NCBI GenBank assembly: GCA_030704615.1
Contig: CM060732.1
Coordinates: 75,454,001 to 75,518,000 of the forward strand
Origin: Takakia lepidozioides
Lineage: Eukaryota; Plantae; Bryophyta
DNA: 64,000 bases
Direction of reading: 5' to 3'
Shown: positions 1 through 64,000 of the stretch, in pieces
Position numbering within the stretch: the stretch's first letter is position 1
Layout: each line of letters begins with the position of its first letter
Position numbers and translations under genes: made by a program
The notes under the pieces: generated by a model
Databases searched by the model: none
What the model saw: only the letters and a program-made list of their open reading frames with translations
Told to the model about the DNA's origin: nothing

Positions 1-2299
1 CTCTTTGATCACATAACAAAGGTACTGCGTGGATTGAAAGCGAGAAACGAAAGCATCACATTGCAGAGAGCATGCTGCCAGATTCCACTCTTCTTGTGGA
101 GAGGGCCAAGCGCAGACTCCACACTTTCTATTCATCCTGAGAATCCATCGCTCACTTTTGTAGTGACCGACATCAAGGACGTCATGTAACCTCTGTCTGA
201 AACACGCTCTTTTCTCGCGAAAATGAGAGTCTGGCTAGAGTTTGTTGAGAATCATTGATGTGGAACATCGGAGGCTATGGATTAAATTAGTTGTCCAATG
301 GCTCACATTCGCTACAACTACTTGAACAGAATACTCAGACTGAATTGCTGCAATAGTATGTTTCTTTCCTTTGGAATCCAAACCATCATTTGAACCCATT
401 GGAAGCTTTGAGGGGGATTGCTGGATAGATTGTGAGAATCTCTGATCAGCTCATGCGATTTGGGCAAATTCTCTTCTTCTGGAGGCAGTCAATTCACTTG
501 TGGCACAGGTGTCTCCCACCATCTCTTTGCTGGTGAGACTCGACCTGTGTTATGCCCTGCTCGACTAAAGGTTTTTAAGGAGTGGCTACACCAATGACAT
601 GCACAAATCCATCAAACTTGACCTCTGCTTGATGACCCTTCCAACAGGATGTGCAACATAGACTATGACATATGTTTTACAGCCCACCTAGATCCACATG
701 TAACAGGTTTATTTGCTCCCGTAATATGGGTATCTGATCCTTATGGATTTGCTTGAAAAAATAACCTGTGGCTCCAACAAGAGCGCTGAGGGTTTCGACC
801 CCGTCCTTCCACGGGGAATGTGAATGACATACTACATATTCCACTCAAGTTATAATCAATTTTGCAATCTTGCCTACAAATGTATCTGGTAAGTTCCAAA
901 TACCTGATCCACCCAGCTCCATGTTCACTGAGATCATCCAACTAGGTTGCCATGAATAGAGACACAGGCAGAGTAGCCAATGACAAAAAAATCCTCCAGA
1001 TCACAAAATCTGTAATCTGGAATGATGTATTGAAGGATCACAAGAAGTTATCCCATAGCCCTCAAGAGTCTAACAAAGTGCTGCTCCTCATCGACAAAGA
1101 CACTTCAACGGTAAATTATGAATTTCCGAACATAGCCCTACATAGAGGAATAATGGACCCACTTCCAAACTTTCACCAACAATCACTGTTTTCTTGAAGT
1201 ACAGAGGAAGGAGAAAGCTGCACACACGTTTTTATCAATGTTTTTTTGACATTGAACTTCATGCATATTCTAATGCTAATTAACTCATTTGCAAGTCTGT
1301 CAATTGTCATTGGAGGCTGGGTAACGACAATCTAAAAACCCTGATAAACGACTAAGCAAGGGATTTCAAATAGAAGACCAAAACTGGGAAAGTGCACTTG
1401 ATTGCAGTAGCTCAAGAGCACATGACAATTACCGAACTATTCAACAACCGCCAATAAGTCAGCCACACGGCAAAAGCAGATCTTCTCTGGTGTTCCCAAA
1501 TCCGCCTGTATTTCAAAGACGACAAGATGGATAATATAGTAAGGAAAAAGTGGTGAGGGATAAAAAGTGGTGGCTCATTTTACGAGCCACCATTGAGTCT
1601 TTCCCAACTGTACAACCCAGTATAAACTAGAAGGTTCAATATAGATGAATGGTTCACAGGCCTAACAATGACTTGTAAACAACCAGTCTTAGTGCTCTGA
1701 TACTAGAGAGAGGCAACTGCCGCACTGCCATTAACATGTACTCATAAGACATTGTTATAACCTTGTGGCCATAGACCCCACGCTCAGTTTGGGCAGAACA
1801 AGAAGGACAGACACTACCTTTGTGTGGGGCTCACTCCAATAGTCGTACTGCAGTTAACAAAGATTTAACAAAGATAACGCAAGTGAAGATGACTACGAAA
1901 AGGAGATTTCATGGGAGTGTACCTCATAGGCATTAATGTCGGAGAACAGGACCTGCATTTTTCAACAACCCACGGGACACCACAGAACGCTTAATGTTTG
2001 ACAAATAGCATTATCAGAAAATGACAAGGACCAATCAAGTCAGCAATGTCATATGCTGCAGGATAGAGAAATGTCGGTTAGTGGCCTAACTCCCTTCTCC
2101 AGCTGGGATGAACCAGGAAAGGTAGAAGAGGAACTTGGGGAACAAGGAGAGCAGAATAGAGTCTATACTCCTGTGTTCCCTTCAAACATTCGCTTGCCAT
2201 AGGCTTACAGCCAACAACCCGGTGAGAAACTAACCCTCCCGGAGTATCGAGAGAGAGAGAGAAAGAGAGATTCCACATGAGTCTACTGCTGGGATCAAT

Positions 2300-3450
2300 G
2301 GACCTAGAGAGAACCAAGGAGAAGAGAGTAGGGAGATAATTAAAAGCTAATGAGGCCAATATAGGCCACCACTCATGTGTCAACAGAGTAGAGCACAACA
2401 CATATGAGTGCTTCAGTACCATACTCTGCTGCTGTAGGTGTCTGGGCATTTTAATCAAACCTGCCTCCCTATATAAGCCCTAGACGGGTTAGACTTAGAA
2501 ATACAAGCGAAATGAGGGGTAAGGTAATAGAGACGAATGTGAAGAGGTGCAATTTAGTTGCTTACCTTCTGCCCCTTCTCTATGGATGCAGCATCTTTCC
2601 CCATGGACAAAACCTGTTTAAAAATCATTGGGATTGTTCAGGACCTGGCAAGAGCTCTCCTGCCATGAACAGAACTGCATAGCAATCCTTCACACATATA
2701 GGATTGTGGACTGCACAGACCCTTATATCCCTTTGACTAAAGCATACACCTGTCAGGTTTGTGTACCAAGTGGAGGGGCAGGGAGAGAAATAGAGCTCTA
2801 CTCGAAACTCAGGATCTACATTGACCCTCCTCATTCGGTGTGAGCTTTCTCTGCTGTCTACTTCATGCAGTATATACTCATTGGCTCCAACCCACCAACT
2901 TAGTAAAATACAAGAAGATGTGAGACCACAGAAATATACAGACTAAGCACATCCACATGTGCCCCAAAAGCAAAAGACGTGTGTACAAAGAGGTTGAAAA
3001 CATCTTGTAAGCTGGTATCTCACCTCGCCAACAAGATACCGCTCAAACTTGACAGCTGATTTGGGCAGTAATACTCCTCCAGCAGATTTCTAGAAGTTCA
3101 CAAAAAGGCTGAAACTTGTTTAGTGCTGCTGTACGTGAGAAAACCATACTTCAACCCACAACTAAGATGTCTCTACTTATCACCAAGCCAAGTGCACCGT
3201 GTCTTTATACAATAAACAGATGGACTGAGAGAAAGAGCTCGTGTAGGGCTCAACTCCTAGTTAGAGGTCAAGTCTTAATTGTCAGCATTATGAGACTCAA
3301 GTCTCTGCCTGGAAGCTAGACCACTACTCTCAAGATTCATACATCTTCCACCTTCCAATTTGACCCAAAATGCAATTGGATTACCATTGATGGAGGACCG
3401 TGGAACAAATTCATGAAGGTCGAATATGATAGAAAGCTACCTCAGGTAAG
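2300..3450 (+). mobile_element. Possible highly degenerate LINE (APE endonuclease region) relic
   Basis: Peptide fragments in order ASLYKP ... IVD...YT...YSKLRIYID loosely resemble LINE endonuclease motifs (lYaP, D..YT, SRLDRiY). There is no long ORF, and the boundaries are approximate. Confidence 0.25.
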
Positions 3451-5629
3451 TCCTGAAGGCGTATCAACACCCTGTCTGCCTGGGGGACAACCTGCAGAAT
3501 AGTCCCTTCTGAGTTCAATTAAGTAGGACAGTATGAGCCTCTCAGCTCCTTGCATAAGAGCAACACGTCTAAAATTTGTTGCCAGAAAAGAAGACTGAAA
3601 TCTGACAGCAACATACAGACCTTGAACAAATTAAATCAATAGAACCTATACTTTGGAAACAGCACTAGTCTGCTCAGCTTGCTCACATACTGTTCAATCT
3701 GGTCTATTCAAAGTATAACCCTCTCAGAGCTGGCAGTGTAGATTCAATCCACAGAGAGAGATAGAGAGATGGAGACAGAGAGAAGTACTTGTAAAATTAT
3801 GACTGTGGTACGTTCTACCCTAGACTCCAAGTCTGGACAGAGCAGGAAGGGGGACAAAGGGCCAGGGGATGGAAGAAAGGAGAACGGGACCTCCACCACC
3901 CGAGACTTGAGTAGTACAACACTATGAGGGAGAGAAAGACGGGCGGGGAGGATTGATGAAAGAGGAGGCCCTCTGCAACTATGTCAAGAGCTGTAAGAGG
4001 GCATATAGCAAGGTTCTGAATGCTGCTTGCTCGTCCAAACCAACTAATTCAACAAGATGAAGAGCAAAATTGGGGGACCAACCTTGGTGAGATCCACAGC
4101 ACTTGCTGAGGCACATCCAGGCGCTCTGCTGATTCGACCCATTTTCCCAGAAGGACATTTCGATCCCAGGGCCATTTTGATATCAGCTGCCACCGCTGAT
4201 GTCGCCATCGCCATCGCCTTATCCCCCTAGTGAAGGCAAGGAGCGAGACGCGGAGAGAGGGAACAAGCCGACAATGGTCCTGGAGAAGAAGTAAAAAGTG
4301 GATGTTCTCAGAATATTCTGTTCGATTAGATATGAAAGAGAGGAACTTCTTGTCTGCTATGCATGCTTCTGGCCGCCCACAATTGGGTTTACGATTGTGT
4401 GTGGGATATGGTGCAGGGATGTGCTTGGTGTCTGCGCGCTTCACAATCTTCCCTTGGTGGAGATGGTGGTGGTTACTCTGCCGCCTGCTTGGCTCCCCCG
4501 TGCAGGTGCTTTCCGTCCAATGCTCCAGGACGTTGATAGCTTGAATGTACATCACATTCTTTGACTTGCTTCGTTGGGTCTTGATTGTCCTCGAGTTTTT
4601 ATGTAGGGTTGCCTCAACATGCTGTAGGATCAACATTCATTTTCTTGCCCTGAATTCTTAGCGCTGTCAGATTTACCCTCCCGTGTATTCTAATTTACCT
4701 TCTTAGCCCCAGGTAGTTGGTCCTTGGCCGATCACAATGCATGTAGTTGTGGGGTGGTTTGCAGGTCATTGGCAGCGTAGACATTGGAAGTAGTTATGTG
4801 TGGGACTAAGTTGGGAGGACCTGATGTGTGGGATAGAGTCATCTGGAAGGTGGTTGTGAGCACACTGAGTTTTTGGAAATCATAGAATGTTGAGAAGGAG
4901 GGTGGGGGAAATGGAAAAGCCTACAATTGCCCCAGGGCTCCTTAATAGACTGTGAAACTAGAAAAACTCATAATCTTGTAGTTTTTGCACGCAGGTGAAG
5001 CAGAAAGTACGAGAAGGCTTTGGGAGAAGGAGTTCTCAGATACCTCAGAGTGGTGGGACATCTTTAATCAGGTAAGTGTAAAGAGTTCATTATGGAGGTT
5101 ATGGGACTGAAGCTGGCACAACGAGGTTGGGTGGACTGGATGAGACCCCAGTCCTGTAAATCAATTTGAGTTTGCTGATGTTCTGGGTTTGGGGTGTAGT
5201 CTTGGACCATCTGGCGTGGTATCTGAGATGGAAACTTTGCATTGACCCCCTTTCTCCTTCAAATTACTGGAAATTAGGGCCTAACTCCTTACTCGGGAAA
5301 GGCACCACGACCCCTGAATTCACAAAATCGGTTAAGATTGCATTCTATCAATGGTCGGATTCCAAGAGCCCTAGCCTTGAAGGGGGATGTGCTATTGGAA
5401 TGTGCAGCTTTGCGACAAGATGGAGGACATGGTGCAGGAGGGGGTCAACATTGTGGACTGTCACATTGTTGGTGGAACCCTCCTTGGGTAAAAGCAGGGC
5501 TAGCTGCCATGATACAAGATCAAGCACAATCAGGTGATGGTCCAGATTATGGTCCAACACTGGCTGTGGGCATATTTGAAGATCACTTACAAATAGTCGG
5601 GCTGACACAGCGAGTCAACAGGACCTCTC

Positions 5630-8008
5630 ATGGCACATGTCGGGATGTTGCCAGGAAGACTGAAAGAGGCACTCAGCATGTTGAATCAACGAGGCGTGCA
5701 GGCAGACTCCAATATTTATGTTGGTGTCTTGCAAGAGTGTGTAAAGATGCGAAGCCTAGTAGCGGGAAAGCAAGTGCATGCTCACATAATCCGAAGTGAA
5801 TTCAAGCCAGACATCTTTCTACTCAACACCCTTGTCAACATGTATGCCAAGTGTGGGAGTGTCATGGATGCGTGCCAAGTCTTTCAGAAAATGCCTGAAC
5901 GAGATATGCTTACGTGGAATACAATGATAGCAGGATATTCTAAGAATGGGTGTGGTACCGAGGCTGTCCAGACCTATGAGCAAATGGTACGAGAAGGGGT
6001 GGCACCCAACAGGGTCACGTTTATCTGCATCCTGAAGGCATGTGCCAGCCTCTATGCCCTGGAAAAGGGCATTAAGGTCCATGCTGACATCATCAAGGCT
6101 GGAATTGTTCCAGATATTATCCTGGAAAATACCCTTATTGACATGTATGCCAAATGTGGGAGCCTATTGGATGCACGCCGAATGTTCGACAATATGGCTA
6201 CAAGAGATGTGGTCTCATGGAGCGCAATGATAGGAGGATATGCTCAGCATGGGTGTGGTAGGGAAGCTTTCAAGATTTATGAGCAAATGATACAGGAAGG
6301 AGTGACACCCAACAAGGTCACATTTGTCAGCATTCTGAAGGCTTGTACCAGCCTGGCCACCCTTGAAAAGGGCAGAGCTGTTCTCGCTGACATTATTAAA
6401 GTTGGAATTGCACCAGATATCATTCTAAATAATGCACTTGTTGACATGTATTCCAAATGTGGTAGCATAAAGGACGCACAACAAGTATTCAACAATATGG
6501 CTCAACGAAATGTGGTTTCATGGAATGCCCTGATAGCAGGATATGCCGAGCATGGGTATGGCTGGGAGTCTTTTGAGATCTATGAGCAAATGATATGGGA
6601 AGCAGTAGCACCCAACAATGTCACATTCATTTGCATTCTCAAGGCGTGTGCTAGTGTAGGAGCTCTGGAAAAGGGCCAAAACATCCATGCGGACCTCATC
6701 AAATTTAAAACTGTGCCAGATATCATTCTGGAGACTGCCCTTTTTGACATGTATGCCAAATGTGGGAGCTTAAGAGATGCACGTCAAGTGTTCGACAACA
6801 TGACTCAACGAAATGTGGTGTCATGGAGTGCAATGATAGCAGCATATGCTCAGCATGGTTGTGGTGAGGCTGCTTTTGAGATTTATGAGCAGATGATACG
6901 GGAAGGACTGAAGCCCAACCACGTCACATTCATTTGTGCTCTCAATGCTTGTGCAAACCTGGCGGCCTTGGAAAAGGGCAAACAGGTCCATGGTGACATT
7001 CTGAAAGCTAGGATTCCTTCCTACTTAAACTTGGAAAATACACTTGTTGACATGTATGCCAAATGCGGGAGCCTACAGGATGCACGTCAAGTGTTTGATA
7101 ATATGGCCGAACGAAATGTAGTTTCATGGAATGTTCTGATTGCAGGATATGCTCAGCATGGCTGTGGTAGGGAGGCTCTGCAATTATTTGAGCAAATGCA
7201 GTGTGAAGGGTTGAAGCCGGACGACATTACCTTTATTTGTCTTATCTCTGCATGTAGCCATCTGGGTCTAGTGGATGAAGGACGTCACTTCTTTGATTCG
7301 ATGTGGCCTGATTATGGCCTCAACCCTACAGTGGAGCATTTCGGCTGCATGGTAGACCTTCTTGGCCGTGCTGGCAGATTGGATGAGGCTGAGGACTTCA
7401 TTAACAAAATGCCAATTGAACCAGATGCTTCAGTGTGGAGGCCCTTGCTTGGTGCTTGCAGAATTCATGATAATGTGGAGCTAGCAGAACGGGTGGCAAA
7501 ATGCCTTCTCAAGTGGGGTCCAGAGGATGCTGCGACTTATGTGTTGCTATCAAACATCTATGCTGCAGCTGGAAGGTGGGATGACCAAGCAAAGGTGAGG
7601 AAAATGATGGAGGACAGACACGTCAGGAAAGAGCCAGGGCGCAGCTGCATTGAGGTGGACAACCAGTTGCATACTTTTGTTGTAGAAGATGGATCACATC
7701 CACAAATTGAGGAGATCCATGCTGAGCTGAAGAAATTGTCCATACAAATGAAGGAGGCTGGCTACATGCCTGACACCCGATTTGTATTGCATGATGTGGA
7801 GGAGGAGCAAAAGGAAGCCTCTCTTTGCCACCATAGTGAGAAACTGGCTCATCAATACACCCCCTGGCACGCCTATTCGTGTCGTTAAGAACCTTCGAGT
7901 GTGTGGTGACTGCCACACTGCCACCAAGTTCATCTCAACAATTGTTGGGCGAGCAGTTATAATACGGGATGGCAGCCGATTTCACCACTTCCAAAATGGG
8001 GTTTGTTC
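5630..8008 (+). pseudogene. PLS-class PPR RNA-editing factor with a frameshifted DYW domain (752-aa ORF 5630-7888; DYW remainder in a shifted frame to ~8008)
   Basis: Five L-S-P-type triplets (MYAKCGS, VVSW, VTF) are followed by L2/S2, E1/E2, a PG box (KEPGRSCIEV) and HSEKLA. The frame then shifts, and [22 protein letters not shown]...[12 protein letters not shown] continues in ORF 7782-8162. The terminal DYW is missing. Confidence 0.9.
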
Positions 8009-8149
8009 TTGTGGTGAAACCAGAACATGCCTGAAAGAAAAGGTGCTACTTGCTTATTTTCTTAAGCTGTTATCATTCCATGTAAGAGCTCATAAGGTTC
8101 AACAAAGGTTGCCATACAAGTGGTTAACATCCAACACCTCGATTTTCAA

Positions 8150-9500
8150 CCAACATCAATGAGAACAGCTTTGCATGCCAGAAAAACCGTCATTGCAAAT
8201 AAGGATTCCAAAGTAACTTGAACACTCCATGGATCAATCAAATTTTCCTTGTTTTCTTTTCTGTTCATGTCATAACCAGCAAACTCAAGAAGAATGTGTG
8301 GCGGTGGGGAACTACCAGTTGAATTCCTTTGTGTGCTACTCACATTATCTAACTCAACATTTGAGAGTGAAAGCACATCCACTTCTACTCAGCCCTAATT
8401 AATCAATTTCTGATGCACACTTTGGATGCACAAGCGCTGAAGCAAAATCCAATAGTACATTCCATCAGCATTGCAGCACTGCAGAGCAAGGAATATGCAA
8501 CAATCTAACACATTCAGATAAAAATGGGTCAGCTTGTCCAGCAGGCAAGAGATCAGAACAGGCCAACATCATTACTCACTCCGTTGTAGGGTTGACGACG
8601 CTCAAATTTTCCATAGACTCCATTACTCTGGAGTATGTGACAAGATTAAAGAAATGTCAAAAACTGCATGATGATACTGCAGGCAGACTCATCTCCATAG
8701 CAACGGCGACTCAGCTCAAGTTGTACTTAGAAAGCTCTGTGAGCAACTTAACATGATGCTACTGACCACAGAGACAATCATAACCATGATCAGGAATATC
8801 AGAATTAACGAATGGCCTGCCCACCCTCGGTCCACCCTAGTTAGTGAGAAGTAGACTTTGTAGCATGCAAGTGCATATGTGGATGGCAGAGATGAATCGA
8901 AGTCGGTCTTGTAAGCATCCTCTAAAGAGAAGTGCAGGATGATGTGTAGGAGTCAAGACACACTGCACTTGTCATGCACGCGTATCTTCCCTGAGCCTTG
9001 GTAGTTAAGCTTCTCGTAGCTGTTGAGGAAGGTGTCGGACGAGGTTGTGCCTTGGGAATTCTGAACAAACCAGGGCAGACCACCCTCAGACGAAACCCCT
9101 CCCCATCCATGGAACAAGACCAACACAAGTGCATTATGGCAAGCATCTCCTCACTCCCCAGCTGATATACCAAGAAAAACTGAACAAACTACAAGGACCT
9201 GCAGATTGAAATGAAAACTGAACAGACTGACCTTAGATACAAAAATTTGACATGCACCCTCACAACACACTCCTAGAATGACATCTCTACACAGACTTTG
9301 GGACTTTTGCCTGGCTTTTCAACAAGCGGGGACTAAGAACTAGGTCTCTGACCACACTGGAGTCTCAAATCAACACATTGATGCTTCCGTGATAGCCCTT
9401 ACTGAGGGTTTGAAGGCCATGCTCATCCTCCACAACCAACTTAGAACTGTGAGTCTCTTCTTGCCTCTGCAAAGCATCGGCAAAATTGCTGCAAAAACAG
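8150..9500 (-). pseudogene. Possible very old PPR pseudogene relic
   Basis: Minus-strand fragments appear in PPR order: TY.C.LQ...G...H, then NPT, DLL..AG, W..LL, VLSLSN. An acceptor tttttgcag|caattt resembles the leader acceptor of the other PPR copies. Strongly decayed. Confidence 0.3.
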
Positions 9501-10149
9501 TACCCATTGCTGTTGAACAATTAGTAAGTTGACTTCAAGCTGAGCAATATAGCCTAGCAACAATTACAGTGAAGATGAGCCGTCAGGAGTATAGCCTTCC
9601 AGTCACCAGGGTCCGGAAACAAGGGTGTGGAAATCCCATACTTCATTGCTAATGCACACAAGACCACAACCACGCCATCTTTTGAAGAAAAATTGCAAAC
9701 TAGCAGCATCATAATCAAACGCAAAGGCCACCAAAATTGCTAGCTCCAAAACTAGCAAGGCTCCATCCTTCAACTGACGTTCCTTACCACTGCAACAAAT
9801 AGCCAGTATCTCCACCAGTATTCAGAGCAGCAACTTGTAACGAGTCTCACTCGTCATGCTTTGCAAGCATGCTCCCAGAGTTACTTCCCCACACCTGCCA
9901 TCTATTTTGGCCATCTGTGGCTCACGGCTGCTTTGATGCTTATAGAAGGCCCTTGCATTCTTACCCATAGCTACACAGGCAGCTGTAAGCTGATTGATAG
10001 GTTCTAGAAGAGAACCAACAGTGCCCGTACCCTTCAATGTCTCCATAAACCTGAGCTAAATTGTGGAAGCCCTTCGTTCTTCCCTAAGATCTCCCTGGCC
10101 GTTGATGTAAAGCCAATTGATATACACATCAAGAGAGAGGAGAAATTGC

Positions 10150-13100
10150 TCATCCGGTGTCAGCATTTAACATCGCATCCGCATCTCTTTGAGCTGCAGC
10201 TGCAGCCTCTATATCATAGTCATCCTCAGTCCCTAAACTCTCTTGTGACTGTAGATGGGACTCTTGCTCCCACGATGGTTGAGATGAGACCCCCTCCCAG
10301 CCAATCGGGTGACCACCATGCATTGCAGGGGGAAGTTCAATGAATGGCAATACTCCTTCTGATCTTGATGGCCCATTACCCAGAACGCGTGGACTTGTCA
10401 GCGAACTGCTCTTGTTATACACCAATTCTGTTCGACCAACCGAATAGATGGCTGAGGGATCCCCGGGGCCGCCCATTCCATCTGGAGAATGCATGTCCAT
10501 GCTCAGGCTAGCTCCCGTTCCATCCTGATCAGGTCCACTGGGGGATCCTGTCTCATAGGCTGTGACACCGTGATCTGAATTTTCAGCACTATCTTTCTTT
10601 GGCTTTTTCCATCGCTTGGTGGAGGATGTTCCATCGTCCTCAAAGTCTTCCTCCTCTCTTTCAGTGTGCAAGTACACCCACAGCTTGCGATCGCCATCAA
10701 ACCGGACACAAGGGTCTCTCTCGTAATGTAGGCGATCCAAGGCCCCGCTCACCACCTGATTGACCTGTAAACCAAGAACTTGTTCTTTCAGTGTTTGCTT
10801 GAAAGGATGAATGAAAATCATACTCCCATCATCCTTGCCAGTAACAAGAAATAGCTCTTGGTACCCATTCCACTCTCCCTGAGCCTGATGCCAGAAAGCT
10901 TCACAGGGTTACTGTGGTGGTAATGTGTTAACCCCGATAAGTTCTTTCACTTCAATGGAGTGATGTTGGTCCCTGGCTTCCATGCACACCCTAGAATATC
11001 AAGGTCTGAAGAGACAAGACTTGCTGGCACTAGACAGTTTCAAATGCACTCAATTTCAACTGCTTACTGGAGCTTTGACAATGAAGTGTGGGAAACTAAA
11101 TTCATGCCTGAGGTCAGAAGTGGTAGCTTCCAATTACATTTATACAACCCAAGACACACAGCTGAACACTGTTCATATTGTCATTGTCACTTCATCTGAT
11201 GGCATCTAGACCTTCAGTTGCTCTTACACCTCTTTTAGAAAAACAGGAACAGAACTGACCTGAGCATCAGAAACATCTTCAACAATGAACTGTGAGTCAC
11301 GGATCAGAGCACAGACGTCTGCTCGCGTGCCAATGCTTCCAGGGAGTCGAGCCGCCGCATCTCTCACCAGACACAAGATTGTCACGTGGGGCGGGCGGTC
11401 AGGCTTCAACATGAAGTGGTCCCGGGCCTTTGAAGTTGGCTTCCCGCCTCCTCGTCTCAAGGGAGCAACCACTGCTTTATGCCCGTCCGCCGTGGTGTAT
11501 GGAAAGGCTCGGTCAGGCAGTGAGTACCGGAGCAACTCCTCTCTGCGGAAATAGACCCTCATGTCCTCAGAGCTAGGAGCGATAGTCATCAGGCTTTTCT
11601 GGGCTCTCAGATCCCGAAACCTTTCCTTCTCGTCAACGGGAAGGGGCATTGGGGGTGGTGGGGGGAGCGGCAACTGCACAATTTGTTGTAGGGTATCTTG
11701 CCCGTGCTTTAACCAGGTAGCAAACATTTCCTCTAGTTTCAACAGTGTCTTTTGCGGAATCCCCCACTCCTCAGCTGTGACTTTGACCTCTGTGACATCC
11801 TGAGAACACAGTTGCAACAGAAACAGATTTGTCAATGAATTATGTAACCTTACTACGACATGTAAAAGACTGTCACTTCTGCAAGATGAAGGTGGCGAAG
11901 GAAGATTGTTCGGTGCATAATTACCTGCGAGGAAGTTGATGCAAGAGGGAGAGGCCCAGTCCATGACCATGCCTTCGTTTCTTTATCAAAAAGGACTAAA
12001 GGCTTCCAGCCTTTGGCTCCTTGAGGTGACACTTTGGATCCCATAATTTTCAATGCCCCTCGAACCAGATCCTGCACCCCTAAAACATCAGAAATCTTAC
12101 CAGTTGTCAAAACCGACTACTTATTGCAGATACTGTTGGCCACCATTAAAGTTCGGTATGAGCTGTCATCTTTTCAGATTATCAGGATGGTATAAAAAGA
12201 AGCCTCCAGGTGTTAAGAGAGCCATCCATCTGGCCTGTGCAAGGGCTGAGCTCTATCTGCGCCTTTGATGTTTATGCGAGAACTAGACAAATGACTAGTC
12301 ATGAGGCCCATAATAGTATGGGTATGTTCTTACTTGGAGAACTATACCTGCAGCGGCTCTTGAGATTCAAGAACACGGGGGTCCCCAGGATTGACTTGCA
12401 CTCGCCTGACAATCTCAGCAAACGGCACAGAGAAAGCTCCAGTGATTTTTTTCTCCACATCGGTTTCGTTTCCATCTGCCTTTTCACCAACCATACCCCC
12501 GGGAGATTGACTGTTTTGCGGAAGCAGACTCCCCTCTGATGACATGACATATGGAAGCTCCAAATCAAAACTCTCTCGCGCTGAATCACTCCTCCCAAGC
12601 GTGTCTCTACTCTCAGATGGGCCTTCTCCATAAGGTAACATTGTGGCTGCCCGGACAGCCGACAGCAGATGCGTGACAGAGAAAGGAAAAGTGGAGGCCA
12701 GAGACGGAATGGTCAATGGTGCCAGCTTTTTCGAGGACTTCACAGAATTGACCCCTCCTTTGTCTCCTGGAGAACCTGCAAAAAAAAGATTCTAAACACG
12801 TAAAAGACTGCCTGTAACAAACATTGATGCTAGCCAGAAGTGATCTAGTATGTCTGACTGTGCTCTATACAGACAGTTACTGCAGGGATAACCTATAATG
12901 CATCAACAAGTGAAAGCTATTAATTTCACCACTGCTAAGCATGTGCACTTAAGAGTAATGCAGTCTAAGCTCCCCCCCCCCCCTCTTTTCCCCTCTTATC
13001 TGCACTTCTTTCCCTTTTATTGGGCCCTGAAGCATTGAATCAGTAATGCTCCTCTAATCGTCCCAGCTGTGCCTAGTCAAGGACCATCCAAATAGTCGCA

Positions 13101-14711
13101 GCAGATCTCACATCATCAAAATGCAGCATGATTGATAACCAAAAAAGGAACAGCCCCAAACAAGACGTCTGACGAACCTGTATGTAAAGATGACTCGGCA
13201 GGTGATGCTGTTACAGCCTTCTCTACCTTGGCCTTTTTCTTGGGTCTCTTCTTTATTGTCTGTTTATCATCACCTTCATCCTTGCTAAGATCTCCCCGGT
13301 CCTCCTCAACAACTACCTCTACTTCCACCTCCTCTATCTCATCACTTACCCTCCCTTCATCCTCCACTTCCCTTTTCTCCTCAACCTCCATTTCCTCCGG
13401 CTCTATCACTTTCTCTTCAACCTTCTTTTTCCGATGGGGCTTCCTCTTACCATCTCCCACATTCTTGCCTTTGTCCGGCGTCGCCCTCACTTCTTCCAGA
13501 GGCTTCACCTCATCAGGGACCGGGTCCTTGGGTCGTTTTTTCTTTTTTACACTTTTTTCTACCTCGTGGCTCTCCCCTACTTCATCCAAGGTCTTGCGTT
13601 TCTTGCTCTCCCCTGTGCTTTTCTTCCTGGGTTTTTTCTCACTGCCCTCCCCTGTAAAGACTTTGCGTAAGACCGCAGTTTCAGCTTTTGTAGGAGTTAC
13701 AGCCTCCTCCTCTTCATTTTCTGCTTCACCTTCTACAACTTTCTTCACCTCCATCATGGGAGCCTTCCCCTTGAAAGCTCGTGTGTCTGCCTTTTTCAAC
13801 AAACCCTTAGACGCTACTTTCAGAACTCCCTTGGGTCCTGGCTTGCCAACTCTGTCTTGGTCCATCTCTGCTACCCTTTTGGAAGGGCCCTCAGGAACCC
13901 CCTTGACGATACTTCTAAGCTTCAACACTCCCTTGGAACCTACAACGGGTAACAACACTGCAGATTTCTTCGCTGCAAGCTTACGAGTTGCTCCCGTCCC
14001 TCTCCCGTGCTGCAAAGACTTCCCCTTCTTGGTACCTTCAGGTACAGCCTTCATTCTTTTCACACTCCCAGTTTTCTTTGGCACGGGCTTGCGGGCGACT
14101 TGGGGTTGTGGTTGTTGGCGCTGCCATATTTCGAGCCTCTCATCGACATCGGCTTCAGGGCATGTCTCCCATGCTTTCTGCATGTCCACAAACAGATTGA
14201 CCATGCGATTGTGATACTGTCTCATGAGATGATAATGCTCTTTCCTTTGCAAATATTTCAATCCTTCCCTGTAGCCCAACACACGGGGATGACACAGGCC
14301 CCCCTTCAGTCGATCAAACAGATCAGCCACAGGACTACCAAAGTGAAAATTCTCACCACCCAGAAGCTCCCTCATATTGTCCTTGAAGACATCCTCCTCC
14401 TCAAGTGGTGGGAGGAGGAGGGCAAGACTATGTCTCTCCTCCTCTGTCAGACTGTAATTCCAAGTATGGAGGGACAAAACTTCCTTTAAACTGGACAGAT
14501 CAAAAAGCTGTGCGGGCACAGCACACACATCTTCTCCAACCTGACAAATGTCGCTGCCTTTCTCTGTCAACTCCTCCTCGGACAGATCAGAATCCACCAG
14601 AGCAGCATGCCTTGATTGTCGCTTCTGCTTCACCGGAGGGTTGTCGTCCGTCGACGAGCCTGACAATGTGCTTGCCCTGCTCGCTCTAGACGCACTCCCG
14701 GTGATGGCCAT
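10150..14711 (-). CDS. NFRKB: NFRKB-like (INO80 complex subunit G-like) protein, about 1087 aa; exons 14711-13178, 12775-12348, 12071-11925, 11799-11260, 10764-10150
   Basis: The N-terminus starts MAI and contains a DEUBAD/ASXH-like region (VLSLHTWNYSLTEEER...NFHFGSP...LKGGLCHP). Conserved C-terminal blocks are present: FPFSVTHLLSAVRAA, YFRREELLRYSLPDRAF, LVRDAAARLPGSIGTRADVC and VSGALDRLHYERDPCV. All four introns are GT-AG with matching phases. Confidence 0.92.
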
Positions 14712-15433
14712 GAGCGAGGTGGTTGGACAGCAGCAAGAGGGCCCGAGAACGACACACCCCGACAAGCAGAGTAAGGTACCCTGCCCTAAAACCGTCCCGT
14801 CCCTCCCGTCGACAAAACCCCATTGGCGTCCCTGGATGCCCTCCGTGCACGCGCTTGTTATTAGGGATTGTCTGAAGGCCTCCGTTGGTCTACTTTATGA
14901 AGAGTATCGACAGGGAGTTGGACTTTTTTTTCTTTTTTTTAAAAGGAGAAGAGGGACAGAGGCCTTAGAGTTGGACTATTTGTTGAATGCTTTTTCACCT
15001 AGCTCTAGTTATTGTGGGAACTTTATTTTTCTTTTCTTTTCTTAAGAGAAGAGGGACAGAGGCCTCAAAACTTTATAAAAATTGGGACATGAATAGTCCA
15101 GGATTACATAGTGGAAAAAATAACCTCTGAAAGAATGCCATGGAGGCTAATGGAACTGATATAGTCGCCGCACTAGGTCTTATGATTTTAGGTCTTTTTA
15201 AGGATGCACCTGATTTTTTGATGATTTTTCTTCAAAAATTCATAAAAAGCTCAAATTGAGTCCAAAATTGGATCTGAAAATTATACCATGTGGAGGTCTA
15301 TCCATAATTATGACATATATTTCAGAGAATGAGATCATCAATAGAACTAGGGTAGCCGGGCTACATGCTGGTTGTCCTAACAATTAACAGTCAGTTGATT
15401 GCCTTTCTAGAATCTCAGGAGAGGGAAAAATAA

Positions 15434-17058
15434 TCAATATACGAAGCAAGGTAGTTTCTTTATCTGTATTATTTTGTTTGTTTTGTAGCGTTGAGATCTC
15501 CCACACCGCGGGCCCAGCCTTGGTGCTTGGTACCGTTGGAAAAGCCTCCATGAGGAGGGGTGCACCGGCTTGGTCTCATGATTTTTGGACATGTTGTCAG
15601 GTAGATATGGATTTTCAAGTACTTTTGGTCGCCGGAAATTCGTGCAAAATAGCAAAGTGGGCTTTCCTAGAACAATGATTGGATATATTACTACTCAATA
15701 AATTCATGGGGAAAAACCCTTTCATATTCATCCAATATATTGTTCTCTTTTAATCTACAAGAAGCCTACTCCTAGACGTCGTGGTGGTGGCTTTGACATT
15801 GGAAACACGCTTGGATACATAAGAGATTGCACTTGGACTTAGATGACACTTGATACTTGGGCCAACTGCACAGACTACCCAGTGGTACCGTTTGAAAGCC
15901 CTCGATGAGGAGCGGTGCACAGGCTTGATTTCATAATTTTTGGACCTGCAGTGTGGGAGATATGGAATTTCAAGTACTTTTGGTCAATGGAAATTCATGA
16001 AAAATAGCAAAGTGGGCTTTCCTGGAACAAAAATTGGATATATTACTACTCAATCAGCATATCAATATATGAATTAAGAAGATTTGTTTTGTTTTGTTTT
16101 GTTTTGTCTCGTTGAGATGTCCCGAACTGCAAGGCCTCTGCCCTGGTGCTTGGTACCGTTGGAAAGCCCTCGACGAGGAGGGGTGCACGGGCTTGGTCTC
16201 ATGATTTTTGGACATGCGGTGTGGGAGATGTCGAATTCCAAGTACTTTTGGTCGTTGGAAATTCACAAAATATAGCAAAAATGGCAAAGTGGGCATTCCT
16301 GGGACAATGGTTGGAGCCTCGACAGGACAGATTTCAAGGGAAAGGTCTCCGGTTCACTAGAGGTTGCATTTGGGCCTCGACATAGGAGACACACTTTGAT
16401 ACATGGGGTTTCGCACTTGGACTTAGATGACATTGGACACTTGGCCCAACGGCACATGCTAACGAAACGAGATGTTAGTTAGTTAGTTAGTTTGTTTTGT
16501 TTTGTTTTGTCACTTTGAGATGTACCACTTGGCTTAGATGACATTCGACACTTGGGCCAACGGCACACGCTACCCTAGTCAATATATGAAGGAAGCCAGT
16601 TTGTTTGTTTTGTTTGTTTTGTCACGTTGAGATGTCCCGAACCGCGGGGGCTGGCCCCGGTGCTTGGTACCATTGGAAAGCCCTCAACGAGGGGGGGTGC
16701 ACCGACTTGGTCTCATAATTTTAAATGGACATGCGGTGTGGGAGATGTGGAATTCCAAGCACTTTTGGTCGCTAGAAATCCACGAAAAAGAGCAAAATGG
16801 GCATTCCTGTGACAATGGTTGGAGAGAGATCTCAAGATAAAGGTCTCCGGTTCAAATTTGGTCGTAGGCTCTGTGGAAAAGAATGCATTTGGACTTAGAT
16901 GACATTAGACACTTGGCTGAAAAAATAAAAATGGGGCCTTGACATGGGAGACATACTTGGATACATAGGAGATTGCACTTGAATAACCTGGATACATAGG
17001 GGATTGCACTTGAACTTAGATGACATTGGACACTTGGGCCTCTATATGGGAGATGCAT
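15434..17058 (+). repeat. Helitron terminal-module array 1
   Basis: Repeated module A (GGTACCGTTGGAAAGCCCTCGATGAGGAGGGGTGCAC...AATAGCAAAGTGGGC) near 15490, 15880, 16110 and 16626. Repeated module B (GCACTTGGATACATAGGAGATTGCACTTGGACTTAGATGACA). A CTAG|TC junction sits at 16578/16579. Confidence 0.85.
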
Positions 17059-17059
17059 G

Positions 17060-17770
17060 AATAGTGATCACCTGAGTGGCCAATTATAAAATTTAAATAT
17101 CTTACTCAATCTCAAACCTATTCATGTTTATATTTCGCTGACTTTTGTTTTAAAAACAATTTCGATTTTTTGCTCGCATCCGCAGTTGAGGTGCAAACTT
17201 GAGTGGCTTAGGTGAACACCCCAGCCATCCAAGTGGGCAGCTAGGGTGATCACCCGAGCAACTCAAGGTGATCACCTGAGTGGCCGATCATAAAATTAAA
17301 TATCTTATTAAATCTCAAACCTATTCATATTCCTATTTCGCTCAAATTTAATAAAAAAAATTGATTTCAGTTTTTGGCTCACATTGGTTGCTGAGGTGCA
17401 AACCTGAGCGGCTCAGGTGATCACCTGAGTGGCTGACCATAAAATTAAATACCTCACTAAATGCCGGACCTATTCATATTTCTAATTTGTTGGAATTTCA
17501 AAAAGAATGATTTCTGTTTTTGGCTCGCACTGGCCGCTGCGGGAACGTGAGGGGCTTCGGTGAACGCCCCAGCCATTCAAGTGGGCAGCTAAGGTGATCA
17601 CCTTAGTGGCTGATTTTTTTTTAAAAATTTGATTTCGGTTTTTTGGCTCACATTGGCGGCTCAGGTGCAAACCTGAGCGGCTGAAGTGATCACCCGAGTG
17701 GCTGATTCTAGAATTTAAATAGCTTACTAAATCTCAGACCTGTTCATATTCCTATTTCGATGAAATTAAA
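17060..17770. repeat. Diverged tandem array with TGATCACC(C/T)GAGTGGC units
   Basis: GTGATCACC.GAGTGGC.GA..ATAAAATTAAATA.CTTA.TAAATCTCA.ACCT.TTCATATT recurs near 17064, 17268, 17417 and 17686, upstream of the Rep ORF. Confidence 0.8.
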
Positions 17771-19116
17771 AAAATAGAAAATTAGATTTTAATTTCAACT
17801 TTTATTCCATTCATACCTTTTTTAATGAAATTTATGGTATAAATTAAATAGTGAAAGTTCCAACATTGAATATTTATCATGGCTTATAGTGTGTTTGGGC
17901 CTTATGGTGGCCATCCACCTATTGCGACTTGAGCTGTTCAAGTGGCCTGATGGGGTGATTACTTGACGGGCTGATCATAAAGTTCTAACATTTAATAATA
18001 TATCTTGGGATATCCCACCTAATTTACCTTACGTCCGGGCCTTAAATTACAAATCGCTCAATCATTTATATTTTCATGTCCATCATTATCATTTATTGAA
18101 TCAATATTATTTCTGCTACCCAAGACAATTGAAGCAGACATATTTATCAATGCTTGTATTACATACTTTAGAGAAATCATTTCTTCTCCTTCACTAGAGC
18201 TCCAAACAGATTTAAAGCAATGCTTTACAATTGTACCAAGCACAACTGAAATTGAAATATATTTACAAGAAATACAGAACTTGCCGTCGTCAATATTAGA
18301 TCCCCGTTTTTTAGTATGTGTTTCATACTACATAAAACGTCGTATTACAATTTTGTTAATGACTAGTCATGCTACATCGCTTGACATTGGAAAACATTTT
18401 ACTCAATCACTTCCTATACATATTTTACATGAAAATACTATATCTGATCCTTGGTTTAAACCGTTATTAACATATAGATTCCAATGGTCTGATAGCTTAA
18501 ATAATGAATTATATGAACTTCTTAGATCACATCCTACAACACCAATTAAAGATATTGCTTCCGTGTTTTTATTAAAACACCAATCGTTGGGTTTAACAAA
18601 ACTACAAGTAACTAGACACATAAATTACATACAAAAAAAACACATGGATGAATCTTTCCAAAATACATCTTCAACACAAAATGTCTCACATATAAACACA
18701 CATTTGAAACAAACCATTGTAGAAACAAATATAGATATAAACAACCACCTTCATGATAATGAAATTGTATTACCATTAAACCATTAAAACACTTCTATAC
18801 CATCCCAATCTCTTGACATGGTCAAAAATCTATCCGATAATTTTGTGCAGAACACTTACAACACCGCTACAAAACGAAAAAGATTTAGTTGAAAAAATGA
18901 AGATAGTATTTTAATTAACATTATGACTGAAAATCCTAATATTTCTTTTCATGATAAAGCAAACTTGTTTTGGTATCCAAACCCACTTTTGAAAAATCAC
19001 ATAAACAAATAGTAAACCATTTAAAGTATTTATCAAAAACATATGTTGTAAACCAATCTATATTTACTACACATAATCCATGAATACAGCAAACGGATGA
19101 CAGTCCAAATTCTCCT

Positions 19117-22100
19117 TTGCCCAATGTTCAACAAGAAAATGACATTATACAAAGCATTAACATAATAAAATTTCAGAAACAAATAAAGGATACCCCCACA
19201 TATTTTTGTATATGCTGCCAAATGTTATGTTTCCTGAAACAAGTTCAAAAAATAAAAAATAATTTGGCACGGCAGTTATCAATTTACTTTAACAGACACA
19301 TAGATGAAATTGTTCTATCATATATATGTAAAAATATTTATCTGCAATTAAAAACAATAAAATACCTAAATATCAAGTTCCCCATACAATATGTACAAAC
19401 ATTGTTTTGCCCTCCATGCAAAAATTGACACAACTAGAAGAACGACTTATATCCCCTCGTTTAGAATTTGTCCAAATATATAAGCTACATGGCCATGGAC
19501 AATATAAGATGCATGGAAGTGTAATTAATGTTGTATTAGATGTTGATCATACACAAACAATACTGCCACGCCTCCCTTACGATGATGCTACTTTAGGTAT
19601 TTACCTTAAAAGACGACTACAGTATAAATCTCCATATCTAGCAGGTAACATTCGACCTAATGTTGTTATGTTGGCTCTACATGATTTACTTCAAACCCCA
19701 TTATATGTAGATTTAAATATAACAATTCATCCTCAATGGGCAAGCCTTTTTGCTTTACATAATCAAAATCAGAGTGATGATCATGACATAGATAGAGATG
19801 TTAATGACACAAATGATACATTTGAAGAAGAACAAGACAATGTTGAAACATATACTATGATTCACAATTTTTTACATTATGAAACAATCCATGATTATGA
19901 AAATGAAATTTTGTCCGTAGCACCAGCAGAAAAATCTCATCCCATAGGACTTTTCAAAGACAAATACAGTGAAGAATTGAATTTCCCAACTTTATTTTTT
20001 GGCTGTTCTCGAAAACCTGATATTTACAAAAACTTTTCATAACAACAAATAGCACAGTGCGAATTACTACACAAAAATCATAACTTTTGTACAAATATAC
20101 CCAATTTGTTTTTCAAAGCTTCTAAAGTATGTATTTCTAAAGTCATGTCATCAAGCTCGATTCAAATTCGGAAAGGTACATTGAAGAGGACTACTAACAG
20201 CCGCTGAGGTTTGTGGTAATCCAAATATAGATCGAATTCTAAATTCATATATTGGTTTTCGAGATTTAAAAAGCTTGAGAACATCTCCAGATTATTTAGA
20301 AGACCTACGAAAAAACTTATTTGCAATGATTCGACAATTAGGTCCACCAACTTTTTTCATAACTCTTACTAGTGCTGAACGATTGTGGGAACCTTTAATT
20401 CAAGCACTTCACAAACTAAACTATGAAAAATTTAAATATACCTAACAAAATTGAGGATTTAGAACCGACACATATTGCAAAACTAATCCAAACTGATCCT
20501 ATAACATGTGCTAGATACTACGACCATCGTACAACAGCTTTTCGAAAAATGATAAAAAAAGAACCCAACCTTCTTGGTAAAGTAGAAGATTTCTTTTTCG
20601 TTACTGAGTTCCAAAGCAAAGGAAGTGAACATGACCATGGTCTCATTTGGATCAAAGATGCTCCATTATTTACAATTGATAATAATGATAAAATTCAATC
20701 TTTTGTGCAAAAATTTATTTCATGTGAAGCATCACTTTTACCACTTCATTTACAAGATGTGCAATCCCATAAACACACACGTACATGTAGTAAAAAAACC
20801 CAACCTATATGTAGATTCCATTACCCTTTACCACCTATGCCTTCCACTCAAATTCTTGCCCCGCTTGAAGAAAATGAAATAGTTTCAACATTACGTGCTC
20901 ATTTACAAGCTCAAGCCAATAAAATCTTTTTAAAACTACATGAAATGAATATGGGTGAAGATATTACTTTCACTGAATTTCTACAATCTTTAACATTAGA
21001 CGAAAACACGTATATCTTAGCTTTACGAAGTCGATTAACTAAGCCACAAATATTTCTTGAACGTACTCCCAAAAATATACGAACGAACGCATTTCCTAAA
21101 CATGTAGCATACCTATGGTGTGCAAACACAGACATACAATATATTTTAGATCCATATGCTGCTGCCACTTATTGTACATCTTACATGACAAAACTAGACA
21201 AAACAATAACATTTGAATTATGTACAATCATCCAAAAATGTGTTGCTGACAAAGTAGATTTTGATACACGAATAATAAAGTTGGGTAATGCTTTCTTAAA
21301 TTCTCAACAAATGTCTGCCCAACTTGCAACCTACTTAGTTTTATCACTTCCTTTGCATCATAGCTCTTGCTCATTTAAGTTTATTAATACCTCACCTTGT
21401 CAAAATAGGGCATTTGTGCTAAAACCTCAAAGTGCATTAGAAAAATTAGATCCACATTCCACTGACGTTATGTGTCCCTCTATTATAGATAGGTACGTAC
21501 GCAGGCCTATGGAATTGGATTCTTTATCTTTAGCTGAATTTTCTTCATCATATAATATTATAAATAATAAATTTATCAAATGTAAAAAAATGAAAGTAAT
21601 AAGATTTGTTCACTACAATAAACATAAAGATATAGAAAACTGGGCAAGAGAACACCTTCTTTTATACCATCATTTTCGAGGACGAGAAGAACAACAAATA
21701 GGTATTCATAACACATGGCATGAAGCATATTCTGAACATGCCCAATCTATATCACAAATAAAATCTCTTTTTACATATAAACTTCATGTGCAACAGGACA
21801 CAGACTCCAATGTTGGTTGGGATGACTTACAAACTTGTTCATTTGAATTGTCAAACCACCATAACCAAAATATGTGGACAAACATTGATCATCAAAGCAA
21901 TGACGACGACAACATGCACTTTGCTATTCCAATAACAGATAATAGTAATACAGAGACATATAACATTCACGATGTTTTTTACATTAGACCCCGTAATACA
22001 CGCATAACATCCGTTCACAATGAAAATAACTCTTCTTTATCAAGATGCCCAACCCTAATGGATGAACAACAATTTCGTTGTCTTCTAAGATAGCTTAATC

Positions 22101-22230
22101 CAAAACAAAGATGCATTTTTGACGATTGTATGTTCCGCAAAAGAGTACACCCCACTAAACCAATACATTTATTTCTAACAGGAGGTGCCTGGTACATGTA
22201 AAACATTTACATTAAAACTGGTACACCAGA
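19117..22230 (+). pseudogene. Helitron Rep-helicase (Helentron/Helitron2-like), frameshifted and truncated just after the PIF1 Walker A motif
   Basis: In order: CICC; a DUF6570-like block (LEERLISPR...GSVINV...LPRLP...LKRRLQYK...IRP); EELNFPTLFFG; AMIRQLGPPTFFITLTSAE; the HUH motif VTEFQSKGSEHDHGLIW; HKHTRTC...CRFHYP; the Y2 motif NTDIQYILDPYAAATYCTSYMTK; then LN.KQ...LFLTGGA-GT.KTF. Several stops and frameshifts; strongly AT-rich. Confidence 0.9.
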
Positions 22231-22234
22231 GGTG

Positions 22235-23360
22235 CGTCCTTTCCGGGCTTAGGTGGGCCTCGACAAAGGAGACGCACTTAGATACATGCGAACTTGCACT
22301 TGGTCTTAGATTTCAATTCTTCACACATGGGCCAACGACATAGGCTACCCTATAGGTCGCACTTGGACTTCGTGAAAAATAGCAAAGTGGGCTTTCCTGG
22401 AACAATGACGTGGAGATCTCCCAAACTGCAGGGTCTCTAGACATAGGGGATTACACTTGGACAAAGATGACATTGGACAGTTGGGCCTACCCTATATGAA
22501 GCGAGACGTTTGTTTTGTTTTGTTTGTTTGTTTTGTCACGTTGAGATGTCCCAAACCGCGGTGCCCCAGCCCTGGTGCTTGGTACCGTTGGAAAGCCCTC
22601 GATGAGGAGGGGTGCACCGGCTTGGTCTCATGATTTTTGGACGTGCGGTGTAGGAGATGTGGAATTTCAAGTACTTTTGGTCGTCGGAAATTCGGGAAAA
22701 ATAGCAAGTGGGCATTCCTGGGACAATGATTGGAGCCTCGACAGGAGAGATATCAAGGGAAAGGTCTCCGGTTTCTAGGCTTTGTGAAAAAATAATAATT
22801 AGATGTGGCTTGCTTCATCTATCACTTGGACTTAGATGACATTGGAGACTTGGGCCAACGGCACATGCTACCCAGAAATTCGGGGAAAATAACAAAGTGG
22901 GCTTTTAAGGACAATGATTGGAGCCTCGACGGGAGATATATCATTAATGATTTGATGTATTACTACTAAATCACTCAATAAATTCATGGAAAACAATAAA
23001 TTGAAGCTACCCCTATGAGGAGATATGGAATTTCAAGTACTTTTGGTTACTGGAAATTCATGAAAAATAGCAAAGACAGAAACCCATCAATATATGAAAC
23101 AAGGTAGAATATCCATCTATGAAGCGAGGTTGTTGTTTGGTTTTTTCTATCGAATTTCAAATACTTTTGGTTGCTGGGAATTCTTGCTACTCAATAAATT
23201 CATGGAAAACAACAAAGTTTTCAGTCGAATTTCAAGTACTTTTGGTCGCCGAAAATTCGTGAAAATAGCAAAGACAGAAACCCATCAATATATAAAATGA
23301 GGTAGAATATCCATCTATGAAGGGAGGTTGTTGTTTGTTTGTTTTGTTTTGTAGCTTTCC
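22235..23360 (+). repeat. Helitron terminal-module array 2
   Basis: Same modules A and B as 15434-17058, in the same orientation. Confidence 0.85.
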
Positions 23361-23431
23361 AATCTTTGAATCACATTACATTGTTGTTCATTTTGTTGTT
23401 CATTCATGTACCACACATTCTTTGTAACTAA

Positions 23432-24054
23432 TGTCAAGGACGAGAACATGACTGAACACAAACAAGAGATCAAACTAGAGGTACAAGACTAGACAAGAAG
23501 TCAAGATCGGCATGGCCGAATGCATGATGAATAAATAGGAATCAAGACGATCTTTATAACAATGAACAAAAGTACAAGATATTGGAATATGACTTGAATA
23601 CTGGAATGCTGGAAACTGGACTTGAGTACCAGATACTAGAAACTGGGCTAGAGTACTGGGAACTAGAAACAAGAGTAGCTTAAACTGGTGTTGGCGAGAC
23701 TGAAGAGTGTCCAGTCTCGCCTCCTATATATACTGGCTACTAAGAAGGTTCCCTAAGAAGCTTCTCCTATGGAGGTTTCTTGCTGGAGAAGTTTCCAAGA
23801 TTAAACAAAGGTTTCTTGATGGAGAAGCTTCCTTAAACAAATGAGATATCTTTGATGGAGAAGTTTCTTCAAAATGAAGCTTCCTGAGCAGTTTCCCAAG
23901 TTACTCTTGGTAATTTGGTAAACTCTCAGTAACTTGATAAGTAATGGTAAATCATGATAAATCACAGTAAATCATGGTAATTTTTGATAACTTGATAACT
24001 TGGTAATTTCTGGTATTTACTCCTGGTAAGTTCTTCTGGGCTATGTCCATGACA
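23432..24054 (-). repeat. 3' LTR (623 bp, complete)
   Basis: TGTCAAGGACGAGAAC...ATGTCCATGACA. It contains TATATATA (23725-23732) and (T/G)GTAA-rich short repeats, and is followed on + by TCACCCCCTCCT (the PPT on minus). Confidence 0.93.
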
Positions 24055-24585
24055 TCACCCCCTCCTCTAGCGCCGAGTTCCTCGAGGAGCGGTAAAATCT
24101 TGGACTTGCTTAGAGTTGGAGAAAATCCAAATCTGGCAAATGGTACTTGCCAAGTATTCGGCTCGTCGTTCTTGACTCAAATAATTTATAGGTCCTTACA
24201 ACCATCGATAGTGTCCAACACCTTGAACTTATGACCACGCAGTGATTTGAGCATTCTGATTTTCGAAGCTGACTTTAAACATGATTTCGTTGCCTCAACC
24301 TCCAACAGAATTATCAGACTTCGAGTGGACTCCACTTGCCGTCGTACGGGGTCCAGACGAGGAAGTACGCGTCGCATTGGTGGTCCATCGTCTCGAGAGC
24401 GTCGGCGTGATGTTGAAGGTCGTGAGAGTCGGAACGGCTGATCTAATAGCTGGGTAAGTGACAACTCCAAGTGTAGCTATATATACTGATGTGTGGTGCT
24501 CCTCCCTCCTTAGTGTATATCAAGTACATTGAATGTGGAGTCTTCACCTTGAAGCTAACTTGGCTGACATCATCGTTGTGACGTC

Positions 24586-27500
24586 TTATTGACGTGTAGC
24601 TCGGGGCTTAGCTAGATATCGTTGATGAAACTTTTGGACTTTGTCAGATGCATTGGCGAAGTTGGATGAAGGTTCCCACGTTCGTTCGCTGATGTCGTAA
24701 CCTTTCCAATGTACGAAATACTCAAGACGTTTATACTTGATGCGAGAGTCTAGGACTTCGTCGACTTCATACTCAATTTCCTGATTGACTTCGATTGGTG
24801 GAGGTGGTACAGAGACTCTCCATGGAATATTCGATGGATGATACAACTCCAATAATGAAACATGAAAGACTGGATGGATGTACATACTTCGTGGGAGTTC
24901 AAGCCGAAAACTGACCGGATTTATTTGTCGAATAATTTTGAATGGTCTCAGGCGTTGATAATCCAATTTCCTTGATGGTCGCGAGGTTTGTATGTCCCGT
25001 CGAAGAAGCCACACACGATCTCTGACCTTGAACTATGGTTGGAGTTGACGACGTTGATCTGCATACTCCTTGTATTGCTTTTGAGCTTCTGCAAGGTGAG
25101 ATGTAAGCTCATTATGAATCGTAGCAAGATGAGTAGCAAAATTTTCTGCAGCAGGGCTTCCAACAGTTTTCATGTGGAAAGGGTTTGCTCGAGGATGATG
25201 ACCATAATTGGAGAAAAATGGAGTTTGTTTGGTCGAAGAATGTATAGTGTTGTTGTAGGCAAACTCAGCCAATGACAAAAAGTCCGTCCAATTATCTTGG
25301 TGATAATTTATCATACAACGACGATACTGCTCCAAAATCTGGTTTACACGTTCGGTTTGACCATCAGTCTGTGGATGATTAGCTGTAGAGAGGTTGATCT
25401 TAGTATCCAATATGTGAAATAATCTCCTCCAGAAATTTGATATGAAACTGTGGTCCTCGATCAGATACGATGACCTTCGGGAGTCCATGAATGCGGTAGA
25501 TATTATTGAGGAAGAGTCTTGCAGTTTCCTCGCCGGTAACCGTCTTATTACATAGAATGAAATGTGTCATCATCGTAAAACGATCTACAATAACAAGGAT
25601 TAAATCGGTGGTCTTGGAAATTGGAAGGTCCGTAATAAAGTCCATAGATACGGACGACCATGGACCCTTGGGAATGGGTAATGTTTGAAGAAGGCCGTAA
25701 GGTCGATGTCGTGGTCCCTTCGTTCTACCACAATAGTCCCTGGATATCAACTCCAATGTTTTGTTGAAGCCGAAATATCCTACACCCGGAAGATCATGAC
25801 ATGTTTGAAGAATTCGAAGTCGTGTAGGTCCTGGAGGTACATAGAGAAGTCCCTTGAAGTAAAATAAGCCAATTCGAAGTCGTTTGTAACATGTGGATTG
25901 TCTCGAGGTTGATTTAGTTGACTTCGTAGTGTCGTAGCAAAATGGTCGCTCTTCAGTGCTTCCTGAATCTCCTTTATGATCTCTGCATCGTCATAGGTGG
26001 ACATGGATAGCATATTCAATTGGAGATTTGTTGGTTTCAAGATGATGGATTTTTGTTGGTCAAAAGCTGCATCCTCTTCTTTTGGAGCAGGATACGATCG
26101 TCGAGAAAGAGCATCTGGTTTTCCTTGAAGATGTCCGGGACGGTAGGTAATAACAAAATCAAACCTTGCTAGTGACATACTCCATCTCGTTTGACGTCGA
26201 TTCAAAATACGAGCACTCATAAAATATTCGAGGTTTTTGTGATCGGTATAGACAATGACCTGATGTTTAGCTCCCTCCAATAGATGTCGTCACTTCTCAA
26301 AAACATCGATAATCGCTAGAAGTTCTTTGTCATGGATTTAATAATTGATCTCCGCGACGGAAAATTTGCAAGATTGAAAACCAACAGGGTGGAATCGGCC
26401 ATCTGTACCGTATTGAGAGAGTACCGCGCCAAGTGTAAAGTCCGATGTATCTACTTCTAAGAAGAATGGTTTAGATCTGCATATACCATTATTGGAGCCG
26501 TTGTAAATGTCTGCTTCAGTCTTTCAAATGCCTGGTCAGCCTTCTCGTCCCATATAAATTTGTCATTCTCTGTGAGTCGTGTCAATGGTGCAGCAATTTT
26601 GGAATAGTCATTGATGAAGATTCGATAGAAATTTGCAAAGCCCAGAAAACATTGTACATCTCAGACCGAAGTTGGTTTAATCCACTCGTTGATGGTTTGT
26701 ATTTTCTTCTGATCCATAAAGACGCATTTGTCGGAAATAATGTAGCCCAGAAATTCGACCTCAGATTGATGGAAAAGACATTTCTCCAACTTTTCATATA
26801 GTCATTTTTCTCTTAATTTATCAAGGACAAGGCGTACATGGCGGCCATGTTCTTCTTCATTCTGTGAAAATATCAAAATGTCGTCCAAATAGATGATTAG
26901 AAAGTCATCTAAAAATTCTCGAAAGAAGTCATTCATCATATGTTGGAAAATTGCTGGAGCATTTGTAAGACCGAAAGACATAACACTGTATTCAAAATGT
27001 CCATACTTTGTTCGAAAAGCTGTTTTCCATTCGTTTTTTTTTAAATCCGTACAAGGTTATAAGCTCATCTCAAGGCGATTTTGGTGAAAATCTTCGCTCG
27101 TCCCAGCTGGTCGAGAAGCCCAGAAATCAGCGGCAACGGATAGCGATTCTTGATTGTGACTTTGTTGAGACTGCGTTAGTCGACACACATGCATAATGAT
27201 CTGTTTTTTTTTTTTTCACAAACAAGATAGGCGCCCCCGCGAGTGATTTTGAATATCGGATGAAGTGCTTCGACAAATTTTCATCAATGTATTTACGTAA
27301 TGCAGCCAACTCCGTCTGGGATAAGTTTATATTTGGGCCGAATGGTGGATGGGCTCCTTCTTGTAACCCAATTGCACAGTCATAAGGTCGATGTTCTGGC
27401 AATATGTCTGCATTTTTCTTCTCGAAGATATCTTTGAAATCTTGATATTGAGCGGGTAATGTTGAAGTACATTTGTCTGTTGTGGTCTTGATCGGAGTCG

Positions 27501-29054
27501 CATAAAGTACAAATGGGTTGAAATATGGGTTGAAATATGGGTTGAAATATGGGTTGAATACCTTGATATTTCTACATTTTTGTCTTGAAGAAATTTTTCG
27601 CGATCGCAAGTCGATGTCGGGATTGTGAAGTACGAACCAGGGAAGTCCAAGGATCACATGATTCGTTGGAGACTGGATGACATTGAAAACAATATGTGAT
27701 GCTTGATCTTTAAGCTTCACTTCAAGTGGTCGAGTTTCATGGTCCATATTTCCTTATGCTAACGGTTGTTCATCGATGATTTCAACAGGGGCCGAGAATT
27801 TCTTTCTTACAAGCGTTAAATTGTGTTGCTTCGCAAAGTCTTTGTCACTAAACACGCTGAAGCGCCCGAGTCTAAAAGTGCTTCTACGGAGATATCTCGA
27901 TTTTGCATCCTGATCTTTACTGGAACTGTGAAACAAGATACAGGGTCTGGAGATAGAAAGACCATTTTTTTTTGTGAGGAATTTGTGGTGTCCAGCCGCA
28001 TGGTCCCTATTGTGATTGGACATCTTCGTTTTCCAACCTCCTCGTATCGAACACTTGAGTGGTACCCGAGCTTTGAATCTTCTCTTGTTAGGGTAGTTTA
28101 ATGCCATGTGATCATTTTCTCCGCAATAAAGGCATAATCCATTCGAGCGCCGTCTTTGTTTTTCATGTGACGTCAATGGCTTGAATCAGACAGCATCAAT
28201 CTGCATAGGATCATGACCGGATGTCTGATGGATCGTTGTATTTGGTGCCGTAGTAGCAGCGGTATGGTGCGTCGTCGACCATCCAGATCGCTTCTCTTGA
28301 CGTCTTTCGAACAAACGATTATCGCATGCAATGACTTGGGTGATGAATTCGCTCAGTGTACTCACGTTTGGCATTGTCAGCAACAAATATTTAACATCAT
28401 CTTTTAGTCCACATCGAAACTAACTAATGAGGCTCTTCTCATTCCAGTCAAGGTCGCACGCAAGTTGTCGAAATTCGGCAGCATAAACGGAAGCTGGATG
28501 TGCTCATTGTCGAAGATTTCGCATCTTTGTCTCCGCAACTCTCTCTCTCTATCATTCTCTCCAAACGTTGCAGTGAACTCGGACATGAACGCTTCAAAAT
28601 TGTATAGTAAATGCGAATTTTTCTCTAGTACCAGTGCAAACCAAGATAGGGCAGTGCCTGATAGAAGGGTGCCCACGAATCCCACTTGAATACATTCATC
28701 AGAGTAGCGTTGTGGATATAGTCGTAGGAACAATCGTACTTGTTGAACAAAACCGCGAAATCTTGATCTCGTCCCATCAAATTTCTCGGGCATGCTGACA
28801 TTTGGTTCCCTTGTAATCTGTTGAAGATTTGGAGGAACCGTTGCAGTAAGATTTGTTGTAGTAGAGACTCGTAAGGTTGAAAATCCATTGTTCGACTCCT
28901 TCAACTCTGAAATTTGTTGTTGCAAATTGTTGAGAGCATTGCCGAGGTCTTGAGACTGATCAGCTTGTAGTTGAGTAGTAGAGGCACGAAGTTATTGCAT
29001 CTCGAGCTGAAGACTCTGCAATGTGGCGACCATTTCCGCAAATGCGCCTTCCAT
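24586..29054 (-). pseudogene. Frameshifted gag-pol of the chromovirus
   Basis: Gag PEKFDGTRSRFRGF and DPMQID; knuckle CLYCGENDH; protease ALLDSGAS; RT IYLDD near 26890; RNase H YTDHKNL; integrase WSSVSMDFITDLP and HPQTDGQTER; IHPVFHVSLL; chromodomain EYEVDEVLDSR...YFVHWKGY...TWEP. Confidence 0.93.
27515..27559. repeat. 12-bp tandem repeat (GGGTTGAAATAT x ~3.7) inside pol
   Basis: Directly visible; it encodes (F)NPY repeats in ORF 27127-27747. Confidence 0.9.
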
Positions 29055-29092
29055 CCTAACTAATTAAGGAACAGACTTTAGTCTCGCCAAAC

Positions 29093-29357
29093 TGTCAAGG
29101 ACGAGAACATGACTGAACACAAACAAGATATCAAACTAGAGGTACAAGACTAGACAAGAAGTCAAGGTCGGCGTGGCCGAATGCATGATAAGTAAATAGG
29201 AATCAAGACGATCTTTATCTCTAATTTGGTAAACTCTCGGTAACTTGATAAGTAATGGTAAATCATGGTAAATCACAATAAATCATGATAACTTTCGGTA
29301 ACTTGGTAACTTCTGGTATTTACTCCTGGTAAGTTCCTCTGAGCTATGTCCGTGACA
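29093..29357 (-). repeat. 5' LTR (265 bp, with an internal deletion of about 360 bp)
   Basis: It matches both ends of the 3' LTR but jumps from ...GACGATCTTTA to ...TAATTTGGTAAACTCTC, removing the TATA and R region. Confidence 0.92.
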
Positions 29358-29389
29358 ACTAAACAAACATCCAACTTCATTTTAGTATA

Positions 29390-32000
29390 TCAATTTCAAT
29401 TCTTCACACATGTGCCAACAACACAAGCTACTTTAGTCAATATATAAAGGAAGCCGGTTTGTTTGTTTTGTCACGTTGAGATGTCCCAAACCGAGGGGCC
29501 CCAGCCCTGATGCTTAGTGCCGTTGGAAAGCCCTCGATGAGGAGGGGTGCACCAGCTTGGTCTCATTATTTTTGGACCTGCGGTGTGGGAAATATGAAAT
29601 TTCAAATACTTTTGGTCGTTGGAAATTTCCGAAAAATAACAAAGTGGGCTTTCCTGGGACAATGATTGGATAAATGAAGCCTCGACAGGAGATATATCAA
29701 TAATGATGGATATATTACTATTCAGTAAATTCATCGAAAAAAATAAATTGGTTTTTTCAATATATGAAGGAAGGTAGTTTGTTTTGTTTTGTTTTGTTTT
29801 GTAGCGTTGAGATCTTTCAAACCAAAACAAAACAAAACAAAACAAACAAACAAACTGTCTTGCTTCATATTTATCGCATTTCAAATACTTTTGGTCGCTA
29901 GAAATTCATGAAAAATAACAAAGTGGGCATTCCCGGATAATGTTGGTGCCTCGACAAGAGAGATATCAAGGGAAAGGTCTCCGGTTCAAATCTGTTCGTA
30001 GGCTCTGTGAAAAACAGTGATTAGACTTAGATGACGTAGATGATATTGGACACTTGGCCAACGACGCCATAGGGTAGCCTAGAGGTCGCATTTGGGCCCT
30101 GACAATATAGGAGACGCACTTGGATACGTAGGAGATTGCACTTGGACTTAGCTTTTAATTCTTCACACATGGGCCAACGACATAGGGCGCTACACTAGAG
30201 GTCGCACTTGGGCCTCAACAAATGAGACGCATTGGATACATAGGAAATTGCACTTGATCTTAGATTTTCAATTCTTCACACATGGGCCAAAGGTACTCGC
30301 TATCTTAGAGGTTGCACTTGGGCCTCGACATAGGAGACTCACTTGGATACATAGAAGATCTTACACTTGGACTTAGATGACACTTGACACTTGGGCCCAG
30401 GGCACATGCTATCGCATTGGCCCTTGACATAGGAGACACACTTGGATACAGAGAGGATTGCACTTGGACTTAGATGCCATTGTACACTTGGGCCAACGGC
30501 ACAGGCTACCCTAATGAAGCATGTTTGTTTGTTTGTTTGTTTGTTTTGTCACGTTGAGATGTCCCAAACCGCGGGGCCCCAACACAGGTGTTTAGTACCG
30601 TTGGAAAGCCCTCGCCGAGGAGGGGTGCACGGGTTTTGTTTCATGATTTTTGGACTTGTGGTGTGGGAGATGTGGAATTTCAAGTAGTTTTGGTCGTCGG
30701 AAATTCGTGAAAAATAGCAAAGTGGGCTTTCCTAGGACAATGATTGGAACCTCGACGGGAGATATATCAATAATGATTGGATAATTACTACTCAATAAAT
30801 TCATGAGAAAAAAATAAAAAATTGGGCCTTGACACGGAGACGTACTTGGATACATAGGAGATTGCCCTTAGGCTTAGATGACACTGGAGACTGGGGCCTC
30901 TACATGGGAGATGCACTTGGATACATGAATAGAAGATTGCCTTTGGGCTTAGATGGACCTCGACATAGGAGACGCACTTGGATACATAGGAAATTGCACT
31001 TGGTCTTAGATTTCAATTCTTCACACATGGGCCAACGGCATAGGCTACACTAGAGGTCGCACTTGGACTTCGTGACAAATAGCAAAGTGGGCTTTCCTGG
31101 ACAATGATGTGGAGATTTCCCAAACTGCAGGGTCTCTGGAGACAGGGGATTGCACTTGGTCTTAGATCAGACATGGGCCAAATGCATAGGCTACCCTAGA
31201 GGTTGCACTTGGGCCTCGACATAGGAGACACACTGGGATACATAGAAGATCTTAAACTTGGGCTTAAATGGCACTCAACACTTGGGCCAATGTCGCAGAC
31301 TACCCTAGAGGTCGCATTTGGGCCTCAACATAGGAGACGCACTTGGATACATAGGAGATTGCACTTGGACTTAGATGACACTGGATACTTGGGCCAACGG
31401 CACACGTAAAAATAGCAAAGTGGGCGTTCCTGGAACAAACATTGGCCCTTCATTTTGTCTTTTGTGCATATGGATGAAATGTAAATTGGGCTTTCTACAA
31501 TATTGGCGTTCATAATATTGTCTATAGTGTTGTAGAGATCTCCCAAACCGCGGGGCCTTTGGCCACGATTTTAGTGCCGTTAGAAAGCCCTTAATGAGTA
31601 GGGTTGCATTGACTTGGTTTCACAAAATTTGGACCTACGGGCCAAGACTGATGGAATTATGAACAAATTCGGTTGCTGAAAATTCAACTAAATTAGTGTT
31701 GGAAGGACACTGGAGGTTGCACTTGGGCTTAGATAGAGACCACAACTTTGGTACCATTGGAAAATGAGTAAGGGTGCACCAACTTGGTTTTACAAATTTG
31801 GACCAATGGGCCGAGAATTCTAGAAATATGAATAATTTTGGTTGCTGAAAATTCAACTAAATTATAAAATCAAGTGTTGGAATGACACTCGAGGTCGCAC
31901 TTGGGCCTCTACCTGGGAGAAGCACTTGGATACATAGGAGATTGCACTTGGCTTAGATTTCAATTCTTCACACATGGGCCAACTGCACAGGCTACCCTAG
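29390..32000 (+). repeat. Helitron terminal-module array 3
   Basis: Modules A (near 29475, 30552, 31535) and many B copies ending GCTACCCTAG. A TTAG|TC junction sits at 29436/29437 and the final CTAG at 32000. Confidence 0.85.
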
Positions 32001-33117
32001 TAATGATAATAGAGAAGGTTAATACGTTTTCTTTTTCTTTTTCGGGTGGGGGAGGATTGAAGCCCTTTTTGAGCTTTTTTTCTTAAAGCTTTATTAATGA
32101 TTATTGAAAATATGTCAATACTTGTAGAGGAAAGAAACATACAAGGTTCACAGTATTTGGCTTACGAGACTGTAGTCAGATGCAGAGTCGTAGAAGCCTG
32201 CGTGTCCTCGTCTGCTCCTATGCCTCGCTCCCCCGCTGTCCGGTCCCTGTATCACCGTGTTGCTCAAGGGGGGGGGGGGGGGGGCGGGGGTGTGGTGTTG
32301 CGTCCTGAGTGCTCGATTGAGGTTTTAGAGGTGAACAAGCCTAGTAACTACTTCATTGTTTATCATCATTGAAGTTGCCTTGCATTGCAAGGACATTGGG
32401 TTGGTGGATGTCCAGTTCTGAGGTGGACAATCTAATTGGACTGCCGTGTAATTAAGCGGCAGTCTGCGATGACATAGTTTTTACAGATGCTCAGAAGCTC
32501 ATTACAAACGAGTCCTGAATTGACTGATTTAAAACGTCAGCAGTATGTACGTATGTACAACATTTACACGTCGCAACCTCGAGATATTGGGTAAAAGCTC
32601 TCATAGCCTAGGCCGCAGAACTGATATCTTGCAGCATTACTTAGTGCTTGTGTACAGAGATGTAGTCAGTGAAGGAGAGTGCAGTTGTACAGTAGAAGAA
32701 TGTCACGACCAAGAAAGAAACATGTATATCCTTTGCCAAACATTCATGATGGATCTTAGCATCAGGTTTTTGAGGAGTGCCACCAGTCACTTCCGGAAGC
32801 TTCCAAAAGAAGGAGCCCTCTCACATATAGGCATCAACATGAAACCATGTCATTCGGTCTTCGCAATGCAACTGCCAACTTCCAAACTTCGGGAGACTAA
32901 CGGATGTTGTTCTCGGGAACCACCAACATGGGAATGCGCGCACAGTTTCACAGGCAATTGCAATGAAAACTCTGGGAGAGAAAAAAGTATTTACTGAGCG
33001 AGGGTCTGGGAAATCGTGAAAACTGGTTCGGGAGTTAAACAATGTATGAGATCGAGATTGACAAGTATAAATCCCAGAGCACTGGTATACACTATACACT
33101 CATTTAAAGGTAATTCA

Positions 33118-34928
33118 CTAGTGGGCAACTGTTGTATCAGAGTACAAATGGAGGGGTAGACGAGGAGTCGGCACCACCTTCAACCTCGTAGCCATAGGCA
33201 TCGTCATGCCATGTCCTTCTGTCATATCTATATCCTTGTTCCCAGCAGGAAGTGACCAGTCAAAAGCCTGTAGCAATCGCGAGAGACATAACATGACGAA
33301 GCACTGCCCCAACGAGGCACCAGGGCACCCTCGCCTGCCCGCACCGAATGGCAAAATTCGAAACTCTGCTGGGTCTCTCAGATCCGCACTTTTGCCGCTA
33401 TCGAGCCACCTCTCTGGTCGAAATTCCTCGGGTCTCTCAAAGACTTCTGGGTTTCGGCCCATGCCAAACACATTGATCAACACAGTGGTGTGCTTGGGTA
33501 TATCGTAGCCAGCGATCTTGCTGGCCTCCATAGACGTGCGTGGAATCAAGAACGCACCAACTGGATGCAGGCGGAAAGTCTCTTTCAGCACTGCCCTGAG
33601 GTACTGTAACTGATGTATATCGGATTCGCCAACTACGCGCTCCCGCCCACAGCAGAGCTCAATTTCGTCTTGCACTTTACGCTGAACTTCTGGATGTCTT
33701 ACAAGCTCCGCCAGCGCCCACTCCATAGTCACCGACGAGGTGTCGCTGCCTGCAGCAAACATATCCTGTTGGAATTGCAAGAATCAAATGTTAACACCAT
33801 TGCCACGAACCCAAATTGTTTGCTATGACTACAGGTCTATCAAAGGGAAGAAGCCGTGCTTTGCCAAATTCATAATCTACGTAATGGTATCTTCCAAGTT
33901 GCAGTGGTTCCGATTACAAAGTCCCGACTTCCACCCAACTGTGGCTATCCTCGTGAATTGCACGTGTTCAAAGGGGTCATGGTTCATACGAAAAGCAAGG
34001 CTTGACTTGTAGCGTCGCTCAAGTGCGGCTCTCCATTCTCCCCAGGCAAGGACAAGAGCACGTCCACGAATTCATGACATTCAGCAGTCTCCTTCCTGCC
34101 CTTCAGGCAGTGGTCTCGAATGACCACGCCCATCGTCGCCGTCATCTTCTTTTGTAGCCGTTTCATTCGTCCCACAAAGCCTTGGCAGTCGAAGGGTCGT
34201 AACAAGGGAACGTAGTCCCCTATATTAAATACGCCCAGAAGAAAAAACGCTTCATGGAGTATGTCTATGAATGTTGCAGTTATCTCGGATGGCGATGAGC
34301 CCCCAAAGTACCTTGAGCCAAACAGCATCCGTGATATCACATTCGTCACAAAACTCTCAAAATTCTCCCGCATATGCACTCCATCTCCATCCCCCTGCTT
34401 GCAAGTCTCGAACACCGTCCGGACCATGTCTTGAGCTTCTTCAGTCCTTTCTTTCCGGTAGCGCTCAATACGGCTGGGTGAGAGCAACTCCTGGACACAC
34501 ACTTTTCGCATGTCACGCCAGTGGGCGCCATATGGGCTCAAAGCTATGCCCGCACCATTGCCGGCAATGTACACAGCTTGTGCCATTTGTGGTCTTGAAC
34601 AGAACACATGGTCTTGATCTTTGAGAAACTCTCTAGCTATTTCAGGACAATTGGTAACGGCTGTGGACACAGAACCAAGACGAAGGTACACGAGAGGTCC
34701 GTATTGTTTGGTGAACTCCACCATGCGTCTATGGGGGTACTCACCCAGCTGAAGTATGTTCCCCAGTACAGGCCATGGTCGAGGCCCCGGAGGAAGCTTG
34801 AAAGCTCTCCTGAAGAAACTACGACGTAAAAACACTAGAACAAGAAAAGTCGCTAGCACTGACTGCAGAGTTGTCACCCACTCCCTCGAAATGGTGAGTC
34901 CTGCAAACTGAAAGAGAGAAGAACCCAT
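33118..34928 (-). CDS. Cytochrome P450, CYP71 clan, CYP703-like, about 528 aa; exons 34928-33990 and 33765-33118
   Basis: LPPGPRPWP hinge; FVDVLLSLPGENG (typical of CYP703); I-helix DMFAAGSDTS right after a phase-0 GT-AG intron (the conserved A-type P450 intron); KETFRLHP; PERW; heme motif PFGAGRRGCPG. Confidence 0.93.
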
Positions 34929-37900
34929 GTCCAGATTGTTTGTACCACCCTCTCAGGATAGAGAGGAGAGAGAGAGAGGGAGAGAGAGAGCGCTCATGAC
35001 CAAGTACGAAAGAGGCCCCATCCCCAATCAGCCCATAGAATGAAACTATATACTGTCTCTTCGTGTCAGGTGCAATGGAAGGGGGGGCCAAAGGCATCCT
35101 TTCCAGATGTACAGAACAGTGTTTTGTTTTGTTTTGTTTTCTAATAAAGTAGCTTTTGAATACATATAATCTCATGACTCAAATACAAATCAAGCCCAGT
35201 GCACCCCACGTCATGGGGAATCCACACTACTGGGCCATAGCTACCTTAACTATCATCTTATATAACCTTCTTTATTTATTATTAAATAAAAAGGGGACTT
35301 ACAAGAGGAGCATCTCCTTAATGTCCCTGCAACCCTCCTACAGTCAGATTGGATCTCCAACATGTTTTTATCAAGGTTGCCAGTTGAAACAGTACAGTAT
35401 AGAAGGTGGTGATGCAAAGGCTGCCTACTATGAAGTCATGAATGTCAGGGACCAGGAATGAATCAGCCCAAACTGGCATTCCAGAGCTCCATCCAACTCA
35501 GCTACCAACTGGTGGTTATATAACTGATTGAGCAGAAAAAAAGAAAAAAAAATCATTGTAAGGATATTGGAACTATCTATGGAGTATGGATATCATAGTG
35601 TAATAATACTTCTGGTATGGACTTTTGATACTTTATAGGCTATGATTGCAGCCGCCTTATTCGTTAGCTTTTGACCTTGTAGTCATCGTGGTAGGTAGAA
35701 AGTTGGCTTCTACCCTAGCGAGCCTACATAAGGGTAGCATGCACTAGAGCAAGCGGTTGGGTGATTGTGCCTTGTCCGTGCAAAACCCAGGTGATCAAGG
35801 TTCAAACTGTCCACCTTCTAACGCAAGGCTGTAGTGCTTCCGGATCAACAGACAATATAATTTACACCTGCTTGAGGATTGGTCTCCTTTCTAGCACTTC
35901 ATCCATTATCTTCCGTTTGGAAAATTGACATCTTTTAATGGCGGTAATTGGGGGAATGCGAATGCGATTGTCCAATCCACTGTTGAGTGGTTCTTTGCTT
36001 TATGTGGGAACATATGGTTCCCATTTGGAAGTTGGGGGCATGCTGGGGATCTGCAAGTGCAGGGTCTTGAGGGTCCCATTTACTTTACCTTTCCGTTTCA
36101 TTGAGTTTCAAATTTTCCACCTTGGGCGGTTCTCAACCTGACACGTTCTTGTTGGTTTGAGAAGCAGCTAGTCGTGCATGTATGTCCATTCTTAACCAGA
36201 TTTTTCTGAGCCACAGAGCCTCCGGTTCCTAGCGGCCCGGTTGTTTGAAAAACAGTTGCAAAAAACAGTTCCCAACACCCCGAACAGGGTGAGTAGGTAT
36301 ACATTGGAATAAAATTAAAAATGTGTTGTTCTATTGTCATTATTTTTTTGTCATCATCTGGTTGTACAAGGCCTTTTGCTAAATTATCGAATGATAGTAT
36401 AGCCAATCAGTTGAGGAATTTAGTATAGCCGATTATGGCTTCAGCCATCTATATTGAAGCAAAAAAAACTTGCCAACAATTTGTGGGCCCACTAAGGTTC
36501 TATATTCTATGGTGTCACGCATCATCATGCGTCACCATACATAATCAGCGTTGTTGCCTTTTGGCCAGTGCTTCATCAGGAGGTTTTTCCATGTAATGGT
36601 TTTCATTTGTGCTCCTCAGCAAGTTCCCAATGGTGGCATTGCATGCACTGGTTACAAGGATATAGAACCAGGGTCTTAGTTACGCAGGCCAGAGTCCTCT
36701 CTCCCTCTCTCTCTCTCTAGACGTTGGCGTCACTCCTGAAAGGGGGCAGTATTCGCAAGGGGAAAGGGGCTCTTGTTTACGCTAGCTTCGGTTGGCGTCA
36801 TAGTTGACAATTCTGATAAAATTTTGGGGAAAAAAACAATCTTGGTTCCAGTTATTACTAGATTTATTGCTAAACATATCATCCAGTTCTGGTTAGTAGC
36901 AAAAACCTTGAATAACTGGTGGCTATTTAAAGATTATTTCTACGATTATTTCTCCAGATATTTCTTGTTTGGATACCCACTCGTGAATGGCTATATAGAT
37001 AGGTTGGTAACCGCCTGGAGCTTGTTCCGGGTCAAAGAAATATTGATCCAAACCTTTCCAAAGTCCAGGGATACCTGCATGGTTGACCTCTGCCAAAGCA
37101 AACCTAGCTTATGTCAGTCAACCAAATGTCTACTACGTTTGAAAAGATGCCGTCTTTCTAATGGTCATAACAAGGACAACAAGCTTCAGGCTCCAACCTC
37201 CCCCAAAGCTTCCAAAATCCCTAAATATCCACACATTAGGAGTCCACAATGTTTTTTTTAACCTTTTTTTTTTTTTAAAGTCGCTGGTAGATCCACGTAT
37301 AAAATCTACCCAATGGCCATGTGGCAAGAATAATAAGATGGCATGTACAGACAGGTGGCATATCTTGATGGGTGCACGTTGGTGTGATACCACACACACA
37401 CATATATAACGCCTCCCAATGAAGCGTAACTATGGTGTCTCTTGATCTGAAGGGCTACTTCCGGCTGGAAGGCGGACAACTTGTGACACCAATCGGTGGA
37501 TTGAACCCACAACCATTTCCGAAGTGGGCATGTGACCATTACGAGTGGGCTACAACAAGACATACGATATTCCACCACTAGTGCATTAGAGCAAAACAAT
37601 TCAGATTCTATCCCCTCAAGTTCTTTTTACATGTAGTCGGTCGCTCAATGTCAGATCAAAATCTGACAATTTTTTGCAAGGAAAAACATATTGAATGTCA
37701 AATTGACCCAATGACTCCATTTTTATAGGTGCTGGTACAATGGATGACATCCAACATACACCTATGTGGCTCTGAAGTAGTTGTGAGATGACATTGTGCC
37801 CAAACCACTAGGGCTACCTATTCAAGATGCCTAAGAGAGGAAAATTCTGGATGAAGCAAACTTTTTTTTAAGTTGTCATTTTATCTGTTGCCCAACCTTT

Positions 37901-38443
37901 GCCAAAGTTCTAAAGTCCCAAGGTGCCTGCCTGCCTCAAACGGCAATTGGCTCTCTTGCTTTGCTTTGCTTTCCTTTGCTTTGGCACAACATAAGAGGAA
38001 GGTAGGACTAGGGAGCATGACTCGGCACAACAATCAATCAGCACCTTGACATGGTGTAAGGTATTTTGACCACATTTTCTCCATTGACTTGCATGTCTCC
38101 GCAAAGTCTCTCCCTACAAGAGAGCCAACAAATTGGTCATATCCAACATACAACTTTATTGCTTTGAACTCAAGACCACTTGTATGGTCCCCTTGTATCT
38201 TGACCATCTAATCACTCGGTCATCACTTAGCCATATGCTTGCACTAGAGCATGTAGCCTAGACGTGGTTGAGAGTTTTGTGCATAAATTTAAGTGATCTA
38301 GGGCTCAAATTTTCCACCTTTCAACGGATGACGGCTGTCCTTCGGTACTAAGATACACAATGATTTACAATTCTTTCATGAGGTGTCCTCATTTCTTTTT
38401 TTCTCCTATTGGATATTTATCAACGCCTCTCATTGTTTAATAA

Positions 38444-39046
38444 TAGGGTCATGAATGCACGGGCGGCCCCCCCTTGGGGTGAGCTCATAAGCCCACCGCC
38501 CATTCACAGGGTCGACGAGATTCTGAAATTTTTCTTAAGTCCTTGTTAATCTACTGTGGCGGACCTTCTAGCAGACTGGGCAGACCCTCCAACAGACCGA
38601 CTCCAACCTTCTAGCAAACCCTCCAGACAGACGAGCGGACCAGCACCTCTACAGCAGACTCTGGGCAGAGCCCCTCCAGCAGACCCTCCAAGCAGACCGA
38701 GCAAACCCCCCTCCAGCAGACCCTTCGACAAAATATATAATTAATAACACACGTTACTACCACGGTATAACGTAACGAGATATGAACACCACACCTCGTG
38801 TTTATCATTCATTGCTCTTAACCACCACATTACCCAACGCTTTCTTTCTGCATACCCTCGCAATAACTAATGCTTTATGTGCATATTGTGGGCCCCAACA
38901 AACTAGCCTATGTGTTTTGTAGGCCCAGCAAACCCGCTTGCCGGGGACAAACCCAGCAGCAGACCGGCGGGTCCGAGTAAGGGCGCTCCCACCCTCTGCC
39001 ACACGCGGGCCCGCCACAGCCACATGTGCGGGCATTCATGACCCTA
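38444..39046. mobile_element. Non-autonomous TIR element (hAT-like or MITE), about 600 bp
   Basis: Perfect inverted termini AATAATAGGGTCATGAATGC (38439-38458) and GCATTCATGACCCTATTATT (39032-39051), with clustered subterminal GCAGACC repeats at 38570-38725. No convincing 8-bp TSD was found. Confidence 0.75.
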
Positions 39047-39528
39047 TTATTGTTAAATGAGAAGCTTTATCATCACATTGACCAAGTGGCCCCCACTTCT
39101 TTATAGTTGGATTGAGCTGTCAGGCATGGTGTACAATAACTAAGATTTCTTTTATACCCCACGACAACCCTCCTTATCCGTCCTCACATTCAATCTTGTA
39201 CACAAATCCTATTGTGAGCTCCCAAACGCCTTCACTTCCTACACTATTCTTAAACTTCTCTTTGTGACATGTGACAATCCACAACATTTCATATTTTTGA
39301 CCTGCTCATGCTGCATGTTTTTTTTTTTAATTTTAATTTACGTTATCTACAAAAATACATACATATATGAACTAACTATTAGGTGTCCTATCATGACTAA
39401 CCTCACAAACTGTAACCACTATCCAACTATGCACTATCCATGATAGGGCCCACCCCCGAGAGGGGCAATAGCCTCAAGGCGAAGTGGCTCTTAGTTACGC
39501 CGGCTTTGGCCGGAGTCTTCTCTCTCTC

Positions 39529-40670
39529 TTATACACCATGATGTCTGCCATGAGTGGCCGAATGGAATCCCTATGGCATATGTTATCATTGCAAGGAGTA
39601 AGACACTAAGACCTACTTACAAGCATGGATGTTTGTGCTTAACATGCAAATGACTAATGTGCATTTGCTTTGGCGTCCCAATGCGTTCATGGAGGACGAT
39701 GCAAATGCTGAAATAAACGCAATCGAGTCAATTTTTCTTCTTCTCGGGACTGTCATACACCATGCACATATTGTGGTGCAATGAAATTACATGAATTGTT
39801 GTATCAACTGCCACCCACGTTTTATATGTCATCCAGACAATGCATTTAGGGTTCTCATTTCTCTCGAAATTGAGCAGGTCTATTAAGAAAGACTCTATTT
39901 ATCTTTTGTATTTGTGGCATGTCCAAAGAGCATGATTGAAAAATATTGTCTCCAAGATAAGAACCTGCCATGCGCCCCAACATTTTATATGATTTGGGGG
40001 GAAATTATATACGATTCTCGGGGGATATCTTGCGACGCTGTTGTTACATGGGCTGTATACAAATTTACTAGCAAGGGGAGAAAGTATCCAACTAAGAAGA
40101 GTTCCTACATTACCTAGAGACGTAATGGTTGCCGAAGGCAAAGATGTAAATCATGGCTTCTCGAAAAATACCGCATGCATCACAAAACACAAATGCAGCA
40201 ATTGAGGCACATCACAACAATTTGAAAGCCCAACTTCACACCACAAACAACATCCTCATGAGCTGTCGTGTTGATGGGCTAATCTCAAAGCTTGTGGGGA
40301 TGTGCTCGTTCATTACTGGTACATGATTCAATTAATGACATATGGCTTTACTCGTAACAAACGGCAGGATGGATTGTATGCAACTTCATTCTAGCTGCCT
40401 ACGACATCCTAGATCCAAATGTGGAGTTGTCCAAAGCAACTGGTGCTGCTGCTCTTTTGAAATATGCACATTGGCCAAACATAATGTACACTGTTCATAA
40501 ACCGGAATCAAAGTGGCCGGCATGTTGTGACTGCACTTGGGCACATAAAAGAAAATTTGTGCGTTCACCAAGTGAAAGTTTTGCAAATGCTTCATCCGCA
40601 CTTGGAGGATGATCTCATCGCTAAGTATTGTGGTTTGTTACTCGGAACCGAAGAAGGGGGCCTCCATAGA
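39529..40670 (+). pseudogene. MULE (Mutator-like) transposase relic with SWIM zinc finger
   Basis: Fragments in order: YTMM...NGIPMAYVI; WRPNAFMEDDANAEINAI; WHVQRA; TNAAIEAHHNNLK; RVD.LI..L...HYWY; SWIM-like CDCTWAHKENLCVHQ. Multiple frameshifts. Confidence 0.75.
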
Positions 40671-40984
40671 CTGATTATAGGCCCAATTTCCCATATACTG
40701 GAGTCACTATCCAAAATGAAGGCACGACTGTTTATGAAGACACTAGCCCAGCTCTGCACAAAACCATCTCTGTCGTAAAGCACAGGAGGGGGAGATGAGA
40801 GGAGACTAAATTGCCTCTGCAGCCTCCGTATAATATGACAACTCAAAATCTGTTTGCAAGTTTTCCCCAAAAAAATAATAATAATAATAAAATCCGGTTT
40901 TTTTTCTTTGCCCCAAATGCGCCACCTTAACGCCATCTTAATCTGGCACCTTAATCCGTCTTTTTTTTTCCCTGAATGTGCTAT

Positions 40985-42420
40985 ATTAAGGTGGCGTCAC
41001 CTTAATCTGGCTGGTCTTCTGGTGTGCTATTTGGGGTGAATGGCATCTACAAATTGCTCGGACCACATAACTTATGATTCGTTGTCATGTCCTTCTTTCA
41101 TGTGACCAGAAATCCACGTTGGGTAAACGTTAGGTCTTTTGCTTGCAAAACAGGGGTTGGGTTCATTTGCAAGTTTTCCAAATAAAAACAAAAATAAAAA
41201 TAAAAAATAAAAAATTCCCCGAATGTGCCAGAATAATCCTTAAACGACGACGCGGCCAATTTGGGTCGCATTGTTCTGCAGGGGAGGGCGTATCTCCATT
41301 GGATGACATCCAATGGAGATGCGGCCTGAACGAATTCTGTAGCCCATCCAGTCCTCTACACGCTGCAGCAAAATTTTTAGGGATTCAATAAATTCCCTGC
41401 ATGCTACAATTTATGGCGTGGCAAGGTTTTGCCATTTTGTGTGGTGCAGGGGTGGCCACGCCCATTGACCGGGCACGGAATCCCCGGATTTGCACAGCTA
41501 GCAGGTCAAACCATTGTTTCCACACATTACCGGCACCAAAAGGCCTGCTTTGCCATTGGCCGGAAAATCCACTCTTTTTCCCATCCATGTATGAACCTTC
41601 CTCCAAATCCCAAATTTTTTTTGCAGAGGCCTTTGCAGTGGATTGCTTCATAGAATGACCGTTGGAATTTCCTAGCAAGTCCCTATTTCAGGGCATTTGG
41701 AAGCCCTCAGCTGACCAGAGCATCTTGGAATAGATTTTTACCCCCCTTGCTTCACATACAAAGCACCCCCCTCTAATTTTGGGGGTTCAGGCCCATTTTT
41801 GCAGGGAGTACTCCTTCACTGACCCAAATTCAGAATCTAGAACCCATTCACTCAGGAAAAATCTGGAAAATGCCAATTTGGCATGGTCAAACCCATTTTT
41901 GTCACATGATTTTTTGCATTTTCATAATTTAGGCCATTTTATTTTGTTATAATCTCCCAAATACAACGGTCAAAGTCTTGTCATTACCACGTCATTTAGG
42001 ATGTCAGTAGGGATGCGCATGTATGGTTCATCCATGTGGATGTCGATGGTTAGGTAGTTACAACGATTTTAGAGAGGGTATATACCTGTTTTGTCAAAAA
42101 GTCCCAAAAGTTAGCTCGTCCCGTAGGCCGGATTAAGGTGTCGTCAACGACACCTTAATCTGGCTGGTCTTCTGGTGTGCTATGTGGGGTAAATGGTATC
42201 TACAAATTGCTCGGACTACATAACATATGATTCGTTGTCATGTCCTTCTTCCTGGTGACCAAAAATCCATGTTGGGTAAACGCAAGGTCTTTTGCTTGCA
42301 AAGGGGTTGGCAAGTTTTACAAAAAAACAAAAAAACAAAAAACAAAAAACAAAAAAATGGTTTTTTTCCCCTGAATGTGCCAGATTAAGGTGGCATTGAC
42401 GCCAGCTTAATCTGGCTTGT
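40985..42420. repeat. Direct repeat of about 250 bp (40985-41235 and 42131-42385) with palindromic TTAAGGTG...CACCTTAA motifs
   Basis: Both copies share CACCTTAATCTGGCTGGTCTTCTGGTGTGCTAT...TTGGGTAAACG...GAATGTGCCAGA. A 14-bp-stem hairpin lies at 42131-42160. Confidence 0.8.
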
Positions 42421-44379
42421 CTACTAGGCTGGAATTAAGCTTCCGCCAAATTAAAATACACTTATTTAAACTCAATAACACATGGATCCATGCGCACATG
42501 CTGATCGGTAAGGATACATGTTGTTACACCCGTCCATGGTTCACTCATCTGGGCAATTTTTAGTCCGACACTCATCCAACGTTCATCCATTCCCTTTTAC
42601 GTTCATCACAGATACATTCATCTGTCATTTTTTCATCGCACATTCGTGCCACATTCTCGTCATGGAGCCTATCTGTCTTCGGTCCGATGGAGAGGAGATT
42701 GTGTCCTTGCAGTGGAGTTTGCGTTCACGACAATAGGCCCACTTTTCCCTCGGTTTTAGGGTCCGCATCACTTATCTGCTCACGCTAAAGATAATCTGCT
42801 CACGCATAAGGGAATCTGCTCACGGGTTCTGCTCACATGGTAGCTGCCCTCGCTCTACTGGATCTGTCTAGAAATGCATGTATGAAAAATGGCATATTTT
42901 CTTCTTCTATGTAAATGATTACAATTACTTGATTGACCATTGCAGGTATATTGAATCATTTTCAGTTCGGAGGCTGCACTGTGTAGTTCTGATGTATTTA
43001 TATGTTGTTCATACCATTTTTTTTGGTGGGTTTTCATTGTCTCATTATACAGTGAATTGGTCTATATGATGCATATGCATTATTCAAATGCTACTGCAAA
43101 GTTTTAGTGCTAGAATACACAGGTTTCTTCATTGGAAAGATATTGTTCAATTATATCTATTGAATTCAATTTAGCCATAGATTGTACATCTCTTCATCCA
43201 TAGAACTTGTTTCGTTCTCATGTAGACTTTTACAGCCTACAAAGTGGTTGTGTGTATGGTTGTCATTTTGTGTTTTTATGCACATCTCTTCATATTCTCC
43301 ACTTGTGCCGAATGATACATGGGCCCCTCGTAACAACTAACCCCTCGACACATATATTACACAATGGGTGTTGGGGGATCCGTTAGCCTTCACTTTATTT
43401 TTTTGTCTCTGAATGGCAGACTCCAATGCCACTCCGAATTTAATATTGTGTACAGAAGGTTTTACACAATATTCATGAGACCTTATGATATATGAGTGTG
43501 GTTGTTACTCCACACATGATGTCTAATTTGTATGCTGCAGTATGTTACCCAAATGGGTCAAATCGATTTTCTATCATTCGTTATTTTCTATCATAATCTA
43601 ATTGGGTTACTGAGCATCTTGCCCTCATAGCCATGGTTGGGCAAATCATGCAATGGGTATTCTTAACACGTATGTAGAGACATTCAGAAGTTTTCTTCAC
43701 CTCTTCTTCATATTGAAATCATGCTTGACCACGCAAAAAAAAAACAACGAACTCCAAATCAGGAGGAGAGGGGTTCCTCTGAACTTGTGTGTGTCAATGC
43801 ACATAGTTCCAAAAAAACCCATGACTCTAGGAATCCATCACTTTGAGCATAAAAACAGAGAGATGGGGCCTTCTGAAATTGTGTGCGTCAACACACACAG
43901 TTCCAGAGGAGCTCATCGCTCCATCATTGACGCACAATTTTTTATTTACATATATATACATTTTTTTTTCGATTGGTTGGAAATCTGAAAAATGACGCAC
44001 ACCGTTTGGTTGACGTACGCCTTTTTCCCACTTTTTGTTTTGTTTTGTTTTGTTCGGTTGATTAGAAATATGGTGTACGTCAACACACACCGTACCCCCT
44101 CCCCCCCCCCCCCCCCCTTAAAATTAATTAATTAATTATTATTGTGTTGGTTGGTTGGAAAAATTGTGTGCGTCAACGCATGCATTTTTCCGGCCAATCC
44201 TCTCCTATCGTCTTTGTTGCAACAATGTTGCACAATGTGGTTATAAAAGATCACAAAGACGTGGTCTGTTTGCACAGCGTGATCTGTTTCTCTTCTGTTG
44301 CTAGAGTGCCTCTTGCCGGGGTCGATTTTGGACCCCACGAACTGGAACGAGAAAACGGTGTGTTGTGTCTCCTCAGGTC

Positions 44380-44745
44380 TAGATCACGACTGCAAGGTGG
44401 AGTCAGCAAGAATTGTGCAGGCACGGGTGACAGATATCATGGATGTTCATCCCTCTCACTACGGTCGGGTGCATACATTGTTTACCGCTGATTATGTTTT
44501 TCATGATAGGGCATATGAGGTTACGGTGAAAAAATTTCCAGATTGCACTTGTCCAGATTTTGTGAGCATGCGAGAGGACAGTCTTGGAAAGAGATGAAAG
44601 TGGGTACTCTGCAAGCATCTCTACTACATATCTGCACATGATGTATATAATGTGACCTCATGAGAGACCAATTCATTCATCAGCCTATGCTTAGTTTCAC
44701 CAATGTTCACATTTTTTTGCAACATGATAGTTCACAAATATATTG
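44380..44745 (+). pseudogene. SWIM zinc-finger fragment (transposon-associated)
   Basis: YEVTVKKFPDCTCPDF...KR*KWVLCKHLYYI...FIHQP is a CxC...CxH SWIM pattern with an internal stop. It is preceded by repeated GTGTGCGTCAAC motifs (43780-44185). Confidence 0.7.
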
Positions 44746-46614
44746 ACTATTTGCCTTTGTGGTCTTCGAGAGCATGTCCCGACACCTAGTGGATATTCCT
44801 AGCTGTCATTCATGTTGAATGCAACTAATATGCTACGGTGGAACATTTCAATATGTCTTTCATTGGGCCATTTTTGGGTGGCTTGAATCTAAATCATAGC
44901 ATGTTTGTTCATCTTTTTTGAATCATAGCATGCTCTACTTTGCCTTTTTTTAATGTCCAGCCTTTTATTGGCATTTTCTGCAAGACATTACATTGCTTCA
45001 TATTGATTGTTTTTGCTCATACTAGTCAATTTTCAACGGTAAAAAGTTGTCTTTGTCTTGCCTTCGGCTATAGGGCCTCCATTTCTTGCTTGACACCCTG
45101 CGCTCATGCTTAGTGTGTAAAGCGTGACCCGAACTCACAGGCTCATGAGGCTAGGCTCACACCGTAGCTACCCTGAGGATAAAGGACTTCAAATGCGCTG
45201 CCTGTTCTTTGAAGACCGAAATGACTTCTATTCTATTCTCAGGGTCTAGATGATTGAGTGGAGGAAGGCGAGCAGCCACGATCGGGAGCAGTGATTCATT
45301 AACTACGTTAGTGTCATGTTGGAATATGTCGTTTGAATCACCTGTGCTGCCAAGGGAAATATCTTGAGGTAGCTTCAATATCCGCCAACGAGTTCTATGT
45401 TTGTGAGCGCGTGTAGGAAGTCTGGAAGGTGCAGGGTCCTGCGAGGTGGGCTTCTTCACTTTGTTCTTGACGACCCCTTGCAATCGTCTTTGTTTCCATA
45501 TCATGCAGTACTTCCTTAGGGCCCTTGGCATTGGCGTGGCCGTGGGTGGCATTGCCATATTTTTGTTTAGGCATGAAGCTTTTATCAATAAGAACCTGTT
45601 CCATGACGCTAGGCAGTTGCACGAATGGGTGGACCAAAAGTGTCACATGTTGAATCCATTAGAACTCCATGGATTGTTTTTTTTTTTTAGCCTATTGCTT
45701 TCAATTTATTTTAGAAAAATATATCGTAGTATATGCCTAACTTTTTAAGTATAGAGTCCCCCCAAAATATTGAAAACATTCTTTGCTAGATATTTTGATC
45801 AGTAATTTGAAAAAATATTTAGATATCAAAACTTAGGGTTTACAACCACTTGTCCATAAACCACCTGACCATTCTAGATTATAGGTTTGCATGCCTTTTT
45901 AGTAAAAGATGACATCCCAAAAACCCAAAACATCAGATGCTATGGACATTTTATTTTTAGGTGTAAAATAGTCTATAGCTCTCAATTCCTAAGTTAATTA
46001 GTCCCTATAAAAGTGGATTTGGGTTGGATTTAAACATGGCACCCCTAGTGTGTTTTCCTTTGTGCCATTATATGATTGTACATGATGTTTTTTTTAGTCC
46101 ATAAGATTTTATGTGTAACATCTGTAGTCCATAGTAATCAACTTTAAAAGTCCATAGCTCTTTGGTATATAATTGGTTTGCAATCTAACAGTTGGTACAC
46201 ATACCTATTGTAGTTAGACACCCTACACCATATAAATTTCGATGAAATATTGAGTTGTTGGACAAATATGAATAAAACCATGAAGGGAGATCATTGTAAA
46301 AACAACATGTTACACAGTTGGTCCATCCATCTGTGCATTTACTTGCTTCCTTGGCCAGCTTCAAAAACAAGGTACGTCTTTCGTTTGTTATCAACTTCAC
46401 GACAACCCTTAAATTTGTGCACGTTCAAATTCTTCTTATTTTTGTAAATTGTGTCTTAGTAGATACTTTTCATGTGGTGAGCACTAGGTTCTTGAACGTG
46501 TGCCTTGGAATGGCCTCGCAAATGAGGTCGACCCACTTGTAGGTGTCATATTCCTCACGGTAGGTGCTCGCGCCTTGTCAACCATTGTGCTCCGCTTCAC
46601 CGTGGTGGTTAGCT

Positions 46615-47017
46615 AATTAGTGAATCTGCGGGGCGTGTTCTCACAATCTTCGTTTCCACATTCTCTCTATGAGTAGGTTGGAAAAGACGCCAACTACAAT
46701 CATTCTCCTCCATAACAACACACCAAATGACGAGATTCCACGGATGAAAGGGATCATGGAGGTTCATCCATTGTAAGACCGGTGAAAGTGGAGAGGTGCA
46801 CAAACAACTCGATAGGAATTAGTGAATCTGCGGTTGTGTTCTCACAATCTTCGTTTCCACATTCTCTCTATGAGTAGGTTGGAAAAGACGCCAACTACAA
46901 TCATTCTCCTCCATAACAACACACCAAATGACGAGATTCCACGGATGAAAGGGATCATGGAGGTTCATCCATTGTAAGACCGGCGAAAGTGGAGAGGTGC
47001 ACAAACAACTCGATAGG
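46615..47017. repeat. Recent tandem duplication, 2 x ~202 bp
   Basis: 46615-46816 and 46817-47017 are nearly identical; the ORF track shows near-identical peptides from the two copies. Confidence 0.95.
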
Positions 47018-47299
47018 ACACTGATACGACATTTCGCTCGTGGGTGTGTTCATTGCAATCGAAAAATCGATCTATTCACATCTCATAGTATATATATCTC
47101 ATGTGCATGTAGTTGGCATGGGTGGAGTCAGCCATGTTCATGGCGTGTATGGTATGGTGGGCCAGTGGGTGGCTCACCCAGTCCAGGCAAAGGACGGGTG
47201 GGCTGGGGGCTGCTGACTGGGCTGTCAGAGCATTCAACTCCAGAGCACTTCTATTATTTGGCCCTCATCTAGGGCTGTATCAAGACCCCTGGTGCAGGC

Positions 47300-47380
47300 C
47301 TTGCAGTTTGGGAGATCTCAACGTCGCTACAAAATAGACAAAACAAAACAAAACAAAACAAACTACCTTGCTTAATAGAT
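47300..47380 (-). repeat. Isolated inverted fragment of the Helitron 5' module
   Basis: GGGAGATCTCAACG...CTACAAAA...CAAAACAAACTACCTTGCTT is the reverse complement of the start of array 1 (15440-15505). Confidence 0.7.
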
Positions 47381-48843
47381 AGATCTCAAGATGATAACAT
47401 GAAGATTGCCGTGTCCTCAATTGGCATCACTACTGACATTTGCATGCAGGACTTCAGTTGTGTGTGCTGGGCAGAAGAGAACTAACATGAGTTGAGCCAA
47501 ATAAACCCACATTAACTGCTAAACAATGGATTCTATAGAGGAATTCCACCCTTGGGCCAACTTGAATCAACAGTTTATACAAAATTGTGCACAGGGGATC
47601 TGCATGTGTGGGGCCCCTGTCTTGTCTCAAACTGGACATCTACACTTGTAAAAATAGTTGCTAGCTAACAATTAGCATAAGAATCAACAATTAGTCTTAA
47701 AAGGAAACTTCATGTCGAGAGCATCCATGGCCAATTTAACGACATGTCTCTAGCAATGCTGTGTTGGGAAAATGCTTGAGCAGTCAGCAGCTCACCATGC
47801 AGCGCCAGCACTGAGATGGAGCATTGATCTGGCATTGTATTTTCGCAGTTAACTGCCTCCCTCCATATATCACTGTTTGCAGCACAGACAGGACAACCTC
47901 CTACTCTTCAACGTGCTCCTTGAGTCACTGCACGAAGTCAGTCAGCTCAAAGTTTCAGTATCTTTGCCAGCAGTAAGCATCTTTACCTTGATCAGGGTGC
48001 ACCGGCGCAACCGCAGGACCTTCCCAGTCATACATTGCCATCTTTCAAACCTTTCAAGTTGGGGCACGTCCACACTTGACCTCAGAAAATGGCTTGTGCT
48101 CCAGACGCAATGACAACCGTCCTTGAATCTTGATTCACAACCAAAAAGCAGATGATCACCCTGGCGAAGGTTATGAAGGCATATAAATCGCTCAGCATGG
48201 GCTGTCCAGCAGTTGGATGTCAAGTCAAACTCGCGGCCCGATATACAACATACTATCATTTGGTCAAGAATGGTTCCTTTTCTTTGCAACCAGAGTCTGA
48301 CTTCTGCGCTCCACAGTCATTTTCTGAATGTCTACCATGTCTGTGTCCATTTCTGTTTGCAGATGGAACCACCTTCGAGCCCCTAGCGTGGACCCAAAAA
48401 CAGAAAAACACAAACTTTCTGCCAAGAGAAGTTAAACCGTCCCATTCTACAAACAAAGGAGAAGCACTCTATCCAAGAGAGCAGAAGATTTCTTTGAGGT
48501 CTCGGCCTTGAAGAAAAAAGAACAAGATTCAGGTAAGATGTGACAAGCTAGTGCAGTCTCATGCAAACTCTACTTCTTGAAGCATGGTAGCAAAATTTGC
48601 AAATCCAAACATTGGCATGCTCAAACAGCCTAATGAAGGATGTAGACAATCTCTCCAACAATCCATATCTCATGTTCTACCCCTGCTGCTCTGCCTACAT
48701 CTATGTCTAGCTGCCTAGCATGGTAATATAACATTGTGAATCACACTTGTACCGTTACCGCGAAAGACCTGCTTCCAACAGCCTGAACTTTGCTGGTTAG
48801 AAAACCATTCTCCCGGGGCCCCTCCCAATTCTTCTGTATACAG

Positions 48844-50586
48844 TCAACTCTCTAGGCACCTGTTTACCCCATTCTTGCAATCCTTGGTGAGGTCATTGAA
48901 TGTCTCAATCTTCATCTTGCCTTTGTACAACATTTCTGAGTCTATTTCTACCCTCATGTACCCGTCAAAAGGAACCGGGCTGCCACCGTTCAGGGCCATG
49001 GTTGCATTGTACCATTCACTATTGACACTCCACAGGTCCTTAAAATCATCCAGGACATAAACCTTGTAGAGGCCCCTGAGCTTGTCAAAGTATGTGGGCT
49101 CGACCTCATTGGTAGCAATATAGATCTTCCGGCCCTGCAAAATCCTATGTTCCAGCTTTGCTACAATATTTTCAGGTGACGTGTCTGCATCCAACTGTGG
49201 CCAAAGCTCCTTGTCTTTCACTTTCCACCCGCGTACCACATGCAGAGTATCAAAATCCCAATCAAGCTTATTGCAAATTGCAGTTACAATATCCATCAGT
49301 CGCTTTGATTTCCACATGAAGTGCCAGGGCCGTTCAATATACTTCTCCGCCTCCCCCTCGCAGACACGGTACCAGTAATTGTTGGCCTCCTCTTTGTCAT
49401 CAAACTTCCTATACAGAATAGTGCTGGTTTCGTTCTTCAGCTGTGAGGGTGCCACCTTATAGTCCGTCACATAATGTACGTTGAGCTCATGCTGGGGATG
49501 CTTAGAGTTCCAATCGAGCCATTGCTGCTCAAAGGTATTTTTCTCAATGATAGGCGTCACCTCCTTGAGATGCTCATAATCGAAATAGAATCTAAAATCC
49601 TTGTCAATCTCGTCGGTATGGCCTGGATTGTTCTCTGCCGACAGACACAACTCCAGATCCATCACGAACGTACGGCTGAGGTAGCGCGCCTCTCCTAGTG
49701 CGCACAGGAAGCTCCACATAAACTGATTCATGCTCTTACAATAATCCCCCCCTCGTTGGTAGAAGAGATAGTTGTGCTCGCCAAATGTCCTGTTCAGCTT
49801 CGCTGAGATAGGGCCCACTGCGTCCAGCACCACATCCACCCCTCCCTCAAGAGTCTGTTGCTCTGCAGCTTGGGCGGGGAGACCAGTTCTTTCCCCATCG
49901 CCAATTTTAGGTCTCCTAGTAGGCCGGGCACTGACCCCAGAATGCCAAGCTCCTATTGTCAACACAGAAAATGAACAGTCTTTGTTCCTCTTCAATGCGT
50001 ACCGTCTAAAGTCCCTGTACATCCTTGGGGTCTTCATATTCTTGGCACGGTACTTCCAAGCAACATCACATTGTTTGTCTGTGGAGCCCCTTACGGGAGC
50101 ACGATACTGGTAGAAATTGAGGGCTGGAAAATGATCCAGATTGTATTGTTCAATGGCGGCCTTAACCCCCGGATCCGAGCACTCAATCGTGGCGGTGGAG
50201 GTATCGCAGCTTCCTTCCAGCCGTGCGGCTTCCTCAGCTTTGACAGTGGCATTTTGCACAAATTCTTGAGATATCGCGGGGGGAACGGTTGAGTAGTTGG
50301 ACTCGCTCTTCATGTCATCGCCTGTGATGATGACGGTGTCGTCCGTTTGGAAAGTCGACTTGTCAATGCTGCTGAACAACCGGTTGTATGATTTCGCCTG
50401 CTGATGCCATGGATCGGGGGACTTGTATGTTATAGCAATCACTGTGAAGGTGAGGACCGAGATAACAAAAAATGCAAAACACACATTGCTTGCAATCCTC
50501 ACAAGGCGCTGGCCAAGCGCCTCGGTATGCAGGTTCCCTTGAGACAAAACCCTGTCTAAGAAGGAAGGCTTGTCTAAGAACCTCAT
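48844..50586 (-). CDS. SUB1-like type II membrane protein (O-fucosyltransferase-fold family, At4g08810/At2g04280-like), 580 aa, intronless
   Basis: N-terminal TM segment (NVCFAFFVISVLTFTVIAITY) and family motifs CDVAWKYR, YRDFRR, GGDYCKSMNQFMWSFLCALGEARYLSRTFVMDL, KDFRFYFDYEHLK, WYRVCEGE, IYIATNE and ETFNDLTKDCKNGVN. Confidence 0.9.
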   Translation of the reverse strand: MRFLDKPSFLDRVLSQGNLHTEALGQRLVRIASNVCFAFFVISVLTFTVIAITYKSPDPWHQQAKSYNRLFSSIDKSTFQTDDTVIITGDDMKSESNYSTVPPAISQEFVQNATVKAEEAARLEGSCDTSTATIECSDPGVKAAIEQYNLDHFPALNFYQYRAPVRGSTDKQCDVAWKYRAKNMKTPRMYRDFRRYALKRNKDCSFSVLTIGAWHSGVSARPTRRPKIGDGERTGLPAQAAEQQTLEGGVDVVLDAVGPISAKLNRTFGEHNYLFYQRGGDYCKSMNQFMWSFLCALGEARYLSRTFVMDLELCLSAENNPGHTDEIDKDFRFYFDYEHLKEVTPIIEKNTFEQQWLDWNSKHPQHELNVHYVTDYKVAPSQLKNETSTILYRKFDDKEEANNYWYRVCEGEAEKYIERPWHFMWKSKRLMDIVTAICNKLDWDFDTLHVVRGWKVKDKELWPQLDADTSPENIVAKLEHRILQGRKIYIATNEVEPTYFDKLRGLYKVYVLDDFKDLWSVNSEWYNATMALNGGSPVPFDGYMRVEIDSEMLYKGKMKIETFNDLTKDCKNGVNRCLES

Positions 50587-53413
50587 TTTGAAGGTCTAAC
50601 GTCTGCCCACTTCGTACAGCTTATTAGTACTAATGTGGGCGCAGCTGCCCACCGCTGCCAGCACCCTGGAACTGCATGAGCCGTCCCACCGTCACTCCCC
50701 CCTAACAACAGCGATCGTTTGCTACCTTCACACTGTCCGCCTTCCTCTGCTCCTCCCCAAAGTACAGTGTCTTTGTGAACTGCACGCCGAAGGCTGTGGA
50801 CTGACTTTCTCCTTCTTTCGTGAAGTGGGCAACCTTCGGATTAGGGTAGGGTAGATAACCCGCCCATAAACATGATTACCGCGCTAACTGCTTTCAGTTT
50901 TTTAGTAGATGGATCTCGTATCGTATCTTCGAATGTTGTGGGTATAATTGTATCTCAATTTAGTGGAGTGTGTACTGAAATGCATGTGTGTGTGTCTGTG
51001 AGGGAGGGAGAGAGAGAGAGAGCTTCAAAGATTGGATGTGAAAAAATAGACAACCATGATCGAAAACAACCACGGAAAATATGTTGAAAGCTTTCAGAAT
51101 GTGTGAATAAGACTCCGCTCATGCAACCAGGGAAAGCGACTGAAAGGAGAACTGTTTCAGGTCAAGTATCGACAAGTTAAGCTCAGGGGATGAGCAAGGA
51201 GGCGGCATACACGCAAATACCCTACAACCCTAGATACAGCCCTGGAGGAAACGAAGATTTTTCAGACCCTGGTCAACGGTGGAGCAATCGAGGCACTAAG
51301 GTGAATGCCTTCTAAGTTACAGGACAGGAGACAACGAAAAAGCTTCGCAAAGTAAGGATAGTGGCCAGGTTCTCTCTTAACGTCACTGTGACTGGCATGC
51401 AAACAGATACGCATGTGTTACATTTGTTGTAAGCTAGTGGAGCAGCTCTCGATCAAACTCATGCTTTCCTAACTGAGGACAACTTTAGCCCATTAATCAT
51501 CATTCAGTTTCTGTAACCGGACTGTCGTTGACCAAGCGCTATGGAAATTACAGGTTGACACGAGTACCCTGATGGTCCAGAGTGGCAGCAAGGTTGGTTT
51601 CTTTCTACTTCTCTCTCTCTCATACTTTCCTTTTTTGTTTTACCACCAATTGAGATTTGGTAGTTAGGGGTGGGGCGGTGGCTAAATAAATTAGGGTTGT
51701 AATTGTCAGCTACTTGCAGCCAGGGAGAGGATCTTTGCAGTTTTGTGGAGGCAATGTAGATCCATTCCTGAGCATAAGAGTACGAAAAAGGCACGGGGAC
51801 TATGTACAGCTGCAAGAAACCTGTGTGGGCGGAGGGTGAATTGGGCAAGCTGTATGCAGCTAGGGTAACTATCATGAATCTAGATTTAGTATCTTCCTTC
51901 TTCTTCAGCAAATTTGGGTTTGTTCAGCTCATCAGATGGACGAGATGAGAACTGTCAGTTTGCTCCTTTAGGGCTCTTTCTTCCCGCTACCGCAAGGGGT
52001 TTGCTTGAAGAGCATGCACGCTTCTTTGTCATACCGGGCTTTGTGAATTTGGTTGTGGATCTCTTGTGTGACTGAGTGTTTTGACATGTACTGCTACTGG
52101 AGTTGCATGCAGATACTTAATGGAGGTAAGGAGAGGCTTTGGAAGAATGTTTTGCTAACCCTGGTCAATGAAGCGGACAACAACATGCATTGAAAACTGT
52201 CATGAATATTCATTCTGCCTTTGTCTCTCTTTACCAGCAATTCGGCACAGGAGCTAGTATGGGAGGCGGTGGTGGCATTTTCTATGTATATTAGTTGGCA
52301 TGGTCAGCTACTTGCGGCAAGGGGGAAGATCCATGCGTTTTGGTTGTGGAGGCTGGGATAGCTCAGCAGGTGGGAGTGGAGTGTGGGGGCAGATCCATCC
52401 TCCCTCATCAGGTTTCATGCAAAAGAGCACCAACAAGGAACTGTGGTTTGAGAGCTACAACAAACCTCCATGGGTTGATAGCAACTGGAATCAGGGGCAG
52501 CGCAGTTGTTAAATAGAAACCTCCACCATGACAATTGCTTTTCACAGAGGGTTAAGAGATGGAAGTCCACTAGAACTCTTCTGGCACTTCTGAGGATGTG
52601 AGGACACTATGTGAGGAAAACTGAAAGAATGCATTTTGCATTTTTAACCAAGGGGGCATTGCGGCAGACTCCATTACCTATGTCTATCGCTTGCAGGAGT
52701 ACATCAAAGTAAAAGGCCTAGCTGAGGGAAAGCAGGTGCACACACACCATCAAAAGTTGGTTTCAGGCCAAACAGTTTCCACAGAACACCCCCATCAACA
52801 TGCATACCAAGTGCCGGAGCATTCCCTAGTGTTTGACAAAATGCCTGAATGAGGTGTGTTTATGTGGAAAATCTTGATGGCAGGATGTGCCAAACATAGG
52901 TGTCATGGAGGCCTTCAAGAAATGATACAGCAAGGGTGGTGCCCAATGAAGATATGTTAGCTTGCGTTTTCAAGAGGTGTACTAGCCAGGCAGTCTTGGA
53001 GAAGGGGAAAGAGCTGCATGCTGACATTATGAAAGCTGGAATCATGCTAAATATCATCTGACACTGCTGATCAACTTCTATGCCAAATCCGGGAACAGAA
53101 AGGATGCAACTTGAGTGTTCAACCATATGCCTCGAACAAATGTGGTCTCGTGAGCACAGGATATGCCCAGCAACATGTGTATGGTATGGGGGCTTGTGAG
53201 ACCTGTGAGCAAATGATAGGGAAAATGGTAACACCCAACCAAGTCACATTCAGTTCCTTTCTCAACACCAGTCAGGGCAACCCTCTAGAAGGGCTCCATG
53301 CTGATGTTAATTGTTTCTCTGCTTCATTCTTCGCTTCCTGGCTTGGCTTTCTTCGCGCTTCTCTTCTTTCCTTCATTCCTTCCTTCCTGTAGCTCCGTTC
53401 GCACTTCTTGTCC

Positions 53414-56400
53414 ATGGCTACATGTTCCTTGTTTCCTGGAGAGGCTACAGTTCCATTTGATCATGTGAAGAAGGATGGCGGACGAGTTCAATACTGGTAC
53501 ACTAAGGATGAGCATGCTACTATGATTGCCTACTGCCACTCCAGGTGTAGAGAGGCCAAGGGGAAAGGAAAGGCTCGGCCTAAATTTCGATGTCCTTACT
53601 GTGGAGACACAAAGACCGACAAAAGTAGATTAAATAGGCATATCGTGGATGGTTTGGTTGCCTGCCAATCTCGGCCAAGGGGAACAAAACCCTTTCCTGA
53701 TGCGGAGGGCAAGCATGCCCATGCGGTTGAAGTTATTGTACAGTCTGTTCCGAAAGCGTCAGTTGATGCATATCATGCATGGGTTTTGCAAAATAGAGGT
53801 GCTTTGAGTGAGGTTGCACCTCGTGCTGTTGTATGTCCTCCCCTTGTCACTCCTCCTGTTGTCTCTTCTTGTGTTCCTAGTCCTTCGGTTCAACAGGCTC
53901 CAAATGCTAAAGACAAGCGACGCATCAGCCCACCTTTAACCGGCCCTATTGCGAAGAAAATCAAAGTCCTTGCACGGAAGTCCCATCTGCTGAAGAAAGG
54001 GAAAACTCCAGGGTCAATCCTTCTACTACCGCATGGCCTTGTTCCTGAGTTTGATTTTCCGAGGCTGAATGATGAGGGATTCTGGCCGGCTTTTCAAGAT
54101 TTTGTTTTGGAAGGCAGTGCCATGAGCAGGTCGGCAAAGGCCAAGAGCCAATGGGTTCTATCGAATGACAATACTGTAATTTCACTTTCCCTACCAATTG
54201 GCTGTTGTTGTTCTCCGCTCTGTTGTGTCACTCTTTATTGTGTCACCCCTTTCATGTCACTCTTAGCATCGTGTATGTTGTGTAATCCCTGACCGCGTCA
54301 CCCTTCTTGGTGTCGCCCATGTCAAACCTCTTTGCCACCTCTGTTGGTGCACCCCCTCTTTTGTTATGTCACCCCTTATTGTGTCACCCACTGCATCATG
54401 TCACCCAGCCCTTTGCGTGAGTGTCGCCCCTCGCTATGTCACCCCAGGCCCCATAATACTTGGCATCATTTACCTCTCTTGGTGTCACCCTCCTTTGTTG
54501 TGTCCCCTAAAAGTCAATTCTCTCAGTGTCACCCCTCCGTATCCCCTCTGTTGTTGCACCTCTGTTATGTCACCCCCTACATTATGTCATCCCAGACAGT
54601 GTATCCCTCCGCATCATGTCACCTCTCTTGGTGTCACCCTTCTTTGTTGTGACACCCCTACCACTTAATTGTCTCGGTGTCATCCCTCTGTGTCAAATCT
54701 GTTGTGTCCACCTTGCATCATGTCACCCTCTTCAGTGCATCCCTTCACATCATGTCACCTCTTTTGGTGTCACCTCCGTTGTCGTGTCACCCTTCTGCAC
54801 CTCTCTTGTGTCACCCCTTGCATCATGTCACCCCTTTGTGTGTCACCCCAGATTCCATAACCCTTGGCATCATGTCACCCTCCTTTATTGTGTCCTCCAT
54901 CTTGTGATTCCCGACTGTGTCACCCCTTGCTGTGTTACTGTTTTCTCGGTCATATGTTTGTCCGTGTATACTTATTCTGAGATGATTTTGTGCAGGGCAC
55001 CAGGCACCATATTAGAAGCGGCGACTTGGATAGTGTCGTCCTAGCCCATAATGCCTTCACTAGTCGGCGGTTAGATGATCCAAGGCTGGTGGATGAGTTG
55101 AATCGAGTGGAGGTGTATTTGAAGTGCATTGGGCATCCTGACATGGCACAGAAGAAACAAAGCAAAAGAACAGAAGAAATTACACCACCAACTAAGAACA
55201 TCCAAGACACGCAGGCTGACACGGTAATGGTAGAGGGTGCGATCTCAGAACAAGGTGGTCCTTCCAACAACATGTGTTTGGCTGCTATTGCCCCTGCTGT
55301 TGAGGGTGTTGACAGTCCCAACCCTCTTGTCATCACAGTTTCAACAGATGGAATACCAGGTGTGTTGTTGCCACAGCCGTTGCAATTCACCCGTGAATTT
55401 GCAGAACAGTTAATTCACAAAATTGAGAAGGCCACCATACCCGTAGCTGCAGAGGCACCACTGCTTTTGAGAGTTTTAGCCAACAGTGATTTAAAAAAGC
55501 ATGGACGATCTGTATCCCATTGTCATCCCACATTGGGATTGACTTACGACTTTCTGGATACCTCTCTTACAGCCCAAAAAATCAAGGACTTGAATGACGA
55601 GTATTATGGTGTTGGTATGGTGTACTTCGCACAGAGTGGTGACGGGATCGAGAGCCTTCACGCTGACCTCAGTCAGCTAGCAAATTGTATAGGTGCAGTG
55701 GATATGTTAGATAGGTCAGTTAAGATCCAGGATGTTGTTCAGTTTTGCAAGACAAGCCGCCGTCGCGCTGTCCATCACTACGCTCGGGAATACAAAGAGG
55801 AATTTGTCAACCTTTGGTGTTTTGGCATGTTTGGTACTGATTCATCAACTTACATGGACTTCAATGATATCTTGGGCGTTCAGTTAATGAGAGACCTTGG
55901 CTGTATACTCCCGTATTTGTGTAAGTGTATTTCTTTCTACATATGTTTTATGTTGTTGTCTTGCTTGTCTTGCTTGTTTACTCTTATGTCACTTCTTGTT
56001 GTTTTGCATGCATATGTCATACATGTCACCCCCATGTCAGTCAGATGTTCCTTTGTATGTTAGTGTCACCACTATTAATCCTATTATAACTCCTGATGTC
56101 TCATCCCTGACTACGTCACCCCCGGTCGTGTCACGTCAGGCAGTGTCACCATCCTCTTTGAACATTGTAGATGATCACCTAATGAACCTATTTTGATGTC
56201 ACCCCTGCCAGTGCACTACGACCCCGGGATGTCCCTGACTATGTCACCCCTGGCCGTGTCACTCAATGATGTGTCACCCCTGTTAGGCATCCTTATCTTT
56301 CTATTTATTTGTGTCACCCCTCTTCTATGTATCCCCTTCATCACCCACCCTTTTCATGTCTCCCCTTTGTATGGCTCTTATATGTAACCCCTTACTTTGT

Positions 56401-57209
56401 CACCTTCTGATCTTCTTATGTCACTCCTGTCTATGTCACCCTGTTCCAATTCTAAATATTTTGTGTGAGCAGATGAATCCGAGCTTATGACCGCCGAAGT
56501 GCACTCTGCATATCAAAACCTCTTTTCTGCTCAGCGTGAGGTACTTGAAGCAGTCCAGGGGTCTGTTCCACCTAGCCGGTGCACAGAGGAGGTGGTGTCA
56601 AGTCAGCGTGCTATTGTTTCCTTGTCTCATGTTGGCGAATTGCATTCCACCCTGCTAGGCTTGCATCACGACGAGCTGCCGCAAGATTTGCCCAAAAACT
56701 CTCATAACAATGATGATGACACAATGCAGTTTCACACGCAGATCCAACCCTCTAGTGTTTTTACTCCTAGCCTTTCTGATAGAGACGGTGACTTCAGAAC
56801 TCCGCACGGGCATATCAGTGACAGGGATGTAGTAAACCTTTCTGGGGATGACAACATCAAGAAAACTGGAGTTTCTGTGGAGGGTGACACGGCTAAGGAT
56901 GACACTGATGTGCAGTTCAGAACTCCTCGCGGGCAAGTCAGTAGTGACAAGGAAATTGTCAACCTCTCTCGGGATGACAACATGGGGGAGGTTCCATTTC
57001 GATTGGAGGGTTACACTCATGAGCGGGACATTCGTTCGGAGTTCAGAATTCCGCATGGAGGGGTGATACCAGCAGCTCCTTCTAACGGCGACACACCTGG
57101 TCACGAACCGGGTGACAAATCTAAGGGTGACATGCTGCATGAGGCAGGTGACATCCTGCAGGAGGGTGACATGGTCCAGCAGGGTGACATTCCTAAGGGC
57201 GACATTTGA
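53414..57209 (+). CDS. Unknown C2HC-type zinc-finger protein, about 807 aa, probably transposon-derived and 3'-truncated; exons 53414-54175, 54996-55920, 56473-57209
   Basis: A CT-rich leader precedes the ATG, and the protein contains CPYC-x12-H-x7-C. Donor GTAATT / acceptor GTGCAG (phase 0) and donor GTAAGT / acceptor GAGCAG (phase 1) join three ORFs into one open frame. The stop falls at the PPR junction. Confidence 0.6.
54176..56472 (+). repeat. TGTCACC(C)-motif arrays filling both predicted introns (54176-54995 and 55921-56472)
   Basis: Manual count gives over 20 GTCAC(C/T) copies in intron 1 and about 14 GTCAC in intron 2, nearly all on one strand, with variable spacers. Confidence 0.9.
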
Positions 57210-57899
57210 AACAGACATCAGTCTGGAGAATACCCTGGTCAACATGTGTGCCAATTGGGAAAGCACAAAAGGATGCAAATAGAGTGTTCAATTATCTGGC
57301 TCATCAAAGTTATAACTTCTAACACAATGGGTGATTGCGGCAGGCCATGCCCAGCATGGTGGTAGGGAGGCTCTCAATGTGTTTTTAGTCTTCTGGCTTC
57401 TGTCTAATTTAATCACCATTGGAGACCAAAAGGGGGGCAGGCCTGCCCGCTCCAAAACCCAACCTTGATCCCCCTCTTTCACAATCAAGAAACCTTGTTG
57501 GGTTGCTGTTCGTGTTCCTCTTCCATTTTGGATCCTTGATACAAGTAGAGCATGTTGTCTGTTCATCATAGCACTTGAATCCTTACATGTAAGATGTTGG
57601 AGCACAAATCTCTTCTCCAGAACTTAGAGGCAAATTGAAAATTCAGATATTGCAACATTTGTCAAATCAACATCATCCTGGATCCAACCGAATTATTGAC
57701 CTGATCTCCGAGGCTCGTAGCTATGGATAATATCCAATCTCTTCTTTGTGACTGCTTTTTGGGTCCTGGTTTGGCATCAATTCCCCCAAAGACTCAGAAA
57801 GCTCCTACCCTCCCAGGTGCAGGTGCCACAATAATGCCCAACCTGTAGCTTTGGCCTTCCCAAGGTTCTGCCCTGCAGCTCATATCACGCAGGTCCCGC

Positions 57900-58800
57900 G
57901 ATCTTCCTCATCTCTTAACTTTCCTGCGCCTTTGCTGAATAATATTGTGACACTCTCGAGGAAGCCTGGTTAATTGTCACAGATCCTGGGGTACACAAGC
58001 AATGAACCATATAGAAGTAGATACCACCTGCTTGGCCACCAGTGCCCTGCCCACCAAAAGAAAGGCGGGAAGATTAGATAGGGGTGAGAGATCCCGTGGC
58101 CAAGTTGATGGCCGATTTGGCACATAATAGTGCCATTCTTCACCACTGGGTGTGCAGAGATGAGATATACTTCTTATTCAACTCCTTGATTTGACCACAT
58201 ATTCTGCACCCTTAGATCACTCTATTGCAGATTGCAGCTCCAGACTCAACTCCTGATTCTTTGCACTCTTTACCAAAAGTAGACCAAAAATGGCATGTTC
58301 TAAAATGCGTTGCATAGAAAATCCCATTGACCACGAAACTCTTGGGCTCAATATTCTAGTGTCCCCCCCCCCTCCCCCGTGTCCCATCAGATCTAGGCAA
58401 GATTTAATGAAAGCATGGCCTAGCCAACCTCTTGAAAGTGTCAAGAGCCAAAAAGGGATATAATAGGACGTGTATAGCCAACCATGGGCTTCCTATATAT
58501 GGCACATGATAAGAGAAACCACTACAGAAGGTGCAAAACATACATCCATCATTCATCTTCTGTATAGCACGGGGCCTGATCAACCCCAGATACAACTCCA
58601 CTCGATAGTAAAACCTACTCTACAGAACATGCACAGGTATCATTCTTTGGCTTCTTTCTTTTGCCAATGAGAGTAAGGAGAAAAAATTTAGGAGAGATGA
58701 AGCAGGGGGCAGCTTGCAGAAGGCAGCAGTATTGTATTTGTTGAGAATAAACATACATATAAAGACTGGGAAAGAAATCGGGGAATAAGAAACTATCCAT
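57900..58800 (-). mobile_element. Possible degenerate LINE ORF1 (DUF4283-like) relic
   Basis: DGCMFCTFCS...IGSPW loosely fits the G.FlF.F.S...GPW pattern. No long ORF. Confidence 0.2.
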
Positions 58801-59264
58801 CCGTACCTGTCTTTCCCAGGTAGTAGAACATGCGAAGATCATCCGTGCTCACAGGACACTTGACCCCCACCCTGTCAGTGCAGGAGAAGTGACAGCTCTC
58901 CTTCGTTCTCTCTTTCTTTGCAACTGTGTGACGCCACATCTGTGGCCAATTTAGGAGCTAGATCAGCAGTGAGGAAATCCTAAATTTGTCTCCTAGCATG
59001 ATCTATACCACTCTGTCCACCAACAGATAATGCCTGTAATCAGATTGAAGTTGGTTATGCAGGAGCATAGAACAATTTTGCCTTAGTTTCCACCTCCAGG
59101 TGGGCAGACTGAATAAGTGGCTCTTGGAAGATTGATATGCTATGGAGGAAATGTCCTCAACAGTACGTCATATCCACCATTACCTAGGATGGTGAATGAA
59201 CCAAGCAGCTACTTAGCTTGATGAATGAAGCGTGAAACTCATACCTTTCAAGTCAGGCATCGTT

Positions 59265-62189
59265 TCACCAGTAGTCCCCACAAGAACAAACCCCATCTTT
59301 GAAGTGGTGAAAACGGTTGCAATCCCGTACAACAATGTCTCGCCCAACGATCCTTGAAATCAGCTTGGTGGCCTTGTGGCAGTCAGTACACACTCGAAGG
59401 TTCTTGATGAAACGAAGAGGCGTCCCTGGGGCTGTGCTGATCAGTCCAAAAGCCATTGCCAACCTCTCACTGTGGTGGCAAAGAGAAAATTCCTTTTGCT
59501 CCTCCTCCAAATCATGCAATACAAAGCGCGTGTCAGGCACGTACCCTGCTTCCTTCATCTGCCCCAACAATCTTCCCAGCTCAGCATGGATTTCCTCAAT
59601 TTGTGGATGCAATTTATCATCTGCAACAAATGTGTGCACTCCGTTGCCGACCTCAATGTAGCAGCCACCTGGCTGCTTCATGACACCTCTGATTTTCATC
59701 ATTTCTCTGACCTTCCAAGCATCGCCCCACCTGCCAGCTGTGGCATAGATATTTGATAGCAACACATACGTTGTAGCATCCTGTCTATCCAACTTGAAAA
59801 TAGATTTAGCCGCACGTTCTGCCAACTCCACATTCCCATGAATTCTGCATGCACCAAGCAAGGCCTTCCACACAACAGCATCTGGTTGCACTGGCAAATT
59901 GTTAATGAAGTCCTCAGCCTCAAGCAATCGCCCTGCACGGCCAAGAAGGTCCACCATGCAGCCAAAGTGCTCCACTGTGAGAGTGAGGTCATGATCTCGA
60001 ATCAGGGAATCAAAGTAGTGCTTGCCTTCATCCACTAGGCCCCCATGGCTACATGCTTGGAGGACACATATAAAGGTGATATTGTTTGGCTTCAAGCCAC
60101 CCCTTTTCATTCTTTCAAATAGTTGCAAGGCCTCCCCACGACAACCATGCTGGGCATATCCTGCAATCATCACACTCCATGACACCACATTTCGTTCAGC
60201 CATGTTGTCAAAAACTCCCTTTGCATCCTCGATGCTCCCGCATTTGGCATACATGTCCACGAGGGTATTGTTCAAAATTATATTTGGTACAATTCCAGCT
60301 GTCATGATGTCAGCGTGGACCTCCTTCCCTTTCTCTAGGGCTGCCAGGCTTGCACACACATTGCAAACGCAAACAAACGTGACCTCATTGGGCCTCACCC
60401 CCACCAACATCATTTGCTCATAGGTTGCCAAAGCCTCCAATGCACAACTCTTCTGGGCATATCCTGCGATCATTGCATTCCAGGACACCACATTTCTTTC
60501 AGCCATGTTGTCAAACACTTCCTTTGCATCCTTGATGCTCCCACATTTGGCATACATGTCCACGAGTGTATTGTTCAGAATGATATCTGGTACAAATCCA
60601 GCTTTCATGATCTCGGCATGTACCTCTTTGCCCTTTTTAAGGGATGCAAAACTCGCACAGGCATTGCAAATGCAAACAAATGTGACCTGGTCCGGCTTAA
60701 CACCTTCCTGCATCATTTGCTCATAAGTCTCCAAAGCCTCCAATGCACACTTCTTGTGGGCATATCCTGCGATCATGGCATTCCAGGACACCGCATCGCG
60801 TATAGGCATATTGTCAAACACTACCTTTGCATCCTCGATGCTACCACATTTAGCATACATGTCCACAAGTGTAGTATTAAGAATCATATTTGGTACAATT
60901 CCAGCTTTCATGATGTCATCATGGACCTCTTTTCCTTTTTCCAGGGCTGCGATTCTTGCGCATGCATTGCATACGCAAACAAAGGTGACCTGGTCCGGCT
61001 TCACCCCTTCCTGCATCATTTGCTCATATGTCTCCAAAGCCTCCATCCCGAACCCATGCTGGGCATATCCTGCGATCATTGCACTCCATGAGACCACATT
61101 TCGCTCAGCCATATTGTTGAACACAACCCTTGCATCCTCAATGCTCCCGTGTTTAACATACATGTCCACGAGGGTTGTATTCAGAATGACATCAGGTACA
61201 ATTCCAGCTTTCACGATGTCAGCATGGACCTCCTTGCCCTTTTCCAGGGCTGCCAGTTTTGCACACGCCTTAAGAACAGATACAAATGTGACCTGGTTGG
61301 GTGTCACTCCTTCCTGCATCATTTGCTCATAGGTCTCCAAAGCCCCCATCCCACACCCATGTTGGGTGTATCCTGCAATCATCGCACTCCATGACACTAC
61401 ATCTCGTTCAGCCATATTCTCAAACACTACCTGTGCATCCTTGAGGCTCCCACATTTGGCATACATGTCCACGAGGGTATTGTTTAGGATCATATTTGGT
61501 ACAATTCCAGCTTTCACAATGTCAGCATGGACCTCTTTACCCTTTTCCAGAGCTGCAAGGCTGGCACAGGCCTTCAGAACACAAACAAAGGTGACCTGAT
61601 TCGGGGTCACCCCTTCCCCTATCATCTGCTCATAGGTCTCCAAGGTATCCCTACCACACCCGTGCTTGGTGTATCCTGCCATCATTATATTCCACGTTAT
61701 CACACCTCGTTCTGGCATGTTATCGAACGATCTGCGTGCATCCATGATGCTCCCGCATTTGACATACATGTTAACAAGGGTGTTGTGTAGAAACATGTTG
61801 GGCTTGAATGCACTTTGGATAATGTGGGCATGCACCTGTTTTCCCGCCGCCAGGCCTTTCATCTTGATGCATTTATGCAAGAGACAGATGTAAGTATCAG
61901 AATCTGCTGAAATACCTCTTTTGTTCAAAATGTGCAGAGCATCTTTCAGTCGTCCTGCCTCACATAGTGTCCTCACATATCCACAAGTGCCAGAGGAGAT
62001 CTTGTCTCTTTGTCCTTGTTTGGACGCAGTTGTCATGGTGGAGGTGCCTGAGTTTATTGCTTCTGCTGCTGCTGCTTCCAGTTGACCATCTATGAATGCA
62101 GCTCTCTTGTAGTTATCAATCCCTAATGGCTCATTGGTACTCTCATGCTTCAAATCCAACCCTCTGCGATAGATCTGAACCCACACCAT
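59265..62189 (-). CDS. PLS-DYW pentatricopeptide repeat protein (organellar C-to-U editing factor), 974 aa
   Basis: About 20 P/L/S motifs, E1/E2, a PG box (KQPGGCYIEV), HSERLA, CTDCH, and a terminal CSCGDYW*. The ORF is uninterrupted. Confidence 0.96.
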   Translation of the reverse strand: MVWVQIYRRGLDLKHESTNEPLGIDNYKRAAFIDGQLEAAAAEAINSGTSTMTTASKQGQRDKISSGTCGYVRTLCEAGRLKDALHILNKRGISADSDTYICLLHKCIKMKGLAAGKQVHAHIIQSAFKPNMFLHNTLVNMYVKCGSIMDARRSFDNMPERGVITWNIMMAGYTKHGCGRDTLETYEQMIGEGVTPNQVTFVCVLKACASLAALEKGKEVHADIVKAGIVPNMILNNTLVDMYAKCGSLKDAQVVFENMAERDVVSWSAMIAGYTQHGCGMGALETYEQMMQEGVTPNQVTFVSVLKACAKLAALEKGKEVHADIVKAGIVPDVILNTTLVDMYVKHGSIEDARVVFNNMAERNVVSWSAMIAGYAQHGFGMEALETYEQMMQEGVKPDQVTFVCVCNACARIAALEKGKEVHDDIMKAGIVPNMILNTTLVDMYAKCGSIEDAKVVFDNMPIRDAVSWNAMIAGYAHKKCALEALETYEQMMQEGVKPDQVTFVCICNACASFASLKKGKEVHAEIMKAGFVPDIILNNTLVDMYAKCGSIKDAKEVFDNMAERNVVSWNAMIAGYAQKSCALEALATYEQMMLVGVRPNEVTFVCVCNVCASLAALEKGKEVHADIMTAGIVPNIILNNTLVDMYAKCGSIEDAKGVFDNMAERNVVSWSVMIAGYAQHGCRGEALQLFERMKRGGLKPNNITFICVLQACSHGGLVDEGKHYFDSLIRDHDLTLTVEHFGCMVDLLGRAGRLLEAEDFINNLPVQPDAVVWKALLGACRIHGNVELAERAAKSIFKLDRQDATTYVLLSNIYATAGRWGDAWKVREMMKIRGVMKQPGGCYIEVGNGVHTFVADDKLHPQIEEIHAELGRLLGQMKEAGYVPDTRFVLHDLEEEQKEFSLCHHSERLAMAFGLISTAPGTPLRFIKNLRVCTDCHKATKLISRIVGRDIVVRDCNRFHHFKDGVCSCGDYW

Positions 62190-63254
62190 ACCTGCCTCCT
62201 TCAGCTATCCCTGCCTCCACAACAACAAAGCATAGATCCTACCCCTTGCTGCTAGTACCTGACAATGACAACCTTTATCTAGCAAACACTCCAACTCTAC
62301 TGACCACACACTAGTCCCTATGCTGAAATGCTGGCGAGTTGAAAATTGAGTTCGGAGAAAGATTCGCAATGCATCTTGTTGTCTGCATCTGCTCTAACAT
62401 AACAGCTTTTCACCTTTCTGCCTCCAGTGTCCCACCATTGACTGGAGTTTGAAATATATTCTTTCCAAAAGTTTTCCTCGTCTCTGTTTTCGATTTTCGG
62501 ATATTTACCTGCAACCCATCCGTATCACATGTGAAAAATAGTCGTGACCACCAGAGATCCACCTGCTGAGCCAAATTACAAAACTCATTATGAACAAGTA
62601 GGGCCACATCTGAAGGAAGTACAAAACTAGCCTAGATGTACTGAAAAAGAAGGTGCCCTCACCACATTGTGCTTGACCTCGTGTCATGGAAGCAGCTGGC
62701 TTTTCTTTCACCCAAGGAGGCTTCGACCAATCCTCAATCCAAAAAACCTCTTGTGCACTCTGCTTATGTCTGTAGTCGGGTGATCTCGGATTGGTCTGTG
62801 AAAACGTGCAGCTGAGCGGCCATAGTTTCCAACACAGCCTTCTAAGACCAAGCCAACCCTCCCAAGTACCTGGTAAACACCAGGAGAAACCCTTGGGCAA
62901 TGCATCTTCACCGCGTGCTTAGCAACAACACCTATGATACTGACAGGAAGAGCCACTTTTGCAGAACACACAAACTCCTTCACATCATACATGAAGAAAG
63001 AGGCACCTTGCCAACTCAGTTGTCCCGGCATTGTATGAACTATTGGCAGTGCTGTTCCATGCTCCATGATTGACCTTCGTGCCAGAAACTCAACCAGCAT
63101 CAAAACTTTGACAGGTTCTGAAAAGGATTGCTAGTGGAGCTTTAGACAACATTCATGCAAGTCACTGTGGGCTGAGGAACACAAGAACATGTCCAGATGT
63201 GGAACAAGCCAGGGCATGACAAGCCACTACTAGCTGTGGCTAGTAGGCTAGTTA

Positions 63255-63553
63255 GGGCCACTTTACACTAAGGACCAAGACCAAGACCAAGCGGAAATGG
63301 AGCATTCTTATTGGTCGAGGGCCGAAAATTGGTCCCAAGGGCTTTACACTAGGGACCAAGCCCAAAAGACCAAAGCGGGCCAATATGCTTACATGGCACC
63401 TACTTTTGGCGCGAACTTCTTGGTCCAGACCATGGAAAAGGAACCCTCCTGATAGCTGGGCCCAACTCTTCGGCTCCGGACCAAGACGAGCCCAAGAGTG
63501 GCACTTCTTCGTCCCACAATTTCTTGGTTTCAGTCCGTAGTGTAAAGTGGCCC
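63255..63553. mobile_element. PIF/Harbinger (Tourist-like) MITE, 299 bp
   Basis: 16-bp TIRs GGGCCACTTTACACTA / TAGTGTAAAGTGGCCC, with TTA duplicated on both sides (63252-63254 and 63554-63556) and internal GACCAA repeats. Confidence 0.9.
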
Positions 63554-64000
63554 TTAGCCACCACTGCGGCCGGGGCCATTAGCATATCAATACAAAGCCC
63601 TTCAAATAGGTAAAATTTGTCTTGTTGGCTGTAGCATCCAATTCTCAATTTCTCTGACCCTAAAATGGAGGTGTAGCAAGGGTTGATACTTGATACTTGC
63701 ATGTTGCCCATCTAGTTATAAAACCACATTGTGAATTGTACTAGGTTTGCATCTCTTGTAACCGTTTTAGAAGGCAAAATATAGGATTGAATAGCTCATT
63801 GTGTGCCCACAGTTGGAACAAGTTTCAATGGCGTTCATCTTCCAAGAGTAATTTGAGTATAAAATAAGTGCACATCATGGTGCGCCACCAGCGATATTGC
63901 TCTTTTAGAATCTAGATTGTTCTTTTGGTACTTTGATTGTAACCATTATAGAATGTTTAGATACCATTGGAAAGTTATTTATGTGTCCCATAATTTTGTA

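Follow-up and report, generated by a model that had tools for sequence, protein, structure and literature searches.

The stretch of Takakia lepidozioides DNA analysed here comprises 64,000 nucleotides (the window; all coordinates refer to it, and the block and its PPR flanks are described on its forward, or +, strand) and contains a block of approximately 3.9 kb that interrupts a degenerate PPR gene, with a loss of PPR letters of at most about 6 nt. The interrupted gene is of the PLS type. Its 5' part (52381–53308), the target of the insertion, was delimited by tblastn, shows 24–34% identity to the intact PPR-DYW gene at 59265–62189, and is transcribed, with RNA-like contigs spanning 52700–53333. 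PPR homology runs from ~52381 to 53308 and is found again from ~57197–57203, in agreement with the original prediction that the block is an insertion within a PPR pseudogene. The flanks are also as rich in lesions as that prediction stated, with 9–18 stop codons per frame on the left and 2–4 on the right. PPR genes are highly repeated in this genome, and read depths in the flanks reach hundreds to thousands.

The junctions were analysed with contigs from three sequencing runs, namely X1, a DNA run of the organism itself, and X5 and X6, two RNA-like runs from two other samples and studies. At the left junction (53300–53311) the PPR codons CAT GCT GAT GTT are followed by the insert, and the alignment of intact PPR units stops; this point is crossed by contig record 17 of X6 (53163–53333) with 0 differences. 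The right junction, together with the 3' remnant of the PPR pseudogene, occupies 57197–57420 and is crossed by record 13 of X5 (57040–57344) and record 21 of X6 (56483–57315). The remnant provides the TGA stop codon (57207–57209) of the zinc-finger ORF within the block. Because this stop lies in PPR-derived letters, which can be aligned to a PPR motif, the 3' truncation proposed for the insert fits. The nine letters GCTGATGTT (53300–53308) and GGCGACATT (57198–57206) are identical at 5 of 9 positions, and each matches 7 of the 9 letters of the PPR motif's GCTGACATT, found one repeat earlier at 53020–53031. A candidate short homology at the right junction pairs GGYGACATT of the insert with the same PPR letters. 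Joints 53042/57222, present in DNA and RNA contigs, were considered as an empty site and rejected, as they belong to paralogous PPR genes with 15–16 other letters between.

The block contains a gene of three exons of 762, 925 and 737 nt that join in compatible phases into 807 codons and a stop. A CT-rich leader (53311–53413), from which the upstream region of a relative described below is absent, precedes exon 1 (53414–54175; 254 codons), which encodes a conserved N-terminal domain (amino acids 1–135), a basic NLS-like stretch and an LLLPHGL..GFWPAFQ block. Exon 2 (54996–55920; 308 codons and 1 nt) holds no recognised domain. Exon 3 (56473–57209; 2 nt, 244 codons and the stop) includes three peptide repeats of ~41 amino acids (FRxPxG...), starting at 56793, 56916 and 57042, and a Gly-Asp tail. 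Intron 1 (54176–54995; 820 nt) and intron 2 (55921–56472; 552 nt) are of the GT..AG type, with GTAATT and GTAAGT at their 5' sites and CAG at both 3' ends.

This model agrees with the RNA-like contigs. The joint 54175/54996 appears as a GT..AG skip in contigs of both X5 and X6, and the joint 55920/56473 in those of X5; X1 contains neither exon–exon joint. Depth in X5 and X6 is zero across both introns, which is why the two runs were taken as RNA. The three ORFs thus join at canonical sites with matching phases into 807 codons, as anticipated, and both joints at which the original prediction proposed to look for RNA reads are present. Its argument that retained introns speak against retroposition also holds, both introns being present in the DNA and spliced from the X5/X6 transcripts; a processed retrocopy was rejected for this reason and for the lack of an A-run at the 3' end. 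Spliced transcripts occur in two other samples, and the insertion is therefore common to several individuals. Transcription enters from the PPR flank, and the transcribed PPR leader (52700–53413) contains 25 ATGs.

The only domain-like feature of the protein is a single predicted zinc finger akin to the classical type (53585–53665; amino acids 58–84), with the ligand arrangement F-R-C-P-Y-C-x12-H-x7-C. The classical C2H2 pattern is F/Y-x-C-x2-5-C-x3-F-x5-L-x2-H-x3-5-H, and the finger of this protein, F-x-C-x2-C-x3-K-x5-L-x2-H-x7-C, is a C2HC variant of it. The relative P0001 has the same four ligands and the same helix, DKSRLNRH. A lone zinc finger is a weak DNA binder on its own. Homology and domain searches were carried out exon by exon and, for Pfam, also with the read-through ORFs and P0001. 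Pfam returned nothing for these queries beyond sub-threshold C2H2-like matches (zf-C2H2_4: E 0.0045, 18 bits, below the cut-off of 27), which leaves the C-x2-C-x12-H-x7-C finger without a further domain, as noted at the outset. PDB sequence searches with the three exons found no VANC and only single-finger likenesses, the closest of which, at E 0.005, were fingers of ZFP57 and CTCF. An exhaustive phmmer search with exon 2 against 1.84 billion protein representatives gave 0 matches, and a word-index protein search with exons 2 and 3, covering proteins of 0.55–1.75 times the query length, gave no relatives. Nothing usable was returned by the ESM Atlas feature search with exon 2 and amino acids 1–139, a search for related loci with an alignment of the N-terminal part in viral, prokaryotic-genome and metagenome contigs (plant-poor collections) gave none, and tblastn with the three exons as queries revealed no paralog elsewhere in the window. 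AlphaFold2 models had a pLDDT of 45.5 for amino acids 1–139 (with a two-row alignment) and 31.5 for the second half of exon 2. The searches point to a predicted zinc-finger protein without described relatives.

Both introns hold arrays of RTGTCACCC words, which the original prediction for the insert did not list. All 36 of the GTCAC cores (22 in intron 1 and 14 in intron 2) lie on the + strand, with a density of 25–27 per kb as compared to ~0.5–0.7 per kb per strand elsewhere in the window. Exact TGTCACCCC occurs 14 times, always within the two introns, against 0.53 occurrences expected in the window. The core of the word is invariant, spacers and spacing vary, and the array of intron 1 is organized in a higher-order repeat of ~136 nt. 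Exons 1 and 2 contain no words, and exon 3 contains ten inverted copies. Here the inverse word GGTGACA is read as Gly-Asp codons, and a GG[TC]GACA array with a spacing of 15–21 nt extends from 57111 to 57206; the insert terminates inside or at the end of this array.

A relative (P0001/L001) displays 61–65% amino acid identity over the whole of exon 1 and shares the exon 1/intron 1 boundary; the first 20 codons of exon 2 correspond to positions 1481–1540 of L001 with ~60% identity. The homologous intron of L001 contains nine TGTAACCC words within 268 nt, so that the 8-letter word differs by one letter between the window (TGTCACCC) and L001. The recognition helix is identical while the words differ; the C/A choice of any word-reading protein would therefore not come from that helix. 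In L001 the CT-rich leader is preceded by a stretch of ~210 nt that contains GGGTTACA/GGGTGACA words and has no counterpart in the window, and the alignment of the leader to L001 is of low complexity, with no 5' truncation point placeable. Comparison of exon 1 with P0001 gave a dS of 0.68 and a dN/dS of 0.40, with values of 0.22 for amino acids 1–135 and 0.69 for the rest. These ratios indicate that the N-terminal finger domain has been under purifying selection between the two lineages.

The block itself is single-copy at an identity of at least 90%, being represented by one X1 DNA contig whose depth stays flat at 25.4 over the insert. A 181-nt unitig of the L001 type has a depth of 1112 in X1, or ~44 times the single-copy value, an estimate that comes from one unitig; its loose ends match L001 at 30/30 and 18/19 letters. 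The proposal that the insert is a fragment of a mobile-element family is thus supported by the exon 1 relative and its ~44-fold type, but not by the copy number of the block. Judging from these sequence comparisons, the gene appears to belong to a family that is repeated in the genome and is probably transposon-borne.

Nine of the SNPs that distinguish X5/X6 from the window within the gene are non-synonymous, including K778* in X5, versus four that are synonymous, a small count. Exon 3 is highly polymorphic, with 6 SNPs in X5, 6 in X6 and a 12-nt indel in X6 that places 12 extra nucleotides behind 57144, and the differences in exon 2 are synonymous only. The copy lacks its own promoter region as well as a transposase and terminal repeats. 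We infer that it is a relic in decay and not a functioning gene.

A search for element ends gave no TIR or LTR, and no inverted repeat links the ends of the block, the best pairs being internal matches between word arrays. There is no transposase or Ulp1 in or beside the block and no poly(A) at its 3' end. Helitrons are recognised by a 5' TC, a 3' CTRR with a hairpin and insertion between A and T. The block reads AATTGTTT... at its left end and ...CTAAGGGCGACATT at its right end, without a CTRR and hairpin at the latter, and a Helitron or LTR element was rejected as such ends are absent. Mutator elements make 9-nt target duplications. The absence of TIR, LTR, poly(A), target duplication and Helitron ends had been predicted, and it stands for TIR, LTR, poly(A) and Helitron ends; for the target duplication, the comparison of the two 9-mers gives the 5/9 match described above, which may represent a degenerate duplication.

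The explanation that we favour, with a probability of roughly 0.6, takes the locus for the decaying, stranded copy of an accessory gene from a transposon; the word arrays of this gene would act like the target arrays of VANDAL/VANC. According to this explanation, an end-truncated, promoterless copy of the three-exon zinc-finger gene would have been inserted into a PPR gene that was already degenerate or became so later. Family members would carry a single 8-letter word, arrayed in their non-coding DNA, and the copy in the window would be the stranded fragment of an element from a diverged sub-lineage. Entry via templated break repair is favoured, because the PPR gene is nearly continuous across the block and no element ends were carried along; the window would be compatible with transposition too. 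The arrays may be binding sites of the zinc-finger protein, in a form of sequence-specific self-recognition that possibly serves anti-silencing.

Anti-silencing by VANC in the VANDAL elements of Arabidopsis was reportedly described by Fu in 2013. These non-TIR Mutator-like elements encode VANC as an anti-silencing factor and contain its target arrays (Hosaka 2017, PMC5735166; Sasaki 2023, PMC10398659). The target motifs share one orientation and are densely arrayed in introns and other non-coding parts, motif types differ by one letter between subgroups, the tandem repeats change dynamically, and tandem peptide repeats are also present in the VANC proteins themselves (PMC5735166). The likeness of the locus to this system extends to a short, dense word in a single orientation that is present even in introns of the gene for the factor itself, to a one-letter change of the word between related lineages with arrays that grow by tandem duplication, and to a protein with a conserved domain and a variable region of tandem peptide repeats. 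By contrast, VANC is described as dicot-specific (PMC13547354), and the host here is a moss-like plant. The word would be read by one C2HC finger, and the protein shows no sequence likeness to VANC, PMD/MAIN-like domains or PDB 9LNK: a search for such homology gave no PMD or other Pfam domain at E <= 1 and no PDB sequence match to VANC. Furthermore, the copy in the window stands alone, without a transposase or element ends.

Two other systems share some of these features. TnpA of the En/Spm (CACTA) transposon is an element-encoded, DNA-binding accessory protein with many short sites within the element. The locus resembles it in having an accessory protein, putatively DNA-binding, and many copies of a short word. 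The 12-nt sites of TnpA, however, are subterminal, in both orientations and not intronic; Pfam gave no Transposase_24/TnpA match, and no CACTA ends were found at the block. Filler DNA and templated insertions at plant double-strand breaks likewise consist of a clean insert with minimal target loss and no element ends, but 3.9 kb is long for filler, and the donor was not found.

Several alternatives to the stranded copy were weighed. The gene might work for the host, as a domesticated or otherwise functional trans-acting factor with its own word, started from the promoter of the PPR pseudogene or within the CT-rich leader. Its 807 open codons and its expression are also compatible with a working gene: the frame is open beside a stop-ridden PPR gene, the transcript is correctly spliced in two other samples, the arrays are maintained with an invariant core, and exon 2 varies only synonymously. 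We nevertheless regard this as unlikely in view of the 9 to 4 excess of non-synonymous differences, the premature stop allele and the indel in exon 3, together with the missing promoter region, the 25 upstream ATGs in the covered leader and a stop codon borrowed from the flank; the open frame may merely be young. An ordinary piece of a multi-copy host gene with minisatellite-rich introns, copied in by break repair, whose arrays reflect neutral slippage, would account for a block that neither contains nor adjoins a transposase, Ulp1 or element ends and for the ~136-nt tandem structure of intron 1, which is typical of slippage or unequal exchange. Such an origin is quite improbable, since the core stays invariant where spacers differ, all 36 words of the two separate introns share one strand, a one-letter variant occurs in the relative both in the same intron and upstream, and that relative is ~44 times deep; a conserved host family with 0 homologues among 1.84 billion proteins, as for exon 2, would also be unusual.

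Little credence is given to the block being a complete, small, non-autonomous derivative of a non-TIR Mutator-like element whose 9-nt target duplication has since decayed. With such a duplication the PPR gene would be fully continuous, GCTGATGTT and GGCGACATT are each 2 positions off GCTGACATT, and VANDAL-type elements lack long TIRs (PMC13317346). Yet the two 9-mers match each other at only 5/9 positions, and the right one is also in phase with the GGTGACA array of the insert. In addition, terminal repeats of any kind were not found, X1 holds no second copy at an identity of at least 90%, and an ORF without its own stop points to truncation. An assembly artefact in which a PPR pseudogene was chimerically joined to an unrelated gene would find some support in the repetition of PPR genes and the flank depths of hundreds to thousands, but is highly improbable: RNA-like contigs, which come from two other samples and studies, span both junctions with 0–5 differences, and a 6578-nt DNA contig covers the whole block. 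Misassembly was rejected on the basis of these contigs.

Should the arrays prove to be no more than neutral minisatellites, what remains is an ordinary transposon fragment. The locus shows directly that the introns with word arrays are genuine and are spliced, and the TGTCACCC/TGTAACCC words with their 61–65% identical paralogs form a ready-made pair for binding tests. A stranded gene that is kept transcribed by a host pseudogene is, moreover, a situation in which domestication could start. A more far-reaching and rather doubtful proposal is that mosses possess a VANC-like self-recognition, independent of that of dicots and based on a non-VANC C2HC protein, with the locus and the TGTAACCC family as a specificity-switch pair. 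If this is true, the stranded copy may still provide a trans-acting factor, and the Gly-Asp repeats of exon 3 would be imposed by the need for the inverse word in the DNA. To our knowledge, VANC in dicots is the only case in which transposon proteins counteract silencing in a sequence-specific manner; a zinc-finger system in a moss-like plant, not homologous to VANC but with the same layout of word arrays, would, if true, mean that the strategy has more than one origin.

The block of about 3.9 kb that bears the zinc-finger gene interrupts a degenerate PPR gene. The 5′ part of this pseudogene (~52381 to 53308, + strand) was recognized by its likeness to the intact PPR-DYW gene at 59265–62189, with which it shares 24–34% identity, and contains 9–18 stops in every frame. 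Aligned to an intact PPR unit from another part of the window, the flanks show homology that ends on the left at CAT GCT GAT GT (53308–53311) and restarts on the right at ~57197–57203 with ATTTGAAA..CAGACATCAGTCTGGAGAATACC. At most ~6 nt of the PPR motif are missing, and the block is therefore a clean insertion; the observation of the original prediction is confirmed. The TGA at 57207–57209 lies within sequence alignable to the PPR unit, so the long open reading frame lacks a stop of its own.

The zinc-finger gene consists of three exons on the + strand, 53414–54175 (762 nt), 54996–55920 (925 nt) and 56473–57209 (737 nt), which together encode 807 codons plus a stop. The introns open with GTAATT and GTAAGT at their 5′ splice sites, and each closes with CAG. 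The finger, F-R-C-P-Y-C-x12-H-x7-C, spans residues 58–84. The only Pfam matches of the gene are of the C2H2 type, all below threshold, and in the PDB the finger most resembles single fingers of ZFP57 and CTCF (E about 0.005). Structure predictions for residues 1–139 and for the second half of exon 2 gave pLDDT values of 45 and 31.

Contigs of sequencing runs were compared over 52700–57800: four DNA runs, from the probable source sample, and X5 and X6, from other samples and studies, which contain about half of the sequence words of the stretch. In both X5 and X6 the depth is zero across the two introns; the 54175/54996 joint appears as an exact skip with GT..AG ends in contigs of both runs, and the 55920/56473 joint likewise in an X5 contig. 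Neither joint is present in the DNA run X1. This identifies X5 and X6 as RNA and both introns as genuine and spliced out, which bears out the predicted canonical splice sites and frame of ~807 open codons, with spliced sequence at precisely the two joints proposed.

The left junction is spanned, with no differences, by an X6 contig (53163–53333), and the right junction by contigs of X5 (57040–57344) and X6 (56483–57315). Coverage extends at similar depth into the PPR flanks (52700–53278 and 57337–57795), and one X5 contig reaches ~490 nt further upstream. It is thus exactly this locus that is transcribed, apparently with the zinc-finger exons inside the transcript of the PPR pseudogene. The degenerate PPR gene itself is represented, at 52700–53310 and 57210–57800, by RNA-like contigs as deep as those over the zinc-finger exons. 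The transcribed pseudogene seems to drive the inserted gene. The covered leader (52700–53413) contains 25 ATGs, which argues against efficient translation provided that transcripts begin upstream, a start site that contigs cannot reveal.

In the DNA run, sequence at least 90% alike to the insert forms one 6578-nt contig with a flat depth of 25.4 across the whole insert; over the PPR flanks the depth runs from hundreds to thousands. At this likeness the insert is single-copy. Only a 181-nt unitig of depth 1112, matching 54004–54051, departs from this, and its loose ends are unlike the window. A word-index search with exon 1 returned one protein, P0001 (300 aa, E 1e-100), encoded by the 1540-nt Logan contig L001 and identical to the whole exon at 61% (BLASTP) or 65% (MAFFT alignment) of positions. 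At its loose ends the deep unitig agrees with L001 in 30/30 and 18/19 letters, and the P0001 type is therefore present in the organism at ~44 times the single-copy depth. The exon 1/intron 1 boundary is at the identical position in L001, where an intron of 268 nt is followed by the start of exon 2, with 20 codons ~60% identical to those of the window. Between the two exon 1 sequences dS is 0.68 and dN/dS 0.40 (0.22 in residues 1–135 and 0.69 in the remainder); the two represent a genuine protein family whose N-terminal finger domain is under constraint. Searched one exon at a time, exons 2 and 3 gave no relatives in the word index, Pfam or the PDB, and exon 2 gave none in the Atlas or in an exhaustive phmmer search of 1.84 billion proteins; relatives of ~800 aa could slip past the length-limited word index, not past the phmmer search.

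Both introns are packed with a short repeated word. Exact TGTCACCCC occurs 14 times in the window (0.53 expected), in all 14 cases within the two introns. The GTCAC core is found 22 times in intron 1 and 14 times in intron 2, on the + strand only, and intron 1 shows a further higher-order repeat of ~136 nt. Exon 1 has a single bare core (TGTCAC at 53845), and no GTCACC or longer form occurs on the + strand of exons 1 and 2. Exon 3 carries 10 inverted copies, six of which are GGTGACA read as Gly-Asp and clustered in the last 100 nt. The homologous intron of L001 contains nine copies of TGTAACCC. Upstream of its CT-rich leader (positions 1–210), L001 combines both variants in inverse orientation, GGGTTACA three times and GGGTGACA twice, and the word of the window may derive from the spread of a variant that the family already had. 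Nothing in the window corresponds to this upstream region; the copy there begins inside the leader and has therefore lost its own promoter region. Neutral slippage alone can hardly explain three things: a consensus, R-T-G-T-C-A-C-C-C, whose core is nearly invariant amid spacers of variable sequence and spacing (14–126 nt); its strict restriction to one orientation across both introns; and the paralog's version of the same intron, where the word differs by one letter.

The same three features have been described for the target motifs of VANC, the anti-silencing protein that VANDAL elements of Arabidopsis carry: these motifs lie densely and in one orientation in introns and in the intergenic and terminal non-coding DNA, and they differ between subgroups as C-type and T-type variants (PMC5735166). 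VANC also has dynamic tandem repeats in its intron and tandem peptide repeats in its variable parts (PMC5735166). The zinc-finger protein has no PMD-like domain in Pfam and no likeness to PDB 9LNK; judged by sequence, it is not a VANC homologue. VANC is reported to be dicot-specific (PMC13547354), and any VANC-like function here, if similar, would be convergent. The finger helix DKSRLNRH is identical in both paralogs, which counts against simple coevolution of protein and word.

Scored against the window, the RNA contigs from X5 and X6 show nine non-synonymous differences, one of which creates a stop at codon 778 (X5), and four synonymous ones. The X5 stop is an A>T allele at 57117. X6 has a 12-nt in-frame insertion at 57144, and the Gly-Asp array is thus length-polymorphic within the species. 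Polymorphism in exon 3 is at least that of the PPR flank. Such variation, the loss of the promoter region, the stop taken from the PPR sequence and the long leader rich in ATGs all favour a relic that is still to gain a stop over a gene under constraint, although the counts are small and no difference alters an amino acid in exon 2.

The window holds ordinary host genes on the − strand, namely NFRKB-type winged-helix exons (10150–11970), a two-exon cytochrome P450 (33118–34928) and a DUF7074/DUF7075 protein (48844–50586), so the insert sits in gene-bearing DNA and not in a transposon desert. On the + strand, a second PPR-DYW gene (5630–8018) changes frame within its match to the intact PPR gene at ~7848–7858, just before the DYW end, and so may be frameshifted or a pseudogene. 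Open reading frames at 19407–22093 (+) with DUF6570 (E 1e-13) and Helitron_like_N (E 4e-9) are a Helitron-type replicase remnant ~31 kb upstream of the insert.

The block would have been placed in the PPR gene by templated break repair, as filler DNA. Because the PPR gene is nearly continuous across the insert and no element ends were brought along, templated repair fits better than transposition with later loss of both ends. No inverted or long direct repeat joining the ends was found, nor an A-run or Helitron-type end at the 3′ end, and no donor came to light. A possible alternative is a non-TIR element whose 9-nt target duplication has decayed: the junction 9-mers, GCTGATGTT and GGCGACATT, each agree with the PPR motif's GCTGACATT at 7/9 positions, although with each other at only 5/9, and the right-hand 9-mer also keeps the phase of the GGTGACA array within the insert. 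The proposal that the insert is a fragment of a mobile-element family is partly supported, by a high-copy relative with TGTAACCC arrays, next to which no transposase was seen. What the locus contributes is proof of splicing, a new one-letter variant of the word, and a lone copy whose transcription is maintained by a host pseudogene.
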